64,000 nucleotides of DNA from Pelomyxa schiedti (Eukaryota; Protista; Evosea), in assembly GCA_020536535.1 (NCBI GenBank), contig JAHLWZ010000818.1, positions 1-64,000 on the forward strand. Reading direction: 5' to 3'. The translations under genes and the position numbers were made by a program. Below, in pieces: positions 1-64,000 of the stretch. The number at the start of each line of letters is the position of its first letter. The stretch's first letter is position 1. The notes under the pieces were generated by a model. The model saw only the letters and a list, made by a program, of their open reading frames with translations, had not been told where the DNA came from and searched no databases.

Positions 1-120
1 TTTGTTTGTTTGTTTGTTTGTTTGTTTGTTTGTTTGTTTGTTTGTTTGTTTGTTTGTTTGTTTGTTTGTTTGTTTGTTTGTTTGTTTGTTTGTTTGTTTG
101 TTTGTTTGTTTGTTTGTTTG
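1..120. repeat. (TTTG)n microsatellite, apparently inside an intron of the radical SAM gene
   Basis: Perfect TTTG tandem from base 1 to 120; followed by a short (GGGATT)4 run at ~152-176. Confidence 0.97.
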
Positions 121-1501
121 TGTGTGTTGTTTTGGAGGGAGGGACTGTTGATGGGATTGGGATTGGGATTGGGATTGGCATACATTCATTTACAACACAC
201 TGGGGAGTGGAACATCCGAGGGTGATGCTCCCGCCGGCAGCAACGACCATATCTCGCATCAATTTCAACATGGATCTGAGAGTTCCGGGCTCAAGGTATG
301 CCACTTGCTTGATTCGGGTCAGTATGTTTTGGGAAAAAAAATAGCCAAGCATACTTGACCTAAGCGGCTTTTTCCACGACCAACAAGCATTGGGCGCATA
401 ACCATGACAGTTTTGCATCCCATTGCAAGTATCTATGTGGCGATGAGAAGTTTGGATACATAGTGGCAAAGTTTACCTCGCGAACAGTGTCACATATTGT
501 ACTGAGATTGCGATTGCATAGAGTTACATTTGCTGTCACATTAACACCTGCTTTAAGAAGCACCCGTGCGGTCTCCATAGATCGGGCATATCCCCCAAAG
601 TAGGCACCGCCAGCACCAGGTCCAGTGATTGTATCGTCAAGAAGAGAGACAGACACTTGACACCCTTTATCAGAAAGATACTGAGCAAAATCGGGTGTGT
701 AAATATCAGAGCTGCAAGAGTGTGTTGAATATGAGTGAACAAGAGATTAAGAGATTAGATGACTCAACTCTCCATTCGTGAGAATTGAAGCGCCAACCCC
801 ACATGGGGATAATGTGCAGTAGTTGAAATAAGTAGCATCACACATGTGTTCAACAATCTTCATAAAATCTGGATGCATTGAGGGCTCACCACCAGTGAGA
901 CAAAAACCTGGTTTCAGGAAGATCAAGTCATTGTTACTCAAAGCCAGCAAGAAAAAGAAAGAGATGGGATAAGCCTCAACTTGAAACACCCATCTGTGCC
1001 AATTTATCAATAACCTCTATCCATTCTTGCCCATTCATCTGCCTTCTTATCGGATACTTCTCCTCAGGGTCCTACAAAAAAAAAAAAAATTGAACAACCA
1101 GGCGCGGTGTGCCGTGTTTGATTCGGACACATGTTGGTTCCCCAACGTACCTTCCACACGTTGGAGCAAAAAGGGCACGAGTGGTTGCAAGCATAAGTCA
1201 GCTCCAAAGCAGCAAACGACGGCACCGTCGGCTTCTTCTTCCTCCTGCGGGGAGCCCTTTCTCCCTCGCCCCCGCGGGCCCCCTCCCCCTCCGCCTCCCC
1301 CTCCCCCCGCGGCTCCCCTCGGGGCTCCGCAGTGGTCGCCCCACTCCCGGTAGCAGCGGAAGTGCCGGTGGTGCAGGTGCAGGAGGAGGCACGGCACCCC
1401 TCCTCGGCTTCACTGCCCGTCGTGCTGGCTTCTGCCGCTGGCTGCGGTGCCGTCGCCACCTGGGCGTCGTGGTTTGTGTCTGCCGGTGCCTTGGAATCCA
1501 T
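1..1501 (-). CDS. Radical SAM enzyme, PqqE/SPASM-like; intron-containing; 3' end runs off the window
   Basis: ATG at 1501 (MDSKAPAD). Motifs: AALELTYACNHSCPFCSNVW (CxxxCxxC), CLTGGEPSMHPDF, SILTNG, SVSL, VTANVTLCNRN. Last visible exon (ITLGCSTPQCVV) ends ~184. Confidence 0.85.
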
Positions 1502-1699
1502 CGAAACGAGTAACTGATGGGTTTCGTTTATTTTTCGGCTTTTTGGAGCTTGTTGTTGTGCCTCGTTCCCCGAAAAAGCCGAAGGCGGCGTAGCATCGTG
1601 GGATGCTACTTTAGGCAACTGCATGCAACACAACTAGATGCTGAGGGCAGGCAATGCTTGAGAAGAACGGTTCTTTTGTTTTTCCCTACTCTCTTAGAG

Positions 1700-4600
1700 T
1701 TACAAGAAGAATTTTCCGTTGAGACGGATATCAGTGGAAGACGAACCCACATAGACAAGGAAAGTACCAGTGGCTTCAACCCATTGCTGCAATAGAAGTA
1801 TGGTCAGTGTAACAGGCAAGAAAAAGGTGTTGAGGGGAAGGAGTGTACCTGGGAAACTGTGTCCCAATAGGTCAGGTCACTTGCGCGGTCGATATTGAAT
1901 GACACCCTTACAGATTGGCCTGCTGGGACGAACACTTTCTGAAAACCGCGTAATAACTCGAAAAAGGTTAGTGAAATGGTGTAAATTGTTGAGGAAATAC
2001 CTTGACTGGTTCTCCAGCTGATGCGGGGAATCCAATGTAGAGTTGGGCAACTTCTGCTCCAGAACGAGTCCCGTTGTTCGTTAGAGCAAAAGAAATGAGC
2101 GAAGGACTGGTCATAAGTTGGGTATAGTCAAATTGCGTGTATGAAAGTCCATGGCCGAAAGAAAACAAAGGAGTTTTACCAGTACTATCATACCAAGAGT
2201 ACCTATGGTGTGTAAATTCAAGTTAATGCTTTATGTTTGCAAGAATTAAACCCTATGTATCTGCCTTCAGTGTAGTACTGTACGTCATCAACGCCTGGAT
2301 ATTGGCTCTTTGTTGTGAGCCACGTTTCGTCATCTGACACTGGGAAAGAAACCGGGAGCTTGCCACTTGGATTTACATCACCAAAGAGAATACTGGCCAG
2401 AGCATTGCCATCTTCCTGACCGGGCATCAACATCTCCACTACACTGCTAACCTATTTTTGGTTTTTGATGGCTAAGGATGTGCCGAGATTCTAGGTGTTA
2501 CATACATCATCAATCCACGGCATGGTAACAGCTCCAGGGCTATTGATTACAACTATTGTGTTAGGCTGAGCATCAATTATCGCTCTTATCAATTCATCTT
2601 GGTTATTTCCAAGTTTAAGTGAGTCTCTATCTGCTCCCTCACTGCTTGTGCAGCCCACAACAACCACAGCTACATCACAGGTTGCTGCCAGGGCGGCGGC
2701 CTCAACCAGACTATCGCCGTTATCATACTTCACAACGCCACCATACTGCGCCACTCTGGTGGTAATACCCTGGAGAAAATGTCACCACAGAGAAAAATGA
2801 ACAAAAGGAAGAAACCTGGTAGGGAGTAACCACATAGGGGGGAACTACATAACCAGATCCGTAACTGGCTACAATTGGGGAATCGTTAGCTACAGACCCA
2901 ATTACAGCTATTCTGTTCGGAGTGATCAAAGGAAGGAGGGCCCTGGGAGGATTTGAGTTGGCATTCACTGTTGTAAGCCATACGGAGAATTTTTCAGCAA
3001 AATGGTTGCTGCTTCAGCAAGTGTTTTAGTGAAAGCATCTCTCTCAGCTGAACGAGCATAAGCACCAATATTTCCAGTGTTGACTCGGTCAAACAGTCCT
3101 GAATTCATTACTCCTAAAAAGGGGGATTTAGAATGACCTGCAGCAAAGCTTGATCTAAGGATTCGTGTGGCCATATCGTCAATACGGGATTCAGGAACTG
3201 TTCCATCCGCCACGGCATTGGCCAGTGATGTCCCAAAGTAGCTGTTGAATTGAGATAATCTCTAAAAAAAAGATGTAACACACTCAGATCCAGGCATTTC
3301 CATATCGAGCCCAGCATTTGCAGACCCAACACTGATATGAAAGTTCAGCTATGGTCATGTATAATATGGGAAATACCTGTGAGTGGCTCCCCAATCGGAC
3401 ATTACAAAGCCTATTGATGAGAAGTCAGTCGGTTTAAAACACTTGTCGGGATACCCTTGTATGCCATTTCGTCCTTAAGGAGATGGTTTAGTGCAGCATC
3501 ATTCTCACATGCCCAAGTTCCATTGACGAGGTTATATGAACACATGACAGCACCCGCTCCGGCGTCAATTGCATTACGGAAGTGGGAAAGGTAAAGCTCT
3601 AAAGGCGGGCATAGATTTAGAAAAGAACTTCGTCTTATTCCTTACCATGTTGTGTTTTATCATCCACAATGGCACTAACTGTTGTTCGGTCATACTCCTG
3701 ATTGTTATCTGATGGTTGTGATTTACTGTACCTCCAAAGAGATATTTACCAAGATAATGCTTAGCTGTGGCTATTACACCCTGGCTTTGAATTCCAATTA
3801 TTGTTTCCTTTGCGTAGACACCTCCCAGGTATGCATCTTCACCAACACTCTCGAAGTTCCTTCCACCGACTGGTACACGGGCTATGTTTTCCTTTTGCAG
3901 GTTACTAATATCTACAGTGTAGAATGCGGAGATAAACCATTGGACCAAGCATGATATTTGTACCCTGTATTAAACAAATTTCTTGGTGACTAAAAGAAAA
4001 AAATACTGCTAACCTTGATCAATTGTTCAATAGCCATAGCTGCACCGTATTCTCGCATAAGTTCGGGGTCCCATGTTGCGCAAACAGTGAGAGCTGAAGG
4101 GTAGCATGTAACATCTGTAACCCCATCAGCTACACCCTGAGGACCATCTGTCAAGTTATTGAGTCAGGTGACCATAGGTAGTTATTTGGTATAACCTTCT
4201 AGTGTCAAAGTAGGAATAGCCCAATTAGCATTTCCTCGTACAGTTCCAGCATATGCCCCTCCGTACCTATCTCATAGTTTAGGAGGAAATTTTTCCTTCA
4301 ACATTTTACCCATGAACCATAGCCAGCTTTTCATCCAAAGTCAAACGAGGAAGCAAGTCGGCGACTCGTTCATCGGGTGTAAGTGAATCATCACAGTAAA
4401 CATAAGTGTTAAAAGGAGTATCCAAGCAAGTGGGGATCACAAGTTCCTGGTAAAAGTTACATTGAAGGAGAGCATATTATATGCATGGTACTTACACCAG
4501 CCTTAATGCAGTAATTTTCAAGCTTAGAGACGATTGTACCGTTCTCAGCATTGTAGTGCCACTGAAAGTATTTAGGAGAGGTTATTTGATTGGAAGAGGA

Positions 4601-5158
4601 TTTACAAGCTGGTTATCAAGGCCAAGATAACTCCAGGAGTGAATATAAGCTCCTGGGTTTGAATCGGGGCCGGATATGTCCACACAGTGGAGAGAATCCA
4701 ACTGAAGAAGAACTCAGGCTAGCAAACGCAATTAAATTCACTTACTGCACTCAAAAAGGGTGCCCAGTACGAACTGGAATCGTGGCTCCAGCGCTGATTC
4801 GACGATCCAGCACAAGTATTGAGTTGAATGATTCCACCGTCCGCAGTAGAAGAATCTCGTATCTCCACACAATAGCCGGACTATAGAGTCTTTGTTGAAA
4901 ACGAAAACCAAAACCAAAATTCCCACTGACACCCAACCAAATACCTGGGAAATAATTTGTCCAGTTGTAGAATCAAAGTTCCAAACCATTTCCTCCTCAG
5001 TCGAGGAACAAGGGTACACTGTCAACCCAATTAGACCAACTGTCAAAAACCAAGCCAACGAATAGCTATTAACTGTATAGCATGTCCCCAATTGAGTCGC
5101 CAAATACGGCGTGCAAGGCTACGAGCACTAAAACCAAGGCACAAACAACACGCGCCAT
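1700..5158 (-). CDS. Secreted GH3 beta-glucosidase with N-terminal ricin-B-like lectin region and C-terminal Fn3-like domain
   Basis: Signal peptide MARVVCALVLVLVALHAVFG. GH3 motifs: NIARVPVGGRNFESVGED, ATAKHY, VMSDWGA, SEGADRDSL, GDVNPSGKLPVSFP, FSFGHGLSYTQF, LRGFQKV, VYVGSSSTDIRL. WNFDSTTGQI-type ricin repeat; TAA at 1700-1702. Confidence 0.92.
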
Positions 5159-5320
5159 GCACGGAATCTTATTTTTATTTTAAATTTCTTTGCCCTTTGG
5201 GGAATGGGGCGTTTCGGGATTGATGGTTTTCCTACTTTTGAAAAATGATGTGCATTGTACAATCGTTTCGTTCGTATTGGCCAAAAGAGGGAGTGGGAAT
5301 TGGTGCTGGTATCTTTATGT

Positions 5321-6464
5321 CTAGTGCAGACTGAGAAGTATCTGACTTGTGATTTCTGAACAAAGGGTGGTAAGTGGGTTAAATATAGTGTGTATAGACA
5401 ATAATGCATACGCTGCACCATGTCAGGCTCGGGTTTGTTGATCTTGGATGTGGAAGTGCTTGCGGTTGGTTGTGTGACTGATGCTTGGTTCATTTCCGCG
5501 AGAATTTTTGCAGCTGTGTCCCTAGGGAACACTACGTGGTCGCCTGTAACAACCCAGGAATGGATTTTGGAGGCCTCCAAAAACTCCTCGGGAGTGGTGA
5601 TGTGAAGCATGGCAGATAACCGGTCCTTTTCAATGCGCTTGTAGGTAAGAGTGATGACTCCATAAATATCTGTTGTGAAAGGCTCGTGTGAATTTGGAGG
5701 TTATGTGAAAATTATAAATGCACAAGGAGATTACATTTCCTCAACGCCGGTAAGAAGTCAGGGACTGCAATCCGTTTTAATTCTTCGGCATCAATTGCGG
5801 CCGCACGCCAGAATTCTTCGAACTTGGCAGTCTCGAGTAAGTCATAGAGATACTGGAGCACAGATACAGATTTATCTGTCATCTGGACAAAAGGTTAATT
5901 TGACTTGGCAAGCAGCTGTTCGACAAGGACCTTTCTGGGCAGTATCCCTAGACAACAAGAGAAGTCAGGTTGTGGAATTCTCATGAGGGCATTAGCCAAG
6001 ACTTTCAGCACAAGTTCTCGTTTCAGAAGTTCTGGATGGAAACTGTATACTTTGAGAAGCATTGTCGCCACATCGAATTTATAGTTCTGTGCACGTAAGT
6101 ACTTTCTCGTCAGAACCCAACGCAAACAAATCTCCCACATAAACACACCCTCTTTTCAAAAAAAAAAAAAAAAAAAAAACAAGAAAATTAATATGTACTT
6201 CATAACATACAGTTTGAAGGTACTGCTCCAGCATAGTCAAAAACGCACCAGGAGTAGCCAACACATCCGGATCCGCTATTTCGCACTTCTCAAAGAAAGC
6301 AGCGTCAAAAGAACCTGCGTTAGCATCGAGGATTAAGGGTGGTTTTAAAAAAAAAAAAAAAGGGTCAGTCCGTTTTGAACATGGAGGCGTGAAGATGTGT
6401 ATGTTATGAATGTACACAAACTACGAGGGAGTTCTGTGGTCGATGTGGTCGCCGTAGTGGCCAT
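5321..6464 (-). CDS. EIF3K: Translation initiation factor 3 subunit K (CSN8/PSD8/EIF3K family)
   Basis: LEQYLQTVC, MLLKVYSFHP, KVLANALMRIPQPDFSCCL, LLETAKFEEFW, IYGVITLTYKRI; joined across GT-AG introns. Confidence 0.8.
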
Positions 6465-6729
6465 GATCGTGAATAAGGAAAAATGGGAAATAAGCCCATC
6501 TGCAATTGCGTCTTCAGACTCCATCACTCATCCTCATTCTTCACATGTCCCACCAGATTCCACGCACAACACTCCACGAGGAAACCCACTGGGAGCCAAC
6601 CAACAATGGGCGGGAAAAGCCTCCGAGGTGATTTCGCCGAATACCCGGGGCACGCGGAGGAGAAAAAAAACTCCGCCCGTCAAACTCCATCGAAGGAGGC
6701 GTGTGTACGAGTACGTAGAAAGATCTAGC

Positions 6730-9700
6730 ATGGCCGACGCAGGGCCGTCGTCTTGCGGCGTTGTAGACAGGAGAGGGGGCGGCGGTTTCCACGACGACGA
6801 CGCGGCCGCGGCCGCGGACGACCCCGCGGGAGCCGGCGCACCCGCGGCCGCCGCCACGCGGCAGGACGCGGCGGCGACGAGGCTGCTGCAGCGGGACTGC
6901 TGCGCGGCGATGCACCTCGGGGCGTGCGTGGCGGTCTTCGCGCTGTGCATCCTGGTCCTCTCGTTCGGGCAAGGCGGGGCGCTGCCGGGGACGCGGGTGG
7001 CGGGGCGGGAGGGGAGCGGCGGGGGCGGGGGGGACTGGGGTGGCGGGGACGGCGTTATGTGGTTCGTGCATGTGACGGACTTGCATATTAGCATGTTCGA
7101 ACCTGCGCCCGCTGAGGTGCGGCGGTCTCGTGCTTGCTTTGTTACTATTGGGAATTGGGCTTTTTTTTTTTTTTTTTTTGTTTTGTTTTGTTTAGGTTTT
7201 TTGTGGAAGGAGAGGCAGAGTAAAACTCTCTTTTGGTTGGTTTTTTTTTTTTCGCACTGGGTTTACTTCTTGTGCTAGAACTTCAATGTTTTCTGCAATG
7301 AAACCTTGAGAGTTATAAACCCTGGGTTCGATTTTCCCACCTCTGCTTCTTTCTTTTGTCCTTTCTGCCTGTTGTTATAATGACACCAACCCAGGTTCAT
7401 TGTGGTTACCGGCGACTTGTGTGATTCTTGGGCAGAAGAAAGTGGATTTCACACTCAGCAACACAAAGTGACAAATCACTTTAATATAAATCCCGCCTTA
7501 TAGCTATTACAGGAGGAATGGGAGCTTTACAGATCGATCCTGGACAAGAACGGAATCCCAACTAATTTTACTTATTGGGACACACTTGGCAACCATGATG
7601 TGTTCGGCGTTCTTGGTCCCAAAGATGATAATTTATACGCACGGCAATACTCTGTTGCTGGCGCTCTCATAGAGAATGATGTATTCGAGCATGTTTATAG
7701 AACTTCATTTGGTAGTTACCGCATAGTATTCTTTATTGGGCTGTGGTGAGTAATTCTTGTTGTTCCTTGGGGAGATTAATACCACTTCAGGGGTGGAGCT
7801 GGCTTGTCTCTCTCAATAGACGGGCCAATTACCCGAGAGTCAGTTGAGACCCTAAAAAATATCCTTGCAAACGATACTGATCCCACTACTGGTTTAAAGT
7901 ACAACCACACTTTTGTGGCAACCCATTTCCCAACAAGCTTGATGGCTCCCAATCCACCAAGAAGCTTCATGCACTCTCTAGGGTAGGCTTATGGCACAAA
8001 TTCTCACTAACTGCCCTAGAGAAGAAGCCCACCACTTTCCTATCACAGCTTGGCTTGTGGGACATATTCACTCTACAGGGTATGATGCTCATTACAATAG
8101 ACTATCTCTGGAGCTTTCTTTGGCAGATTTTCAGGTTCTCTTCTTATACCATAGTCTCTTTTTGTTTTGAAAAATATCCTCAGGAACAGACTGCCTACCG
8201 CGTAATTGGACTAGATCATGACATGTTCTCCTTTCAAGAAGGCTTTCTAGACGAATGGCCACTGATCTTGGTTACAAATCCAAAGGATGCCCTATTCTTG
8301 TCTCAACGTGATCCCATTTCTGTAATGCGTGTTTCTACTCATATACATTGTTTGGTATTTGCTCCATTTCCTGGTAAGAGTGACATGGAGGTAGGATGTT
8401 TCATTTTGTATTTGTTGACATTCTTGTATAGTCTCCGTTTCGGTTTCCATAGATGGGGTTGAATTATGCCATGTAATGGATAGAGTTGGCTCTTCGTCAC
8501 TTTACACATGTCCTTGGAGTCCCACATTGTACACCAATCTCCACAAAATTACCGTTGTTCTCCTCCTTGACGTATGTTACCTAAAACATTCAAGGTAACT
8601 GCTTGGTTCAATACAACCGATGGGGGCCAATCCAATGCAATACACGAGCATTTCTTTTCTGTTGATGGTACAACTGATGAACTTCTATCCCCGACGAAGT
8701 CTTTTATTCTGGGTGTAAATGTACACAAGAAAGTGTTCAACATGGAACATTTCTCAATGTTTCCAGATTGTATCATTTTTCTACGCACTCTATATAATCG
8801 TGATGGTGTACATACTGATTTTTATGTTGGTGCTCCCGCCCATCTTTGCAACCTTGTACAGGATGTGGGCAGGGAGTAGAAGGCGTGGGTTAAAGAAGAT
8901 GGATCCTGTTCTTGGCCCGGTTTCCATTGCCTGGATGACATCAATAGAGGTATTACTTCTTTTTAACTTCGCCGTTACTGAAAGTGTCCAACAGGAGAAA
9001 GCAGCAACCTTCAACACGTACACTAGCACCATGCATCTCTCAACCCTCGAAACCTTTACTGCTCTGGCGACATGGAGACTGCGCTCCACTTTGGTATGAA
9101 TCATGAAATATTCAATGTGCACCTTTTAATTGTTGGCCAGTGGAGACTGTCACATATTCCTCTAAAATACCGGTTGTTCTTGATGGCATGTGGTCTAATT
9201 TCTAGTGTTGGCCCCACTTTTTTTGGTCCCTTTGGGGACTATTGGGGTGCCAGCTTCTTTTGGGGAACTGCTGCCCCTGTTGTTGGGTTGGCCTCTGACT
9301 AAAACGCTTTTTTTTTAGTTCCTCACTCTTTTGCCAGGGTGACCCCATTCATGATTGGTTACCTCGAAGGTGCTGCTTTCCTTTTGTGTGTATGTGCCCT
9401 GCAATTTCCTTTACCGGTCTCACTTTCAGCAAGATTTTCTATCCAAGTATTGCAATAATCAATGAGCGGACAAGACCACGGTGCGTTTGTTTTCCATTCA
9501 GCGTCTGTTGTTTATTTCACTATCTAGGCAGACATTACCAAAGCCTGGAATAACAGTGTGGGAATGGGTAATGCTGATTCTTCAATTTGTAGTACTGGTT
9601 GCAGCATGTATAGCCGTTATTCTTCTATACTCCGTATGGTGCATGTTTTTATCCCCTGGGCTTCTTTGGTGTGGCCTGGTCCTCCTACTTGTAAATGTAA

Positions 9701-9864
9701 GACTAGTACTCCTTGCCTATGCAACACCCATTGACGAGGGACCAACTGGATTCTCTAAGTGGGTTCACATTGTGTGCTGCACAAGAAGGTCACACAAAGG
9801 CCCGTGTTTTCCGGCAGTTCTCCGTTATCTTGAAGAACACCACCCATCCCTCCAAGATGATTGA
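6730..9864 (+). CDS. TMEM62: TMEM62-like membrane metallophosphoesterase
   Basis: WFVHVTDLHIS, VTGDLCD, LGNHD, YRVIGLDHDMFSF, WPLILVTNPKDA; multiple C-terminal TM segments. Confidence 0.88.
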
Positions 9865-9981
9865 ATTTTGTGGTCACCTTCGGTCTTCTATGGCAGAGAA
9901 TTCAAAAAAGAAAAAAAACTTTTCGAAATTTTTACACCGTTCTCAAATGGAGGTAGATGAGGAAGTCCACAAAAATCTACT

Positions 9982-12900
9982 TCATGGGCCTTGGTCCAGA
10001 ACAAATGCGTGTAGCTCCGCCGAAACGTCAGGTCTATTGGTAGCCAGCGTTTCAATGAATTGTTTCAGCTGGGCAAGGTTGTGCTCAATTTCAGCTTTCT
10101 TGGACTCAAGCTGCTGAAATCTTGTTTCGAAGCGAGTCAGTGTGGATGTACTATACTTTCTCACAAGCATGCGGTACTGTTCCAGCTCAAATGATTGCTT
10201 TTTGAAAAAAAAAAAGTGGTGTTAGTGTTGTAGTGCCGATAATAGGGGGAAACCTGGTGTGCGTTTTGGATGAGAGTGTGTAGGTGAGTTCTGCTGGATG
10301 CGGCCTGTTGGGCAACGCTTGCTTTTTGCTCTTCTAGAATACTTATCTCTTTTTGTATAGTTGCCATTTCTTCAGATATTTTTGTATAGCCTGGAAAATT
10401 CATTGTTCCAAATGGAAATTTATTAAATTTAATTATGAAATGCCAAGAAAACGAAGGATGTACTTGTATTTGCGGAATTCAAGTCAGCTTGAGATTGCTT
10501 GAGCTGTTGCTTGAGGGCAGAAATTTGTCTCTGTGCTTGAAGCTTGCAAGTGTTGGGATCCGATGTGAGAATTGCAATTCCTCTGCATTCGTAGGTAAGT
10601 AGTTGCTTCTGCGGAATACACATTACTTAAGACATGCAGCACCGCGCCGGTCAGCAGCTTTTTCTAGTTCTTGGATCAGGGATTCTTGTTTTTTCTTCAA
10701 CTTGCTCAACCTTGTCATGTTAAATACAAGAAATTGCTCAGCTTCCCGACTTTAGTTGCATTACGTGGATTTCTCTTCTCAATGAAGATATCTCTGTGGC
10801 ACCAACTGTGGGATCTATTTGCTCCTGTGTTTGTTTCCACTCAGAAATCTTTTCAGCCAATTGGATTTCCTCCTCCCTGGAAAAGTTAGTAGGAAACTTG
10901 CGTTTGGAAGGACCCACTCCAATTTAATGTGTGTCAGAGACAGTACTTCATTTTCTGCAAGGAGTTCGGAGACTGTGTTATCAAGCTTTTTTACTTCCGC
11001 ACTGCTTTCCTATGAATTGTTAGGCAAGAAAAACAGGAATGGAATACAGCAAGTTTGGTTTCTGCTTGTTGCTGAAAACTCAAGCTGCCTTCATTCAAAA
11101 CTTCCTTTTCACGTGACTGTTTAGAAATTAAATCATTCAATTTCTCCAAGTCACGCTGCAGCAGAGCAATAGCTCGCTCGAGGTCTGTAATGTCTCTTTG
11201 ATGCGCTCTCTGGGAATCTCAATGCTACTTAATCAAAGAAAAAAATAAAAAATTAGCCAGTCACCATGTAATTCAAGCTGGGTTTGAGTCATAGTGGAAA
11301 GATTATCAGATAATGCGTGCATTTTATCTTCAATATCATGGCATTGAGTCTCCAGTCCTATGAGCTCCGTTTGGGATTGAATCCAAATATGTTGCATTTC
11401 AAGTTGCTGGCGAGTCTGCTTTGTGTGAGTAGCCAGAATCTCAGGTAATTTTTGGTTACCTTCTCTGCGATTTCGTTTGTAAGACTTTTTATAGTGATTT
11501 CCAGGATTCCATTGTTGGATTCCTATTGGAGAAATGAGATTTGAGGGAAATCAAGCATTATTTGTGTTGATTTTCATTAAACCAGTTGCCTGAGAATTGT
11601 TTGACGTTAATTTCTCGAGTTTGTTGTTGAGTCGATCAATTTCTGATTGTTTTAAAACCATCTCATCCCCTTGTTTTTTAATATCCACCTCAAGCTGGCT
11701 AAGTTTTTCGTTTTTTGCTTTGAGGTCCTGGAGTTGTTTGTTCTATGCAGAACAAAAAGTGGTCATACAGATTCGGCAAGCTGAACCTGTTTCTGTATAC
11801 GATGAATGGCAGTATTCGTGTTGACAATGTCTATTTGGAGTAGATATAAATCATTTTGTAGTTTTGCTTGTTCCAAAAACTGAAGCTCTTAGGCATCAAT
11901 AGGAGAAAATGGAAATAAACCTTCTCTTCCAAAATATCGAGAACTTTGCTCTTCCCAGACCGAGATTGTTGGGTGCTTTTTTGATGTGTTTTGCGCGCAT
12001 AGAGCAGCTCAGATATGGAGGCCTCAACTTGCAGAGTTTGTGCCACAAGTTGGTTGTGTTCTTTACGAAGTGAAGCACTTTGACTTCTTAGGGAAATAAC
12101 TTCCTAGTATTTCGTGTCTGCTCTATGCATACTTGTAAGGCACAGTCTTACCTTGTCCATCCCAACAAGTTCAGTTTCTGTTTGATTAACCTCGGCCGAT
12201 ATTGTGGAATTTTGACGCAATAATTCTTCTTCCTCTTTTTTGCATTCTTCAAGCCTTCTTTCAAGGTGTTCTTCCTCTGTGCTTATCTATATTTTTGTTA
12301 CTGAAGCTCAGAAGAAAAGATTTACTTTGTTTATTGTGATCAGTAGACGCTCATTTTCAGCTTGAATAGACTGCTGCCTTGCAGTGATGCCATCAGCCTC
12401 GTTCCCTAGAGAGAGAAGCATAGATCTCTTCTCCCTTCAAGATTAAGAAAATAGTCTATTGTGTAACACATACTGAATTTCTTGTTCTAGTTGGTTATGG
12501 AGTTCATTTTCTTTTGTGATTGCAGAAATATTTGATTGCCATTCCTGCTGACATCGCCTTTTTTGCATTTGAAGGGTCTATGGGAAAGTCACTTCTGATG
12601 CCAGCATAGTTAGTGGAACCTGCATTTCAGCAGCCAACTCTGCTTTTATACTGCTTGAATTACTCGAGTCCGACTGGTAAGCCAAAAGTGCGTCATCTAA
12701 CCCGTGTAACCGTTCTGTAAGTCCTTTCAATTCTTCACTAAGTTTATCTACAAGTAAGTCCTACTAAGTGTTATCAGGACATATCAGGAGTAACAAAACC
12801 TGTTCCAGCATTTTCTGTTCTGTGTTATTAGAGAGTTCCAGTGCTTTCTCTGCAGCGCGCTCCATTAGCTTGACCCCTGATATAAGCTCTGATTTTTGAG

Positions 12901-14146
12901 ATCTCAACTGCTGGGCCAACTGATTCGCCTTTTTGAGGGACATTATTTTCTTCTCACCTATTTACAGTCAAGGACTGCATTAAAAAAAGACTTCGGACAT
13001 TCAGCTTGTATAGCAGTGACCAAGAATTTCTCATTTGAGTTGATTTCTTCCATGTCCTGCAGCTCTGCATCCAAATCTTCTCTGTTTGTAAATTGGGGCG
13101 ATAGAAAAAAAATAAGAATCTAACATAATTTGTGCGGTTGATACCGATTTTTGTGCTCAATTTGAAGTTGTGCTTCAGCTTCTTGTGAGTTTACAACTAA
13201 TTTAGCATATTGTTTTTGTAATAAAAACATCCTTGCCCCAACATCTTCTCGATTGGCAATAGTAAGCTTGAGAGTTGCTTCCTTTTGGTTTTTTAGTAGA
13301 AGGTACATCTAGAGTACTGTTGCACCTTTTCCCGAATTTCTTCATCAATGAGTTGAGTGGCTTCTATAAGTTGTTTCGCCCACGAAGCTTGTACTCGTGC
13401 AAGTAAAGGCTAGGAACGTTTAACTAACCAAAAATGAAAAAACAAAACTGTGATCACAAACATGGTCTGGGTCGAGTTCCAGAGCAAAACCCTAAAGTGC
13501 ATTGAGTGACCATTGTACAGAGCCAACAGGAATAAATAAGGCAAGATACCGAAGAGGAACTGCCTGCATTGGCGTCTTTGAATCCTATGTTGGATACAGG
13601 ACCAGTTTGGCCTTGATTCTCTGTCACAACAGGGATCCCCACTCTGTTGTTATTTTGAAAATTGTGTGCACTTGTTGGTTTTGCAGCCCCAATGTTATTT
13701 TCATTTTTGTTTGGTGTCCCCACATTGGCAACAGGCAGCACTGATTTCGCCGAAGCTGTGGTCCCTGTTGTTGGCTGAGCGTTCTGCGAAAGTGGCCTGC
13801 GACCAACCGCTGAAGACGAGGAGGTCGTGTGTCGGTTCGACTTGGCTCCCACAATCGCGGTCGGCGCTGCACCGCCGTTTCTGGGCACAGAAGCTGATGG
13901 AGTTAAAGTTCTTGGTCGAGGTGATCCGTTTGGGGTGCCGGTGGTAGATTTGGTAGCAACGGCGGTTGTTGGTTTGGGAGACGACTTGGGGGAAGCGATG
14001 CGGCGTCGCTCTTCCGTTATGGGAACGAGAGGCGCGTTTGGCTTTGGGCCACCTGGCGAGCTTGGCTTTGTAGCGTGCGTCGAAGGAGTCCCCAAGAGAT
14101 TGTCGTCACGCTTTGGTGTCGCCGTGCGTTTGGTGCTCGCGCTCAT
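9982..14146 (-). CDS. Large coiled-coil protein with S/T/P-rich N-terminus, function unknown
   Basis: 230-aa low-complexity first exon, then many short E/K/Q/L-rich heptad exons with GT-AG introns. Confidence 0.7.
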
Positions 14147-14367
14147 CCCAACAGCCTATTGGTTTTCTCTGAAATTGATGAGCGAACTCAATTCAACGAG
14201 TTCAGCGCCACATTTCGGATCTTTTCTCAGAGCGGTGTTGTTCGGCAAAAGAAGCGCCTCATTAGCCAGGGCAAACCAAAAAAACAACAACAAAAAGGCA
14301 GTACAATCGTACCGCCGCGCGGAACGATCGCCGTTCGCGAACACACCCAACTGCCCCAAGAGAGACG

Positions 14368-17300
14368 ATGTCGTCGAGCAAGGGAGTCGATTCGGCAGGA
14401 GACGGCCACGTCCCGAAGGCGTGGACCGCCTCGCACCACTCCCACTCCGCCCACCCGTCGCCGTCGCCTTCGTCGTCTGCGGCGTCTCCCATAATGGGCC
14501 GCGGGGGGTCGGCGCGCCCCACACGGCGGCACCACCACACGGACCCGGACGACGACGAGGACGTGCGCAGCGACGACAGCGACGTGCCGCCGCCCCCGCC
14601 CCCGCCGCCCCCTCCACCTCGCATCCACCACCACCGCGACCACCACGACAAGACCCACAGCGACCACTCCAAGGCCGCGATTATGGGCGCGGGCGGCGTC
14701 GTCCACGTATCCCCCCACAGCGTCGTTGGGTCGTCGCGGCACCACTTCTCGGACAACACCGAGGAATTTCCTTCTCATCCGTCGCCCCCACCGCCACCTC
14801 CACCGCCCTCACAACAACACCAAACACACAACGCCCCGTCTTCGTCGTCGTCGCGCCTCCCAGACCACCATCCCACAATTCAGACACCACCTGCCACATC
14901 TTCTTTTTCCCACTCTCCGTCTTCACCACAGGTGTCAGCTCCTGCAACTACCACAACACCTGCAACAACAACAGCGACAGCGACGGCAGCTTCTTCCTCT
15001 TCTGTGCTAGTTACTACATACACATCGACATCGACATCATCCCCTGCACATGTGCGAGCACATGCGAGGTCACCGGTGCAGACCACACGGAGAAAGGCCG
15101 TGAGGTCGTTGTCACCCCCGAAGCCTGGCAAGGCCGGCCGGCACCACAACAGCCCCCCGTCGGCAGCTGCCGACATCCCGGACTTGTGCACGATCGTCAT
15201 CTCCCCGGCGCCCCAGCGCCGCCAGCCGCCCGCGATGCCCGAGCCCCACCGGCACAGCCCGCCCAAAATAGGCGGCGGGGGCTCCCCCTCCCCCTCCCCC
15301 TCGGCGCAGGGGCACGCGCACGGCTCGCCGCCGTCGTCCGCCGCGCACTCCCACGGCTCCGCGAACGCCGAGCCCGTGGTCCCGGTCGCGGTCACAGCCA
15401 CGAACCCCAGCGGAATCACCTCTGCTGTTACTAGCACCACCTCTGGCGGGAATGGGAAGGACACACGGGATTCCAGCAGCCCAGTGAACGGCGCAACTGC
15501 AACTGCGACGGCGACGGCCACGGGGACGGCGACGGCCGACGGCGATCCAACGTCTCCGCCGCCAGGCCGGTACTTGCCGAACGCTAACTCGCACCCTAGC
15601 GTGCAAGCCAGCAGCAGCCTGTGGAAGAGCAGGAATGCGCCCGGGGGGTCTCACTCCGCGACGCCAGCACACTCCTCGCCGTCGGCTACCCATTCTCCGC
15701 ATTTTCACTCTCCACACCGCTCGCCTCACTCTGCCACTGCTAGCACTGCGAGGCACAGCGGCGGTGCTGGGCCTATTAATGGCACGGGCACCACAGTGCC
15801 TGGCGTTGCTCAGGATAACCTGATTTCAGGGTCCTCCCAGCCGCCAAGTTTCACTTCCGAGATACACGTGGATTCTATCTCGTTTTTTGGGGCCCCTGTT
15901 ACATATACTCCTGTTTCTCCACCTGGGATTCATTATACTCCCTCTCCTGCAAAAGGAAGTTCTGGGGCAAGTGCAAGTGCCAGTGCTGGCGTTTGCTCTG
16001 GGGTTGTTGAAGTAGTGAGTACGAGCAGTGATATTCCACATGTTACTTCCCATGCTATTTCCGATAATCTACCAAAGAGCTCTGGGGAAGCTTCCTCAGG
16101 AATTTCCAGTAAATCCACTCGCTTGGTTATTGTTTCCTCTTGCGCTTTCAAGTGTGGGGGGTCACCTTGGCCACCAGAACAAACAGACATATTCTGGGAT
16201 GTGAGGACATATAAGAACAAAGATGTAAGTTATTCACTCGCAAAAGTGGACTCATTCTAATAGATAACTAATCCATGGGACCATATTCCTTGGAAACATA
16301 AAAAAATATCCTCAATCCGGGATGTTGCCATTAGGCAGCTTCTGTGGAGCCTCCCTGACGTTCAATCGAGTTACAACGACTTGCATGCAATGGTAACTGA
16401 GCTGATGAAAACCACAACGAAGAATGAGCTTCACGTTGCCATCATGTGCCGTGGTATTCCTCCCAATAACTCCAAGGCGTGAAATGACATATTTCTAGGA
16501 GGAAAACAGCGTTCTGTTGCCTTCGTGGAGCGACTGTATAAAGACCTTGGAGCAAAACACCACAAACAAATTAACATGGCAGCGGCAACTACTGAAGCCA
16601 CAACGACATCCTCAGATGTAAGTCATTCTACAACTGCTTCCACTCCCACAACACCAGTTACCCCACCACTCCAGCTTCTCCACCCAATAAACAAAGAATC
16701 AGAGTCCACTCCCCCAAGCACTTCAGTGCCCACAACTCCATCCACCACAGAGAATGCTGACGGTTCCAATATCCTGGAATCCTGGATTGTAAAAAGACAG
16801 CACCCGCACCTTGGTCACTGGAAGAAACCTCCTCACCTCGTTTGGCAGCGCTGGAAAATGGAAACTTGGCAGGTTGGTTCCCAATCCAATCCTCAATCCA
16901 ACTCAGTAAATGTGATGGCCCTAACTAACCAAACACTCAAAAGGACATTACTGATGAACCCCACCTGGAGGAGCACTTCCAAGAATTCCTCGATGATGCG
17001 GAGAAATACCTATATCGGTCCCCAAAGAGACTCTATGACTTCACACACATGCTTGTAACATCACTGGCTGACAATCACACCAGACAACTGCGTTGCACCA
17101 CCAGATAACTAAAAAAAAAAAATATCAAAGTGCAATACACCACTTCCCTGCTGTACCGATTTGGGTTGTCGAAACTACAAGTAACAGAAAAGAAGAAAAG
17201 CATAAAAAAAAAAACCCCTCAAGGAGATGGGGGAGCGATTGGCTGAGTTACAGAGGCTACTCAAGGCTGAAGAGGCCGACGTTCTTGCTCGTAATCTTAC

Positions 17301-20300
17301 TTTGCTTCTTCGGTTGTGTCATGACGAATGAATGTCTTTGGGACCGTCCGCATCTCTCAAACATGCTTTTCCTCCATAGAACGCAAAACTTTGAATGCCA
17401 TTGAGCAGCAGGTCCAACGCACGTCGAATGACTTGGTTGATATGTACTGGGATCTTTGTCAGCTCGAAAAACAGATGATTGAACTCAGGGCTAACATGTA
17501 GCCTTTATTTTGGGAGGGCCATGTAGATACTTTTCTGTCTCACCTTCTAAGAGAGAGCCCTGCTGCCAAGGCTCCCGCTATCCTGAAGCCATGCCAAGAA
17601 ACAACGAAAATTCTGCAAAACGTGCCCGGTGATGTAAAACGAGTAAGTAGATTACCGCTAGTAGCACAAAACTAAGAAGCACAAGGCTATAGAAGAAATC
17701 TTTTTCTTGTTAAGGGAAACTCCTGCGTTTCTCGTCAATGTACTGGACGTATCAGGAATGTTTCGTAATGAAGAGACTGTATACAACTCCTTAATAAATA
17801 AAAGCTCACATGTGGCAAATAGCAGCTTCTGAGTTGCGATTTTCGGGTTTTTTCCCGCCAACACCTTCTGCCACCCTCATAGTGACTAGGAGCAAGCAGC
17901 CCGAATATATCACGCCTTGATTTTTTGTCTCTTCTCCAATTGCTTTTCCCCAAGGGACGAAAAGTACCTACTTCTTTTCCTTAAGGTTTGGTTCTTGTCA
18001 CGAGACCCAGTGTATACATACATTTATAGGAAACCTGGGCTTTTGAATTTGAAAGAGCAAGTCAAAGAACAAAATTTATAAAGAAAGAATCTTTTTCAAC
18101 AGACTTGCTTATGAGTTATCTTAGGTTACTCTTTACGTCAAGAATCCTTCTGTAATCACTTTCTCAGGTATACATATGCTAGCCCGTATTTAGTGCCTGT
18201 CCTGAAGGATATAGTAATTAGTGTTGCTCAAGACATCTCCACCAATTTTGAATCTGATCCCGAGAGAGTTATACAATTTAATATGTGATGACTATTTAAC
18301 AATCCTGGATTTAGAAAAGAGTCATTGGCGCAGAAAGTGGGATAAGAGCCTCTCTCCTATTTTCTGGTGAGTTGTTAAAAAATCATGTGGCCAGCACTTA
18401 ATTGTGACAGGGCTATCGCTCTCTTCTGCTCAAAAAGTTGGCATACAAAATAAAAATCTCTTGGACATGGCCAGAATGGTGGTACAATCGGTCTTAGATA
18501 ATTTTGTGACACTTCCTTATGGTCTTAAATGGCTTGGGGCCAGTGTTTGCAAGTAAATTTGTGACTCTTTACCTCTTTAATTTCGTCGTGCAGGATAGCA
18601 GCAAAATTAGACCCAAATATGACAGCAACCGACACTCATGCACTTTTACTAGGACTTGTGTTTGACGTACTTTAATATCCCCATTGCACCTTTATAACGG
18701 AAGACAGAACTTTTTGATTCCTTCCTTAATCAGGCCTGAAGAATGGCTATCAGGGACTCATATATCTTATCTCGCAAGAAATAATCTGATTCATGTAAGG
18801 TTTTTTTCTTGCAGCCAGTATTTACTGCAAATCAGATTGCTAAAATGGTATCCTCCATCGTAAGCACTCCAGAAGACCCTGAACTTGGTCCTGCTCTAGT
18901 GGATTTCTTTTCCCAATTCACCCAAGTTGAAGAACCAGATGAATTTTTCCATGGTAACTTTTTTCTCAAAAAAAAAAAAGTAAGGGAAACACTCCAATTT
19001 TTAGAACAAGAAACACCACCTGAGGGGATGTGCTTCCTCGCATCAACCTCTGATCTTGAATGTTTACTGAATCTCCTCGTACAGAATTTCCCAATTTGGT
19101 TTGAGCGCCCTAAGTCAATTGTCTGCTTATGCTGTCTGAGGTCAACTTTAACAACTAAAAGGAGACCACTACTCCGCCTGAGCTTCTCGGCAAAGCAGAG
19201 CGACTCTCCACTCTCATATCTGTCATCAGCCCTCACCTTGGTGTGCTGAGGTATACCTTGACTGTTGCTTTTAGCTTGAAGTCCTGATGGCCTTCAGAGT
19301 ATCAGGGGTTAAATTTTTGAAGATCAGAGACTTTTCAGCACAACTACCATCCGAAATTCCTCTCCCACTGGACCCAGAACCTCCAGTATGTTTTACTCTT
19401 TCGATTCATAATCCTAAAAATCTATTGTTGACACTGCCTTGAAGAGTGCAACGAAGTGCAAACAAAATATTGTGTTGCTTCTTAGAGTGTTAGACTATCT
19501 GTGTGGTTACAGGAACGCTTCAGTTAAAGAAACTCTGGTGAAGCAGCATGGGGTAACCCATAAAAAAGATACTCCAGCTCGCCTAATTCTCACTTTATAG
19601 AGAAATAGGTTTTTCCAGACCAACATCCTACATTCCCAAATTCAGTCTTCATTACATTCACTGGACGAACTTCCACCTTCTTATAAAGCGTGAGTTTATT
19701 TTTGAACTTAAAATAAACTAACTTATCACTGTGCCAGATCTGACTATGGCTTACTTCTTACTTCAATGTTTGATGACTACACCAAACGAAAACAAAAACG
19801 CCACGAGCAACTGCGAATCCCTTTGGTTTTCCTAAACAAGGTTTCACAAGCAAACTTGGCAAACTTTCCTGTAACCAATCCAGTTACAACTTCAATCAAG
19901 TCAAGTGGGGGCACTTAGGAATCTATATCTCGAGACCGTGGCTGCACTCATGTTCGAAGATTTTCATATCCACTGCTTTTCATCCCAGCAAGAACAGTAA
20001 TTTTTGTCTGTTTAGTGTGCTCTGAGTTACCATAGTTTTGTGTCTGAGTTTCGTCGGCAGTTCCCTGCTATTATGGTACAGGAGTGCCACTGTAGACCAG
20101 CAGTTTTTTCTGAAGAAACCACCGTATTGCAGTAACATATGACAAATTTTCTTATTGGTCTAAAGATGTGTGCCAACTGCACAGCGAAAGAAGATATGTT
20201 TTCTGCCTTCATGAGAGATTTTCAATCGACTTTGACTTCCCACCCAGCGTGGGCTTCGGCATCCCCGGAAGTGATTATGCTTGTTGTTCATAATATGGAG

Positions 20301-22070
20301 TCTTTGGTCACAGCCCAAATTTTCGATTGGTATGGTATCACCTAAACGTGCTCGAGAATTAAATTGTTTACTGGGTGTAGTCTGTTTCCTATCTTGCGTA
20401 AAGATGCTGAGCTACTTCAAAATATGCAGGAGGGTGCAAGAACAGTAACTCTGAGTGCACTTTTAATAAATAAACGGTATCACAGTCAAGCCCCATGGCT
20501 GCTTGCCCAAGAAGGTTTTTCTTTTGACTACGTGAAGTATTCATTCACTACTAGAACTCCGAAAGCTTCCTATCTACAAAGCTCCCTATGATAAATTCCG
20601 ATGTTTTGTGGATTGTTGGAAAGTTATATTTAGTGTGCAATTAGCGTATTAATGTTGTCTGACACAGTTCCACTAGATTATCTTCGCCCCCTTGGTGACT
20701 ACAGTCCGGACGACTTCTTACCAATTATGTCATATGTGATGCTGCAAGCTCAAATACCAGACCTCCTAGCAAACATTCAATATATAAGTTTGTATACCAC
20801 CCTCGATACCAGCGAGGAAATGTTGTTACTACACGTCAAGTCCGCAATTGAAATTCTTTGGGAAGTTTTCAATGGAAAGGTTTGTTGGTCACTCGTCTTT
20901 AGGCCAAAACTAACGTTACAAGATTCCTGTCTGGAAGTCAGCTCACGCAGTTTCTTCAAAGGATACAAGTACCCAGCAGAGTTTTCTCACTCTAAGATCC
21001 TCTCCTCCACATACCACACCCTATCACCACATAAAGAAGAGAAGTTGCAGTGTACCGACATTTGGGAAACCTTCAGTACCAAACACATTCACCTCCGCAC
21101 CTCCCATAGGACCTCTTGGAATAAGCCTAGCGGTCATAGATGGGGAAGACAGAAGTTCCATCAGTAGTCGCAGTTCCTCTGATGGAGTCAGCAATAGCAG
21201 AGATACTTGTGGTGCACTCATCAACGAGAAAGATACAGAAGAGACTGTGAGGGGATCCATTATCGACAATCCTTGTTCTCCCTCAACCCCCACCTCCGAA
21301 TTGAATGAGAATACAAAACCTCCCTTAGACGCCGAGAGGGAGGAGCCCAGGAAAGAGGCTAATGAGTCTGCCTCTGTGTTACCTCCTATTTTGCCCTACA
21401 CTGCACTTGGAAACGTGGTTACTAATGACAGCGGTTTGTAGTCCCACTTCCTTTAACTACAAACATATGTGTCACTGTAATTGAAAAAGAGTCTGGCCAT
21501 ATAGATAATAAATAAAATACACACCAGATTCCGAATCTTCCAATGATGACTTCAGTACTCCTTCCGACCTTCCCTCGGTTTTTGGGAGTCACTCCATTCC
21601 ACTTGGTAAGACTCGTAGTAAAATGCGCTCGTATTTCTAGTGTCTTACCGCTTCTAGCTTCGGAACTCTCTGCGGCCCTACAAATGGAACTTGCCTTCCA
21701 AATGGACAACCTGCCATTCGATATTGCACAAACTATCACCGACGACGTAGGCTCCGCATTCCACCCTGAACCTTACGTGTTTTCTCCCTCCCACACAACT
21801 CCCACTCCCACTCCACCACCCCAACAACCATCAGTCAATTCCAACCCCTCAGTCACATCTACATCTACATCTACATCCACATCCACGTCAACATCCACAT
21901 CCCCCACGCCCACATCCACATCCATACTCACTACGCCAGCCACACTAGCACCCAGCGCCCCAGCTGCAGCACCTCCCACAACAAACACACACCACTCCAA
22001 CAGGCACTCATTCCCGTTCTCGGTGAAGCTAAAAAGATCACCATCACTGGGGAGGAAAAAGCAAACGTGA
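14368..22070 (+). CDS. GAPVD1: GAPVD1/Gapex-5-like protein (RasGAP-like + VPS9) with added N-terminal low-complexity region, RapZ C-terminal-like domain and WWE-like domain
   Basis: RasGAP-like: FFRNEETVY, LPYGLKWL, FLIPSLIRPEEW, NLIH..IAKMV. VPS9: PWLLAQEEL, SPYDKFRC, YSPDDFLPIMSYVMLQAQIPDLLANIQYI. The N-terminal exons splice in frame into ERLAELQRLLKAEE. Confidence 0.8.
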
Positions 22071-22131
22071 TCCAGATGGCAAGTTGTAAAATTTAAAAAA
22101 AGAAAGCAAAAATAAAACATTTTTCATTCGT

Positions 22132-25100
22132 TTAGGCTTGTTTCTGTACAGAGGGCAATACCAGCTTCAGTATGAGAGCTGCTGTAGGCAGGTCATAACT
22201 GAAGACACTTAGTATAGCCGGAGTCCTGGATAAATCCACCTGCACAATCACCAGTGGGGTGACTGGGGGTGATTTTTGTGGTGCTGTGCCAGAAGGTGCT
22301 TGTGTACAAGCAAGTATGCCAAACATCGCAACGTGGGAGCCTGGCACATAGCTCACCTCATGGAATCCGACTTGCTGTTTTTGTTGTTTGTTATAGGAGT
22401 GGGTGTAGCGTGAAGTGATAATATTGGTGTGATGTTTTACCTTCAGGATGTTCTGTGATTTGGAGCGACTATCTCCCGATGACCGGATAATTAAGACCAT
22501 TTCCACTTTGTGCATAGTAGGGGTGAGGTTTTGTACATCGGACCATGCAATAGGGGTCACTGGTGGGAGAAGTAGATCGTTCAAGGATGGTTGTACTGTG
22601 ACCCAGAATGTACCCAGAGATGCACTGCACAATTGTAAAGAGTTTTACTCCGGCAAGATAAACTACCTTAGTTCAAATTTGATTGGTGACCATTGTGTAT
22701 CTGCTGGAGAGAGTGGGCAAGGAAATTGTGCGTATATCAAAGATTCGGCACAAGAATGACTTGAAAGAATGGTGAGTGGCTCAAAAGCACAGAACGGGAG
22801 TTCTTTTTGAGCCTACGGAAGTGTGAGCCTCGAAAATATATATAAAAAAAAGGGTACCAGTGTTCCAACTTTTATTCCTACTATCGGTTTTTCACTGTCA
22901 TTTCTCATCAATAAACGAACTGGTAATGAATACCTGCCTCCAAGTTGGGGCAGTTTTGGGGAGCATAGATATTCCACAGAAAGCCCGCCAGAAACCTCTG
23001 CTGAGAGCAATGCTTGACCCGTCTCCACGCTAGTAACAACTTTGGTCTCCCCTGTAATTAAACCTTTAGGAAGGCCAACTGGTTCATAGTTTACCTACCA
23101 AAGAAAATATCACTCTGGCGTGGGATTACTGGTTCAGCTTCTTCTGTATCAGAACATGAGGGAGACTCCAGTGTGGGCTTGGGTTTAGTTGCGCCGTTAA
23201 GTTCATCATCAGACACGTCGTCACTTGAAAGAAGTGAGATTTGAAATTTGATATTCTCTCAAATACCCAATTTCCCAATCAGTCTCATCAACAGTAATTC
23301 TCAAAGTTGGGTCTGTTGCAACCTGAAGATTGGTTCATGTTTTTACAGATAAACTTTTTTACTTGTGGAAAATCTGGTAAGGGTCTGTAGCCAGTCACTT
23401 CCGTATTTAACAGATGTGAAAGGGTCCCCAAATCAAAAGTATTTTCGTTCACTGTGATAAATAAGCAATCAAGAAGGTAAAACTAGCCTCACTTTTGCGT
23501 TCCAAGGTATTGTGCGTTCCGAGTGGATGCAGAATACTATTAATGTGCTTCCCCAACTGGGAGCTGCGAAGATCCTTTCCAAAGAGCAAGGCAAAAGTAA
23601 TGCGGGAGAAATCCCTGTGTTTAAGTTAGCTCCTGGATTACTATGGGTAAAACCTTATGTCCACATTTGTGTCCACTTTGGCTTTTTCAAGAATTCGCTG
23701 AAGGACTTGACCTACTTCTTGATTTTTGGCATAGAGCTTAGCCCCAAACTTCATAATTTGAAGGCGAACGGTACAGTCCTGGTAATAAGATAAACTAAGA
23801 TAAAGTAAAAGAATGAAATAGGCAGCATATTTAAAAATGGCATGGAAAAATGCCTCTGAAGAGAATCCCTCTTCCAGGCTATTCAAGATATCGGCACCAC
23901 TTTCGACAATAGCATCACTGTATTCTCCAAGAACCCATATGATCGTAGCGCGAGCTGAAGGGAGCTGTAATAGAAGGTGTAAGATAAAAATAAATGAGGG
24001 TTTTACTTTCTGATCTTGAAGGATGGTGGCAAGCTTTCTAACACAGGTTCCATGTAAATCACCCTGCAGAGAAATTACATCCACAACCAGTGTGGATTAC
24101 TACCTGAAGCTGGTTGGTGACAGGACCCGCCACACTCCTTTGAAGTAGAGCCTTGAGAGCAAGTACACTGGCGGAAACAACCATTGTATCGGGATGTGAT
24201 AGCAAAGGAAGAATCAAGTTCACACAAACTTCCAGAACATCAGGTACTCGTAGGAGGCATCTTTCAACAGTAAATGAAAAAAGGGAAAAAGGTAGAGAAT
24301 AACTTGTTTATGGCTGATATTGTAGCACATACTAAGCCAATGTCATAACTTTTTATATACTGGCTAAGCTCTGCCAATACAAGAGTGCTGTTATCGGTGG
24401 ATATCAATGACGGTATAATAGATAATTTGAGCTTCTGAATGAAGGGCAAGTCCCTTGGGTATACAAAGAAGGAAGATATCTCATTGACAAAGATTTCCTA
24501 GTTTTTGGAGGATAACTTAGTGTGGGTCAATGTGCAATCATATTACAGGGTGAGATTCAGCCATAGAAGCAATATTTGAAAGCGCCACATACGAGGCTTC
24601 TCTATTTCCCCTAATGAGTCGCAAGAGTGGCTTGCAAATGACTGGAAGCTCACTACATGGTGCCAGGTGATAAAAAAGAATGGCTACAGAAAGAACAACC
24701 TAGGATGTCTCTCAGAGAAAGAAAAGGGATGAACAGGCTACACACAGCAGGACTTTGTGAGTGCAGAAGCGGTTTGGAAGATTTGATTAGAAGTTGGTAG
24801 TCAACGTCCAAGTCATTACAAGTGTGTCTGTCCACAAGTTAATTGCTGCAAAAATTAAAAAAAGAAAAAAGAGGATATGAAATATGTGATAGTTTATGCA
24901 CATTAGAAGTGAGGGAAGTGCACATGTCTGGATTATGTGGCGAGGTGAAATTTGAACGCCCATAACTTTGTAGGAGGGTTATGAGAGATATCTGTTTTTG
25001 TATAAGTGGCTATTTATGGGGTACATAAATGGAACCTGCCCCCACTCATCCATATTCGGCAGCATATTACACAGCTTAGAGAAAATGGGATGAATAAGCT

Positions 25101-26491
25101 CCATGTTGTCGGGGCACACTTCAAGAAATGCCTTGTCACAAGTGTCAGAAGCACAATGGAGACAAAAACTACTAACTTGTACTGCAGATCCCAAAACAGA
25201 TGGATTTTTGTCTCTAAGAAGAACTGATACTATATGAACACAATCACTTTTCAAGTCTGCAGAAATTCTGATGTGGTTTGGTAACCAGAAAAATCGTGAC
25301 TCACTGACCTGAGGAGTTTTGGCACTGCGTGGGAAGCCGTTTTCCTCAAACGAGGTTGTGACTCAGCAGCCCAGCATACGACCTTATTAACTACCAAGCT
25401 TGTTTCGGAAAAGGGCAAGTTTGAAATTGCACGTAAAGCATACATTCTAAAATGAGTAAATAAAGAAGTTTCAAACACTCTGTTAAGTGGGCTATATACT
25501 GGGAGAGAGGATTTCCACAATCCACCACTGACGTATGCAGTGTTGCTGCAACTGAAGACGGGTTCCGTCGAGCATTAGTCACTAAATACATATAAACAAG
25601 CCGTCGTAGCTGCACATTATGGCATTCGGCATTTGCAATCACATCCGTCATGATGCTGGAAACATTTTTACCTTTAAGCATCATCTATAGCTGTTCAGAA
25701 GAGCGCAGAAGAAAATATATAATCAAATCACAATTAAATATTTAATTTCACACCTGTGCTACTGTCTCCATTGCTTGCATCTTCAACTCCTCATCAGTTC
25801 CTTTCAGTGCTGAAGCTGCATTGGCCAACCTCAAAGCATCAACACTGGCACGTCTTTGCTGCTCCGATTCCGTAGAAACTGTTATAGCTTTTCCTTTGCT
25901 AGACGGTGCTTGACTCGAATCAACCTGCTGTTGTTGCTCAACTTGTGGTGCCATTTTCAACTCAATTTCCTGTGTAGAGTTCTCCTGCAATCTTCGCTGT
26001 TGGGGCTGCATGGAACGCATTTCTTCAGCATTTGGGGCCACTGTTTCGGCCTTTTTGACTACTGTCTGTTGTGGCTGCTGCGAACTTGGCAGCTGCGCTG
26101 GGCTCGGGTGCACATTCTGCTGCGCCTGTGGCGGCTGTATAACTGGCGTTACGGTGCTGGGGTCCAAAGGCGGCGGCGACGGGAGTCGAGCCACCGATTC
26201 CGCAGTCACGCCCGACGCCACTCCCCCTCGCCCGCCGCCGCCGCCGCCTCCCTGCTGTTGCAGCTGCTGCATCTGTACTGGCTGCGGCACCTCCTGTGGC
26301 GGTGGTCTTGTCGCGTGTGGTTGCTGCGGCTGCGGCTGTCGCTGTTGTTTGTTAGCACCGGCGCTCGGAGATGCGCCATCGACAAAGGACGGCAGAGGGA
26401 ATAGCTCCAAGAAGGACGCGGTGGCACGTGTCATTCTCTCAATGGACTCGTCGTCGAACAGATCCACGACCCCACCCGTCGAGGGTCTCAT
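22132..26491 (-). CDS. AP3B: AP-3 complex beta subunit (divergent, Q/P-rich N-terminal extension)
   Basis: LRRLVYMYL, VCPDNMELIHPIFSKLCNMLPNMDEWGQV, DVDYQLLIKSSKPLLHSQSPAV, ARATIIWVLGEY; C-terminal GGLSVEY..VRLLMRN ear motif. Confidence 0.85.
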
Positions 26492-26681
26492 CTTCTGCTG
26501 CTTTTGCTTTCTTTTTTTTTTTTTTTGTGCCTGCTGGCAGTGATTACCGCGAAAAAGAAGTCGCTCTTGGCGACTTTTATCTTACAAAGTAAGTGGCATG
26601 AGTGCCCTGCCAAGGGGATGCTATGCAATTATTTTGTACTGGCGGAAAAGGTGTTTTTCCCGTTTGGGGTTTATGTATGGA

Positions 26682-29460
26682 TCATCGTAAAAGTGGTTCC
26701 ACTTTCTTGATGGCAAGGAATACACCCATGCCTGCAAAGAACATGCCCACTATGAAGAGGGGGTAGCCGAGTTCCCAGTATTCGGATCCGATCATGTTTG
26801 AGAATTCTGACATTCCTCCCACACTTGCAAAGAATGTTGGAATGGTGATGGCTATGACCATTGCATTGAGGTTCTTCATCATGCGGTTGAGGTTGTTTGT
26901 GATTATGCTGCTTCTGCAGTCCGTGAGGCCATACACTACCTGCGCATGTATCCGCACCATTTGGTAGCACTGTGCATTTTCCGCAGAGAGTGATTCTAGC
27001 TGCGTGATATGGTGTGGAAGTATGGCTGGGTGAAGTAGGCCAATTCCGGGGCAGGTGTTAGAGCACAGCTTTGACAGGAGGTGCCCTGTGGAAGCTATAG
27101 CGCTGAGGAAGTAGGCAAAGCTTTTCTCAAGAGAAAACAGTTGCACCAGAGTGGTATTGTCAGTTGACTGTTCCAGGTCTGATTCCAGTCTTATTGTGCA
27201 GGTGTGCATCGTTTTTACGTGATCAGTAAACCCTAGTATGGACTGGTGCTAAAGGTTTCACCCTTGAGTAAGCTGGCAAACATAGGAAAAATTTATCATA
27301 CCACTATTTGAATAACAACATCCATAAGGCTTTCTATGTTGCGATAAAATGAAATATGGAGGATGGGATTTGGATCTTGCATGAAAATCACCAGTCTGTC
27401 GCGGAATAAAAACAGACCCACTGTGGAGACCTTATTACAGTGTAGTTAGGACGAGCACTGGATGTTACTACGTACCTGAAAGGAGATATTGGAGTTTTCA
27501 GTGAAAAGGTGTGGGAACTTTAAAAAGAACACCATGTAGTTTTCCTTGTACTCTACTCTTGACAATTCATGAGGATCAAGTGCCGCATCAAGCATCATTT
27601 GGTCTATTTTCATCTCATTTACAATAGCCTGTTGAGTCTCAAATGACGGGTTGATGAACACTACAATGGAAGCCGATTCCGCACTGGTCCTCAGGACTTG
27701 CCCATTGAAAACACACCAATAAAGGGTGGCTGGTTTGGCAGTGTTGATGTCATCTTCAATGTCAAATCTGTCTGGGGAGCGGAGATTATTGGCTTCCTGC
27801 TTTAATTTGTACAGTGCTACAGTGCTGACGATTCCAAACGCAATAAAGAAAGGATACGTCAGCGGAAACACCAGAAGAAGCCAAAGTTGCATTGAAATTC
27901 CAGACCCCCCAATGAAACTGCTGGAAAAACCTAGTACAGAACACAAGCAACATGCAAGAGCTAGTCCAATTGTAATCTCTGAATGCGGAAATGAGAAGTG
28001 ACCACAGGAAGAGAATGGAACCAGGCATTCGTGAGTGAGGGGCAAACTGTCTTGAAAATATATATATAATCCCAGCCACCAGCGGGGCACTTATAGCAAT
28101 GACCAGATTCAGCACTGACCAAGACATGCCAATCAACTGGAAAGGAGGTAAAGAGAAGTGAAATTTCTAAAAGGTTTTTTGTATTTTGTATGAAAACAAA
28201 TATCTAGGGTGGAAGAATTGGCACCAAGAAAACTATGTTGAACGCCAGAGTCGCAGACAAAGTGCCGATGTGGTCAGTCGAAGGGACTCCCAGATTGGCA
28301 ATATTCTTGTGGGCCTGGAGCTGGGCCCCGTAGCGAGCCTGGTTGTGAGTGGGTACCGCGGTGCTGGTCGGGTTGATCGAGGCGCCCCCGGGTGCCGGCG
28401 GCGTGGTAGGGGAAGGGGTCCTCGCCCTGTGCCGCAGAAGCGGCGTCGCCGCGCTCGCCGCCTCGGCCGCCCCCTCGGCCCCCACGCTGTTGCTGCGGAA
28501 GAACCGCGTCTTGTTGCGCGTTGTAGCCGGCTCCATGGTGGGCCCGGCCGCCGCGCTCCCTCCTACGGCGCCGCCGCCTCCTCCTTTTGTTAGCTCGTCG
28601 GGGGATGCGACGCGGACGTAGCCCTCCCCCGCGCCCCCGCTCACTAGAATGTCGCCGCCGTCGCCTGAGCCGGCGCCGGTGGCGGCGTGGCTGCAGGCGC
28701 AGGAGCCCGCGTGGTCGTGTGGCTGGCTCCTCCTCCCCCGGGCCGCGGCTGCCGATCTCGCGGCGGCCGTCGAGCCGATGCCCAGGCCGACGCCCATGCT
28801 CATCCCCATGCCCTCGCCGTCGTCCCCGATGCTCGCGGCGCCGCGGCGGCGCACCTGGGGGTCGAGCTGCGTGCCCCCGACCGCGTAGAAGTCGCCGCCG
28901 GGGTAGTCGTCGTCCCCGCGCCTCGCGTGCTGGCACTGGCACGAGGACACCAGGCCGCCCGAGCTGTGCCGCCTGTGGTGCACCAGCGGGGCAAACACAT
29001 GCGGCAGCAGCGGGCTCGCCTCCATCGCCTGGACCTGCTGGTCCCCCCCGCTCCCGCCGACGTCGCCCGGCCCCGCCACGCTTACGATCCCCACGGATGC
29101 CCCCGCCGCCGCCGAATCTCCCGTGCTGCTCGTGGTAGTCGTGGTCGTGGTGGTGGTAGGCGTGGTGGTGGTGGTGGTGGTAGCAGTGGCGGCCGCGGGG
29201 GTGGGCGTAGGGGGCGAGGACGCGGAGGGAGGCAGGCCGGTGGGGCGACGGGCGAGGGTGTGGGGGTGGGAGGCGGGGGAGCCCACGCCCACGTCCTGGA
29301 GGATCTCGTGCCGGGCCTGCGGGGGCGGCGTGGTGGCCGCCTGTGGCTGTGTTTGGGCTGCGGGCTGGGGGTTTATTATGGGAAGAGCCACCAGGTCGTT
29401 CTTGGGGTCGTACTGGCTCTTGAGCATTCTGAGCGTGTTGCCACCACGTGCGTCCGCCAT
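26682..29460 (-). CDS. CorA-like divalent cation transporter with extra N-terminal TM region
   Basis: ALDPHELSRVE, SSIITNNLNRMMKNL..ITIPTFFASVGGMSEF followed by a final TM helix; hydrophobic exons at 27800-28250. Confidence 0.85.
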
Positions 29461-29704
29461 TTGCTTTGCCAACCAAAATGCAATTTGAACGAAACAGTTT
29501 TTCCTCGAACACGAGATTTCTGACTTTTTCTGACTTCCATTACTCCCACCTCTTCCTTCTGGGCTCTGCGAGGTTTTACCTGCGTCTTGGGCTCCGGGAT
29601 CACACAGCGCCACGCTCAGTTGGTGTCCAGCATTTTTTCGGAATTCCTTGTTGTGCAGCAGGCTATCAGTTTCCCTTCAAATCCCGAACCATTAAAAAAA
29701 CGAA

Positions 29705-32051
29705 ATGTCGCAGCGCCGGCCTAACAGCAGTGCCAACGGCACCGGTAGATCCCCGAGATCGCCGTCTGACGCACCACCGCACAGCCCGGGATCTACGCCC
29801 AGTGGTAGTAGTAGTAAACTCAAGGATCCAGCGGCGCGTTGCGCTGACATATACAAATCCGCCAAGGCTCTGGACTCGTCAGGCAAACTCGATGTATCCA
29901 CCTCCTCGTACAAAATATATGTTTCCTAAATTATTATTAATAGGCAGCATACAGTGAGTACCTGGCATGTGTCATGTGTGGTGCACGTGAGATGTTGCAA
30001 GTCAGGGCACTATTGGAATACTCCACACAACAAAATCATGGTACCTTTAATTCACTTTAAAATATAATCGTATATTTATATTTGTAGAATGGCTAGTACT
30101 CCAAGGGCTTCTCGTCATTTACTTTTTATTTTTGTACAGCCCAAATATCAGAGCAAGCAGTGACTACTCTTGAACAATGTAAGGAGAGCTTGAACAGGGC
30201 CCATGCACTAGTAAGCACCCTGACACACTCCATTGTGCCTCCTCCATCACAGCCTGCTGTTATGGCATCAGCATTCCCAACAGCACCAACTACACCAGTG
30301 ATCCCTACCACTCCAAGTGCATCTGGTACAGTTCTCGAATTCAATTTCTTTCCGTTCTAATCCACAAGCCTTAGTTCTCTTCCCTCAGGTACCAACTATG
30401 CAACCCGTCATTATGCAGTCATCTCTTCCTCAAGGTCCTAGTGCTTCACAGCTTCCCTTGTATACCCCGCAATTCTCTGCCTTCCCTCCTACACCCAATT
30501 TCCCAGTCATCTCTTTACCACCAGCCCCAGTGGACGAGCCATTTGCCAGTTTTGCCCCTCCCCCAACTCCAGCCCAAATTGCGTCTTCAGTTAATGCATG
30601 CGGAGTGAATTTAAAGTTGATACCTGGCGTGGATCAAAGCTTTACACCAGACACTTTGGAGTACCTTCTGGTATCAATTGCAACTCATTGCACTCTAATG
30701 TTGCCTAGATTTTACCCCCAAATGCTATTGCCAAAATCAATGCTGTGTATGATCAATACACTGAAGAATGCTCCAAGACACCTATAAGACACTCAGCTAA
30801 TGTTTTTACTTCTCTCTTTTGATCATTTTCCAACTGGCACATTCAGAAACTCGCAAGGCTACGAGAGGAAACTGAAAACTTGGAAATATTCAAGGGAAAA
30901 CAGATTATGGTATCCTACTCCCACTTTCGCCTCAGCTCACTGTGTGTAGGTTATGAACCAAGTACTTTACATCACCAGAGATGCTTCGATCACCAATATA
31001 ACAAATACAACAAACACACTACTTTCCCCTCAGCATCCTGCCTCCAAGTTCCTTTCTGCTCCCAATGGGAAATTTTCTCGAGATCTCCAACTACTTGCAA
31101 GTGAATTCAATTCAAATAGACTGAGAATGTGTGATGACTCTGTCAAAATGGTCCTCGAATTCATGAGTATGTGCTGTTGTTGACAACAATACACAAGGTT
31201 ATTTATTATTGGGAGTGCATTGTCTTCTCACTATATCACAGATTCAAATACAGAAACCATGGCGGAAGCTTCAAGGGCAACTGAAGTAGAAAAGCATCAA
31301 ATCTACTTTGAAATTGAATCTAGGCTCTTTCCTCATATATACAACACAAGTTTCGCAAATTTTAAGCAGAGGGTTCCTCCCTTTTCTCCCTGGTTTATAT
31401 TGATACATCTTAGAATAGAGACAAGGACAGTGTACTCAATGCAAAGATAATGTCACTTTCAGAGGGTATAACTCCGGCTCATTTACCAATCAAAAAGCGG
31501 TTCTGGCTCGTTCCGGTAAAAATAATTTGGCAGTGTCGCTGTCTAAGAGTAACAAAAGGAAGGAGCACCACCAACACAAGCAGCTACATTCTATGATCAA
31601 GCCATTTCAAAGATGAAGGAACTCCCTACTATCGAGATACCAAAACGAAAACTGGATTGCCTGGTACCACTCCACTTTCCCCACTATTTCCTCATCTCCA
31701 CGTTCAGTCAGCCGTGCATACAGCAATTACTGACTGCGTTCGTAACTTCCACAATACTAGGACGTTTTTACCCTTGGACAAATTGATAATGTGTGTCTCT
31801 CTCTATTCCTGTTTTGCATTCACTCTCGTAGGGGTGGAGATGAGATGACACCCGTAATGACATTCGTTGTGGTGAAGTCTGGTGTTGCTGACTTGTGGTC
31901 AGAGACTGACTTGATGACATCTTTTCTTCCTGACTGGGAGTCTGGTGGGAAAGAGGCCTATGTTCTGACTACATTCAGTTGCTGTCTACAATACATAGAA
32001 TCACTAACTGTCGAAGAAATGCTTGAAAGTGCCCTAAAAGCACATGATTGA
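29705..32051 (+). CDS. VPS9-domain protein, VPS9D1-like, with MIT-like N-terminus
   Basis: AKALDSSGKLD..AYSEYLAC; IESRLFPHIY; GGDEMTPVMTFVVVKSGV..GKEAYVLTTFSCCLQYIESL. Confidence 0.82.
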
Positions 32052-32109
32052 TGTTGAAAGAAAAAATATGTTTTCTTTTGAATTAAAAGTATGTTCAAGA
32101 GGAAAAGTA

Positions 32110-35100
32110 TCATAGGAGTTTAGGGGGATGTTTGTATCCAAAGGCCTGTGGGCCAACGAGTCTAAGTGCTTTTTCTGTCCTGTACAGAGGATGGCAGGGT
32201 AGAACTGTATTTTTGGTAAGAGGTTGGTTTTTGGTGGATTTCTTACCAATCACTGATACTCGGAGCCCATACTTTAATTCTTCAGTAAAAATTGGGGTTC
32301 CAGTGGAGCTCTCTAGGATGCAAATAAGATCGGGAACGGTGGCAAGAACCTGTATTCTATTGTTATCGGGGTTAGATTCTGGTGGTAATACTTTTTTCGA
32401 TTCTCCTGGCTCCTCCGAACATTCTTTGACAATAAGGTTTTCATTTTGATATTTTATGAATGCAGATTTCCTTTCATATTCTTGAAGGCCTTGTATTGTG
32501 ATCTTGCCTTTGGAAAAACCAGAAGTTGGCTTCTTTTCTATATCCACGATTTTTCCGGTAAATAAGAGCTTCCCCCCTTTAGTTTGTAATTAGCTGTGTA
32601 AATTCTGGGTGAAACCTTTAGAAGTCACAGCCGTAATGGGGTTTTCTTTATTTCTTCTGGCCTCTAGAACTGCTTTACCAAGTTCCCAGGCCTGCTTACT
32701 GTATGAGAAACAAACTTTAAAAATCAGGATTTCCACCTTGGTGATAGAACCATGCACCAAGCTCTCACGGGCTTCTTCCTTGGAGAGAATTCCAAGACAG
32801 AGGCCAGAGGCGCAACCCATTTCAACAACAGCGTTCCTCACATGTTCCTCAACTTCTGCAGCGGTCATTCTCTCCTTGAAAAGACGTATCTCTCCACTGT
32901 CCAGGCTGCACTTGTTGTAAACAAAACAGATAAAATTATAATTTCACAACCCCATGGCTGCAGGGGATGGAGAGAGTGCTAACTCGTGGAATATGTATGG
33001 TAGGGTCATCTCAATCTTTGGGAATGCTCTTCCCATTCTAACGAAATGAGAAATAAAAGAAAACTTGGAAGGGAGCCAGTCAGTTACCCATCAGCATTAA
33101 GCACAGGTAGTCCCAACATCAAGCTCAAGCATAGAGGCTCTAGACAATTCGTGCCACCAGCTTCCAGAGATGAAAGGTGAGTTGCCTCAATGCCGGTAAA
33201 CTGTTCTACTGCCTGTAATGCATTGGCATTTGGGTTTCTCATATATCTCTCCGTCATAACAGAGGGATCTCCCAAGAAGGCCACCACTCCAATATGTGAA
33301 TTAGAGGGGATGCTATCCACTTGTACAACACGGGGTTTAGCTCCATTTTGCATGAGATTTTTCATTTTTAATCGTGTAGAATATGTTGAACCACCACCTT
33401 TTCATTGTTGAACTAATACAAGGAGGAACAGCAATAATTACCTCCAGTGCCAAGAATGCCAGCACCAAGACTGATATTGTCTATGTCCTCATCAGTGAGA
33501 AGCCATTCATTTTCATCCGTTCCCTGAACATAATGAATTGTAGAACGAACAGAGGGAGTATACAAAAGTTAAACCGGGGGGTGCCCTTGGAATTGTATAC
33601 TCAGAGGCCAGAGTTAGGGTATCAGATATATCACCTGCAACCTAGGCACAACTCTTATTCATGGAAAAAGCTCAATTGGCATACTTTGATTTGAAGTCTG
33701 GATAGCCCTCCAGTAACATAGCGTGGTGTTGTTTCAGAGAGTTCCAGGATCTCGAGGCTGGAACGCTCAGCGCCTAACCTAACAGCAATTGATTTTGCCT
33801 CTTCGATATACTACACTCCAAGTTTGAGAGGAAACTATGACTTCCATTAACTTACCCCATCAACAATTGATGTACGTGTTTCAGGAGTTATTTTCACATA
33901 TACATCGATACTGCCCGATATTTGAGGGAAAGCAGCACCAACCTTTTCGAGATCTGTTAAGAAGAACAACAGATTGCAGCACGCACAGCATTGGCAGAAC
34001 TTCCATTTTCAGGTCGTAATGTTGTTGTTGTGCCTGGGATATTGGAAGGCACAAGTATTCCACCACCGCTGAAGAGGAATCATTAATGAGAAACAAGTTT
34101 TACGTCATACCCCACAAGTATAAGAGGGAGAGGTTCTTTGGCTGTTTTTACTGAGTCCACAACATCAGTTAATTTTTCCATGATGTTCTTCATGCAACTG
34201 CTAATAAATTCAGGTGTCAGCTTTGTCACCTTGGTGCCATCTCCCACATTCGCTAATCCGGCTGCCACAGCAACATCCTAGTTTTCATAATGAAATTGCA
34301 AAATGCAAAGAATTTGGGTACCGTAGTGGTAATAACATCACCACCAAAGATAAGTGCTTTTGTGGTTATATGATGCCCAACAGATACAGGTCCCAATGTC
34401 ATATGTGTTTCATCACCAAAGACAATGGTGCCTCCACCAAGAGGAATAGATAATGTATCAGGCATTCGGAAATTTGTTGTTACCCCAGCAATAGTTATTT
34501 GTGATCCCGCAAGCCTGGGAAATCCCTTTTCAATGATACCCACGTCAGTTGTAGTTCCTTGGAGTTGTTAGTTGGCACAACAGTCACAACAGGGCACCTC
34601 CAATATCCATCACGATAGAAGTAGTCTTAATTCCTGTTACAAGAGCAGCACCGCGCATACTGTTGGTTGGACCTGAACCAACACAGAGTACTGGCCACTT
34701 GACGGCGTTTTCCGTTGTTGCCACAGTTCCGTCATTTTGACCTAATCTATGTTTTCAGATGGTCATTAAAAAACAGATATACTTATAAGGAGTTGAGCAG
34801 GAAGTCCAAGTTCCTTTATAGCCGCGGAGAAGGCATTAATGGTATGGTAAGCCAAGGGGAGCAAACAGGAATTGAGTATTGTTGCATTTTCTCTCTGTAA
34901 AAGATTGATTTGATGAAGTCCACTCGACATAGTAATTCTGTTCAAATTGAGGGGTAAACATGGTGTGAGGGAGACTATTATACAAGGCATGAGGAACTTC
35001 GTGGGAAATTATCTCTGCAGCTCGCTGCTCCATTGCGGAATTTACAGTAGAGAAGCTGCAACTTAGCTGTTAAATCGTTAGACAGATGTTGATTTGCCCA

Positions 35101-35865
35101 TTCCTAGTGGAGAGCAATACTGCAAATATCTTCAGGTTTCTATTACGGGCAATCCTGCAGGCTGCTCGCAAAGAGGCTTCATCGAGGGGATAACTCTCTC
35201 TTCCATCTACCTCATAGCCACCTTTAATTACACGCCACATTCCTTCCACACAAAGCCGTAAGTCAGAAGGGAAATCTATGAACCTATCTCAGGTCAGAGG
35301 ATAGCTTGAAATTTGTAACATACGGAGGGACAATTTCTGACCCAGGTGCAGCCAACCTAATAACAGCCACCTTAGCCAATCTCTTTCTCTGGTTTTTTGT
35401 TACAAAGTTGAATGTTTGGAGTGCAGTTCTACGTAGAAAAGCAGAAATTTTATTATACTCTCTATGTTAAGAACCAAAAGTTATGCATAAGCCGGGATAG
35501 AAATAAACCTGAAGCAGTGCATTTAGAAATGAGGTTGTGCCAATGGTAACAGATGCAACCAGTGCCGGATTCACGGAAAATTCGCTCAAAGCGCCCCGTA
35601 TTGAGCTGACAACTCCCCCAACAACGTCCTCAGTCGTAAGCTCCTTGTGGCATCCCACAACCGATTTCCGGTGCCTCTTGGCGCCGCCGAGTGCCACTCC
35701 CTCCTCCTCGTCTACGCGCACGACGGCTGCGTCCGTGTTTGTACCACCCACGTCGACTCCGACTCGGAAGAAAAACGGCACCGATCTGCTAGACCCTGAG
35801 AAACCTCCACAGCACGACTCGACGTGGGTACTTGGGGGCGCTGTTGTTGGAGTACTGCTGGTCAT
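32110..35865 (-). CDS. Hydantoinase/oxoprolinase A-type protein fused to DUF917
   Basis: RVGVDVGGTNTDAAV, IGTTSFLNALL, RENATILN, SGPTNSMRGAA, DIGGTTTDVG, SIPLGGGT. DUF917 part: EAGGTNCLEPL..LNADGMGRAFP, ATVPDLICIL, TEELKYGLRVSV, VGPQAFGY. Confidence 0.9.
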
Positions 35866-35986
35866 AATAAAGAAGTTGTTTTCCGTAACGAAAGTGATGT
35901 GAGATGGTCTGTTTGACTGATTGGGGGTTCCGTGAACCTGCAAATATCAAAAGAAGTTCCCGGTCGGGTGAAATCTTTCGTCTTGT

Positions 35987-37907
35987 TCAGGGTGTGCATT
36001 TAGGGCAGTGACAGGAGAATTTGTAGTTTTCGAGGAGAAGGCGCTGACGCTGGGGACGTGGGAGAGTCTCGTCGATGTAGGAGATTGTGAGCTCGGAACC
36101 GGCCTTTAAGGCCCTCGGGGATGATGCCAGGACCGAGAGCCGATGGCTATTATGGGAGCACGCAAGTACTACGTTGGGGTTGCAGCTGTGGTTTATTGTG
36201 TTTGTGATGGCATAAAGTCCAGTTCCAGTAGGTGTGGATTCTTGCATTCCATCGAGTGAATTCCGGAGGTCTGCTATCTGGAGGTTTTTTTTTTTTTTTT
36301 TGGTTTATTTTGGGGGGTAGTTAGGGAAGGTATCTCACATTTAGCTGGGTTCCGTTGAGTGTAATGAATGGCCTTGTGGTGTGCTCAATGGCGTCATTGA
36401 TAAAGAGATGCAAATCGGACACTGGGTGAACCGACGAGGCATTGCGTTGTAGAACTCCATTGAACTACAATATATTAAAGGTTGGTATAGGGTTTTGAGC
36501 AGAAATAAGAACCTTTTGGAAGTTTTCTAGTGTAACTAGTGTTGCACAGAACTGCCGATATTCCTTATAAATGTTAGTTATGTACAAATATAACAGATAC
36601 GTACTTCTTGGAGGGAGAAGGCCTGTTGTATTAGAGCAACCATTTCATTTTCACCCTCCGTTGGCCAGGGGTTTGTTACGAAAATCTCAAAGCACTGTGA
36701 TGCAACTTCAAGACTTACTCGATCAGAAATAACATGTTCCGCTACTGAACACATCATTCGCGCAATCAACAGTGGGTTGACAATGTGCTTTTGTCTGCAC
36801 ATATTTTCCAAAAGTAGGGCAGGATGATGTTGATTGTGCTGTGGGCACAAAACTTTGTGATGCTGCTTCCACGCGGAACTCTGACAGGCCTCACTGCAGT
36901 ACAGTTCTCTTTCACAGAACTTACAGACCAACCAGCCACTCTTCTCTCCTTGTGGATAAAGGATGTTGTGGACACTAGAAGGGAGAATCGAAGGGATAGC
37001 TTCAGCCGTCAAGAAAGACCGCATGCACCACATGCAAGTGCGTTTTTCAGAAGGGCACCCTGGTAGACAGCGTGACACTAGAGGTTGCTCCGCATACAAA
37101 AGACTCCACGGTTCGTAGTCTACCAGTGAGAATACACCCTTACCCAGGTCGCCACCAATGTGTTTAACAGTGACGTTCGGTGGTAAGTTCTTTAAGTGAG
37201 GGACATAGTATGTGCGCACATATTGTGACTGGGCCTCATGCAACTTGCCTTCAACTTCTTTTGTATTGCACTTCACCTTACTTGCACTTTGAAGGCGCAA
37301 GCATTCATCGAGACACTGCACAACAGACTGTAATCTACCGCACTCCAGGTAGTAATCACTATAGGGTGGTAAGTCTAGAAGTGCCAGTGCCTATCCTTTA
37401 AAAGGATTCATAAGAACTGTGGTAGAATTAAGGCAAGTTACCTTGACGTAGAAAGGTTTATCTCGAGAAGGACACAAAGAAATACTTCTCACAGCGTCAT
37501 CCATGGCCTTCAAACTATCAAAACAAAAAACAAAAAACAAAAAACAAAAAACAAAAAACAAAAAACAAAAAACAAAAAACAAAAAACAAAAAACATAACA
37601 ACTGCACTACCAGCATAGGCCTTCCCATTCTGCGAAAGACCAAGGCGCGGTTCGAGAGCAACGTCGCCAGGCACTCCCGGTCCACGTGCACGTCCGCTGC
37701 CGTTCGCGCTCCATGTGACGGGGACGGCGAAGGTTCGCCGGTAGCACCTGGTGCCGTTGCCAACTGTTGTGCTGCTGGGGTCGTTGTTGCCAACGAGGGA
37801 GACAACATTTGGATGGCACTTGTGTAGAGAGACAATGCTTCTTCTAGGTGACCCTGCCGAAAGGCTTCATTCCCCCTCTGTCTCTGCTCTTCGACGCCCG
37901 ACAACAT
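35987..37907 (-). CDS. TPR + SET/MYND (SMYD-type) methyltransferase
   Basis: TPR: RQRGNEAFRQG..ALSLYTSAI, LLSNRA. MYND: CMWC..CKFC..YCSEACQSSAWKQHHKVLC. SET: INHSCNPN, ELTISYID, YKFSCHCPKC. Confidence 0.9.
37519..37594. repeat. (CAAAAAA)n heptamer microsatellite in the first intron of the SMYD gene
   Basis: About 10 tandem caaaaaa units. Confidence 0.93.
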
Positions 37908-38524
37908 AGACCAGACGGATCAGTAGATCTGCGTAATTTTTTCCTTATGTTTTTTACAGATTTCCCCGATTTTATGCGGTTCGGCCCACTTTGTGATTGC
38001 CTTCTTTCATGCTGCTACTGTTGGGTTCTCATCTAAGAGGAGTTCTTCATTTGTGAGATTCAGTTTCAGCTGTAGATCAACCAGTGATTCAGAACACAAA
38101 TGGGAAATGCCAGTGTACACTAGCACCTCCAAAGGAGTAGACTCTTTGTGAAACTGAAACTCTAAGATGAGTTGTTGTCTAGCAAACCAGTAAACATGTT
38201 ATCTTCTTCTATAACTAGATGCTCCAAATACACCACCTGGTCATGGGTCCAGTGCTCTTCTTTGGTGGTTTCTTGGTTGGTTTTTGAGGAGTTCCAGAGC
38301 ATGAGGAACTGATCACTGTGTTCTTCATTGTCTTCACCACTTTTATTTGTTGTTTCCAAGGTTGCTCCAACTTGCCAGCATGGATGTGAGTCACCATAGA
38401 CAGTAAAACACATCCTAAACAGGTGCCAATATAACTGGTATCTGTGCTCCACAGTAAGCAAGTCTTGAGGTTTGACACATCCATGGCTAGGTGGTAAACC
38501 AAGAGGGGGGGAAAAAAAAAAAGT

Positions 38525-38597
38525 CGATCTTTCTGGGCCTCGAACCCAGGACCTCAAGTTTAGGAAACTTGCGCTCTTCCAACTGAGCTAAAAGACC
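38525..38597 (-). tRNA. tRNA-Arg(CCT)
   Basis: GGTCTTT-TA-GCTC-AGTTGGAA-GAGC-G-CAAGT-TTCCTAA-ACTTG-AGGTC-CTGGG-TTCGAGG-CCCAG-AAAGATC-G: full cloverleaf, followed by oligo-T terminator. Confidence 0.93.
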
Positions 38598-38713
38598 TCT
38601 TAGGATCATTGATTGTGCCAGCTGTGGGAACATGCAGCCAGTTAAACAAACAGCTTAAACAATAATTACAATTTAAAAGAAAAAAGAGGGAAAAAAAAAG
38701 AGAGCTGTTTTCT

Positions 38714-38784
38714 TGCACACGCCGAGAATCGAACTCGGGTCTCCCGCGTGGCAGGCGAGAATTATACCCCTAAACCACGTGTGC
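38714..38784 (-). tRNA. tRNA-Gly(GCC)
   Basis: GCACACG..CTCGC-CTGCCAC-GCGGG..CCGAG-TTCGATT-CTCGG-CGTGTGC-A; oligo-T downstream. Confidence 0.95.
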
Positions 38785-39116
38785 TTCACCGTACCACCCC
38801 ATGGCAATATGAATAAGAAGAAGTGTGAATGCTGTTGGTTGGGTCTGATAATAATGATGGAGGGGAGGTTCCACCCAAAAGGGCGGGAGCACGGCGACCA
38901 CATCTAACTAACCTCCCTCACACAGTTGGCAACAACCAGAGAGCTCTAGCTCCTCCTTCTCCTCCTCTTCCTCCTCTTTGCTCTTTGCTCTTTGCTGTGG
39001 TGGTGGTGTTGGTGTTAGGTGCTCACCACTGATAGCCAGCCAACATCTTGATCTGTTGGCAATTATTTTTTTTTTCCCTTCCCTTTTTTTTAAAGGGGGG
39101 GAAAAAAAAAAAAAAA

Positions 39117-39208
39117 TTGGATGAGCTCCGTCAGAGTTGAACCCGAACTCAACAGGGAAGAGAGACCCCCGAAGCTCTGGCTCCAAACCACTGAGCTACT
39201 CATCCAAC
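39117..39208 (-). ncRNA. Putative Pol III small RNA, vault-RNA-like (not a canonical tRNA)
   Basis: GTTGGATGAG-TAGCTCAGTGG(box A)...GGTTCAACTC(box B)-TGACGGAG-CTCATCCAA then a long T run; perfect 9-bp terminal stem; cloverleaf not formable. Confidence 0.65.
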
Positions 39209-39427
39209 GAGATAGACACAGGGCAGGGTATCCAACGCACTCAGTGAATAGGCTAGCTATTATGACACCACACCACCACCGGGCCAGCAAAAACAACTGA
39301 ACTGAGCCAATGTTGATACAACTGATGACCCCACCACCCTACTTGGGTAATAATTAAATGGTATGTCTGGTCTGCTGTTGTCTCTTGTGCCTAGGGTGAG
39401 AAAAAAAAAACACGAGTGAAAAACAAA

Positions 39428-39509
39428 CGACGCCTGCAGGATTTGAACCTGCGCTCCGTAAAGGAACCGCATTAGCAGTGCGGCGGCTTAACCACTCACC
39501 CAAAGCGTC
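39428..39509 (-). tRNA. tRNA-Ser(GCT)
   Basis: GACGCTT..CCGCA-CTGCTAA-TGCGG, long variable arm TTCCTTTACGGAG, GCAGG-TTCAAAT-CCTGC, AGGCGTC-G. Confidence 0.94.
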
Positions 39510-39598
39510 AAAGGAAAATCTTGGCCAGTTTTCCAGTTTTTGTTGTTGTAACTAAGAGGAGGGGAGAAACAAACAACCAACAGCACACCACCAGCCAA

Positions 39599-39646
<48 letters not shown>

Positions 39647-39723
39647 AACTCAGTTGGTCAAGTAACAAAGGGGATTCATGGGCACCATGATAAATTCAAT
39701 CTATAGACTCCTCAGTGCATTTG

Positions 39724-40065
39724 TGTGCTCCACAGTAAGCAAGTCTTGAGGTTTGACACATCCATGGCTAGGTGGTAAACCAAGAGGGGGGGAAAAAAAA
39801 AAAGTCGATCTTTCTGGGCCTCGAACCCAGGACCTCAAGTTTAGNNNNNNNNNNNNNNNNNNNNNNNNNNNNNNNNNNNNNNNNNNNNNNNNNNNNNNNN
39901 NNNNNNNNNNNNNNNNNNNNNNNNNNNNNNNNNNNNNNNNNNNNATTATACCCCTAAACCACGTGTGCTTCACCGTACCACCCCATGGCAATATGAATAA
40001 GAAGAAGTGTGAATGCTGTTGGTTGGGTCTGATAATAATGATGGAGGGGAGGTTCCACCCAAAAG
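39724..40065 (+). repeat. Direct duplicate of 38443-38881 (tRNA-Arg/tRNA-Gly block), interrupted by an assembly gap
   Basis: 39724-39844 matches 38443-38563; 39945-40065 matches 38761-38881; contains partial second copies of tRNA-Arg (3' half) and tRNA-Gly (5' end). Confidence 0.92.
39845..39944. other. Assembly gap (100 N)
   Basis: Run of n; comparison with the first copy implies ~197 real bases. Confidence 0.99.
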
Positions 40066-40103
40066 TGTGGTCGCCGTGCTCCCGCCCTTTTGGGTGGTTG
40101 CCT

Positions 40104-43100
40104 TTACTTTTTATATTTGTGTTGATTTTGGGTACAAAGGTGCAGGTGCCTTCTCTCTCGTTCCGGCATACTGAGCACCGACAGACAAATAACTCCCAGT
40201 AGCCAAACTTTGAATGTGTTATTATTGGAAAGAAATGGCTGTGGAGTACCAAAGAGAATAAGAAATGGTGCCCATACTTGTGCCCACGCCAGTCCCCAAC
40301 CTCTGTGTGACCATTAGAGTTTTTTTATGTTTCTTTCATTTGATCTACCTTATCATGACAGAGCGTGCCGCTTCAGCTGCCCAAGTTGTTGGTAGAAGAT
40401 AACTGATCCACACAAACCACTTTGGAATCTTGTTGGCAGTTAACTAAGGGCAATACAAGAAAATAGGGATGCAATGCAAATCGATTAGTACACACTGCAC
40501 TGATAGGCCACATCACCCCGCTTAGCATCAAACCTGAAGTTGCCTTGAGTGGATCGGTTAAGGGTTCATAACTTTTACATGGAAAATATGTCCCCACGGT
40601 TATTTGCCCTGCAGCTACTTCAGACTCCGCAACTGAAGCTATAAGCACACCAACTCCCATTCCATCAAGGCCAAGAAGCATAACTAGAGAAAAGAGTAGC
40701 CCAAGACTGCCAACCACTTGAAACTGGAACCCCAGTAAAAGAATGATTAACATCAAAATAACTTGAACGAGAAGGATCAAAGTGTGGGAGAGCATAGCCC
40801 CTAGGAGGGTGAGCACAAGGTCGGATAACAGTTTACTACCTAGTATGATAGAGAATGACGATATTCCTGCAGCAAAGAGTCTATCAAGAGTTCCATCATT
40901 TTTTTCCCTGCAGGAGTCTCAGGATAAAAAAAAACCTCGGGAAGTGTAAGTACCTGACGAAAATTTGGGCTGTATTCCCTATCGACAGGCCAAATATTAC
41001 CATTTCTAACATTCCTAATGTGAATTAGCTTGGCCCTTTTCCCACCCTTACCGGGAGCAAGAAAGTCACTGAATGTACCCTCTTGGCTTCCATATATTGG
41101 TGGTTGTATAGAAATGGGAGACACCTCTGTCCCAGCAATGCTGTTTGCAACTACTGTGTTACTTTAGCCATGGTGGATGTGAGTGCGGAAATATATGTAC
41201 AGCTGATGGCCTCAAAAACTTGCTTCTCTATAAGTAAGGCAACTTGATAGTTAGACATATCCATCCACACTGTTTTGTATTAGCTGTGATGTATATGACC
41301 AGTTTACATGGAATTTCTGATTGGTTTTGTATTTCCTCATTGTGCACAAAAATTGTTCTCAGTGGTAGGGCATATGAAAAATTCTCCGGGATATAAACAG
41401 CACCCCAACCTGATTCTGATTAAATGGAATGAAATTTGGTGACTAACATTCTGCTTGCTGAACACTATAGCAGGCTTCATATGTATCTGACTTGTTAATA
41501 AGTTTTATCATGGTTGAGCCAGGAGGAGCAAGGTAATTGATAAAATCGTTTCCGTAAGTGTGGTTATGGTATCCCATGTCTTTATTAACAACCTTCGAGT
41601 AATCTTGGAAAGAAAAAAAGGAGGAAATACAAACTTACACAAAACGGGAGATTGCGGGGATCGGGCCCCACACCAATCATGAAGATAAAAATCTACCGAA
41701 AAGGAATTAAGACTGAAGGATTGTGAATTGAGAGCACTTGTAGGCTTGGTATCAAGGCACAATATAATAATAACACGGGATTTCTGAATAATTGTACTAA
41801 CTTCCGTATAGTGATTGCTGTAGTATGCTTGCAGGAGATGAGTATGTTAAGTTGACAAGCACACAGTACTACATTGAAGAAACGTCGAAATGTGTTAGGC
41901 TGTGGGGATGATGAGCTTATCAGTGCTGTTCCCAAGGGTTCTTCACCAAGGTTTTTCAGATTAGAATGGGCAGATTTATCAATTAGCTGGTCAGTAAGTA
42001 GTGTCTCTGCTTTGAGTGCAGAAGGTACTGGTGCTTCCTTTTTGGGGTTGATGTCTTGGCACAAATACAAAAAGAGTTCCTAGTATGGTACATCAAAGGA
42101 TGCAACAAATAAGTTACAGGTCATACCTCAAGTGAAGTCAAACCATATTTTTGAAGTAGGATTTGTGGCCCACCCTCCTCCAAGAGTCTGGGGGATGAGT
42201 TGAAATGCTTTTAAAAGTGATTTTTGCAACCTGCCTTCTCTTAATAGCCCCACACAATCAGCAAGGCGGGCTTCCTCTATATAATGTGTTGTAATTACAA
42301 CTGTGCTTCCACTGTTGGACAATGCGCGAATGTACTGCCAGATGCGCGAGCGAAGAAGGGGATCAACACCAACTGTAGGTTCATCAAGTAGTAGAAGCTT
42401 TGGTTGATGAATAAGAGCAACTGTAAGGGTAAATTTAATGCTAAAACATTGCCAAAGAACCTGCTAAGGATACTCTTCGCTTCTGGCCCCCACTAAGCTT
42501 TTTTACAAGTTTGTTGAAAGGGGGCAAGTCCAAGACTGTGGCAAGTTCCCTGAACAAAAGTCATTACTGATTTGGGGAGTAGTTCCAAACTTTTTGCGAG
42601 CATTAAACACCCTCGGTTGTAGGCCGTGAAGTGTTGCATGAAAACGAAGAGTCTCTCCAATGGTCAGGTAGTCATACAGAGCAATATCTTGAGGCATGTA
42701 ACCTTGGAATAAGAGTAAAAACTTTGGATTGTACTAAGGCCCAACCAGCAAGAGAGCCTGGAACCCCATGTCCCCTTGTGTGTGGAGATTTCCCTGTACA
42801 ATGTGTGAGCTAAATCTCACTCCAGGTACCATGAATAAATACCCAAAACTTTCACGGTTCCAGCATCAGGAGCCAATTTCCCAAGAATAATCTAATAACC
42901 AGAAATGCTTATTATTTCAGCCTATGAAACAAAAAGAAAAAAACCCACATGCCTTGAGTAGTGTAGTTTTACCACACCCACTGGGGCCTAACAATCCATA
43001 AATTGTTCCTTGAAATTCCCTATGTGAGAAAGAAGTGAAAAAAACGAAGAGGAAAAGACCTTTATCGACGTGCATGGACATGTCCTTGAGAACAACTTGG

Positions 43101-43354
43101 GAGCCGTACGACTTCGACAAATTTTCGACGAGAATACCTCCCTCGGTGCCCGCGGTCGTCCCACAATTGCGTTGTGTAGTCTCCCCGGCTGCTTCCTCCA
43201 CAACCACGTCGCTGAGGACCTCGCGGCGGCTCCCATAATCTCCCTCCGGCACCGTTGTTACCGACACAGTGGGATGCGTGCCCTCCACGGATCCGTACCA
43301 CTCTGCGTCCCTTCGGTTGATCGAAGTACCCGCCGTCGCCGACTGCACGTTCAT
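40104..43354 (-). CDS. ABC half-transporter, NBD-TMD orientation (ABCH / Dictyostelium ABCG20-like)
   Basis: YGLLGPSGCGKTTLL, YMPQDIAL, LSGGQKRRVS, LDEPTVGVDPLLRSRIW, ITTHYIEEAR; ABC-2 membrane part FSDFLAPG, LMLSGVMWP. Confidence 0.92.
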
Positions 43355-43546
43355 TTGTTTAAAAAGGAAATCTGATCACTTTTTTTTCAGCGATCCAAAA
43401 ACAACCCCTTTTCTTTTGACAATTGTGTCACCGCGAGACGAGATGAGTTCAACGTTCCGACTTTTTAGAGCTGGCAGTTAGTTCCTGTTCAAAACTTGCA
43501 AGCAAACACCCACTCAAAACCACAGGACACTAGCACACAACCGGAA

Positions 43547-45874
43547 ATGTTGTCCAAATTGTTAAACTTCTCCATTGGGCAGCAATCACCAACCACTCGG
43601 CATTCTCCGCACACGAACACGGCCCCCCGCTCACAATCACACAACGGTACCGGAGCCAACTTGGAGGCTGCGGCAAATACTATTACTGCTACTGCTACTA
43701 CTACTACTAGTAGTAGTAGAAAAACTACGCCGACTTCTTCCCTATCAATCTTGCCTGAGGACACTCCAGCCCCTAGGCCAGATGAATTCTACGATCTGGA
43801 GCTACCAATACGCTCATTCAGCGAACTGCTTCACGGCCCAGGCTGGCAGATCCTTATGAGATCACCAAAGTGTGTTTTTTATTTATTCATTTATTTTTTT
43901 CTTTCTCCCTGTCTGAGAGTTCTATGTGAAAAACAGAGGGCTAAACCCATTCCAAAACCACACCAACAGCATTGCACTGATGAAAAAGGTTCTGAGCCGA
44001 AACACGCATCAGATTGTGACTGTAGACGGACTTTTCAACCGAGGCAAAACTCACCTCATTGCGCGACTTGCACGTCAGCCACTTCCATCAATGGGATACA
44101 CAGTTAGGACAGAGGGACTGTGTTACAAATTGATGACAACAAACAATCTGCAATCTGCATGTCTATTTTTGGATGCAGCAGGAAGCCGGGCTCCAATTCC
44201 ACTGGTGTGAACCTCTTTTATTTGTTATCATTAATAGATTAGAATAATACCACCCCTAATTCAGTGCTCACGTTCTTAATTCTTCAAGTCCTCTTCCAGA
44301 GCAGAGAAAAAATTGATTGATAACTTCTTGCGTACAATGAAGATACGATTGGCTGATCACTTGCTTTTGGTTGTTAATCAACTCACTGTGGATGATCAGG
44401 TTTGTTCTGACTTGTAGCCCTCCTTCTTCCCCAATCTCATTATGTCCTTAGGACTACATTGCTGATGTGGACTCAGAGTGTGGAGTCCTGTCATCTCCAT
44501 TGAATCCGCCGCCATATAGTGTGGTCCACAACTTTGCAAATATTGGGGACTTACGTGAGCTGGCCCTGTGCATATACACGGATATTGTGGAGTGCTTTGG
44601 TGGAGAGTATAGATGGAGGGAAGCGGAGGGAAAAAACTGTCCTGAGTGGTTAGACTGTCGTAAGGTGCTCCACTATGTTTTGGCGAAGGAAGGGACACCA
44701 GTATGCCCAGCTCTCCTAATTATTATTTAACCCAAGCTGCAGGCTGGAGAATTTATTAATAATAGAACCTATAGCCTTATTCGCGCCTTCTTCACAATGA
44801 GACAAACAAATAAATCGAGCAATCTTGCCACATTATTCACAGAACATGCAACTGCAATTCTCCCCAAGTACCTCAATTCTGCAGCACCAGCAATCAAGTG
44901 GGACAGTGAAAACATGCTCATAACTTTGAGCTGCACAGAGGAAACTAAACTGAAAGTTGATGTGCAAGTGCAATCTTTTCACCTGTACACTGTATTCAGA
45001 ATTCAAGAAGCTGTAGTACACCTTTGAACTTTATCTACCACTAACACTTGGTAGATTTATTTACATAGCGAGTATACCAAAGTTTTTTATGAGTCGTCAA
45101 AACCACAGGAAGATAATGGTACTAGTCTCCTTGTTTATTTGTCACTCAATTGTATTGAAGCTTGCATGGCTGACTGGTATGAGATCACTGTGGATTTCCC
45201 TAATATGGAGGAAATCTCCATTCAGTGGCTGGAAACTACATCTAATGAACGGTATCACTTGTTGCGAATATTCGTTGTCCAGCAAATTAAAGTCGTTTAT
45301 TGCGTTCTAAAATAAGGAAGGTTCCTGCGGATCACAGGCGAACGCAAGAAAAGAATTGTGGATTCCAAAGGAATAGAGATAGTGCCACTGCGTTACGGCA
45401 GGGAGACCTATGACATCATAACTCTGCGAGAGGTTAACTTGTATGTTCTTCAGGGAATTCACCCACCCAAAACCGGGTAAGTCCTTTCCTTTCTTTCACT
45501 TGATTTCTCTCATGACACTCTAATATGGCAGGTCTCTGTTTACAATAGGAAAAAAGGGATGCATCACATTGACTGAAGGTGTTCTGTGGAGTTATGAACT
45601 TGGTCAAATACAAGTGTGGGTGCCTAGTGCCAATCCTCTATTAAAGCACCAGGACCCATTGTGCGAAAAAATGACCTTACAACAACCACAGCAACCCCCA
45701 GAGGTGCCCACACCAGCTACAACCATAACATCTACCACTACAACTGAAAGGCCTTGTGAAGAACTTCCGGATATACCTCACATAACAACAGACACAGTAA
45801 TACCCCCCGACACACCAAACATGTACCTTCAGCACTTTCTGGCCTATCTTCACCACTCTGGAACCCTCTGGTAA
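43547..45874 (+). CDS. P-loop GTPase-like protein with possible C-terminal HSP20-like domain
   Basis: GLFNRGKT (G1), VRTEG (G2), FLDAAG (G3), LLVVNQLT, VVHNF; C-terminal YEITVDFPNM..LRITGERKK. Confidence 0.68.
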
Positions 45875-46116
45875 AAAAGCCAAAATAGACAAGTTCACAT
45901 GGACCATTTTTTTCCTGTTTCGCACTATATTCCTCTTACAGTTCTCAGTCTCGGTGCTTTGCCAAACACAGTGCCACATTTCCCTTGTAGAGCCAAGATC
46001 CCAAACCCCTGCGCAGTCAACATCAAAAAAAAAAAAAAAAACCAAATCAATTCCGCGAGGCCTCACACAAGCGACACAAGGGCACACACCGGGGATCGTA
46101 ATAACGTACTACGCAC

Positions 46117-48649
46117 ATGGATCTCGACAACGTGGAGAAACTGCTGGACTCGGCATTGGGCGGTGGAGGTGGCGGCGGCGGTGCACCCGTGCCGGCGGCG
46201 TCGTCGCCGCAGCAGCCGACACAGGCACAATCTCAGGGGGGAACGACGACCACCGCCACGACGACGACAGACACCGCTGCAAAAGAGCGCGACCGCGACC
46301 GCGACCGTGATCGTGATCGTGACCGCGACCACCGCGACAAAAGAGACCGTGACCGTGACCGTGACCGTGACAGAGACAGAGACAGAGACCGTGATCATGA
46401 TCGTGATCGTGACCGCGACAGAGACAGGGATCGTGACCGCTACAGAGATAGGGATAGGGATCGTGACAGGGATAGGGATAGGCATGCTCACAGGCACAGT
46501 CACTCTCACAGGTTTGGGGCCAGCTTCTTCTTTTTTTTTTTTTTTTTTTTTTTTTTTCTGTATGTATATTTTTCACTTTGTTAACAGTCTTGACAGGAGC
46601 AGATCGAGGAGTCGTTCTCCAAGAAAATCCACAGACGGTGCACCGAGTTCAAGGTACCAACTCTTTTTTTCCCTCTATTCAACCCGAGTTGGGTGTTAAC
46701 ACTCTCTAAGCGCTACACCGGGCTCCGCAGCTACTATCCCCACTCCTGGAAATCCTGCTGCAGTAACCCCCAGTTCATCCACAAAGGATTCTAGTAGAGA
46801 GAGGGACAGAGAACGAGAAAGGGAGAGAGATAGGGGAAGAGATAGGTCTGGTCCTGAGAGAGATAGTTATGGGGCACGTTTCCGCGATAGAAATAAACCA
46901 AAGGATCCAGAAAAGCCTGAAACCGAAGCAGAGAGAAGAGGTGTCCAAATTGCCAATTTGTTATCCTTCTCACTTGCTAAAGAAAGGGAATTACGTGATG
47001 CTGAAAGAGACGCAAGAACAGTGTTTGCTGGCAACTTACCAATCAGAGCTTCAGAGAAGGAAATTTGGGCATTCTTTGAAAAAGCGGGCAAAGTTGTAGA
47101 CTTACAATTAATCTCTGATAGAAATTCACGGAAGTCAAAAGGGTAATTTGAGAACCAAGGGCTTGTTGATAATTATGAAGAATATTCAATATAACACCAT
47201 GGATAAACTGCATTGCACCTCAACCAAGACACCCCTAAACAAAACCAAAGTTTTGGATATGTAGAGTACGACTCCACGGATTCTATTCCTGCTGCCTTGT
47301 CACTTTCCGGACAGCCTCTTAAAGGACAGCCTATAATTGTTCAAGTGACACAGTCAGAGAAGAACAAGATGGCAACGTGAGTGATTACACATTACGTTAT
47401 CTATTCTCTTATTTATGTCTACAGCACTACGACAACAGCGTCCACAGCATTCAGTGGCCCAACACGACTTTACGTTGGGTCACTTCACTATAACATTTCG
47501 GAAGAAGACTTGAGGATGATTTTCTCCCCTTTTGGGGAGATAGACTTCATCAATTTACATATTGACCCAGAGACCAATAGGTCAAAAGGCTTTGCTTTTG
47601 TCCAGTGCGTCATAAGACAATATTAGTACTGTAAACCCTACACTACCCTTTTACTTTTTAAGGTATAAGCGTGGCGAGGACGCAAAAAAAGCACTGCAAA
47701 ATATTAATGGACTTGAATTAGCTGGTCGACCTCTTAAAGTTGGTCTTGTTAATGAGAGCTCTGGTCAGACAATGGGAATTCTAGGAGAACTTGACGACGA
47801 TGGTACACGCTTTAAATCGCTCTATTCACATGATTATTCAATTTTTGATAATACAGTGTGATAGACCTTTATTCAAAAAGTCTTAAACTACCAAATATAT
47901 CGTCAAACAAAAACCAAGTCACACAAACACCACAGATGATTATTTCTCCACTAACCCTGTGTGACATCAAAAACATTGCACTTTTACCCTTTGTCATCGC
48001 TAGATGGTGGTGGGCTTGCACTTAATGCTCAGTCCAGAGCCCTTTTGATGCTCAAGCTCCAGAGAGGAGAACCTGACGGCATTCAAATCCCAACTCCAGT
48101 AACCATTCCTCTCTTCTCATATTAGTTCTGATAGGAGATATCAGTTTACAGGAGGACTACCAAGTACTCTTCCTACAACTATTCCTGCGAATCTCCCTAT
48201 AGGTCCGATTGTCGCTATGACGGCTGGTCTTGCTGCGACCACCCCCTCTCCCTGCATTTTATTAAAGAATATGTTTGATCCTTCCAGGTCCAACCAGAAA
48301 ACATACTAAAGAAGAAACACAACAAAAGCTAATGTCGTTCAGAGAAGACACACCTGACTTTGACCAGGAAATCCGCGAAGATGTTATGGAAGAATGCGGC
48401 AAGTGCGGAACAGTGCGCTATATTCATGTAGACAAACAGTCACAAGGGCACGTCTATGTCCGGTTTGCTGAGATATCCGCTGCACACAAAGCGATATCTG
48501 CCCTGAACCACAGGTGGTTTGCTGGAAAGATGATATCAGCAGAATTTTTCCCTGAAGGTACCTGTGTCCCTTGGTTTTTTTACAGTGGCTTTCTAATCGT
48601 TTCAAAAGGTCCTTTTGTTGCCAAATTTCCAGAATCTGAGAGACAGTGA
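46117..48649 (+). CDS. RBM39: RBM39/CAPER-like splicing factor (RD/RS region, two RRMs, UHM)
   Basis: (DR)n repeat; ERDARTVF, DRNSRKSKG, PTRLYVGSLHYNISEEDL, SKGFAFVQ, LNAQSRALLM, CILLKNMFDP, RWFAGKMISA. Confidence 0.95.
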
Positions 48650-49205
48650 ACCCAATTAAAACACATAAAAACCAGTTAAGAACACACAACGCTTCATTAC
48701 CCCACTCCCCGCATCCCTTGCCCAAAACGCTCTTGAACAATAGAACCAACAGAAGCATTATTGGGGCTCAAATAAATCCAATTTCCGGCGTTTTTGAAAC
48801 CACACAACAGATTGTACTGTTCGAGAAATCTGTTAAATCGTACTAACTTCTCATGGCTTTTGCTCGGGTCGTTTTGCCAGAGGTTCAGTGGTAGTGTCCC
48901 TTGGAATGGGTGCTGCTTGTGAGGATGAAGGTGTGCGTTTTCTAGGATGAGGTTCAGCTTGGGTTGGCCTTTCTTTGATAAGACCAAAAAAGTACTTTTT
49001 TGTAGTTTCGAAGTTTCCAGTTCTTGTAGCCCAGTCAGTTATGGCTTTCTTTTGTGCTGTTGCAGATGTGTTTCCTGCAAGCTCTGTATCAGTGAGTTGT
49101 AGTTCAGCTTGTAATGCCACTAAAGATTCAACAGAGAAATGAGAATTCCCCAAATAAGCTTCACAGAGAATTACATTTCCAATTCTTCTTTTTCTCGTTC
49201 GGCCG

Positions 49206-52006
49206 ATGCGAAGTAGTAGTAGCCGTGTGTCAGGGTGGGGCAGAGCTCGGGCTCGTAAGATGTGCCCGCGTTTGTGCACGGAACCGCGCAGGCGCACGTC
49301 GGCGGGCCGCTCAACGTCGTCGGGGACATAGGAAGTGGCTCTGGCGCCCCAGCCCCACGATTATCAAGAGGAAGGAGAGTTGCAGGAGGAATGCAACGAT
49401 TGGGAAGAAGAAGAGGATGAGGAGGAGGAAGGGGAAGGGGAAGGGTATTCGCGTATAGATTGCGAACCACAACCAAAGCGTAGCAGATGTGGAGGCACGT
49501 TCCCGTTAAGCGATGCCCTCAAACCCATCGCCGAGGTTATTCCCAACTTCCTTGGAATGTCAAGTGAGGCTCGAGTGGAAACACTACGGTTCTACAATGC
49601 GCGAGCAGAGGTACAGAAGATGGCCCTCGCTCGTGCAATTGCCAGGGAGGTAGCCAAGCAAGAAGAAATACGGACAAAGAGGGGGCTGGCAATGCACCGT
49701 GGCTTTCGTATGTTACATTTTATCAGTCCAACTTGTTTACTCAGTTTGCTCAAAAGTTCTGACACATTCGGAGTATTCTGAGCACCTTTTTGGTGCAAAA
49801 GAAGAACCTTTTTTTGCTTGGGTTCCTGAACTTCCAGTGAAATGGTCCTTCAGCACTGGTAAACCTGGAAGCTCCAGGCCCGACCTGTATGGCATCCTAG
49901 CTGAGAATTTCCAAACTTTGAAAAAAGTAGCAAAAAAGGCCCATGTGCCCATTTGCTATGAGCTGCGTGATATCCACGCAGAGATGAATTCGATCCCAAA
50001 TCGCAAACCTGACTTCGCATTTTTTCTGTCTGGACAACCCTCCTTTGGGTTCTATTCTGTGTAAGTGCTGCTCTTTCGTATCCCCCTTCCATTCTTTTTG
50101 GTTTGCACTGACCAAGCCCCAAACAGGTTTTTTCTGGAAATTGCTGCACAAAAGGGGGGAGATTTCCCATCCAGCAAGTATAAAGGGAGGGCCTTGGATT
50201 ATGCGATAAAGTTCTTGGATTCCATGCCTATGAGGATGTGTGTGCACGTGGCAGTGACCAACTTGCAGGAAATTTGGTGTCTGAGGGTGACACGCCGCGG
50301 TGCCACTAACAGTAGAAGAGGTGACCTGCATTTCTGCATAATACAGGAAGATTATGACCTTGCAGTTTCCGGGGCAAATTCGTGCGGATCTGTCAAGTCT
50401 GTGCTGCTCAAGGTTCTAAACATGTCTGAGAAGGAACTTACTGGGTGTTACCGCGGTGATTATTCCTTCAAGGTTAGCAGTTTTGGTTGTAGATCTCTGT
50501 TGCTGCTGGCTACGCTAGCTTTTCATTTTTTCCCTACCTGTCTTCTAACTAATACTGTCCGACATAACTAAAATCAAAACCAAAAAAGAGAAGCAATAAA
50601 CATCATCATCCATGGAATAGTTGGGGAGGGACCCACCTCCGTAGCTTTTTTGTGTGCTCTTGGTCCCTGCAATGTAGCTGCAGGTAGCCCAACCCACATT
50701 TTGAAGGTACCAAAGAGAGAACATGTGGAGGACAGTGTGGCAGTACTTCAGCATGAATGTGACATCTTACAAGCTATTGCAACAAAAATCAGAGGAAACC
50801 CATCCAAATATATTCCCGCAACAGAAGGGCTCACTGACCAGCGTGATGCTTTGATTCTGGAGCCTATTGGGAAGTCACTTGATGATAGACAATTTCCAAA
50901 ACACGTGACTACTATCTTTTTTTTTTGTTTGTTCTAACCTGATGTGCTCAAACAACAAACACATGAAGGGCTTCCTTGCATATTTCTGTGGACTTGTTGA
51001 AGCTCTGCAGCACGTGCACCTGGAGGCAGGCATCGTGCACAGGGATGTGTGCCCAGATAACATCGTTTTCTGGGAAGGCTCAAAGGAGAGGCCTCAGTCA
51101 CTTGTTCTCATAGATTGGGGTTTTGCTCAGAGGCTCCCATGCAATCAACCTTTCAGTGGAACAGTGCCCTGGGCTTCAGATGAAGTTTTGAAGCAGCTTC
51201 TGCAGAACCAGTCCAATGGTGATGAAATGGCGCCAGTGAAGTACACACCTGCTGATGACCTTGTCTCTCTCGTAAGAACCCTTCTTACAGTTTTGGATGA
51301 CAACAGCTGCACTCAACAAAAAGTTTCTAAGTACTTGCAATGCCTCCCTTGTCGTGACCTTGGAATGGTGTGTTATTTTTGGGAGCGCGTGCTTAAGGTT
51401 TCATCCTCTCCTTTTCCTCCATCTGGTGGCTGCTTTCAACACTGTTTTACCGTCAGCAATTTACCTCCTCAGCCACCAGACTTGACATCCTCCCCTTCCG
51501 AAGACAACAAAGCCTCCTCAACCAACCTCCCAGACAGAGTGTACCACCAGTGGTACCCAGCTGCACTGCAATTTGCCCGGTCATGCCAGTACAATGAACT
51601 GCGCCAGCTTATTGCAAGCATTTCCAACTCCTTTGTCGCCACCTATGCACCACCGCTATCAACAACAACAACAACAACAACAACAACAGACACGGCCGCA
51701 GCCGCAGCAGCAACAGCGTCGGCGTCGTTGGAATCCTCCGACACAACTGCACCACCGCCGGAACCTCCATCCACGCCACCGACGAGGACGATGACGAGGC
51801 ACAGCAACCTCCCAGCCCCGCCCGCACCCTCGTCCACAAGAGTGCTTGCTCACACCCGGCCAACTCGTTCGCGTTTGTCCACCACACTCACGTCGTCGGC
51901 ACTGCCCGTGCGTGGGGGCTTCTCCAGAACACCAACCAGAGTGCGCCGTGTTGCATTCTTCTCCAGACCGCTAAATTTGGAGCAACAGCAGAACCATTGT
52001 ACCTGA
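49206..52006 (+). CDS. Restriction-endonuclease-like domain + protein kinase (Crinkler-type/fungal-kinase architecture); start uncertain (49206 or 49557)
   Basis: REase-like: RKPDFAF..FFLEI..KGRALDY..PMR..VTNLQEI. Kinase: GIVGEGPTSVAF, ILKVPK, LQHECDIL, HRDVCPDNI, LIDWGFA, FSGTVPWAS. Confidence 0.75.
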
Positions 52007-52095
52007 GGTACAAAAAACAACCAAGAAACATACAATAGACTTTCTTTTTTGCCCCTTTGGGTGTGGTGAGACGGAGGGAAGAGGGATCCTTGGTG

Positions 52096-54229
52096 TTACT
52101 CTGGATTCAAAGAGTGTGTGCGGAGTAAGGGATTGAAGCAAATGCCTTCTGGTGTGCAGGATAGTGCTACAGGCACCTCCCACAGAGACATAGGGACTGT
52201 GGCGTGTGACTGGCACCACGGGTCAATGCACTGGCTCAGCTTGGGCTTGTTGCTGTTGTTGGGGTTCGATTGGTTGTCTGTGGGTGATGACTCTGACTCG
52301 AGAAGTGCGTGTAGCATGGTTGTTGATTTGGGTGGGTGCCATACTTTGTCCCCTTTGTGAGGGGATGTTGTTGACGGTGGCAAGTCAAAACTGAACGGGT
52401 GACCTTCGGTGGAGAAAACCCACCCCTTGTGTATCCAGTTGGTGTCGTCGAAAATAAGATAGAGGTATTTCAGTGTCTCGGCAAGGAAAAAGCTGTCCAT
52501 GCGATCCAGCAATTTCCGCGATCTCACGTCATCTATCTTTATGTGATCAATACAAGACAAAAATGTTACAGTAGGTACCCCACAAAACCCACAAGGTTTG
52601 TGTGTATAATGATCCAAAGATTCAACCATGGTTCTGGCCATTGAGCGCCACTGCATGTTATTTGGTTGCACTCGAGATATATAATATAAACTTTCCGCCA
52701 GCTCGGGGCGGAGAGGATATGCCGGTCTCAGAGGTGAAGGTCTCTGTGAGGGGATATCTATAGCAGATGTTGGAATTCCAATTGTTGGTTGGGGAAAAAA
52801 AAAAGAGGTAGATACCCCAGTAATCCGGTATCATCCCATACCGCAACCACACGTAGTAAAATGCTGCAGCGGTGCCTACAGCGTCAGAAAAGTCCCCATG
52901 AAGTGCTTGCATCCCAGGCCAAAATGCCATCAAGGAATCAAATATTGTGCTTGTTAACTGACCACTATTCATATCTTTCGGGAGAGTTAAACGAAACACC
53001 AGTAAATAACTGCTCAAGGTTGAAAGTGTTCCATGAGAACAATTTTTGGATACTGACATTAATGTACCACAAACCAATACGGAGGTGTCTCTGTGCGGAT
53101 TTATAGGACTCCTCAAACATGGTTTGGTATTCTGCGTCATTGAATAACATTGAAGCCTTCAATAAGTACTCATAGAAAGAATCTGTTGCTGAGCCCACAC
53201 TCGCATCATGGGCAGTCCACTTTCCATTTGTTGTATCGATGTGGTTTCCCAAAAGACCAAGCATTGACCTGTAAGACCAAAGTGCATGCACAGCTCTTCG
53301 AGCCACCTTCTCAAATCTTGTATCGCCAGTAAGAAGTGTCAATAGCCCAAATTCAAGTGTGAAGGAAGACCCACAAGCTGTACAGGTGATGGGAGTTTCA
53401 TTTGGAGGGACACCATGCCGGAGGTTGACAGTTCCATAAGGAATTCCAGTGACAGTATCAAATGCAGGTAATAAACGCTGCCCAAGATCATGTGCGACAT
53501 GCAATAATTTGTCAAGTTGTTCCTTTGTCAACAGGTCAAACTTACTTCCGAGTAAATAGGTACTGTAAACAGTCAGGACACGATGAGAAAAGGAAGGAGG
53601 ATAAACAATCATGTGATGAGGATGGCAGTGAGGTTAGTGATGGTGTAGGTGCACACGTGAGTCAAATGACCTGAGGAGCCCGCCAAGCACACGTATGTTT
53701 GTCTCGAAAACGGAAACGTTCATATCCCTGTCAAACTCCAAAGTTTCCAGCAAGGAGCTGGCTGCCCTGGTAAACTCTTGTGGAAAACCGAGTACCACAA
53801 GGCTATCCAAGGAATCAATTAAAGTCAGGGAGCAGTTCCCCCAAGAGGTCAATCCTCCACAACTTGAAAATAGTGAGGTGGCATTCCTCACAAGAAGTGG
53901 AAACAACCAAATAACAATAAGAAAGGGGGGAAATAAAAACAACCTTACAACCTTACAGATTTTAGTTCGTCTTTAGGATACGCATAGGTCATGTAGGAAG
54001 TGTAGGCATGAACAAACATGGATCTGACCTTTTCTCGCAACGCCAGCACTTCCTCGTCTGACATCAAAAAAACACCACCGGGTACAGGCGGCTGAGCACA
54101 AGAGTACCATTTTCCAGAGTCGGTTGCGTGCGGATCGTACGACCCACGAGAACCAAGAGGGGGTCTTTCCCACGTCACATGAGGGTGCAACGTGCATATC
54201 AGAAGGAAAATGATGGCTCGTTGTCGCAT
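52096..54229 (-). CDS. EDEM-type GH47 alpha-mannosidase-like protein
   Basis: [94 protein letters not shown]. Confidence 0.94.
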
Positions 54230-54522
54230 ATTCGGAGCCGTGTTCCGCGCCGTCGTTGACTTGCAGTCACGTGAGATCTTACGCCAAGTGGCACTCCTTT
54301 TCCTCTCCGAAACAAGATAAAAAAAAAACCGAATAGAAGCCGGATAGAAACGGGTTTAGAAAATCGGCAGTTGCACTCGGTTCTAATTGCGCCTCACGTC
54401 AGGCCAATATTGTTTTTCGTCTTTTACGAATTGTTTTTTTTTCTTTTTTTTGCATTTCGCCATCATCCACACCGTTGGTGCTCACCGGCCACCCCTTTTT
54501 CGTGTTTCTTTTGTGAGTAGAG

Positions 54523-55319
54523 ATGGTTGTTGCCAAAAGCAAGATCAAGATCGTTAAGAAGAAGCGCTCGCGGTTCAACAGGTTCGCGTCCGAGAAATGG
54601 GTCCGCTTACACGTACGTATCACCAATTTTTTATTGTGTGTGTCGCTTTTTTGCCACACCCTTTCGTTTTAAAAAAAAAAAACGCACTCTCGTTCCATCG
54701 CGTTTTTTTTTTTTTTTTTTTTTTTGCCCAGTGCAGTGTTAAAGAAGTTTTTCTTTGCCAAACTCCACCTCGGTAATTTAATGCACACAAACAAATACAG
54801 CCCAACTGGCGAAAGCCGAGGGGTATCGATAACCGCATGAGACGCAAGTTTGGCGGCACAGCAGCCATGCCAGGCATCGGATTCGGGTCAGACAGACGAA
54901 CCCGGTTCCGCCGCCCCGACCACTTCTACACATTCCACGTCAACAACCCAAAAGACATCGACCTCCTGTTGATGCACACCGGCACCTACGCCGCTGAAAT
55001 CGCCAGCACTATCGGTGCCAAGAAGCGCAAAGCAATCCTCAAACGCGCAGCCAAGATGGGAGTGAAGGTCGAGAATGCCAAAGCACGCGTCCGCGCAGTG
55101 GTGTGTATTATTTTCCCACACATACTACATACATGTTTCTATATAGTATTATTATCAGTTCCTCCCTCTTTGAGTTTTTGGCCTTGCTCTCCGCAAACAC
55201 ATTTTTCACACACTACGCACCCGCACCGTTTCCTTTTTCTCTCTGTTATTAACAATCAATCCTCCATTACAATGCCGTTTCTGCAAGTTCTTACCTTGTT
55301 TCTATAGGAAAAGGAGTAA
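54523..55319 (+). CDS. RPL32: 60S ribosomal protein L32 (eL32), three exons
   Basis: KIKIVKKKRSRFNRFASEKWVRLH|PNWRKPRGIDNRMRRKFGG..YAAEIASTIGAKKRKAI..NAKARVRAV|EKE*. Confidence 0.96.
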
Positions 55320-55478
55320 AACTATATTTTTCTTCCTGTTCATTGTCTTTTTTAATTGTTATGCTGGAACATGTCCTTTTTCCCGTTTTTGTAGTTGTTT
55401 CTTTCCATTCTTTCGGGTGGAGAAGGTTTGCCTTGAAGCTGTCCCTTTGCTTAGAAGTCGGAACTGAGTTCCTCTTCA

Positions 55479-58400
55479 TTAATTACAGACTTCCCGCCTG
55501 GGTAGAATGTTAGTTTTAGTGGTGCGCAACCAAAAATGTGATGAGGGAAGCATACAAGGGGGTGATGTTGCTGTGCTGAGTGTGGGTAGGGAATATGTTG
55601 AAGTTGTTGCTGCCATTGAGCCTTCTACAAAGCAAGAAAGCTGCGACCCCGGGCAGGCGTGGCCCAGGTGGGGCTCTTCACTTCTGCCCTCATAGTCTCC
55701 ATCAACACTGCCGGCACTGGCTCCAACACTTATATTTACACCAAGGCCTGTTGCACTGATGCTTGAGGCTGAGCCTAAGGCTGCTACAGCACTGGGTGTT
55801 GGAGGGGACGATCCTTTGTTGAAAATGGGTACAGTAACCGCACTGATGGGCGGTGTGGTAGTAGCAGGAACCACGACGAGAGTGGTTGTTGTTGTGGTTG
55901 TTGTTGCTGTAGGAGCGGGAGGTGTCACTTGGGGAGAAGTTGAGGCTACTTGTTTGTGCACATTTTTTGGATGCACTGTTTGGTGTTCTTGATCTGCGTT
56001 TTCTCGGCTGTCATCTTTTTTGCTCTCAATATGTGCACTGTCAACTTCACCTCTGTCTGCAGCGGAAGGGTGGATTTTTGAAATGATCACAAATTTGTTG
56101 TCATTTGAGGCCAAGGCGGATTCTTCTTGATTGTATGCATGCTGTCGAGTAGTAGAAGAGGTTGTTGTGACGGGGATCCCGTGTTTGTTGTGTCGATGGT
56201 GGTGATGGTGGTGGTGGGTGTCCATGTCATCTGTCTCATAAAAGGAACTTGATACAGATGGCAGCCTTAGATTTCCCGTTTCAGGTGTGGGGTATGCAGG
56301 GAGGGTGGGTGCACGTGGATAAAGACGCATCGCTGTTGTTGGTGGAAGAAAAACTGGAGAGCGGCCTCGGTGTGTTGTATCCATTATGCGAGAAAGATGA
56401 GTGCAGAGAAGACGGAGTTCCCAATCATATTCGTTGTAGCGAACCTGAATGTAATTAATCATGTCAATCAGGCATAGGCATACATCGTATTTTAGTAAAA
56501 TAGACTTCTTTTTCTTCTTCAGGGGCTTCTTTTTCCCCGAAAACCCTTCTGGCAAGTATTGCTCAAAGAATTCGAACTGGGCAATTTTATTGGAGAAATC
56601 CCGTGAAAACCACTGAACTTGTCTGGGTAAATAGACCTACGAGAGTTTATTGATTTGGAAGTCAATTCCCTCATACCTGCTTTAGATTGCTGATGAAGTG
56701 TATGTTTTGGGCCGAGTAACTGCGCATTGCTTGGTTTAATTGCTCCTAAGGAAAAGGTCAAGCTGCATTTAAAGAGTGGTAAATTACATTAAGACTGGCA
56801 CTGTGGAAAATACAAACTCCTGGGCTGCTCTACTGCATGTTAGGGTCATCTGACTTAGTGGGATTATGAAATACCACTGTGCACATGGTGATTGCAAAAG
56901 GAATTCGTGGATCTCGGGTTTCAACTGTGAAACGGCTTCTTGGATCGGACTCTTCAAACTTAGATGGGTTCAATGCAATTCCTAATGATGTGAGAACAAG
57001 CTAGATATTATTTAATTGACCATTTTCAGGAAGAGGCATATCACTTCTCAACAGGGAATATTCCACATCCCAGTGAGAGAAGGTGTGACCCCCAATAGTA
57101 TATAGAAATTGTTGCATAAGCGATGCCTATCAGTTTGTGAATCACTACTGTATACATTCACTTGGAGATCACCTTCTCACGTAACTTAACGCTTATAGGC
57201 TCACTCGTGGGTAAAAGAGTGGTGACAGCAACACTATGCAGTGCCATGATATTGTAAATATTGAGCCAGAACGCAAGCTTCTGTTCTAAAGTTACAAGTC
57301 GTTCTAGTTGTACCTTGATATCGAAAGTTAGTAAATAAGGTTTTTGAGGTTCTAGTAACTGATTGGAGTTCACTTAAAGCAACAAGGAACTGGGAAAAAT
57401 CTGAATGGTAGGATACAGCCACAATATTCTCATCCAAACAGATTCCCCAGTAACCACAGCGAAGGTAGATTTTCAGAATACTTTCCAGCAGATATATCGA
57501 AACTGATATTGAATGAACAATTGTTGATGAAGGGTTAAGTACGTTTCTCAGGGTCCCGAGCAACACCATAAAATCTTGGGTCTTTAACCAGAATCAAAAA
57601 GTAAATACTACTCTGAAGTCTAGAAGCTTACCTGAATTGACTATCCCGGAGCAAGGAAATTTTGAACCGACTCTGTTAAATTGGTTATTTTGAGTTATTT
57701 GGACAGTTGATATACACAGTCAAAGCTCGATCCAAAACATCAGAAGGGAAAAATTGGGAGTGAATGGCATTGGCGGCAGCAATTCTTGTCAATTCTTGGG
57801 CCACTGTGGAGTTGTGCCAATGTCTACTATCACCTTCCATCCCATCAAACAAGGGAGGGAGAACAATCGGCTGATCCATTACAGATGAAGTGGCACTACT
57901 CCCGCTGGCTCCAGCGCTGCCATAGGTGCCAGCAGCAGATGATGAAGCCAAAGCCGATGATGTGTGTTGTTGCTCATGCTGACTGTGAGATACAACTGTG
58001 GGAACAGAAGGCGTTGCTATGGGAGGGTGGTGTGGGAGAGGCTGGGCATGACTATGCATGTAAGGAGTGGGTGTCACTGTGTCTGCAAGTAGATCCACCC
58101 GGAATGTCGGTGCGAGCTGAAATAAAAATAAGAAACTTAAGAAAAATAGGCACTACTAACCCTATTGTCTTGGGAACTTTTATCAAGACCAGACTTAAAA
58201 ACTGACAGTTTTCCATCTCGTATGAATGATGTATTGAACCTATGTTCTGTGAGTTAGGAAAAAACTTACTGAGAGAGACCAGAAATTAAAGAGCACTTCC
58301 TTTAAAATGAAATGAGAAAGGGTGGAGAATTGGTAGTACAAACATTGGAAGACGGCGAGGCAGTGATAATTTCAATATTGATATCTCCACACAATGGCAC

Positions 58401-59945
58401 ATTTGGTATATTCAACTCATGGAAGTCACTGCCCCAACTGCTAGCTTCTGATTCTTTGCAGTAATTTTGAAAGGATAATAGCAAGGAGAACTGAGAGGAA
58501 ATGAGAAAAAATTTTTTTGAAGGTGGTTACAATGTTGGCATTCTCGTATGGATTGTCACTCATGAGTTGAAGGATTTTATCAAAAAATGTGTGCTGTACT
58601 ACAGATGCATCCAGGTCCTCCTCAGGATTGTCAGAAAATTTCTTGGGCTTCTCTCTCCCTTTATCCAACTTCTTATTTGCTGTGCTGTTACTGGCCCCAG
58701 CACTGCCACCAGCACTTCCAACAGTAGTTGTTACTGCTCCTCCACTGCCGGTTGCTGTTGTGCTACTACCACCACTCACAATGGTAGATGTTGTTGTCGG
58801 GGGTGTAGCGCTGCTTGCACTAGCAGTTTCGGGTGACCTTTTATCTTTGTGCCACTTGCCCTTCTTTCCATTTGTTTTGTGATTGCCCTCTTCTCTTACT
58901 CTGAATGAGTAGACAAGAGATTTCCAGGAAAAAACTCTGCAGCCAATTTCTTTCAAGAATGAGATGATCTCTCAGGGCACTCACATACCAGTATTTTTTG
59001 GAAGTTTTGGCCTTGGACTTAGTACTATTTTCTTTAGCATTACCATTGCTCTATTCATGGAAAAGCCAGATTTCACGTACTGGGAAAAGTACTGTACGTA
59101 CCGTATCTGACTTGGGATAGATACACACTATTTGATTGTCATACCCCAGCAATTCAAGGGAGCTCAAACATTACTTGCTTATTTACAGCTCGAGATATTT
59201 CAAAAAAAGCCAGGGCCTCTTCTGCTGTCTCCCACTCCCCTGTGAAGAGCAAGTAGGAGCAAATCATAACTCCCGTTCGGGCCTTGGTACAAGTGAGAAA
59301 CAAGTGCGTAACCAAGGTCTGTTAACCTTTCCTTCTTTGCAATGAACAACAATGACGTTTTGGGGGTCACTTTTCAGCCAGGCGTCCTAAGAAGTATCTA
59401 AGCTCACAATTATTTAGGACCTCAGAATTACCACATCAACACAGAAGTGATTTATTAAATCTAGAGGCGGGACACTATTTTCGTCAAAAGGAAAAATAGC
59501 AACTTGAAATTAGTTAGGATATTTGGAAAATAATGATGAAAACCAACCTCTCTCGTGGAATTTAGCGTGATCGTACGTTCTCTCTGAACACCTACGCGTG
59601 CTTTTATTACTTATAATAGTTTCGAACCTAAACTTACAAATTGTATACCTAATAGATAGGAGACAGTGAGAAAAGTTTGAGAGCTTTTTAATGAAGGCTT
59701 ACTCTGTAGTGATCCTTGTGAAAAGTCTCAAGAAACCTCAATACTTCCTTGTAGGGATTTCTGTTTGCGCCCTCTGTGCCCTCACTAGGGTATGCCATTG
59801 CTATTATTCTCGTTCCAATATCTTTGTCCCGGAAAAGTAAGGAAACAAACAGACCAGTTAAAAAACGGTAGCCCGTTTCAGAGATTCAGCCCACACAGGT
59901 CAGATCCAGATCAAATCCATTGTGACAGTATCGTCGTTTGTTCAT
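55479..59945 (-). CDS. PTEN-like phosphatase + C2 + DUF547 fusion protein
   Basis: PTEN: MNKRRYCHNGFDLDLT, IIAMAYPS, VHCKEGKARTGVMIC, SIPSQIRYVQY. C2: PLCGDINIE, FNTSFI. DUF547: EQKLAFWLNIYN, DPRIPFAI, YNEYDW. Confidence 0.85.
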
Positions 59946-60081
59946 TGCGCGTCGCCGTTTATTACCCCCGTAATTAATAAAAAGTTTAACGTAGATCCAC
60001 TGTCTAGAAAAACAAAAATTCAAAAATTTCTTTGCGTGCCGCCAGTTTTTGGGAAGTGATTGTTCACTGTTTTTTCGTCTT

Positions 60082-62660
60082 TCACATAGTAGAAGAGGTG
60101 TTGGTGGTGTGACTGGGAGTGGAATGAGTAGTAGAAATGGTCATAGTTGTGGTCTTGGGTTTGGAATTAGAGTCGGAGCTGTTTGTGTTTGTATTTGGAA
60201 CGGTGCTGGAATTGGAATTGGAATTAGAATGTGAAGTTGTGGGTGTGCCTGTGCCTCTGTTGGCGTTTTGGTGGTCAATTGGGCTGCATTCTATGAGAAG
60301 GTTGGTGGCCGTTTGCTTGATGTGATTGATCATATCGGAGAAGCGTGTCTGGGTGTCTTCGCGTTCACGTCCTTCTTCGAACTCTGGGACTGGGATGAGG
60401 GTTGATTGTTGGTCCAGGAGAATTTTCTTGGGTGTGTTGTCCAGGAAGAGCAGTGGGGTGCTTTGTTGCACTTGCGCCCCTCTTTTCACCAGGATGCTCC
60501 TCAGGAACTGTGTATCCTTGAAGCTGAATGGGGCGTCTGAGGTCCGGAAGCGGTTGGCGGCGCAGGATTTGGAGTCCAAAACGAAGTCCCATTCGCTCCA
60601 CTCAAAGTCCGGTAGACAATACTGTTGTAGGCCCGCTTCTATGAAAGAAAGGAATTCGGATGAGCGGCTTGTCCACCAGCCGATTATTATGCCACCGTGC
60701 CATGCGGATTTGAGGTCACGGAAGCATTGGATCAAGTCTTTTGCTTGCCGCCGGATGTACATACATCTCTTAAGTGATTCTGACACTATCGCTGGGTTCG
60801 TACTTCCTAAAAGAGGGATTGATTGTCTGAGAATGTTTACTATGACCCCGTTGATGTCGACAACAATAATCAGTCTTGGACGAGCGGAAAAGTCGGGACT
60901 ATTTTGGAGAGGCAGGCGTGACCACGCATGCGATGGATCATACCACAGATGTTTTTGGAATTGCTGAATGACTGCCTGAGGTTTTGTGCACGGGTCTCTG
61001 GTGAACATTTGTAGCATTGCCATACGTTTGAGAGCCTTTTGACGTTCCACACCTAAAGTCCGAAAAGCAAGGGATATTCTTGAACCATATGTTAACACAC
61101 CTTCCAAAGATGCGAACTTAGTAAGAGTGACATTAAAGTCAAATAACTTTCTCGGAACCAATACTATTCGCTGTATCTGCGGCGGAGGGAGGTGCGTCTT
61201 ATATCTGATAAATTGTGCAGTCCGACCCCAGCTGAGTTCCATGGAAGCCACTTGCGCAAAATCATTGAAATAGTCCCATATCTATGTAATCAAATGCCGG
61301 GTATTATTGAGGCATGTAACGACGTGAATTCATACCTTGTCCAGGGCAGACTGAAGCTCTCGTTTAGCAGATGTTCCTTGCGCGGTGTGTTTAAACTGCC
61401 CAAGTATTCGTCAGCTTTGTTGAAGAGGTTCTAAACGTTCTAAAGTACCCTTTTTGGGAGGGACAGGTCATACTGGATGACAGAGTCATCAACATCGATG
61501 TCGCAGAGCACCTGGCGTGGCGGGCACCGCCTTTCCGCATCCACTAGAATATTACATTTGGGGAAAATATCTTGTCCCAGCTTGTATTTGGTTGAGATTT
61601 CTCACAGTAAAAAAAAACAGAGAACACACCCTATGTAAGTAAAAGTAGTCCATAGAGTTGTCCTCCCACCTGACCCAAACACATTTCAGTTCTGGATCCC
61701 TTGGTGAGCCACCCATGAAAATTTGAGATGCCTTCCGAATGCTGCTCGACTGGCGGGCAATCATAGCTGAAATTACCTTTTGGTCCTCCGGGTGTATAAC
61801 CTCACCAAAAGAGTAATAAGAATGAAGCTTGTTGCTGTTACAGAAAAGAGTGAGCAATGTAGGGGGAGTGGGAATCAAAATGGAAAATGAAATTTCACAT
61901 GTAGAGCAATAGGTCCGCAGAAGAGAACGAAAAGTCGGACAAAAGAATGGGCTGGCCGAAAAGGCAATCCATAGTGCACATTCGAACCGGCTAGTTTCAA
62001 GTGTTAACTATTTCGTGCCACAAAACAAAAAAAAAAAAGAGAGAGAGAGCCGAACACCAACAAAACAAACCACCGTAGCAAATTAAGCTACCACACCACA
62101 ATAATAAGGTGAGGAGTTGAAGGAGCGAAGAAGGTTGGTAGGTAGGTGACTGGAGCCGCGAGGGAACCACGCAACAAACAGTCCCGGGGGAGAAAGAAGT
62201 GACGGCAAAGAGAAGCGTCGATGCACATTTGGTTGATTTGAGACAGGCTAGCCACGGGCGCTTTGCCGGTGCCAAGGAAGAATTTCAAGGAAAGATCACT
62301 GTTTGTCAACAAAGCAAACAAAAAATCAGGAAAAGGGAGAAGGGATGAAAGTTGCCTGGGTCGTGTTGCTTGCCTCGCTCTCTGTTTGCTGTGGCTCGGT
62401 TCAAAATGAAGTAAATGGTCTTTTTGGGGCCGCAGTTGAACCAACAACTGTAGGCTGCTTGGTCGCACGATGTTTCTAGAAGAACGATGTTTGCTGAATC
62501 AAGCGACTCACAAGAAGGCAGTTTTGGGGAGTGCCCAGATTCGTATGAATGCGAGTCTGGCAACAGTTGCTGTTGTGAGGAAATAAACGACGTGCAGTAT
62601 TGTGCCACAACACCTGACGGGTGAGTTCCTGTGCCTCAAGTACACACAAATCTTCCATTA
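60082..62660 (-). CDS. DUF3223/DeCL-like domain + NIF/FCP1-like HAD phosphatase domain protein; 5' exons and start uncertain
   Basis: HAD/NIF: IIVVDINGVI, MYIRRQA, WWTSRS, FKDTQFL, LFLDNTPKK, IPVPEF. Upstream exons join in frame via three GT-AG introns to the DeCL-like exon KCVWVRWEDNSMDYFYL. Confidence 0.65.
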
Positions 62661-63047
62661 TCTAACCAGACTTTGCCCCAAAACAGGGAGTCCTGGTTGT
62701 GCATGGACACAACAACGTGGGAGTGCTGTGGATGCACAGAAGACTACTGTGTGGAGTGCAACAACTCTGAGGGCTGGATCTGCGACGTAGATCTCGACGC
62801 AGAGCAGTACATCTGCGTGAGTGGTGCTTCTGTGTCCATTATATCCTCGCTCTTCGTTCTGTGTTGTCTGTGCCTAGTGGCCTTCATTTAAATAGGAAAA
62901 TTGATTTCATCGAAATCTTTATCCTTCTTCCTTTTCTTTTTTTTTGACACGCGGACCGGCAACTTAAGGTGTCAATTCGAGGTGCTGTTCTGTGGGGCAT
63001 CGTTTGTTTTTGTTGAGAAGGCAAAAGCAAGATCTAAATCGAAGAGG

Positions 63048-64000
63048 ATGAGGGGAGGGTCGTTGTTGGTGTTTGTGTTGGGGGCGCTGTTGGCCTTCGT
63101 CAGTTGTATCGAACTTCCGCAATACGACAACTCAATGGTGAACAAGCAGTTCTCTTTCGCCAAGCCGTTTCTCAGGGGTACCCTCTCATAACTCCACTAT
63201 GCGCAATGTAATTTCTCGGAGCTGCTATATTAAATTATCCCTCTTGAAAAAAGGTCACGGGGCAATACAGTATTGGAGTTTTGGAGGTACCACAGTTGTG
63301 ACGGATGACTATATCCGGCTTACTCCGGCCAGCCCTTCGAGAGCTGGTTTCATTTGGACTATCTCTGTATGTTAAATTTGTCTGCCCTTGTTGTATTGAT
63401 AGTTATGCTTTAAGCGGGTGAATCTGGAAGATTGGGAAGTCATTCTTGAATTCAAAATAAGTGGTGGAGGTAGATTGGGTGCTGATGGGTTTGCGTTCTG
63501 GTACACCCAGGAACCCATGAAAGAGGGTCCAGTTTATGGGTCTAAGGACTTTTGGACAGGCCTCATGATTTCCTTTGATACATTTGATAATGACGGTCAG
63601 GTGTGCTTCCTCTTTTGCTTTAGTCACTAATGTCTCATCTGTATTAGAGGAACAATCCAGCTATTGTCGCAATAGAGAATGACGGAACAAAAAGCTTTTC
63701 TGCCGCCACAGATGGAATGGATTTGCAACTAGCAAGCTGCCAAGCCTACTTCCGCTCAACCTCCAAAAATACCAGAGCAAGAATACGATATGAAGGTTCC
63801 ACAAACCGTCTCTGGGTATCAGCACTCTGTATCTTTATGCTGTGACATTAATTCAGGTGTGGACTGATAGCTATTTTGATAACAACTGGATCCTATGTAT
63901 TGATGGGGAGTCTGTTGTTTTACCCCCTGGTTATTACTTTGGGTTAAGTGCTGCCACTGGTGCCCTTTTTGGTAGGACATAATCTTAATTTCTTTTCTTT
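63048..64000 (+). CDS. L-type lectin cargo receptor (VIP36/ERGIC-53 family); 3' end runs off the window
   Basis: Signal peptide; SFAKPFL, YWSFGG, YIRLTP, DWEVILEFKISG..GADGFAFWY, FDTFDNDG, LPPGYYFGLSAATG. Confidence 0.92.

What the first reader, a model, noticed from the sequence alone, without database searches (positions are those of the whole stretch)
39117..39208. Vault-RNA-like Pol III small RNA gene between tRNA-Gly and tRNA-Ser
Seen: the minus strand reads GUUGGAUGAG-UAGCUCAGUGG-UUUGGAGCCAGAGCUUCGGGGGUCUCUCUUCCCUGUUGAGUUCG-GGUUCAACUC-UGACGGAGCUCAUCCAA-U(n), 92 nt. It has a consensus box A at +11, a box B plus a second GUUCG B-like motif, a perfect 9-bp terminal stem (UUGGAUGAG/CUCAUCCAA), further box A-to-3' pairing (UCAG/CUGA, GGUU/AACU) and an immediate oligo-T terminator. 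It fails as a tRNA: bulged anticodon-like arm, defective T-stem, and extra bases between box B and the acceptor strand. Established: metazoan vault RNAs are ~90-140 nt Pol III RNAs with box A near +10 pairing to the region after box B in a panhandle. As I recall, they are known from animals and trypanosomes, while Dictyostelium has vault proteins but no defined vault RNA. Inference: this is an amoebozoan vault RNA or a new tRNA-derived structured RNA.
Basis: partly seen in the sequence, partly recalled or inferred. Interest (0 to 1): 0.88.

Follow-up and report, generated by a model that had tools for sequence, protein, structure and literature searches.

The report
Amoeba tRNA-derived, vault-like small RNA
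The amoeba Pelomyxa schiedti has a small gene family, probably evolved from a transfer-RNA gene, whose best-preserved copy encodes a 92-base RNA predicted to fold as a rod; it is a fair but unproven candidate for the vault RNA not yet reported in amoebae.

Summary
The minus strand at 39117-39208 has a valid box A (+11), a valid box B (+67), a 9-bp Watson-Crick terminal stem and a T15 terminator. It folds as one rod (z about -5), not a cloverleaf. The genome is Pelomyxa schiedti. New here: the gene belongs to a family of eight loci in three subtypes. The subtypes keep both boxes, their spacing, the flanking blocks and an 11-pair potential core, while the centres differ. The genome encodes three full MVPs and one TEP1; no Ro60 was found. 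The vault identity is not shown. Rfam Vault scores 10.3 bits (cut-off 34). The motif that follows box A in animal vault RNAs is absent. The 3' end matches the vault consensus no better than chance. The terminal stem belongs to one subtype only. tRNA remnants are still visible. No transcript or homolog in another species was found. The scan noted similar vault-like Pol III RNAs elsewhere in this genome, including a competing 255-nt candidate. Verdict: a real tRNA-derived Pol III RNA gene family; TEP1/vault ligand about 30%.

The parts
39117..39208 (-). Predicted RNA body, 92 nt before the oligo-U tail; folds as one 37-pair irregular rod. The 5' end is inferred from the stem, not mapped.
39198..39208 (-). 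5' strand of the terminal stem (+1 to +11); pairs with 39116-39126
   Evidence: pair probabilities 0.74-1.0
39188..39198 (-). Pol III box A (+11 to +21); 12 of 13 nt at +11 to +23 equal the Rfam Vault consensus at the same numbering
39178..39187 (-). Block after box A (TTTRGARC), conserved in all three subtypes; remnant of a tRNA D-arm; pairs with box B in the rod
39145..39177 (-). Central hairpin; variable domain, not alignable between subtypes 1 and 2 (P 0.49)
39134..39142 (-). Pol III box B (+67 to +75), valid here; T-to-C mutated in the C671 near copy and the C118 fragment
39119..39133 (-). Conserved 3' block outside the promoter; 13/15 identical to subtype 2 and 11/15 to subtype 3
39102..39116 (-). 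T15 Pol III terminator
39209..39270 (-). About 60 nt of upstream DNA shared with subtype-1 copies (87% to the C671 near copy, the same as the RNA). It lacks the ACCCATAA element found about 60 nt upstream of U6 and tRNA-Sec genes. Either a promoter aid or co-duplicated flank.
39035..39101 (.). Downstream flank shared with subtype-1 copies: T-run/A-run inverted repeat and a short hairpin
39427..39510 (-). Neighbouring tRNA-Ser(GCT)
38714..38784 (-). Neighbouring tRNA-Gly(GCC)
38525..38597 (-). Neighbouring tRNA-Arg(CCT)

Best explanation
A type-2 Pol III gene, derived from a tRNA gene, that makes a non-decoding RNA of about 95 nt working like a vault RNA. Shown: valid boxes A and B, a terminator, a strongly favoured predicted rod, a three-subtype family with conserved ends and a variable centre, and genes for MVP and TEP1 in the genome. 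Inferred from established Pol III biology: TFIIIC binds the boxes and Pol III starts about 10 nt before box A and stops in the T-run. The rod buries the D-arm and T-loop remnants, so RNase P/Z, CCA addition and aminoacylation do not act on it. Inferred with least support: the closed stem and its internal loops bind the TROVE domain of TEP1, the only TROVE protein found, which stabilises the RNA and loads part of it into vaults. Split confidence: maintained Pol III gene about 0.75; TEP1/vault ligand about 0.3.
For: Layout and fold. Family. Three diverged subtypes keep valid A and B boxes and a box-A-start to box-B span of 61-63 nt. Window versus subtype 2: 22 of 25 non-promoter flank positions are identical while the centre is unalignable (binomial P 8e-5 at 50% background). 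An 11-pair core joining box A and its follower to box B and its follower is kept in 42 of 42 cells, and 11 of 11 in subtype 3 read by eye. The tRNA D-stem is broken once in subtype 2 and once in subtype 3 (by eye). Partners: MVP repeats on six contigs, three with the shoulder domain. One TROVE locus, followed by DUF5920, DUF4062, an NTPase, APAF1_C and WD40 repeats, i.e. TEP1. Published description of vault RNAs: 80-150 nt, conservation limited to boxes A and B, panhandle fold, T-run (PMC8824774).
Against: Rfam RF00006 gives 10.3 bits with a wrong local alignment and did not report the locus genome-wide. The TTACTTCG motif after box A is absent. The 3' segment matches the vault consensus at chance level (P 0.72) and below most tRNAs. 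No two-sided compensatory change among the fetched copies; fold retention in near copies is not significant (P 0.095 and 0.35). Subtypes 2 and 3 keep the 3' CATCC but lack its 5' partner, and subtype 2 is not predicted to form the rod (z 0.7). Part of the core pairing is built into any tRNA whose D-stem ends in GAGC. No RNA evidence. Earlier unchecked notes name other vault-like RNAs in this genome, one said to be expressed.
Confidence: 0.32

Rival explanations
1. An expressed, lineage-specific tRNA-derived Pol III RNA with a job unrelated to vaults, like rodent 4.5SI or BC1: for example a decoy for tRNA-binding proteins, a Dicer substrate, or a guide that uses the conserved 3' block.
For: The same family conservation. 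tRNA remnants are visible: the best global match among 18 held tRNA types is intron-containing tRNA-Ile(UAU), z 5.0, and subtype 3 has a tRNA-like variable loop before box B. The 3' block is conserved without its cis partner in subtypes 2 and 3. The genome has other tRNA-like non-tRNA families.
Against: No target or partner was identified. The z of 5.0 is only modestly above the median 3.9 for unrelated tRNA pairs, so the parent tRNA is not established. The layout matches vault RNA well.
Confidence: 0.3
2. Non-functional relics of a tRNA gene, spread by local DNA duplication. The perfect terminal stem arose once by a short inverted copy (template switch), in a region rich in inverted repeats.
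For: Three of eight loci are fragments and two have a dead box B. The upstream 60 nt are as conserved as the RNA between near copies, 87% each. The stem is confined to subtype 1. No homolog outside the genome. No covariation.
Against: Valid boxes A and B, their spacing, both flanking blocks and a nearby T-run survive in three subtypes whose centres have diverged strongly, which neutral decay does not predict. No tRNA gene carries the same D-arm. The rod is more stable against shuffles than any tRNA span tested.
Confidence: 0.25
3. The DNA matters, not the RNA: the boxes are kept as TFIIIC/Pol III sites that organise chromatin in the tRNA cluster.
For: Promoter boxes are the best-kept part; the window copy sits in a tRNA cluster between two Pol II genes.
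Against: The non-promoter 3' block is conserved too, and a 37-pair rod is not needed at DNA level. The C671 copies have no tRNA within 1.5 kb.
Confidence: 0.08
4. An atypical but functional tRNA (intron-containing, Sec-like or suppressor).
For: D-arm-like and T-loop-like elements; a 9-bp terminal stem as in tRNA-Sec.
Against: Not called by ARAGORN with introns or by Rfam. No intact T-stem. The anticodon-like region differs among subtypes. A true tRNA-Sec exists elsewhere, 67.9 bits.
Confidence: 0.03

Closest known systems
Animal vault RNA (Rfam RF00006)
   Same: Length; type-2 internal promoter; box A starting at +11 with 12/13 identity to the consensus; box B near the 3' end; closed 5'/3' stem with internal loops; segment after box A pairing with box B; T-run; paralogs with variable centres and pseudogenes; MVP and TEP1 present.
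   Different: Covariance score far below cut-off; no TTACTTCG motif; 3' sequence unrelated beyond chance; pairing register shifted; D-arm and variable-loop remnants of a tRNA persist; terminal stem not shared by all subtypes; no binding or expression data.
Trypanosome vault RNA TBsRNA-10
   Same: Pol III RNA in a protist with several MVPs and TEP1 as the only TROVE protein; called on structure rather than sequence (PMC9326685, PMC12547018).
   Different: That RNA was shown to co-precipitate with TEP1 and MVP1 and has candidates across trypanosomatids; nothing comparable is shown here.
Intron-containing tRNA-Ile(UAU) and tRNA-Cys(GCA) of the same genome
   Same: Box A start, D-stem letters, variable-loop-like segment, T-loop; Ile shares a six-letter stretch of the acceptor 3' strand, and Cys shares the ten-letter T-loop stretch (by eye).
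   Different: No T-stem, no anticodon arm conserved across subtypes, terminal helix shifted by four positions, rod favoured over the best D-arm fold by 11 kcal/mol.
tRNA-derived small RNAs and SINEs (rodent 4.5SI, BC1, tRNA-SINEs)
   Same: tRNA-derived A/B promoter; refolding into a rod (own knowledge; the tRNA origin of 4.5SI is also in the abstract of PMC10137851).
   Different: Only eight loci; near copies share upstream and downstream flanks, which points to DNA duplication rather than retroposition; no A-rich tail.
Y RNA / Ro60 RNP
   Same: Closed terminal stem with oligo-U end; partner domain class (TROVE).
   Different: No Ro60 gene found; no Rfam Y RNA hit; internal A/B promoter rather than an upstream one.

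Membership tests
vault RNA | Length 80-150 nt ending in a Pol III T-run | tested here: met
   92 nt plus T15 at DNA level; ends not mapped on RNA
vault RNA | [quoted passage not shown] | tested here: met
   A at +11, B at +67
vault RNA | Panhandle fold joining the 5' and 3' ends | tested here: met
   Predicted for this copy and the C671 near copy; not for subtype 2; no covariation proof
vault RNA | Rfam RF00006 score at or above 34 bits | tested here: not met
   10.3 bits; the model is built on animal sequences
vault RNA | TTACTTCG-type motif right after box A (animals) | tested here: not met
   A tRNA D-arm-like block follows instead (PMC8824774)
vault RNA | 3' segment similar to the family consensus | tested here: not met
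   Score 14 against shuffled mean 15, P 0.72
vault RNA | Host encodes MVP and TEP1 | tested here: met
   necessary, not sufficient
vault RNA | Stable transcript | tested here: inconclusive
   No RNA run held the stretch, but none was listed for the tRNA-Ser in the same query either; public RNA is Smart-seq2
vault RNA | Binds TEP1 and co-purifies with vaults | not testable with these tools
   Needs RIP or vault purification
tRNA | Cloverleaf with intact T-arm, with or without intron | tested here: not met
tRNA-Sec | UCA anticodon, 9/4 fold, RF01852 score | tested here: not met
   Locus not among matches; the true gene is on C1146
Y RNA | Ro60 partner in the genome and RF00019-type stem | tested here: not met
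   The single TROVE locus is TEP1; no Y RNA hit at E up to 10
tRNA-derived SINE | Many dispersed copies with unrelated flanks and A-rich tails | tested here: not met
   Eight loci; near copies share flanks; T-runs follow
Amoebozoan snRNA / Class I-type genes | Upstream DUSE-like element about 60 nt before the start | tested here: not met
   ACCCATAA precedes eight U6 genes and tRNA-Sec but not this gene

The most novel reading that the evidence does not exclude
This is an amoebozoan vault RNA family that was recruited from a tRNA gene within the Pelomyxa lineage. It would catch the tRNA-to-vault-RNA transition while D-arm and variable-loop remnants are still readable. It would imply that TEP1 ligands are re-invented from tRNA genes in different lineages, rather than inherited as one RNA family, which would explain why homology searches miss protist vault RNAs.
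Probability: 0.2. Interest if true: 0.82.

Novelty: new variant of a known kind. Interest (0 to 1): 0.52.

Why it matters
In the papers I could search, vault RNAs are described from animals and trypanosomatids. Dictyostelium vaults contain a TEP1 orthologue (PMC13100048), but I found no report of an amoebozoan vault RNA. TEP1 was recently shown to be an NADase inside vaults (bioRxiv 10.64898/2026.05.01.722283; 10.64898/2026.09.04.749371), and its catalytic glutamate appears to be kept in P. schiedti. A defined amoebozoan ligand would let one test what TEP1 recognises, whether RNA tunes its NADase, and whether vault RNAs descend from tRNAs once or repeatedly. If it is not a vault RNA, it is still an undescribed family of tRNA-derived Pol III genes in a poorly annotated lineage, which is of moderate interest.

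Tried and rejected
Rfam scans at gathering and E-value thresholds gave nothing above noise. RF00006 over the genome gave one 18.1-bit match on C912, with no box B or terminator in the alignment. tRNA-Sec was rejected. An upstream DUSE promoter was rejected. Apparent 3' resemblance to the vault consensus was rejected as chance. Two predicted 5' leaders for subtype 3 (a compensated terminal stem; a normal tRNA acceptor strand) and a more distant partner were all absent. Pattern scans of metagenome, viral and prokaryotic collections found no homolog; the 27 hits were intron-containing tRNAs or unrelated tRNA-like repeats, and the best scored 22 bits on my model. These patterns were written so as not to match the vertebrate vault consensus, and I saw no contig that I took for human. 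Public runs from other samples held only the tRNA-Ser. Kolev 2019 and Poderycki 2005 are not held.

Full report
Observation. The gene is intergenic, in a cluster with tRNA-Ser(GCT), tRNA-Gly(GCC) and tRNA-Arg(CCT) on the same strand. By their open frames the neighbours look like an ABC-transporter gene upstream and a TPR/MYND gene downstream. Box A fits the consensus at +11 and box B at +67. The strand folds as one rod of 37 pairs at -45.3 kcal/mol, z -4.76, with no shuffle as stable. One gene of each of 18 tRNA types from the same genome gives z between 0 and -3.4. A cloverleaf scores -14.4, forcing the D-arm costs 11 kcal/mol, and D-stem pairs have probability near zero. No Rfam family reaches its threshold.

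Organism. The assembly has 52.4 Mb in 5337 contigs. These are the published figures for Pelomyxa schiedti (PMC8887013), an archamoeba sequenced from amplified single cells, with Smart-seq2 RNA. Amplified DNA can make chimeras, so the fragmentary copies below need caution.

Family. DNA search found near copies (subtype 1): a full-length one on C671 with a 4-nt duplication before box A, a 5'-truncated one on C118, and on C1749 one internally deleted copy and one that is almost only upstream flank. They share about 60 nt upstream and 70-110 nt downstream. The upstream block is as conserved as the RNA (87% each), so these are DNA duplications. The C671 and C118 copies have a T-to-C change in box B that breaks the consensus; the window copy is the only subtype-1 gene with both boxes valid. 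A covariance model of these copies then found two diverged subtypes. Subtype 2 lies about 270 nt upstream of the C671 copy. Subtype 3 is a near-identical pair on C577 and C2874. That makes eight loci.

What the family conserves. All three subtypes keep a valid box A and box B, the block after box A, a span of 61-63 nt from the start of box A into box B, a 16-nt block after box B, and a T-run 2-12 nt after that block. The centres of subtypes 1 and 2 cannot be aligned (P 0.49), yet 22 of 25 non-promoter flank positions are identical (binomial P 8e-5 at 50% background, 0.002 at 60%). This uneven pattern argues for selection and against plain decay. An 11-pair core joining the box A side to the box B side is possible in every fetched copy (42 of 42 cells, four one-sided changes) and, by eye, in subtype 3. 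The tRNA D-stem is broken once in subtype 2 and once in subtype 3.

Limits of the structure evidence. There is no two-sided change among fetched copies. Stability retention in near copies is not significant (P 0.095 and 0.35). Part of the core is inherent in tRNA sequences, because a D-stem ending in GAGC is complementary to the start of the T-loop. Subtype 2 is not predicted to fold as a rod (z 0.7); it has a different leader and a possible short stem of its own (pair probability about 0.58).

Origin. No tRNA gene in the genome has this D-arm; the nearest is intron-containing tRNA-Ile(UAU), two mismatches away. That tRNA is also the best global match among 18 held types (z 5.0; unrelated tRNA pairs have median 3.9). 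tRNA-Cys(GCA) shares the box A start and the T-loop stretch by eye. The same D-arm occurs in real tRNAs of other eukaryotes. A tRNA origin is therefore likely, but the parent is not established. It is not tRNA-Sec: the true gene is on C1146. U6 and tRNA-Sec genes carry an upstream ACCCATAA element that this gene lacks, consistent with a purely internal promoter.

Vault context. MVP repeats occur on six contigs, three with the shoulder domain. The only TROVE locus found continues into DUF5920, DUF4062, an NTPase, APAF1_C and many WD40 repeats, and one exon matches human TEP1 (PDB 11gz, E 6.8e-29). By my count of that alignment the glutamate equivalent to catalytic E1008 is kept; this assumes the chain is residues 895-1113 plus one extra. 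TEP1 was read exon by exon only. No Ro60 was found. As in trypanosomes (PMC9326685), TEP1 is the only TROVE protein available.

Vault membership. The layout fits the published description: 80-150 nt, conservation limited to boxes A and B, panhandle, T-run (PMC8824774). Positions +11 to +23 match the Rfam consensus at 12 of 13, at the same numbering; held tRNAs reach 11. But the Rfam model scores 10.3 bits against a cut-off of 34, the TTACTTCG motif is missing, and the 3' segment is no closer to the consensus than shuffles (P 0.72). It should not be filed as a member. 'Works like a vault RNA' remains open.

Expression and relatives. Four runs of the source sample hold nearly the whole 621-nt stretch, which I take to be DNA; no holder was on record as RNA. 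That blank is uninformative, since the tRNA-Ser in the same query had no RNA holder either. Four other runs held only the tRNA-Ser. No homolog turned up in metagenome, viral or prokaryotic collections.

Competing candidates. Earlier notes of this scan, unchecked by me, list other vault-like Pol III RNAs in this genome: a 255-nt RNA said to be expressed, a 109-nt gene near an MVP gene and a 213-nt candidate. Two further notes (98 and 135 letters) may describe members of this family; I could not confirm that. The genome also holds another tandem family of tRNA-like genes. tRNA-derived Pol III genes are thus not rare here, which lowers the weight of layout alone.

Mechanism and verdict. Most likely TFIIIC and Pol III make an RNA of about 95 nt that folds as a rod, escapes tRNA processing and acts as a structured protein ligand, with TEP1 the best single guess. 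The promoter, terminator, predicted fold, family and partner genes are shown; transcription, real fold and binding are inferred. Maintained Pol III gene about 0.75; vault/TEP1 ligand about 0.3; other RNA function 0.3; relic 0.25.

Noticed in passing
G000:C312:29310-29567 and G000:C711:87066-87493: A second family of tRNA-like genes with A and B boxes in tandem at about 170-nt spacing; the arms look irregular and may not form a normal tRNA.
   Followed up: no
G000:C16:141688-141777: tRNA-like gene whose anticodon loop reads TCA but with a short variable region; 23 bits on the tRNA-Sec model. Possible opal suppressor or pseudogene.
   Followed up: no
L052 and L058-L065 upstream regions: Eight U6 genes and the tRNA-Sec gene share ACCCATAA about 60 nt upstream, matching the Dictyostelium upstream sequence element as I recall it; suggests the element is shared with Archamoebae. 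The genome has about 20 U6 copies.
   Followed up: partly
L022:4201-4578 (G000:C807): P. schiedti TEP1 keeps the DUF4062/NADase domain, apparently with the catalytic glutamate.
   Followed up: partly
window 39724-40097: A 100-N scaffold gap flanked by duplicates of the tRNA-Gly leader and the tRNA-Arg 3' half: either a second Gly-Arg pair or an assembly artefact.
   Followed up: no
L004:1740-1920 minus strand (G000:C1749): An ACCCATAA element about 370 nt upstream of the deleted copy; may mark an unannotated snRNA-type gene starting near 1855.
   Followed up: no
L003:1690-1830 minus strand (G000:C118): Upstream of the truncated copy there is a DUSE-like octamer and an Sm-site-like GATTTTTG; possible small RNA gene.
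   Followed up: no
L027-L051: Intron-containing tRNA-Ile(UAU) occurs in more than 20 copies; one copy on C21 has the anticodon changed to TTT on an Ile body.
   Followed up: no
L066, L072-L074, L076, L080, L083, L088, L089 (metagenome contigs): A degenerate tRNA-derived repeat with shared flanks in several metagenome contigs, probably a SINE of an unrelated eukaryote.
   Followed up: no
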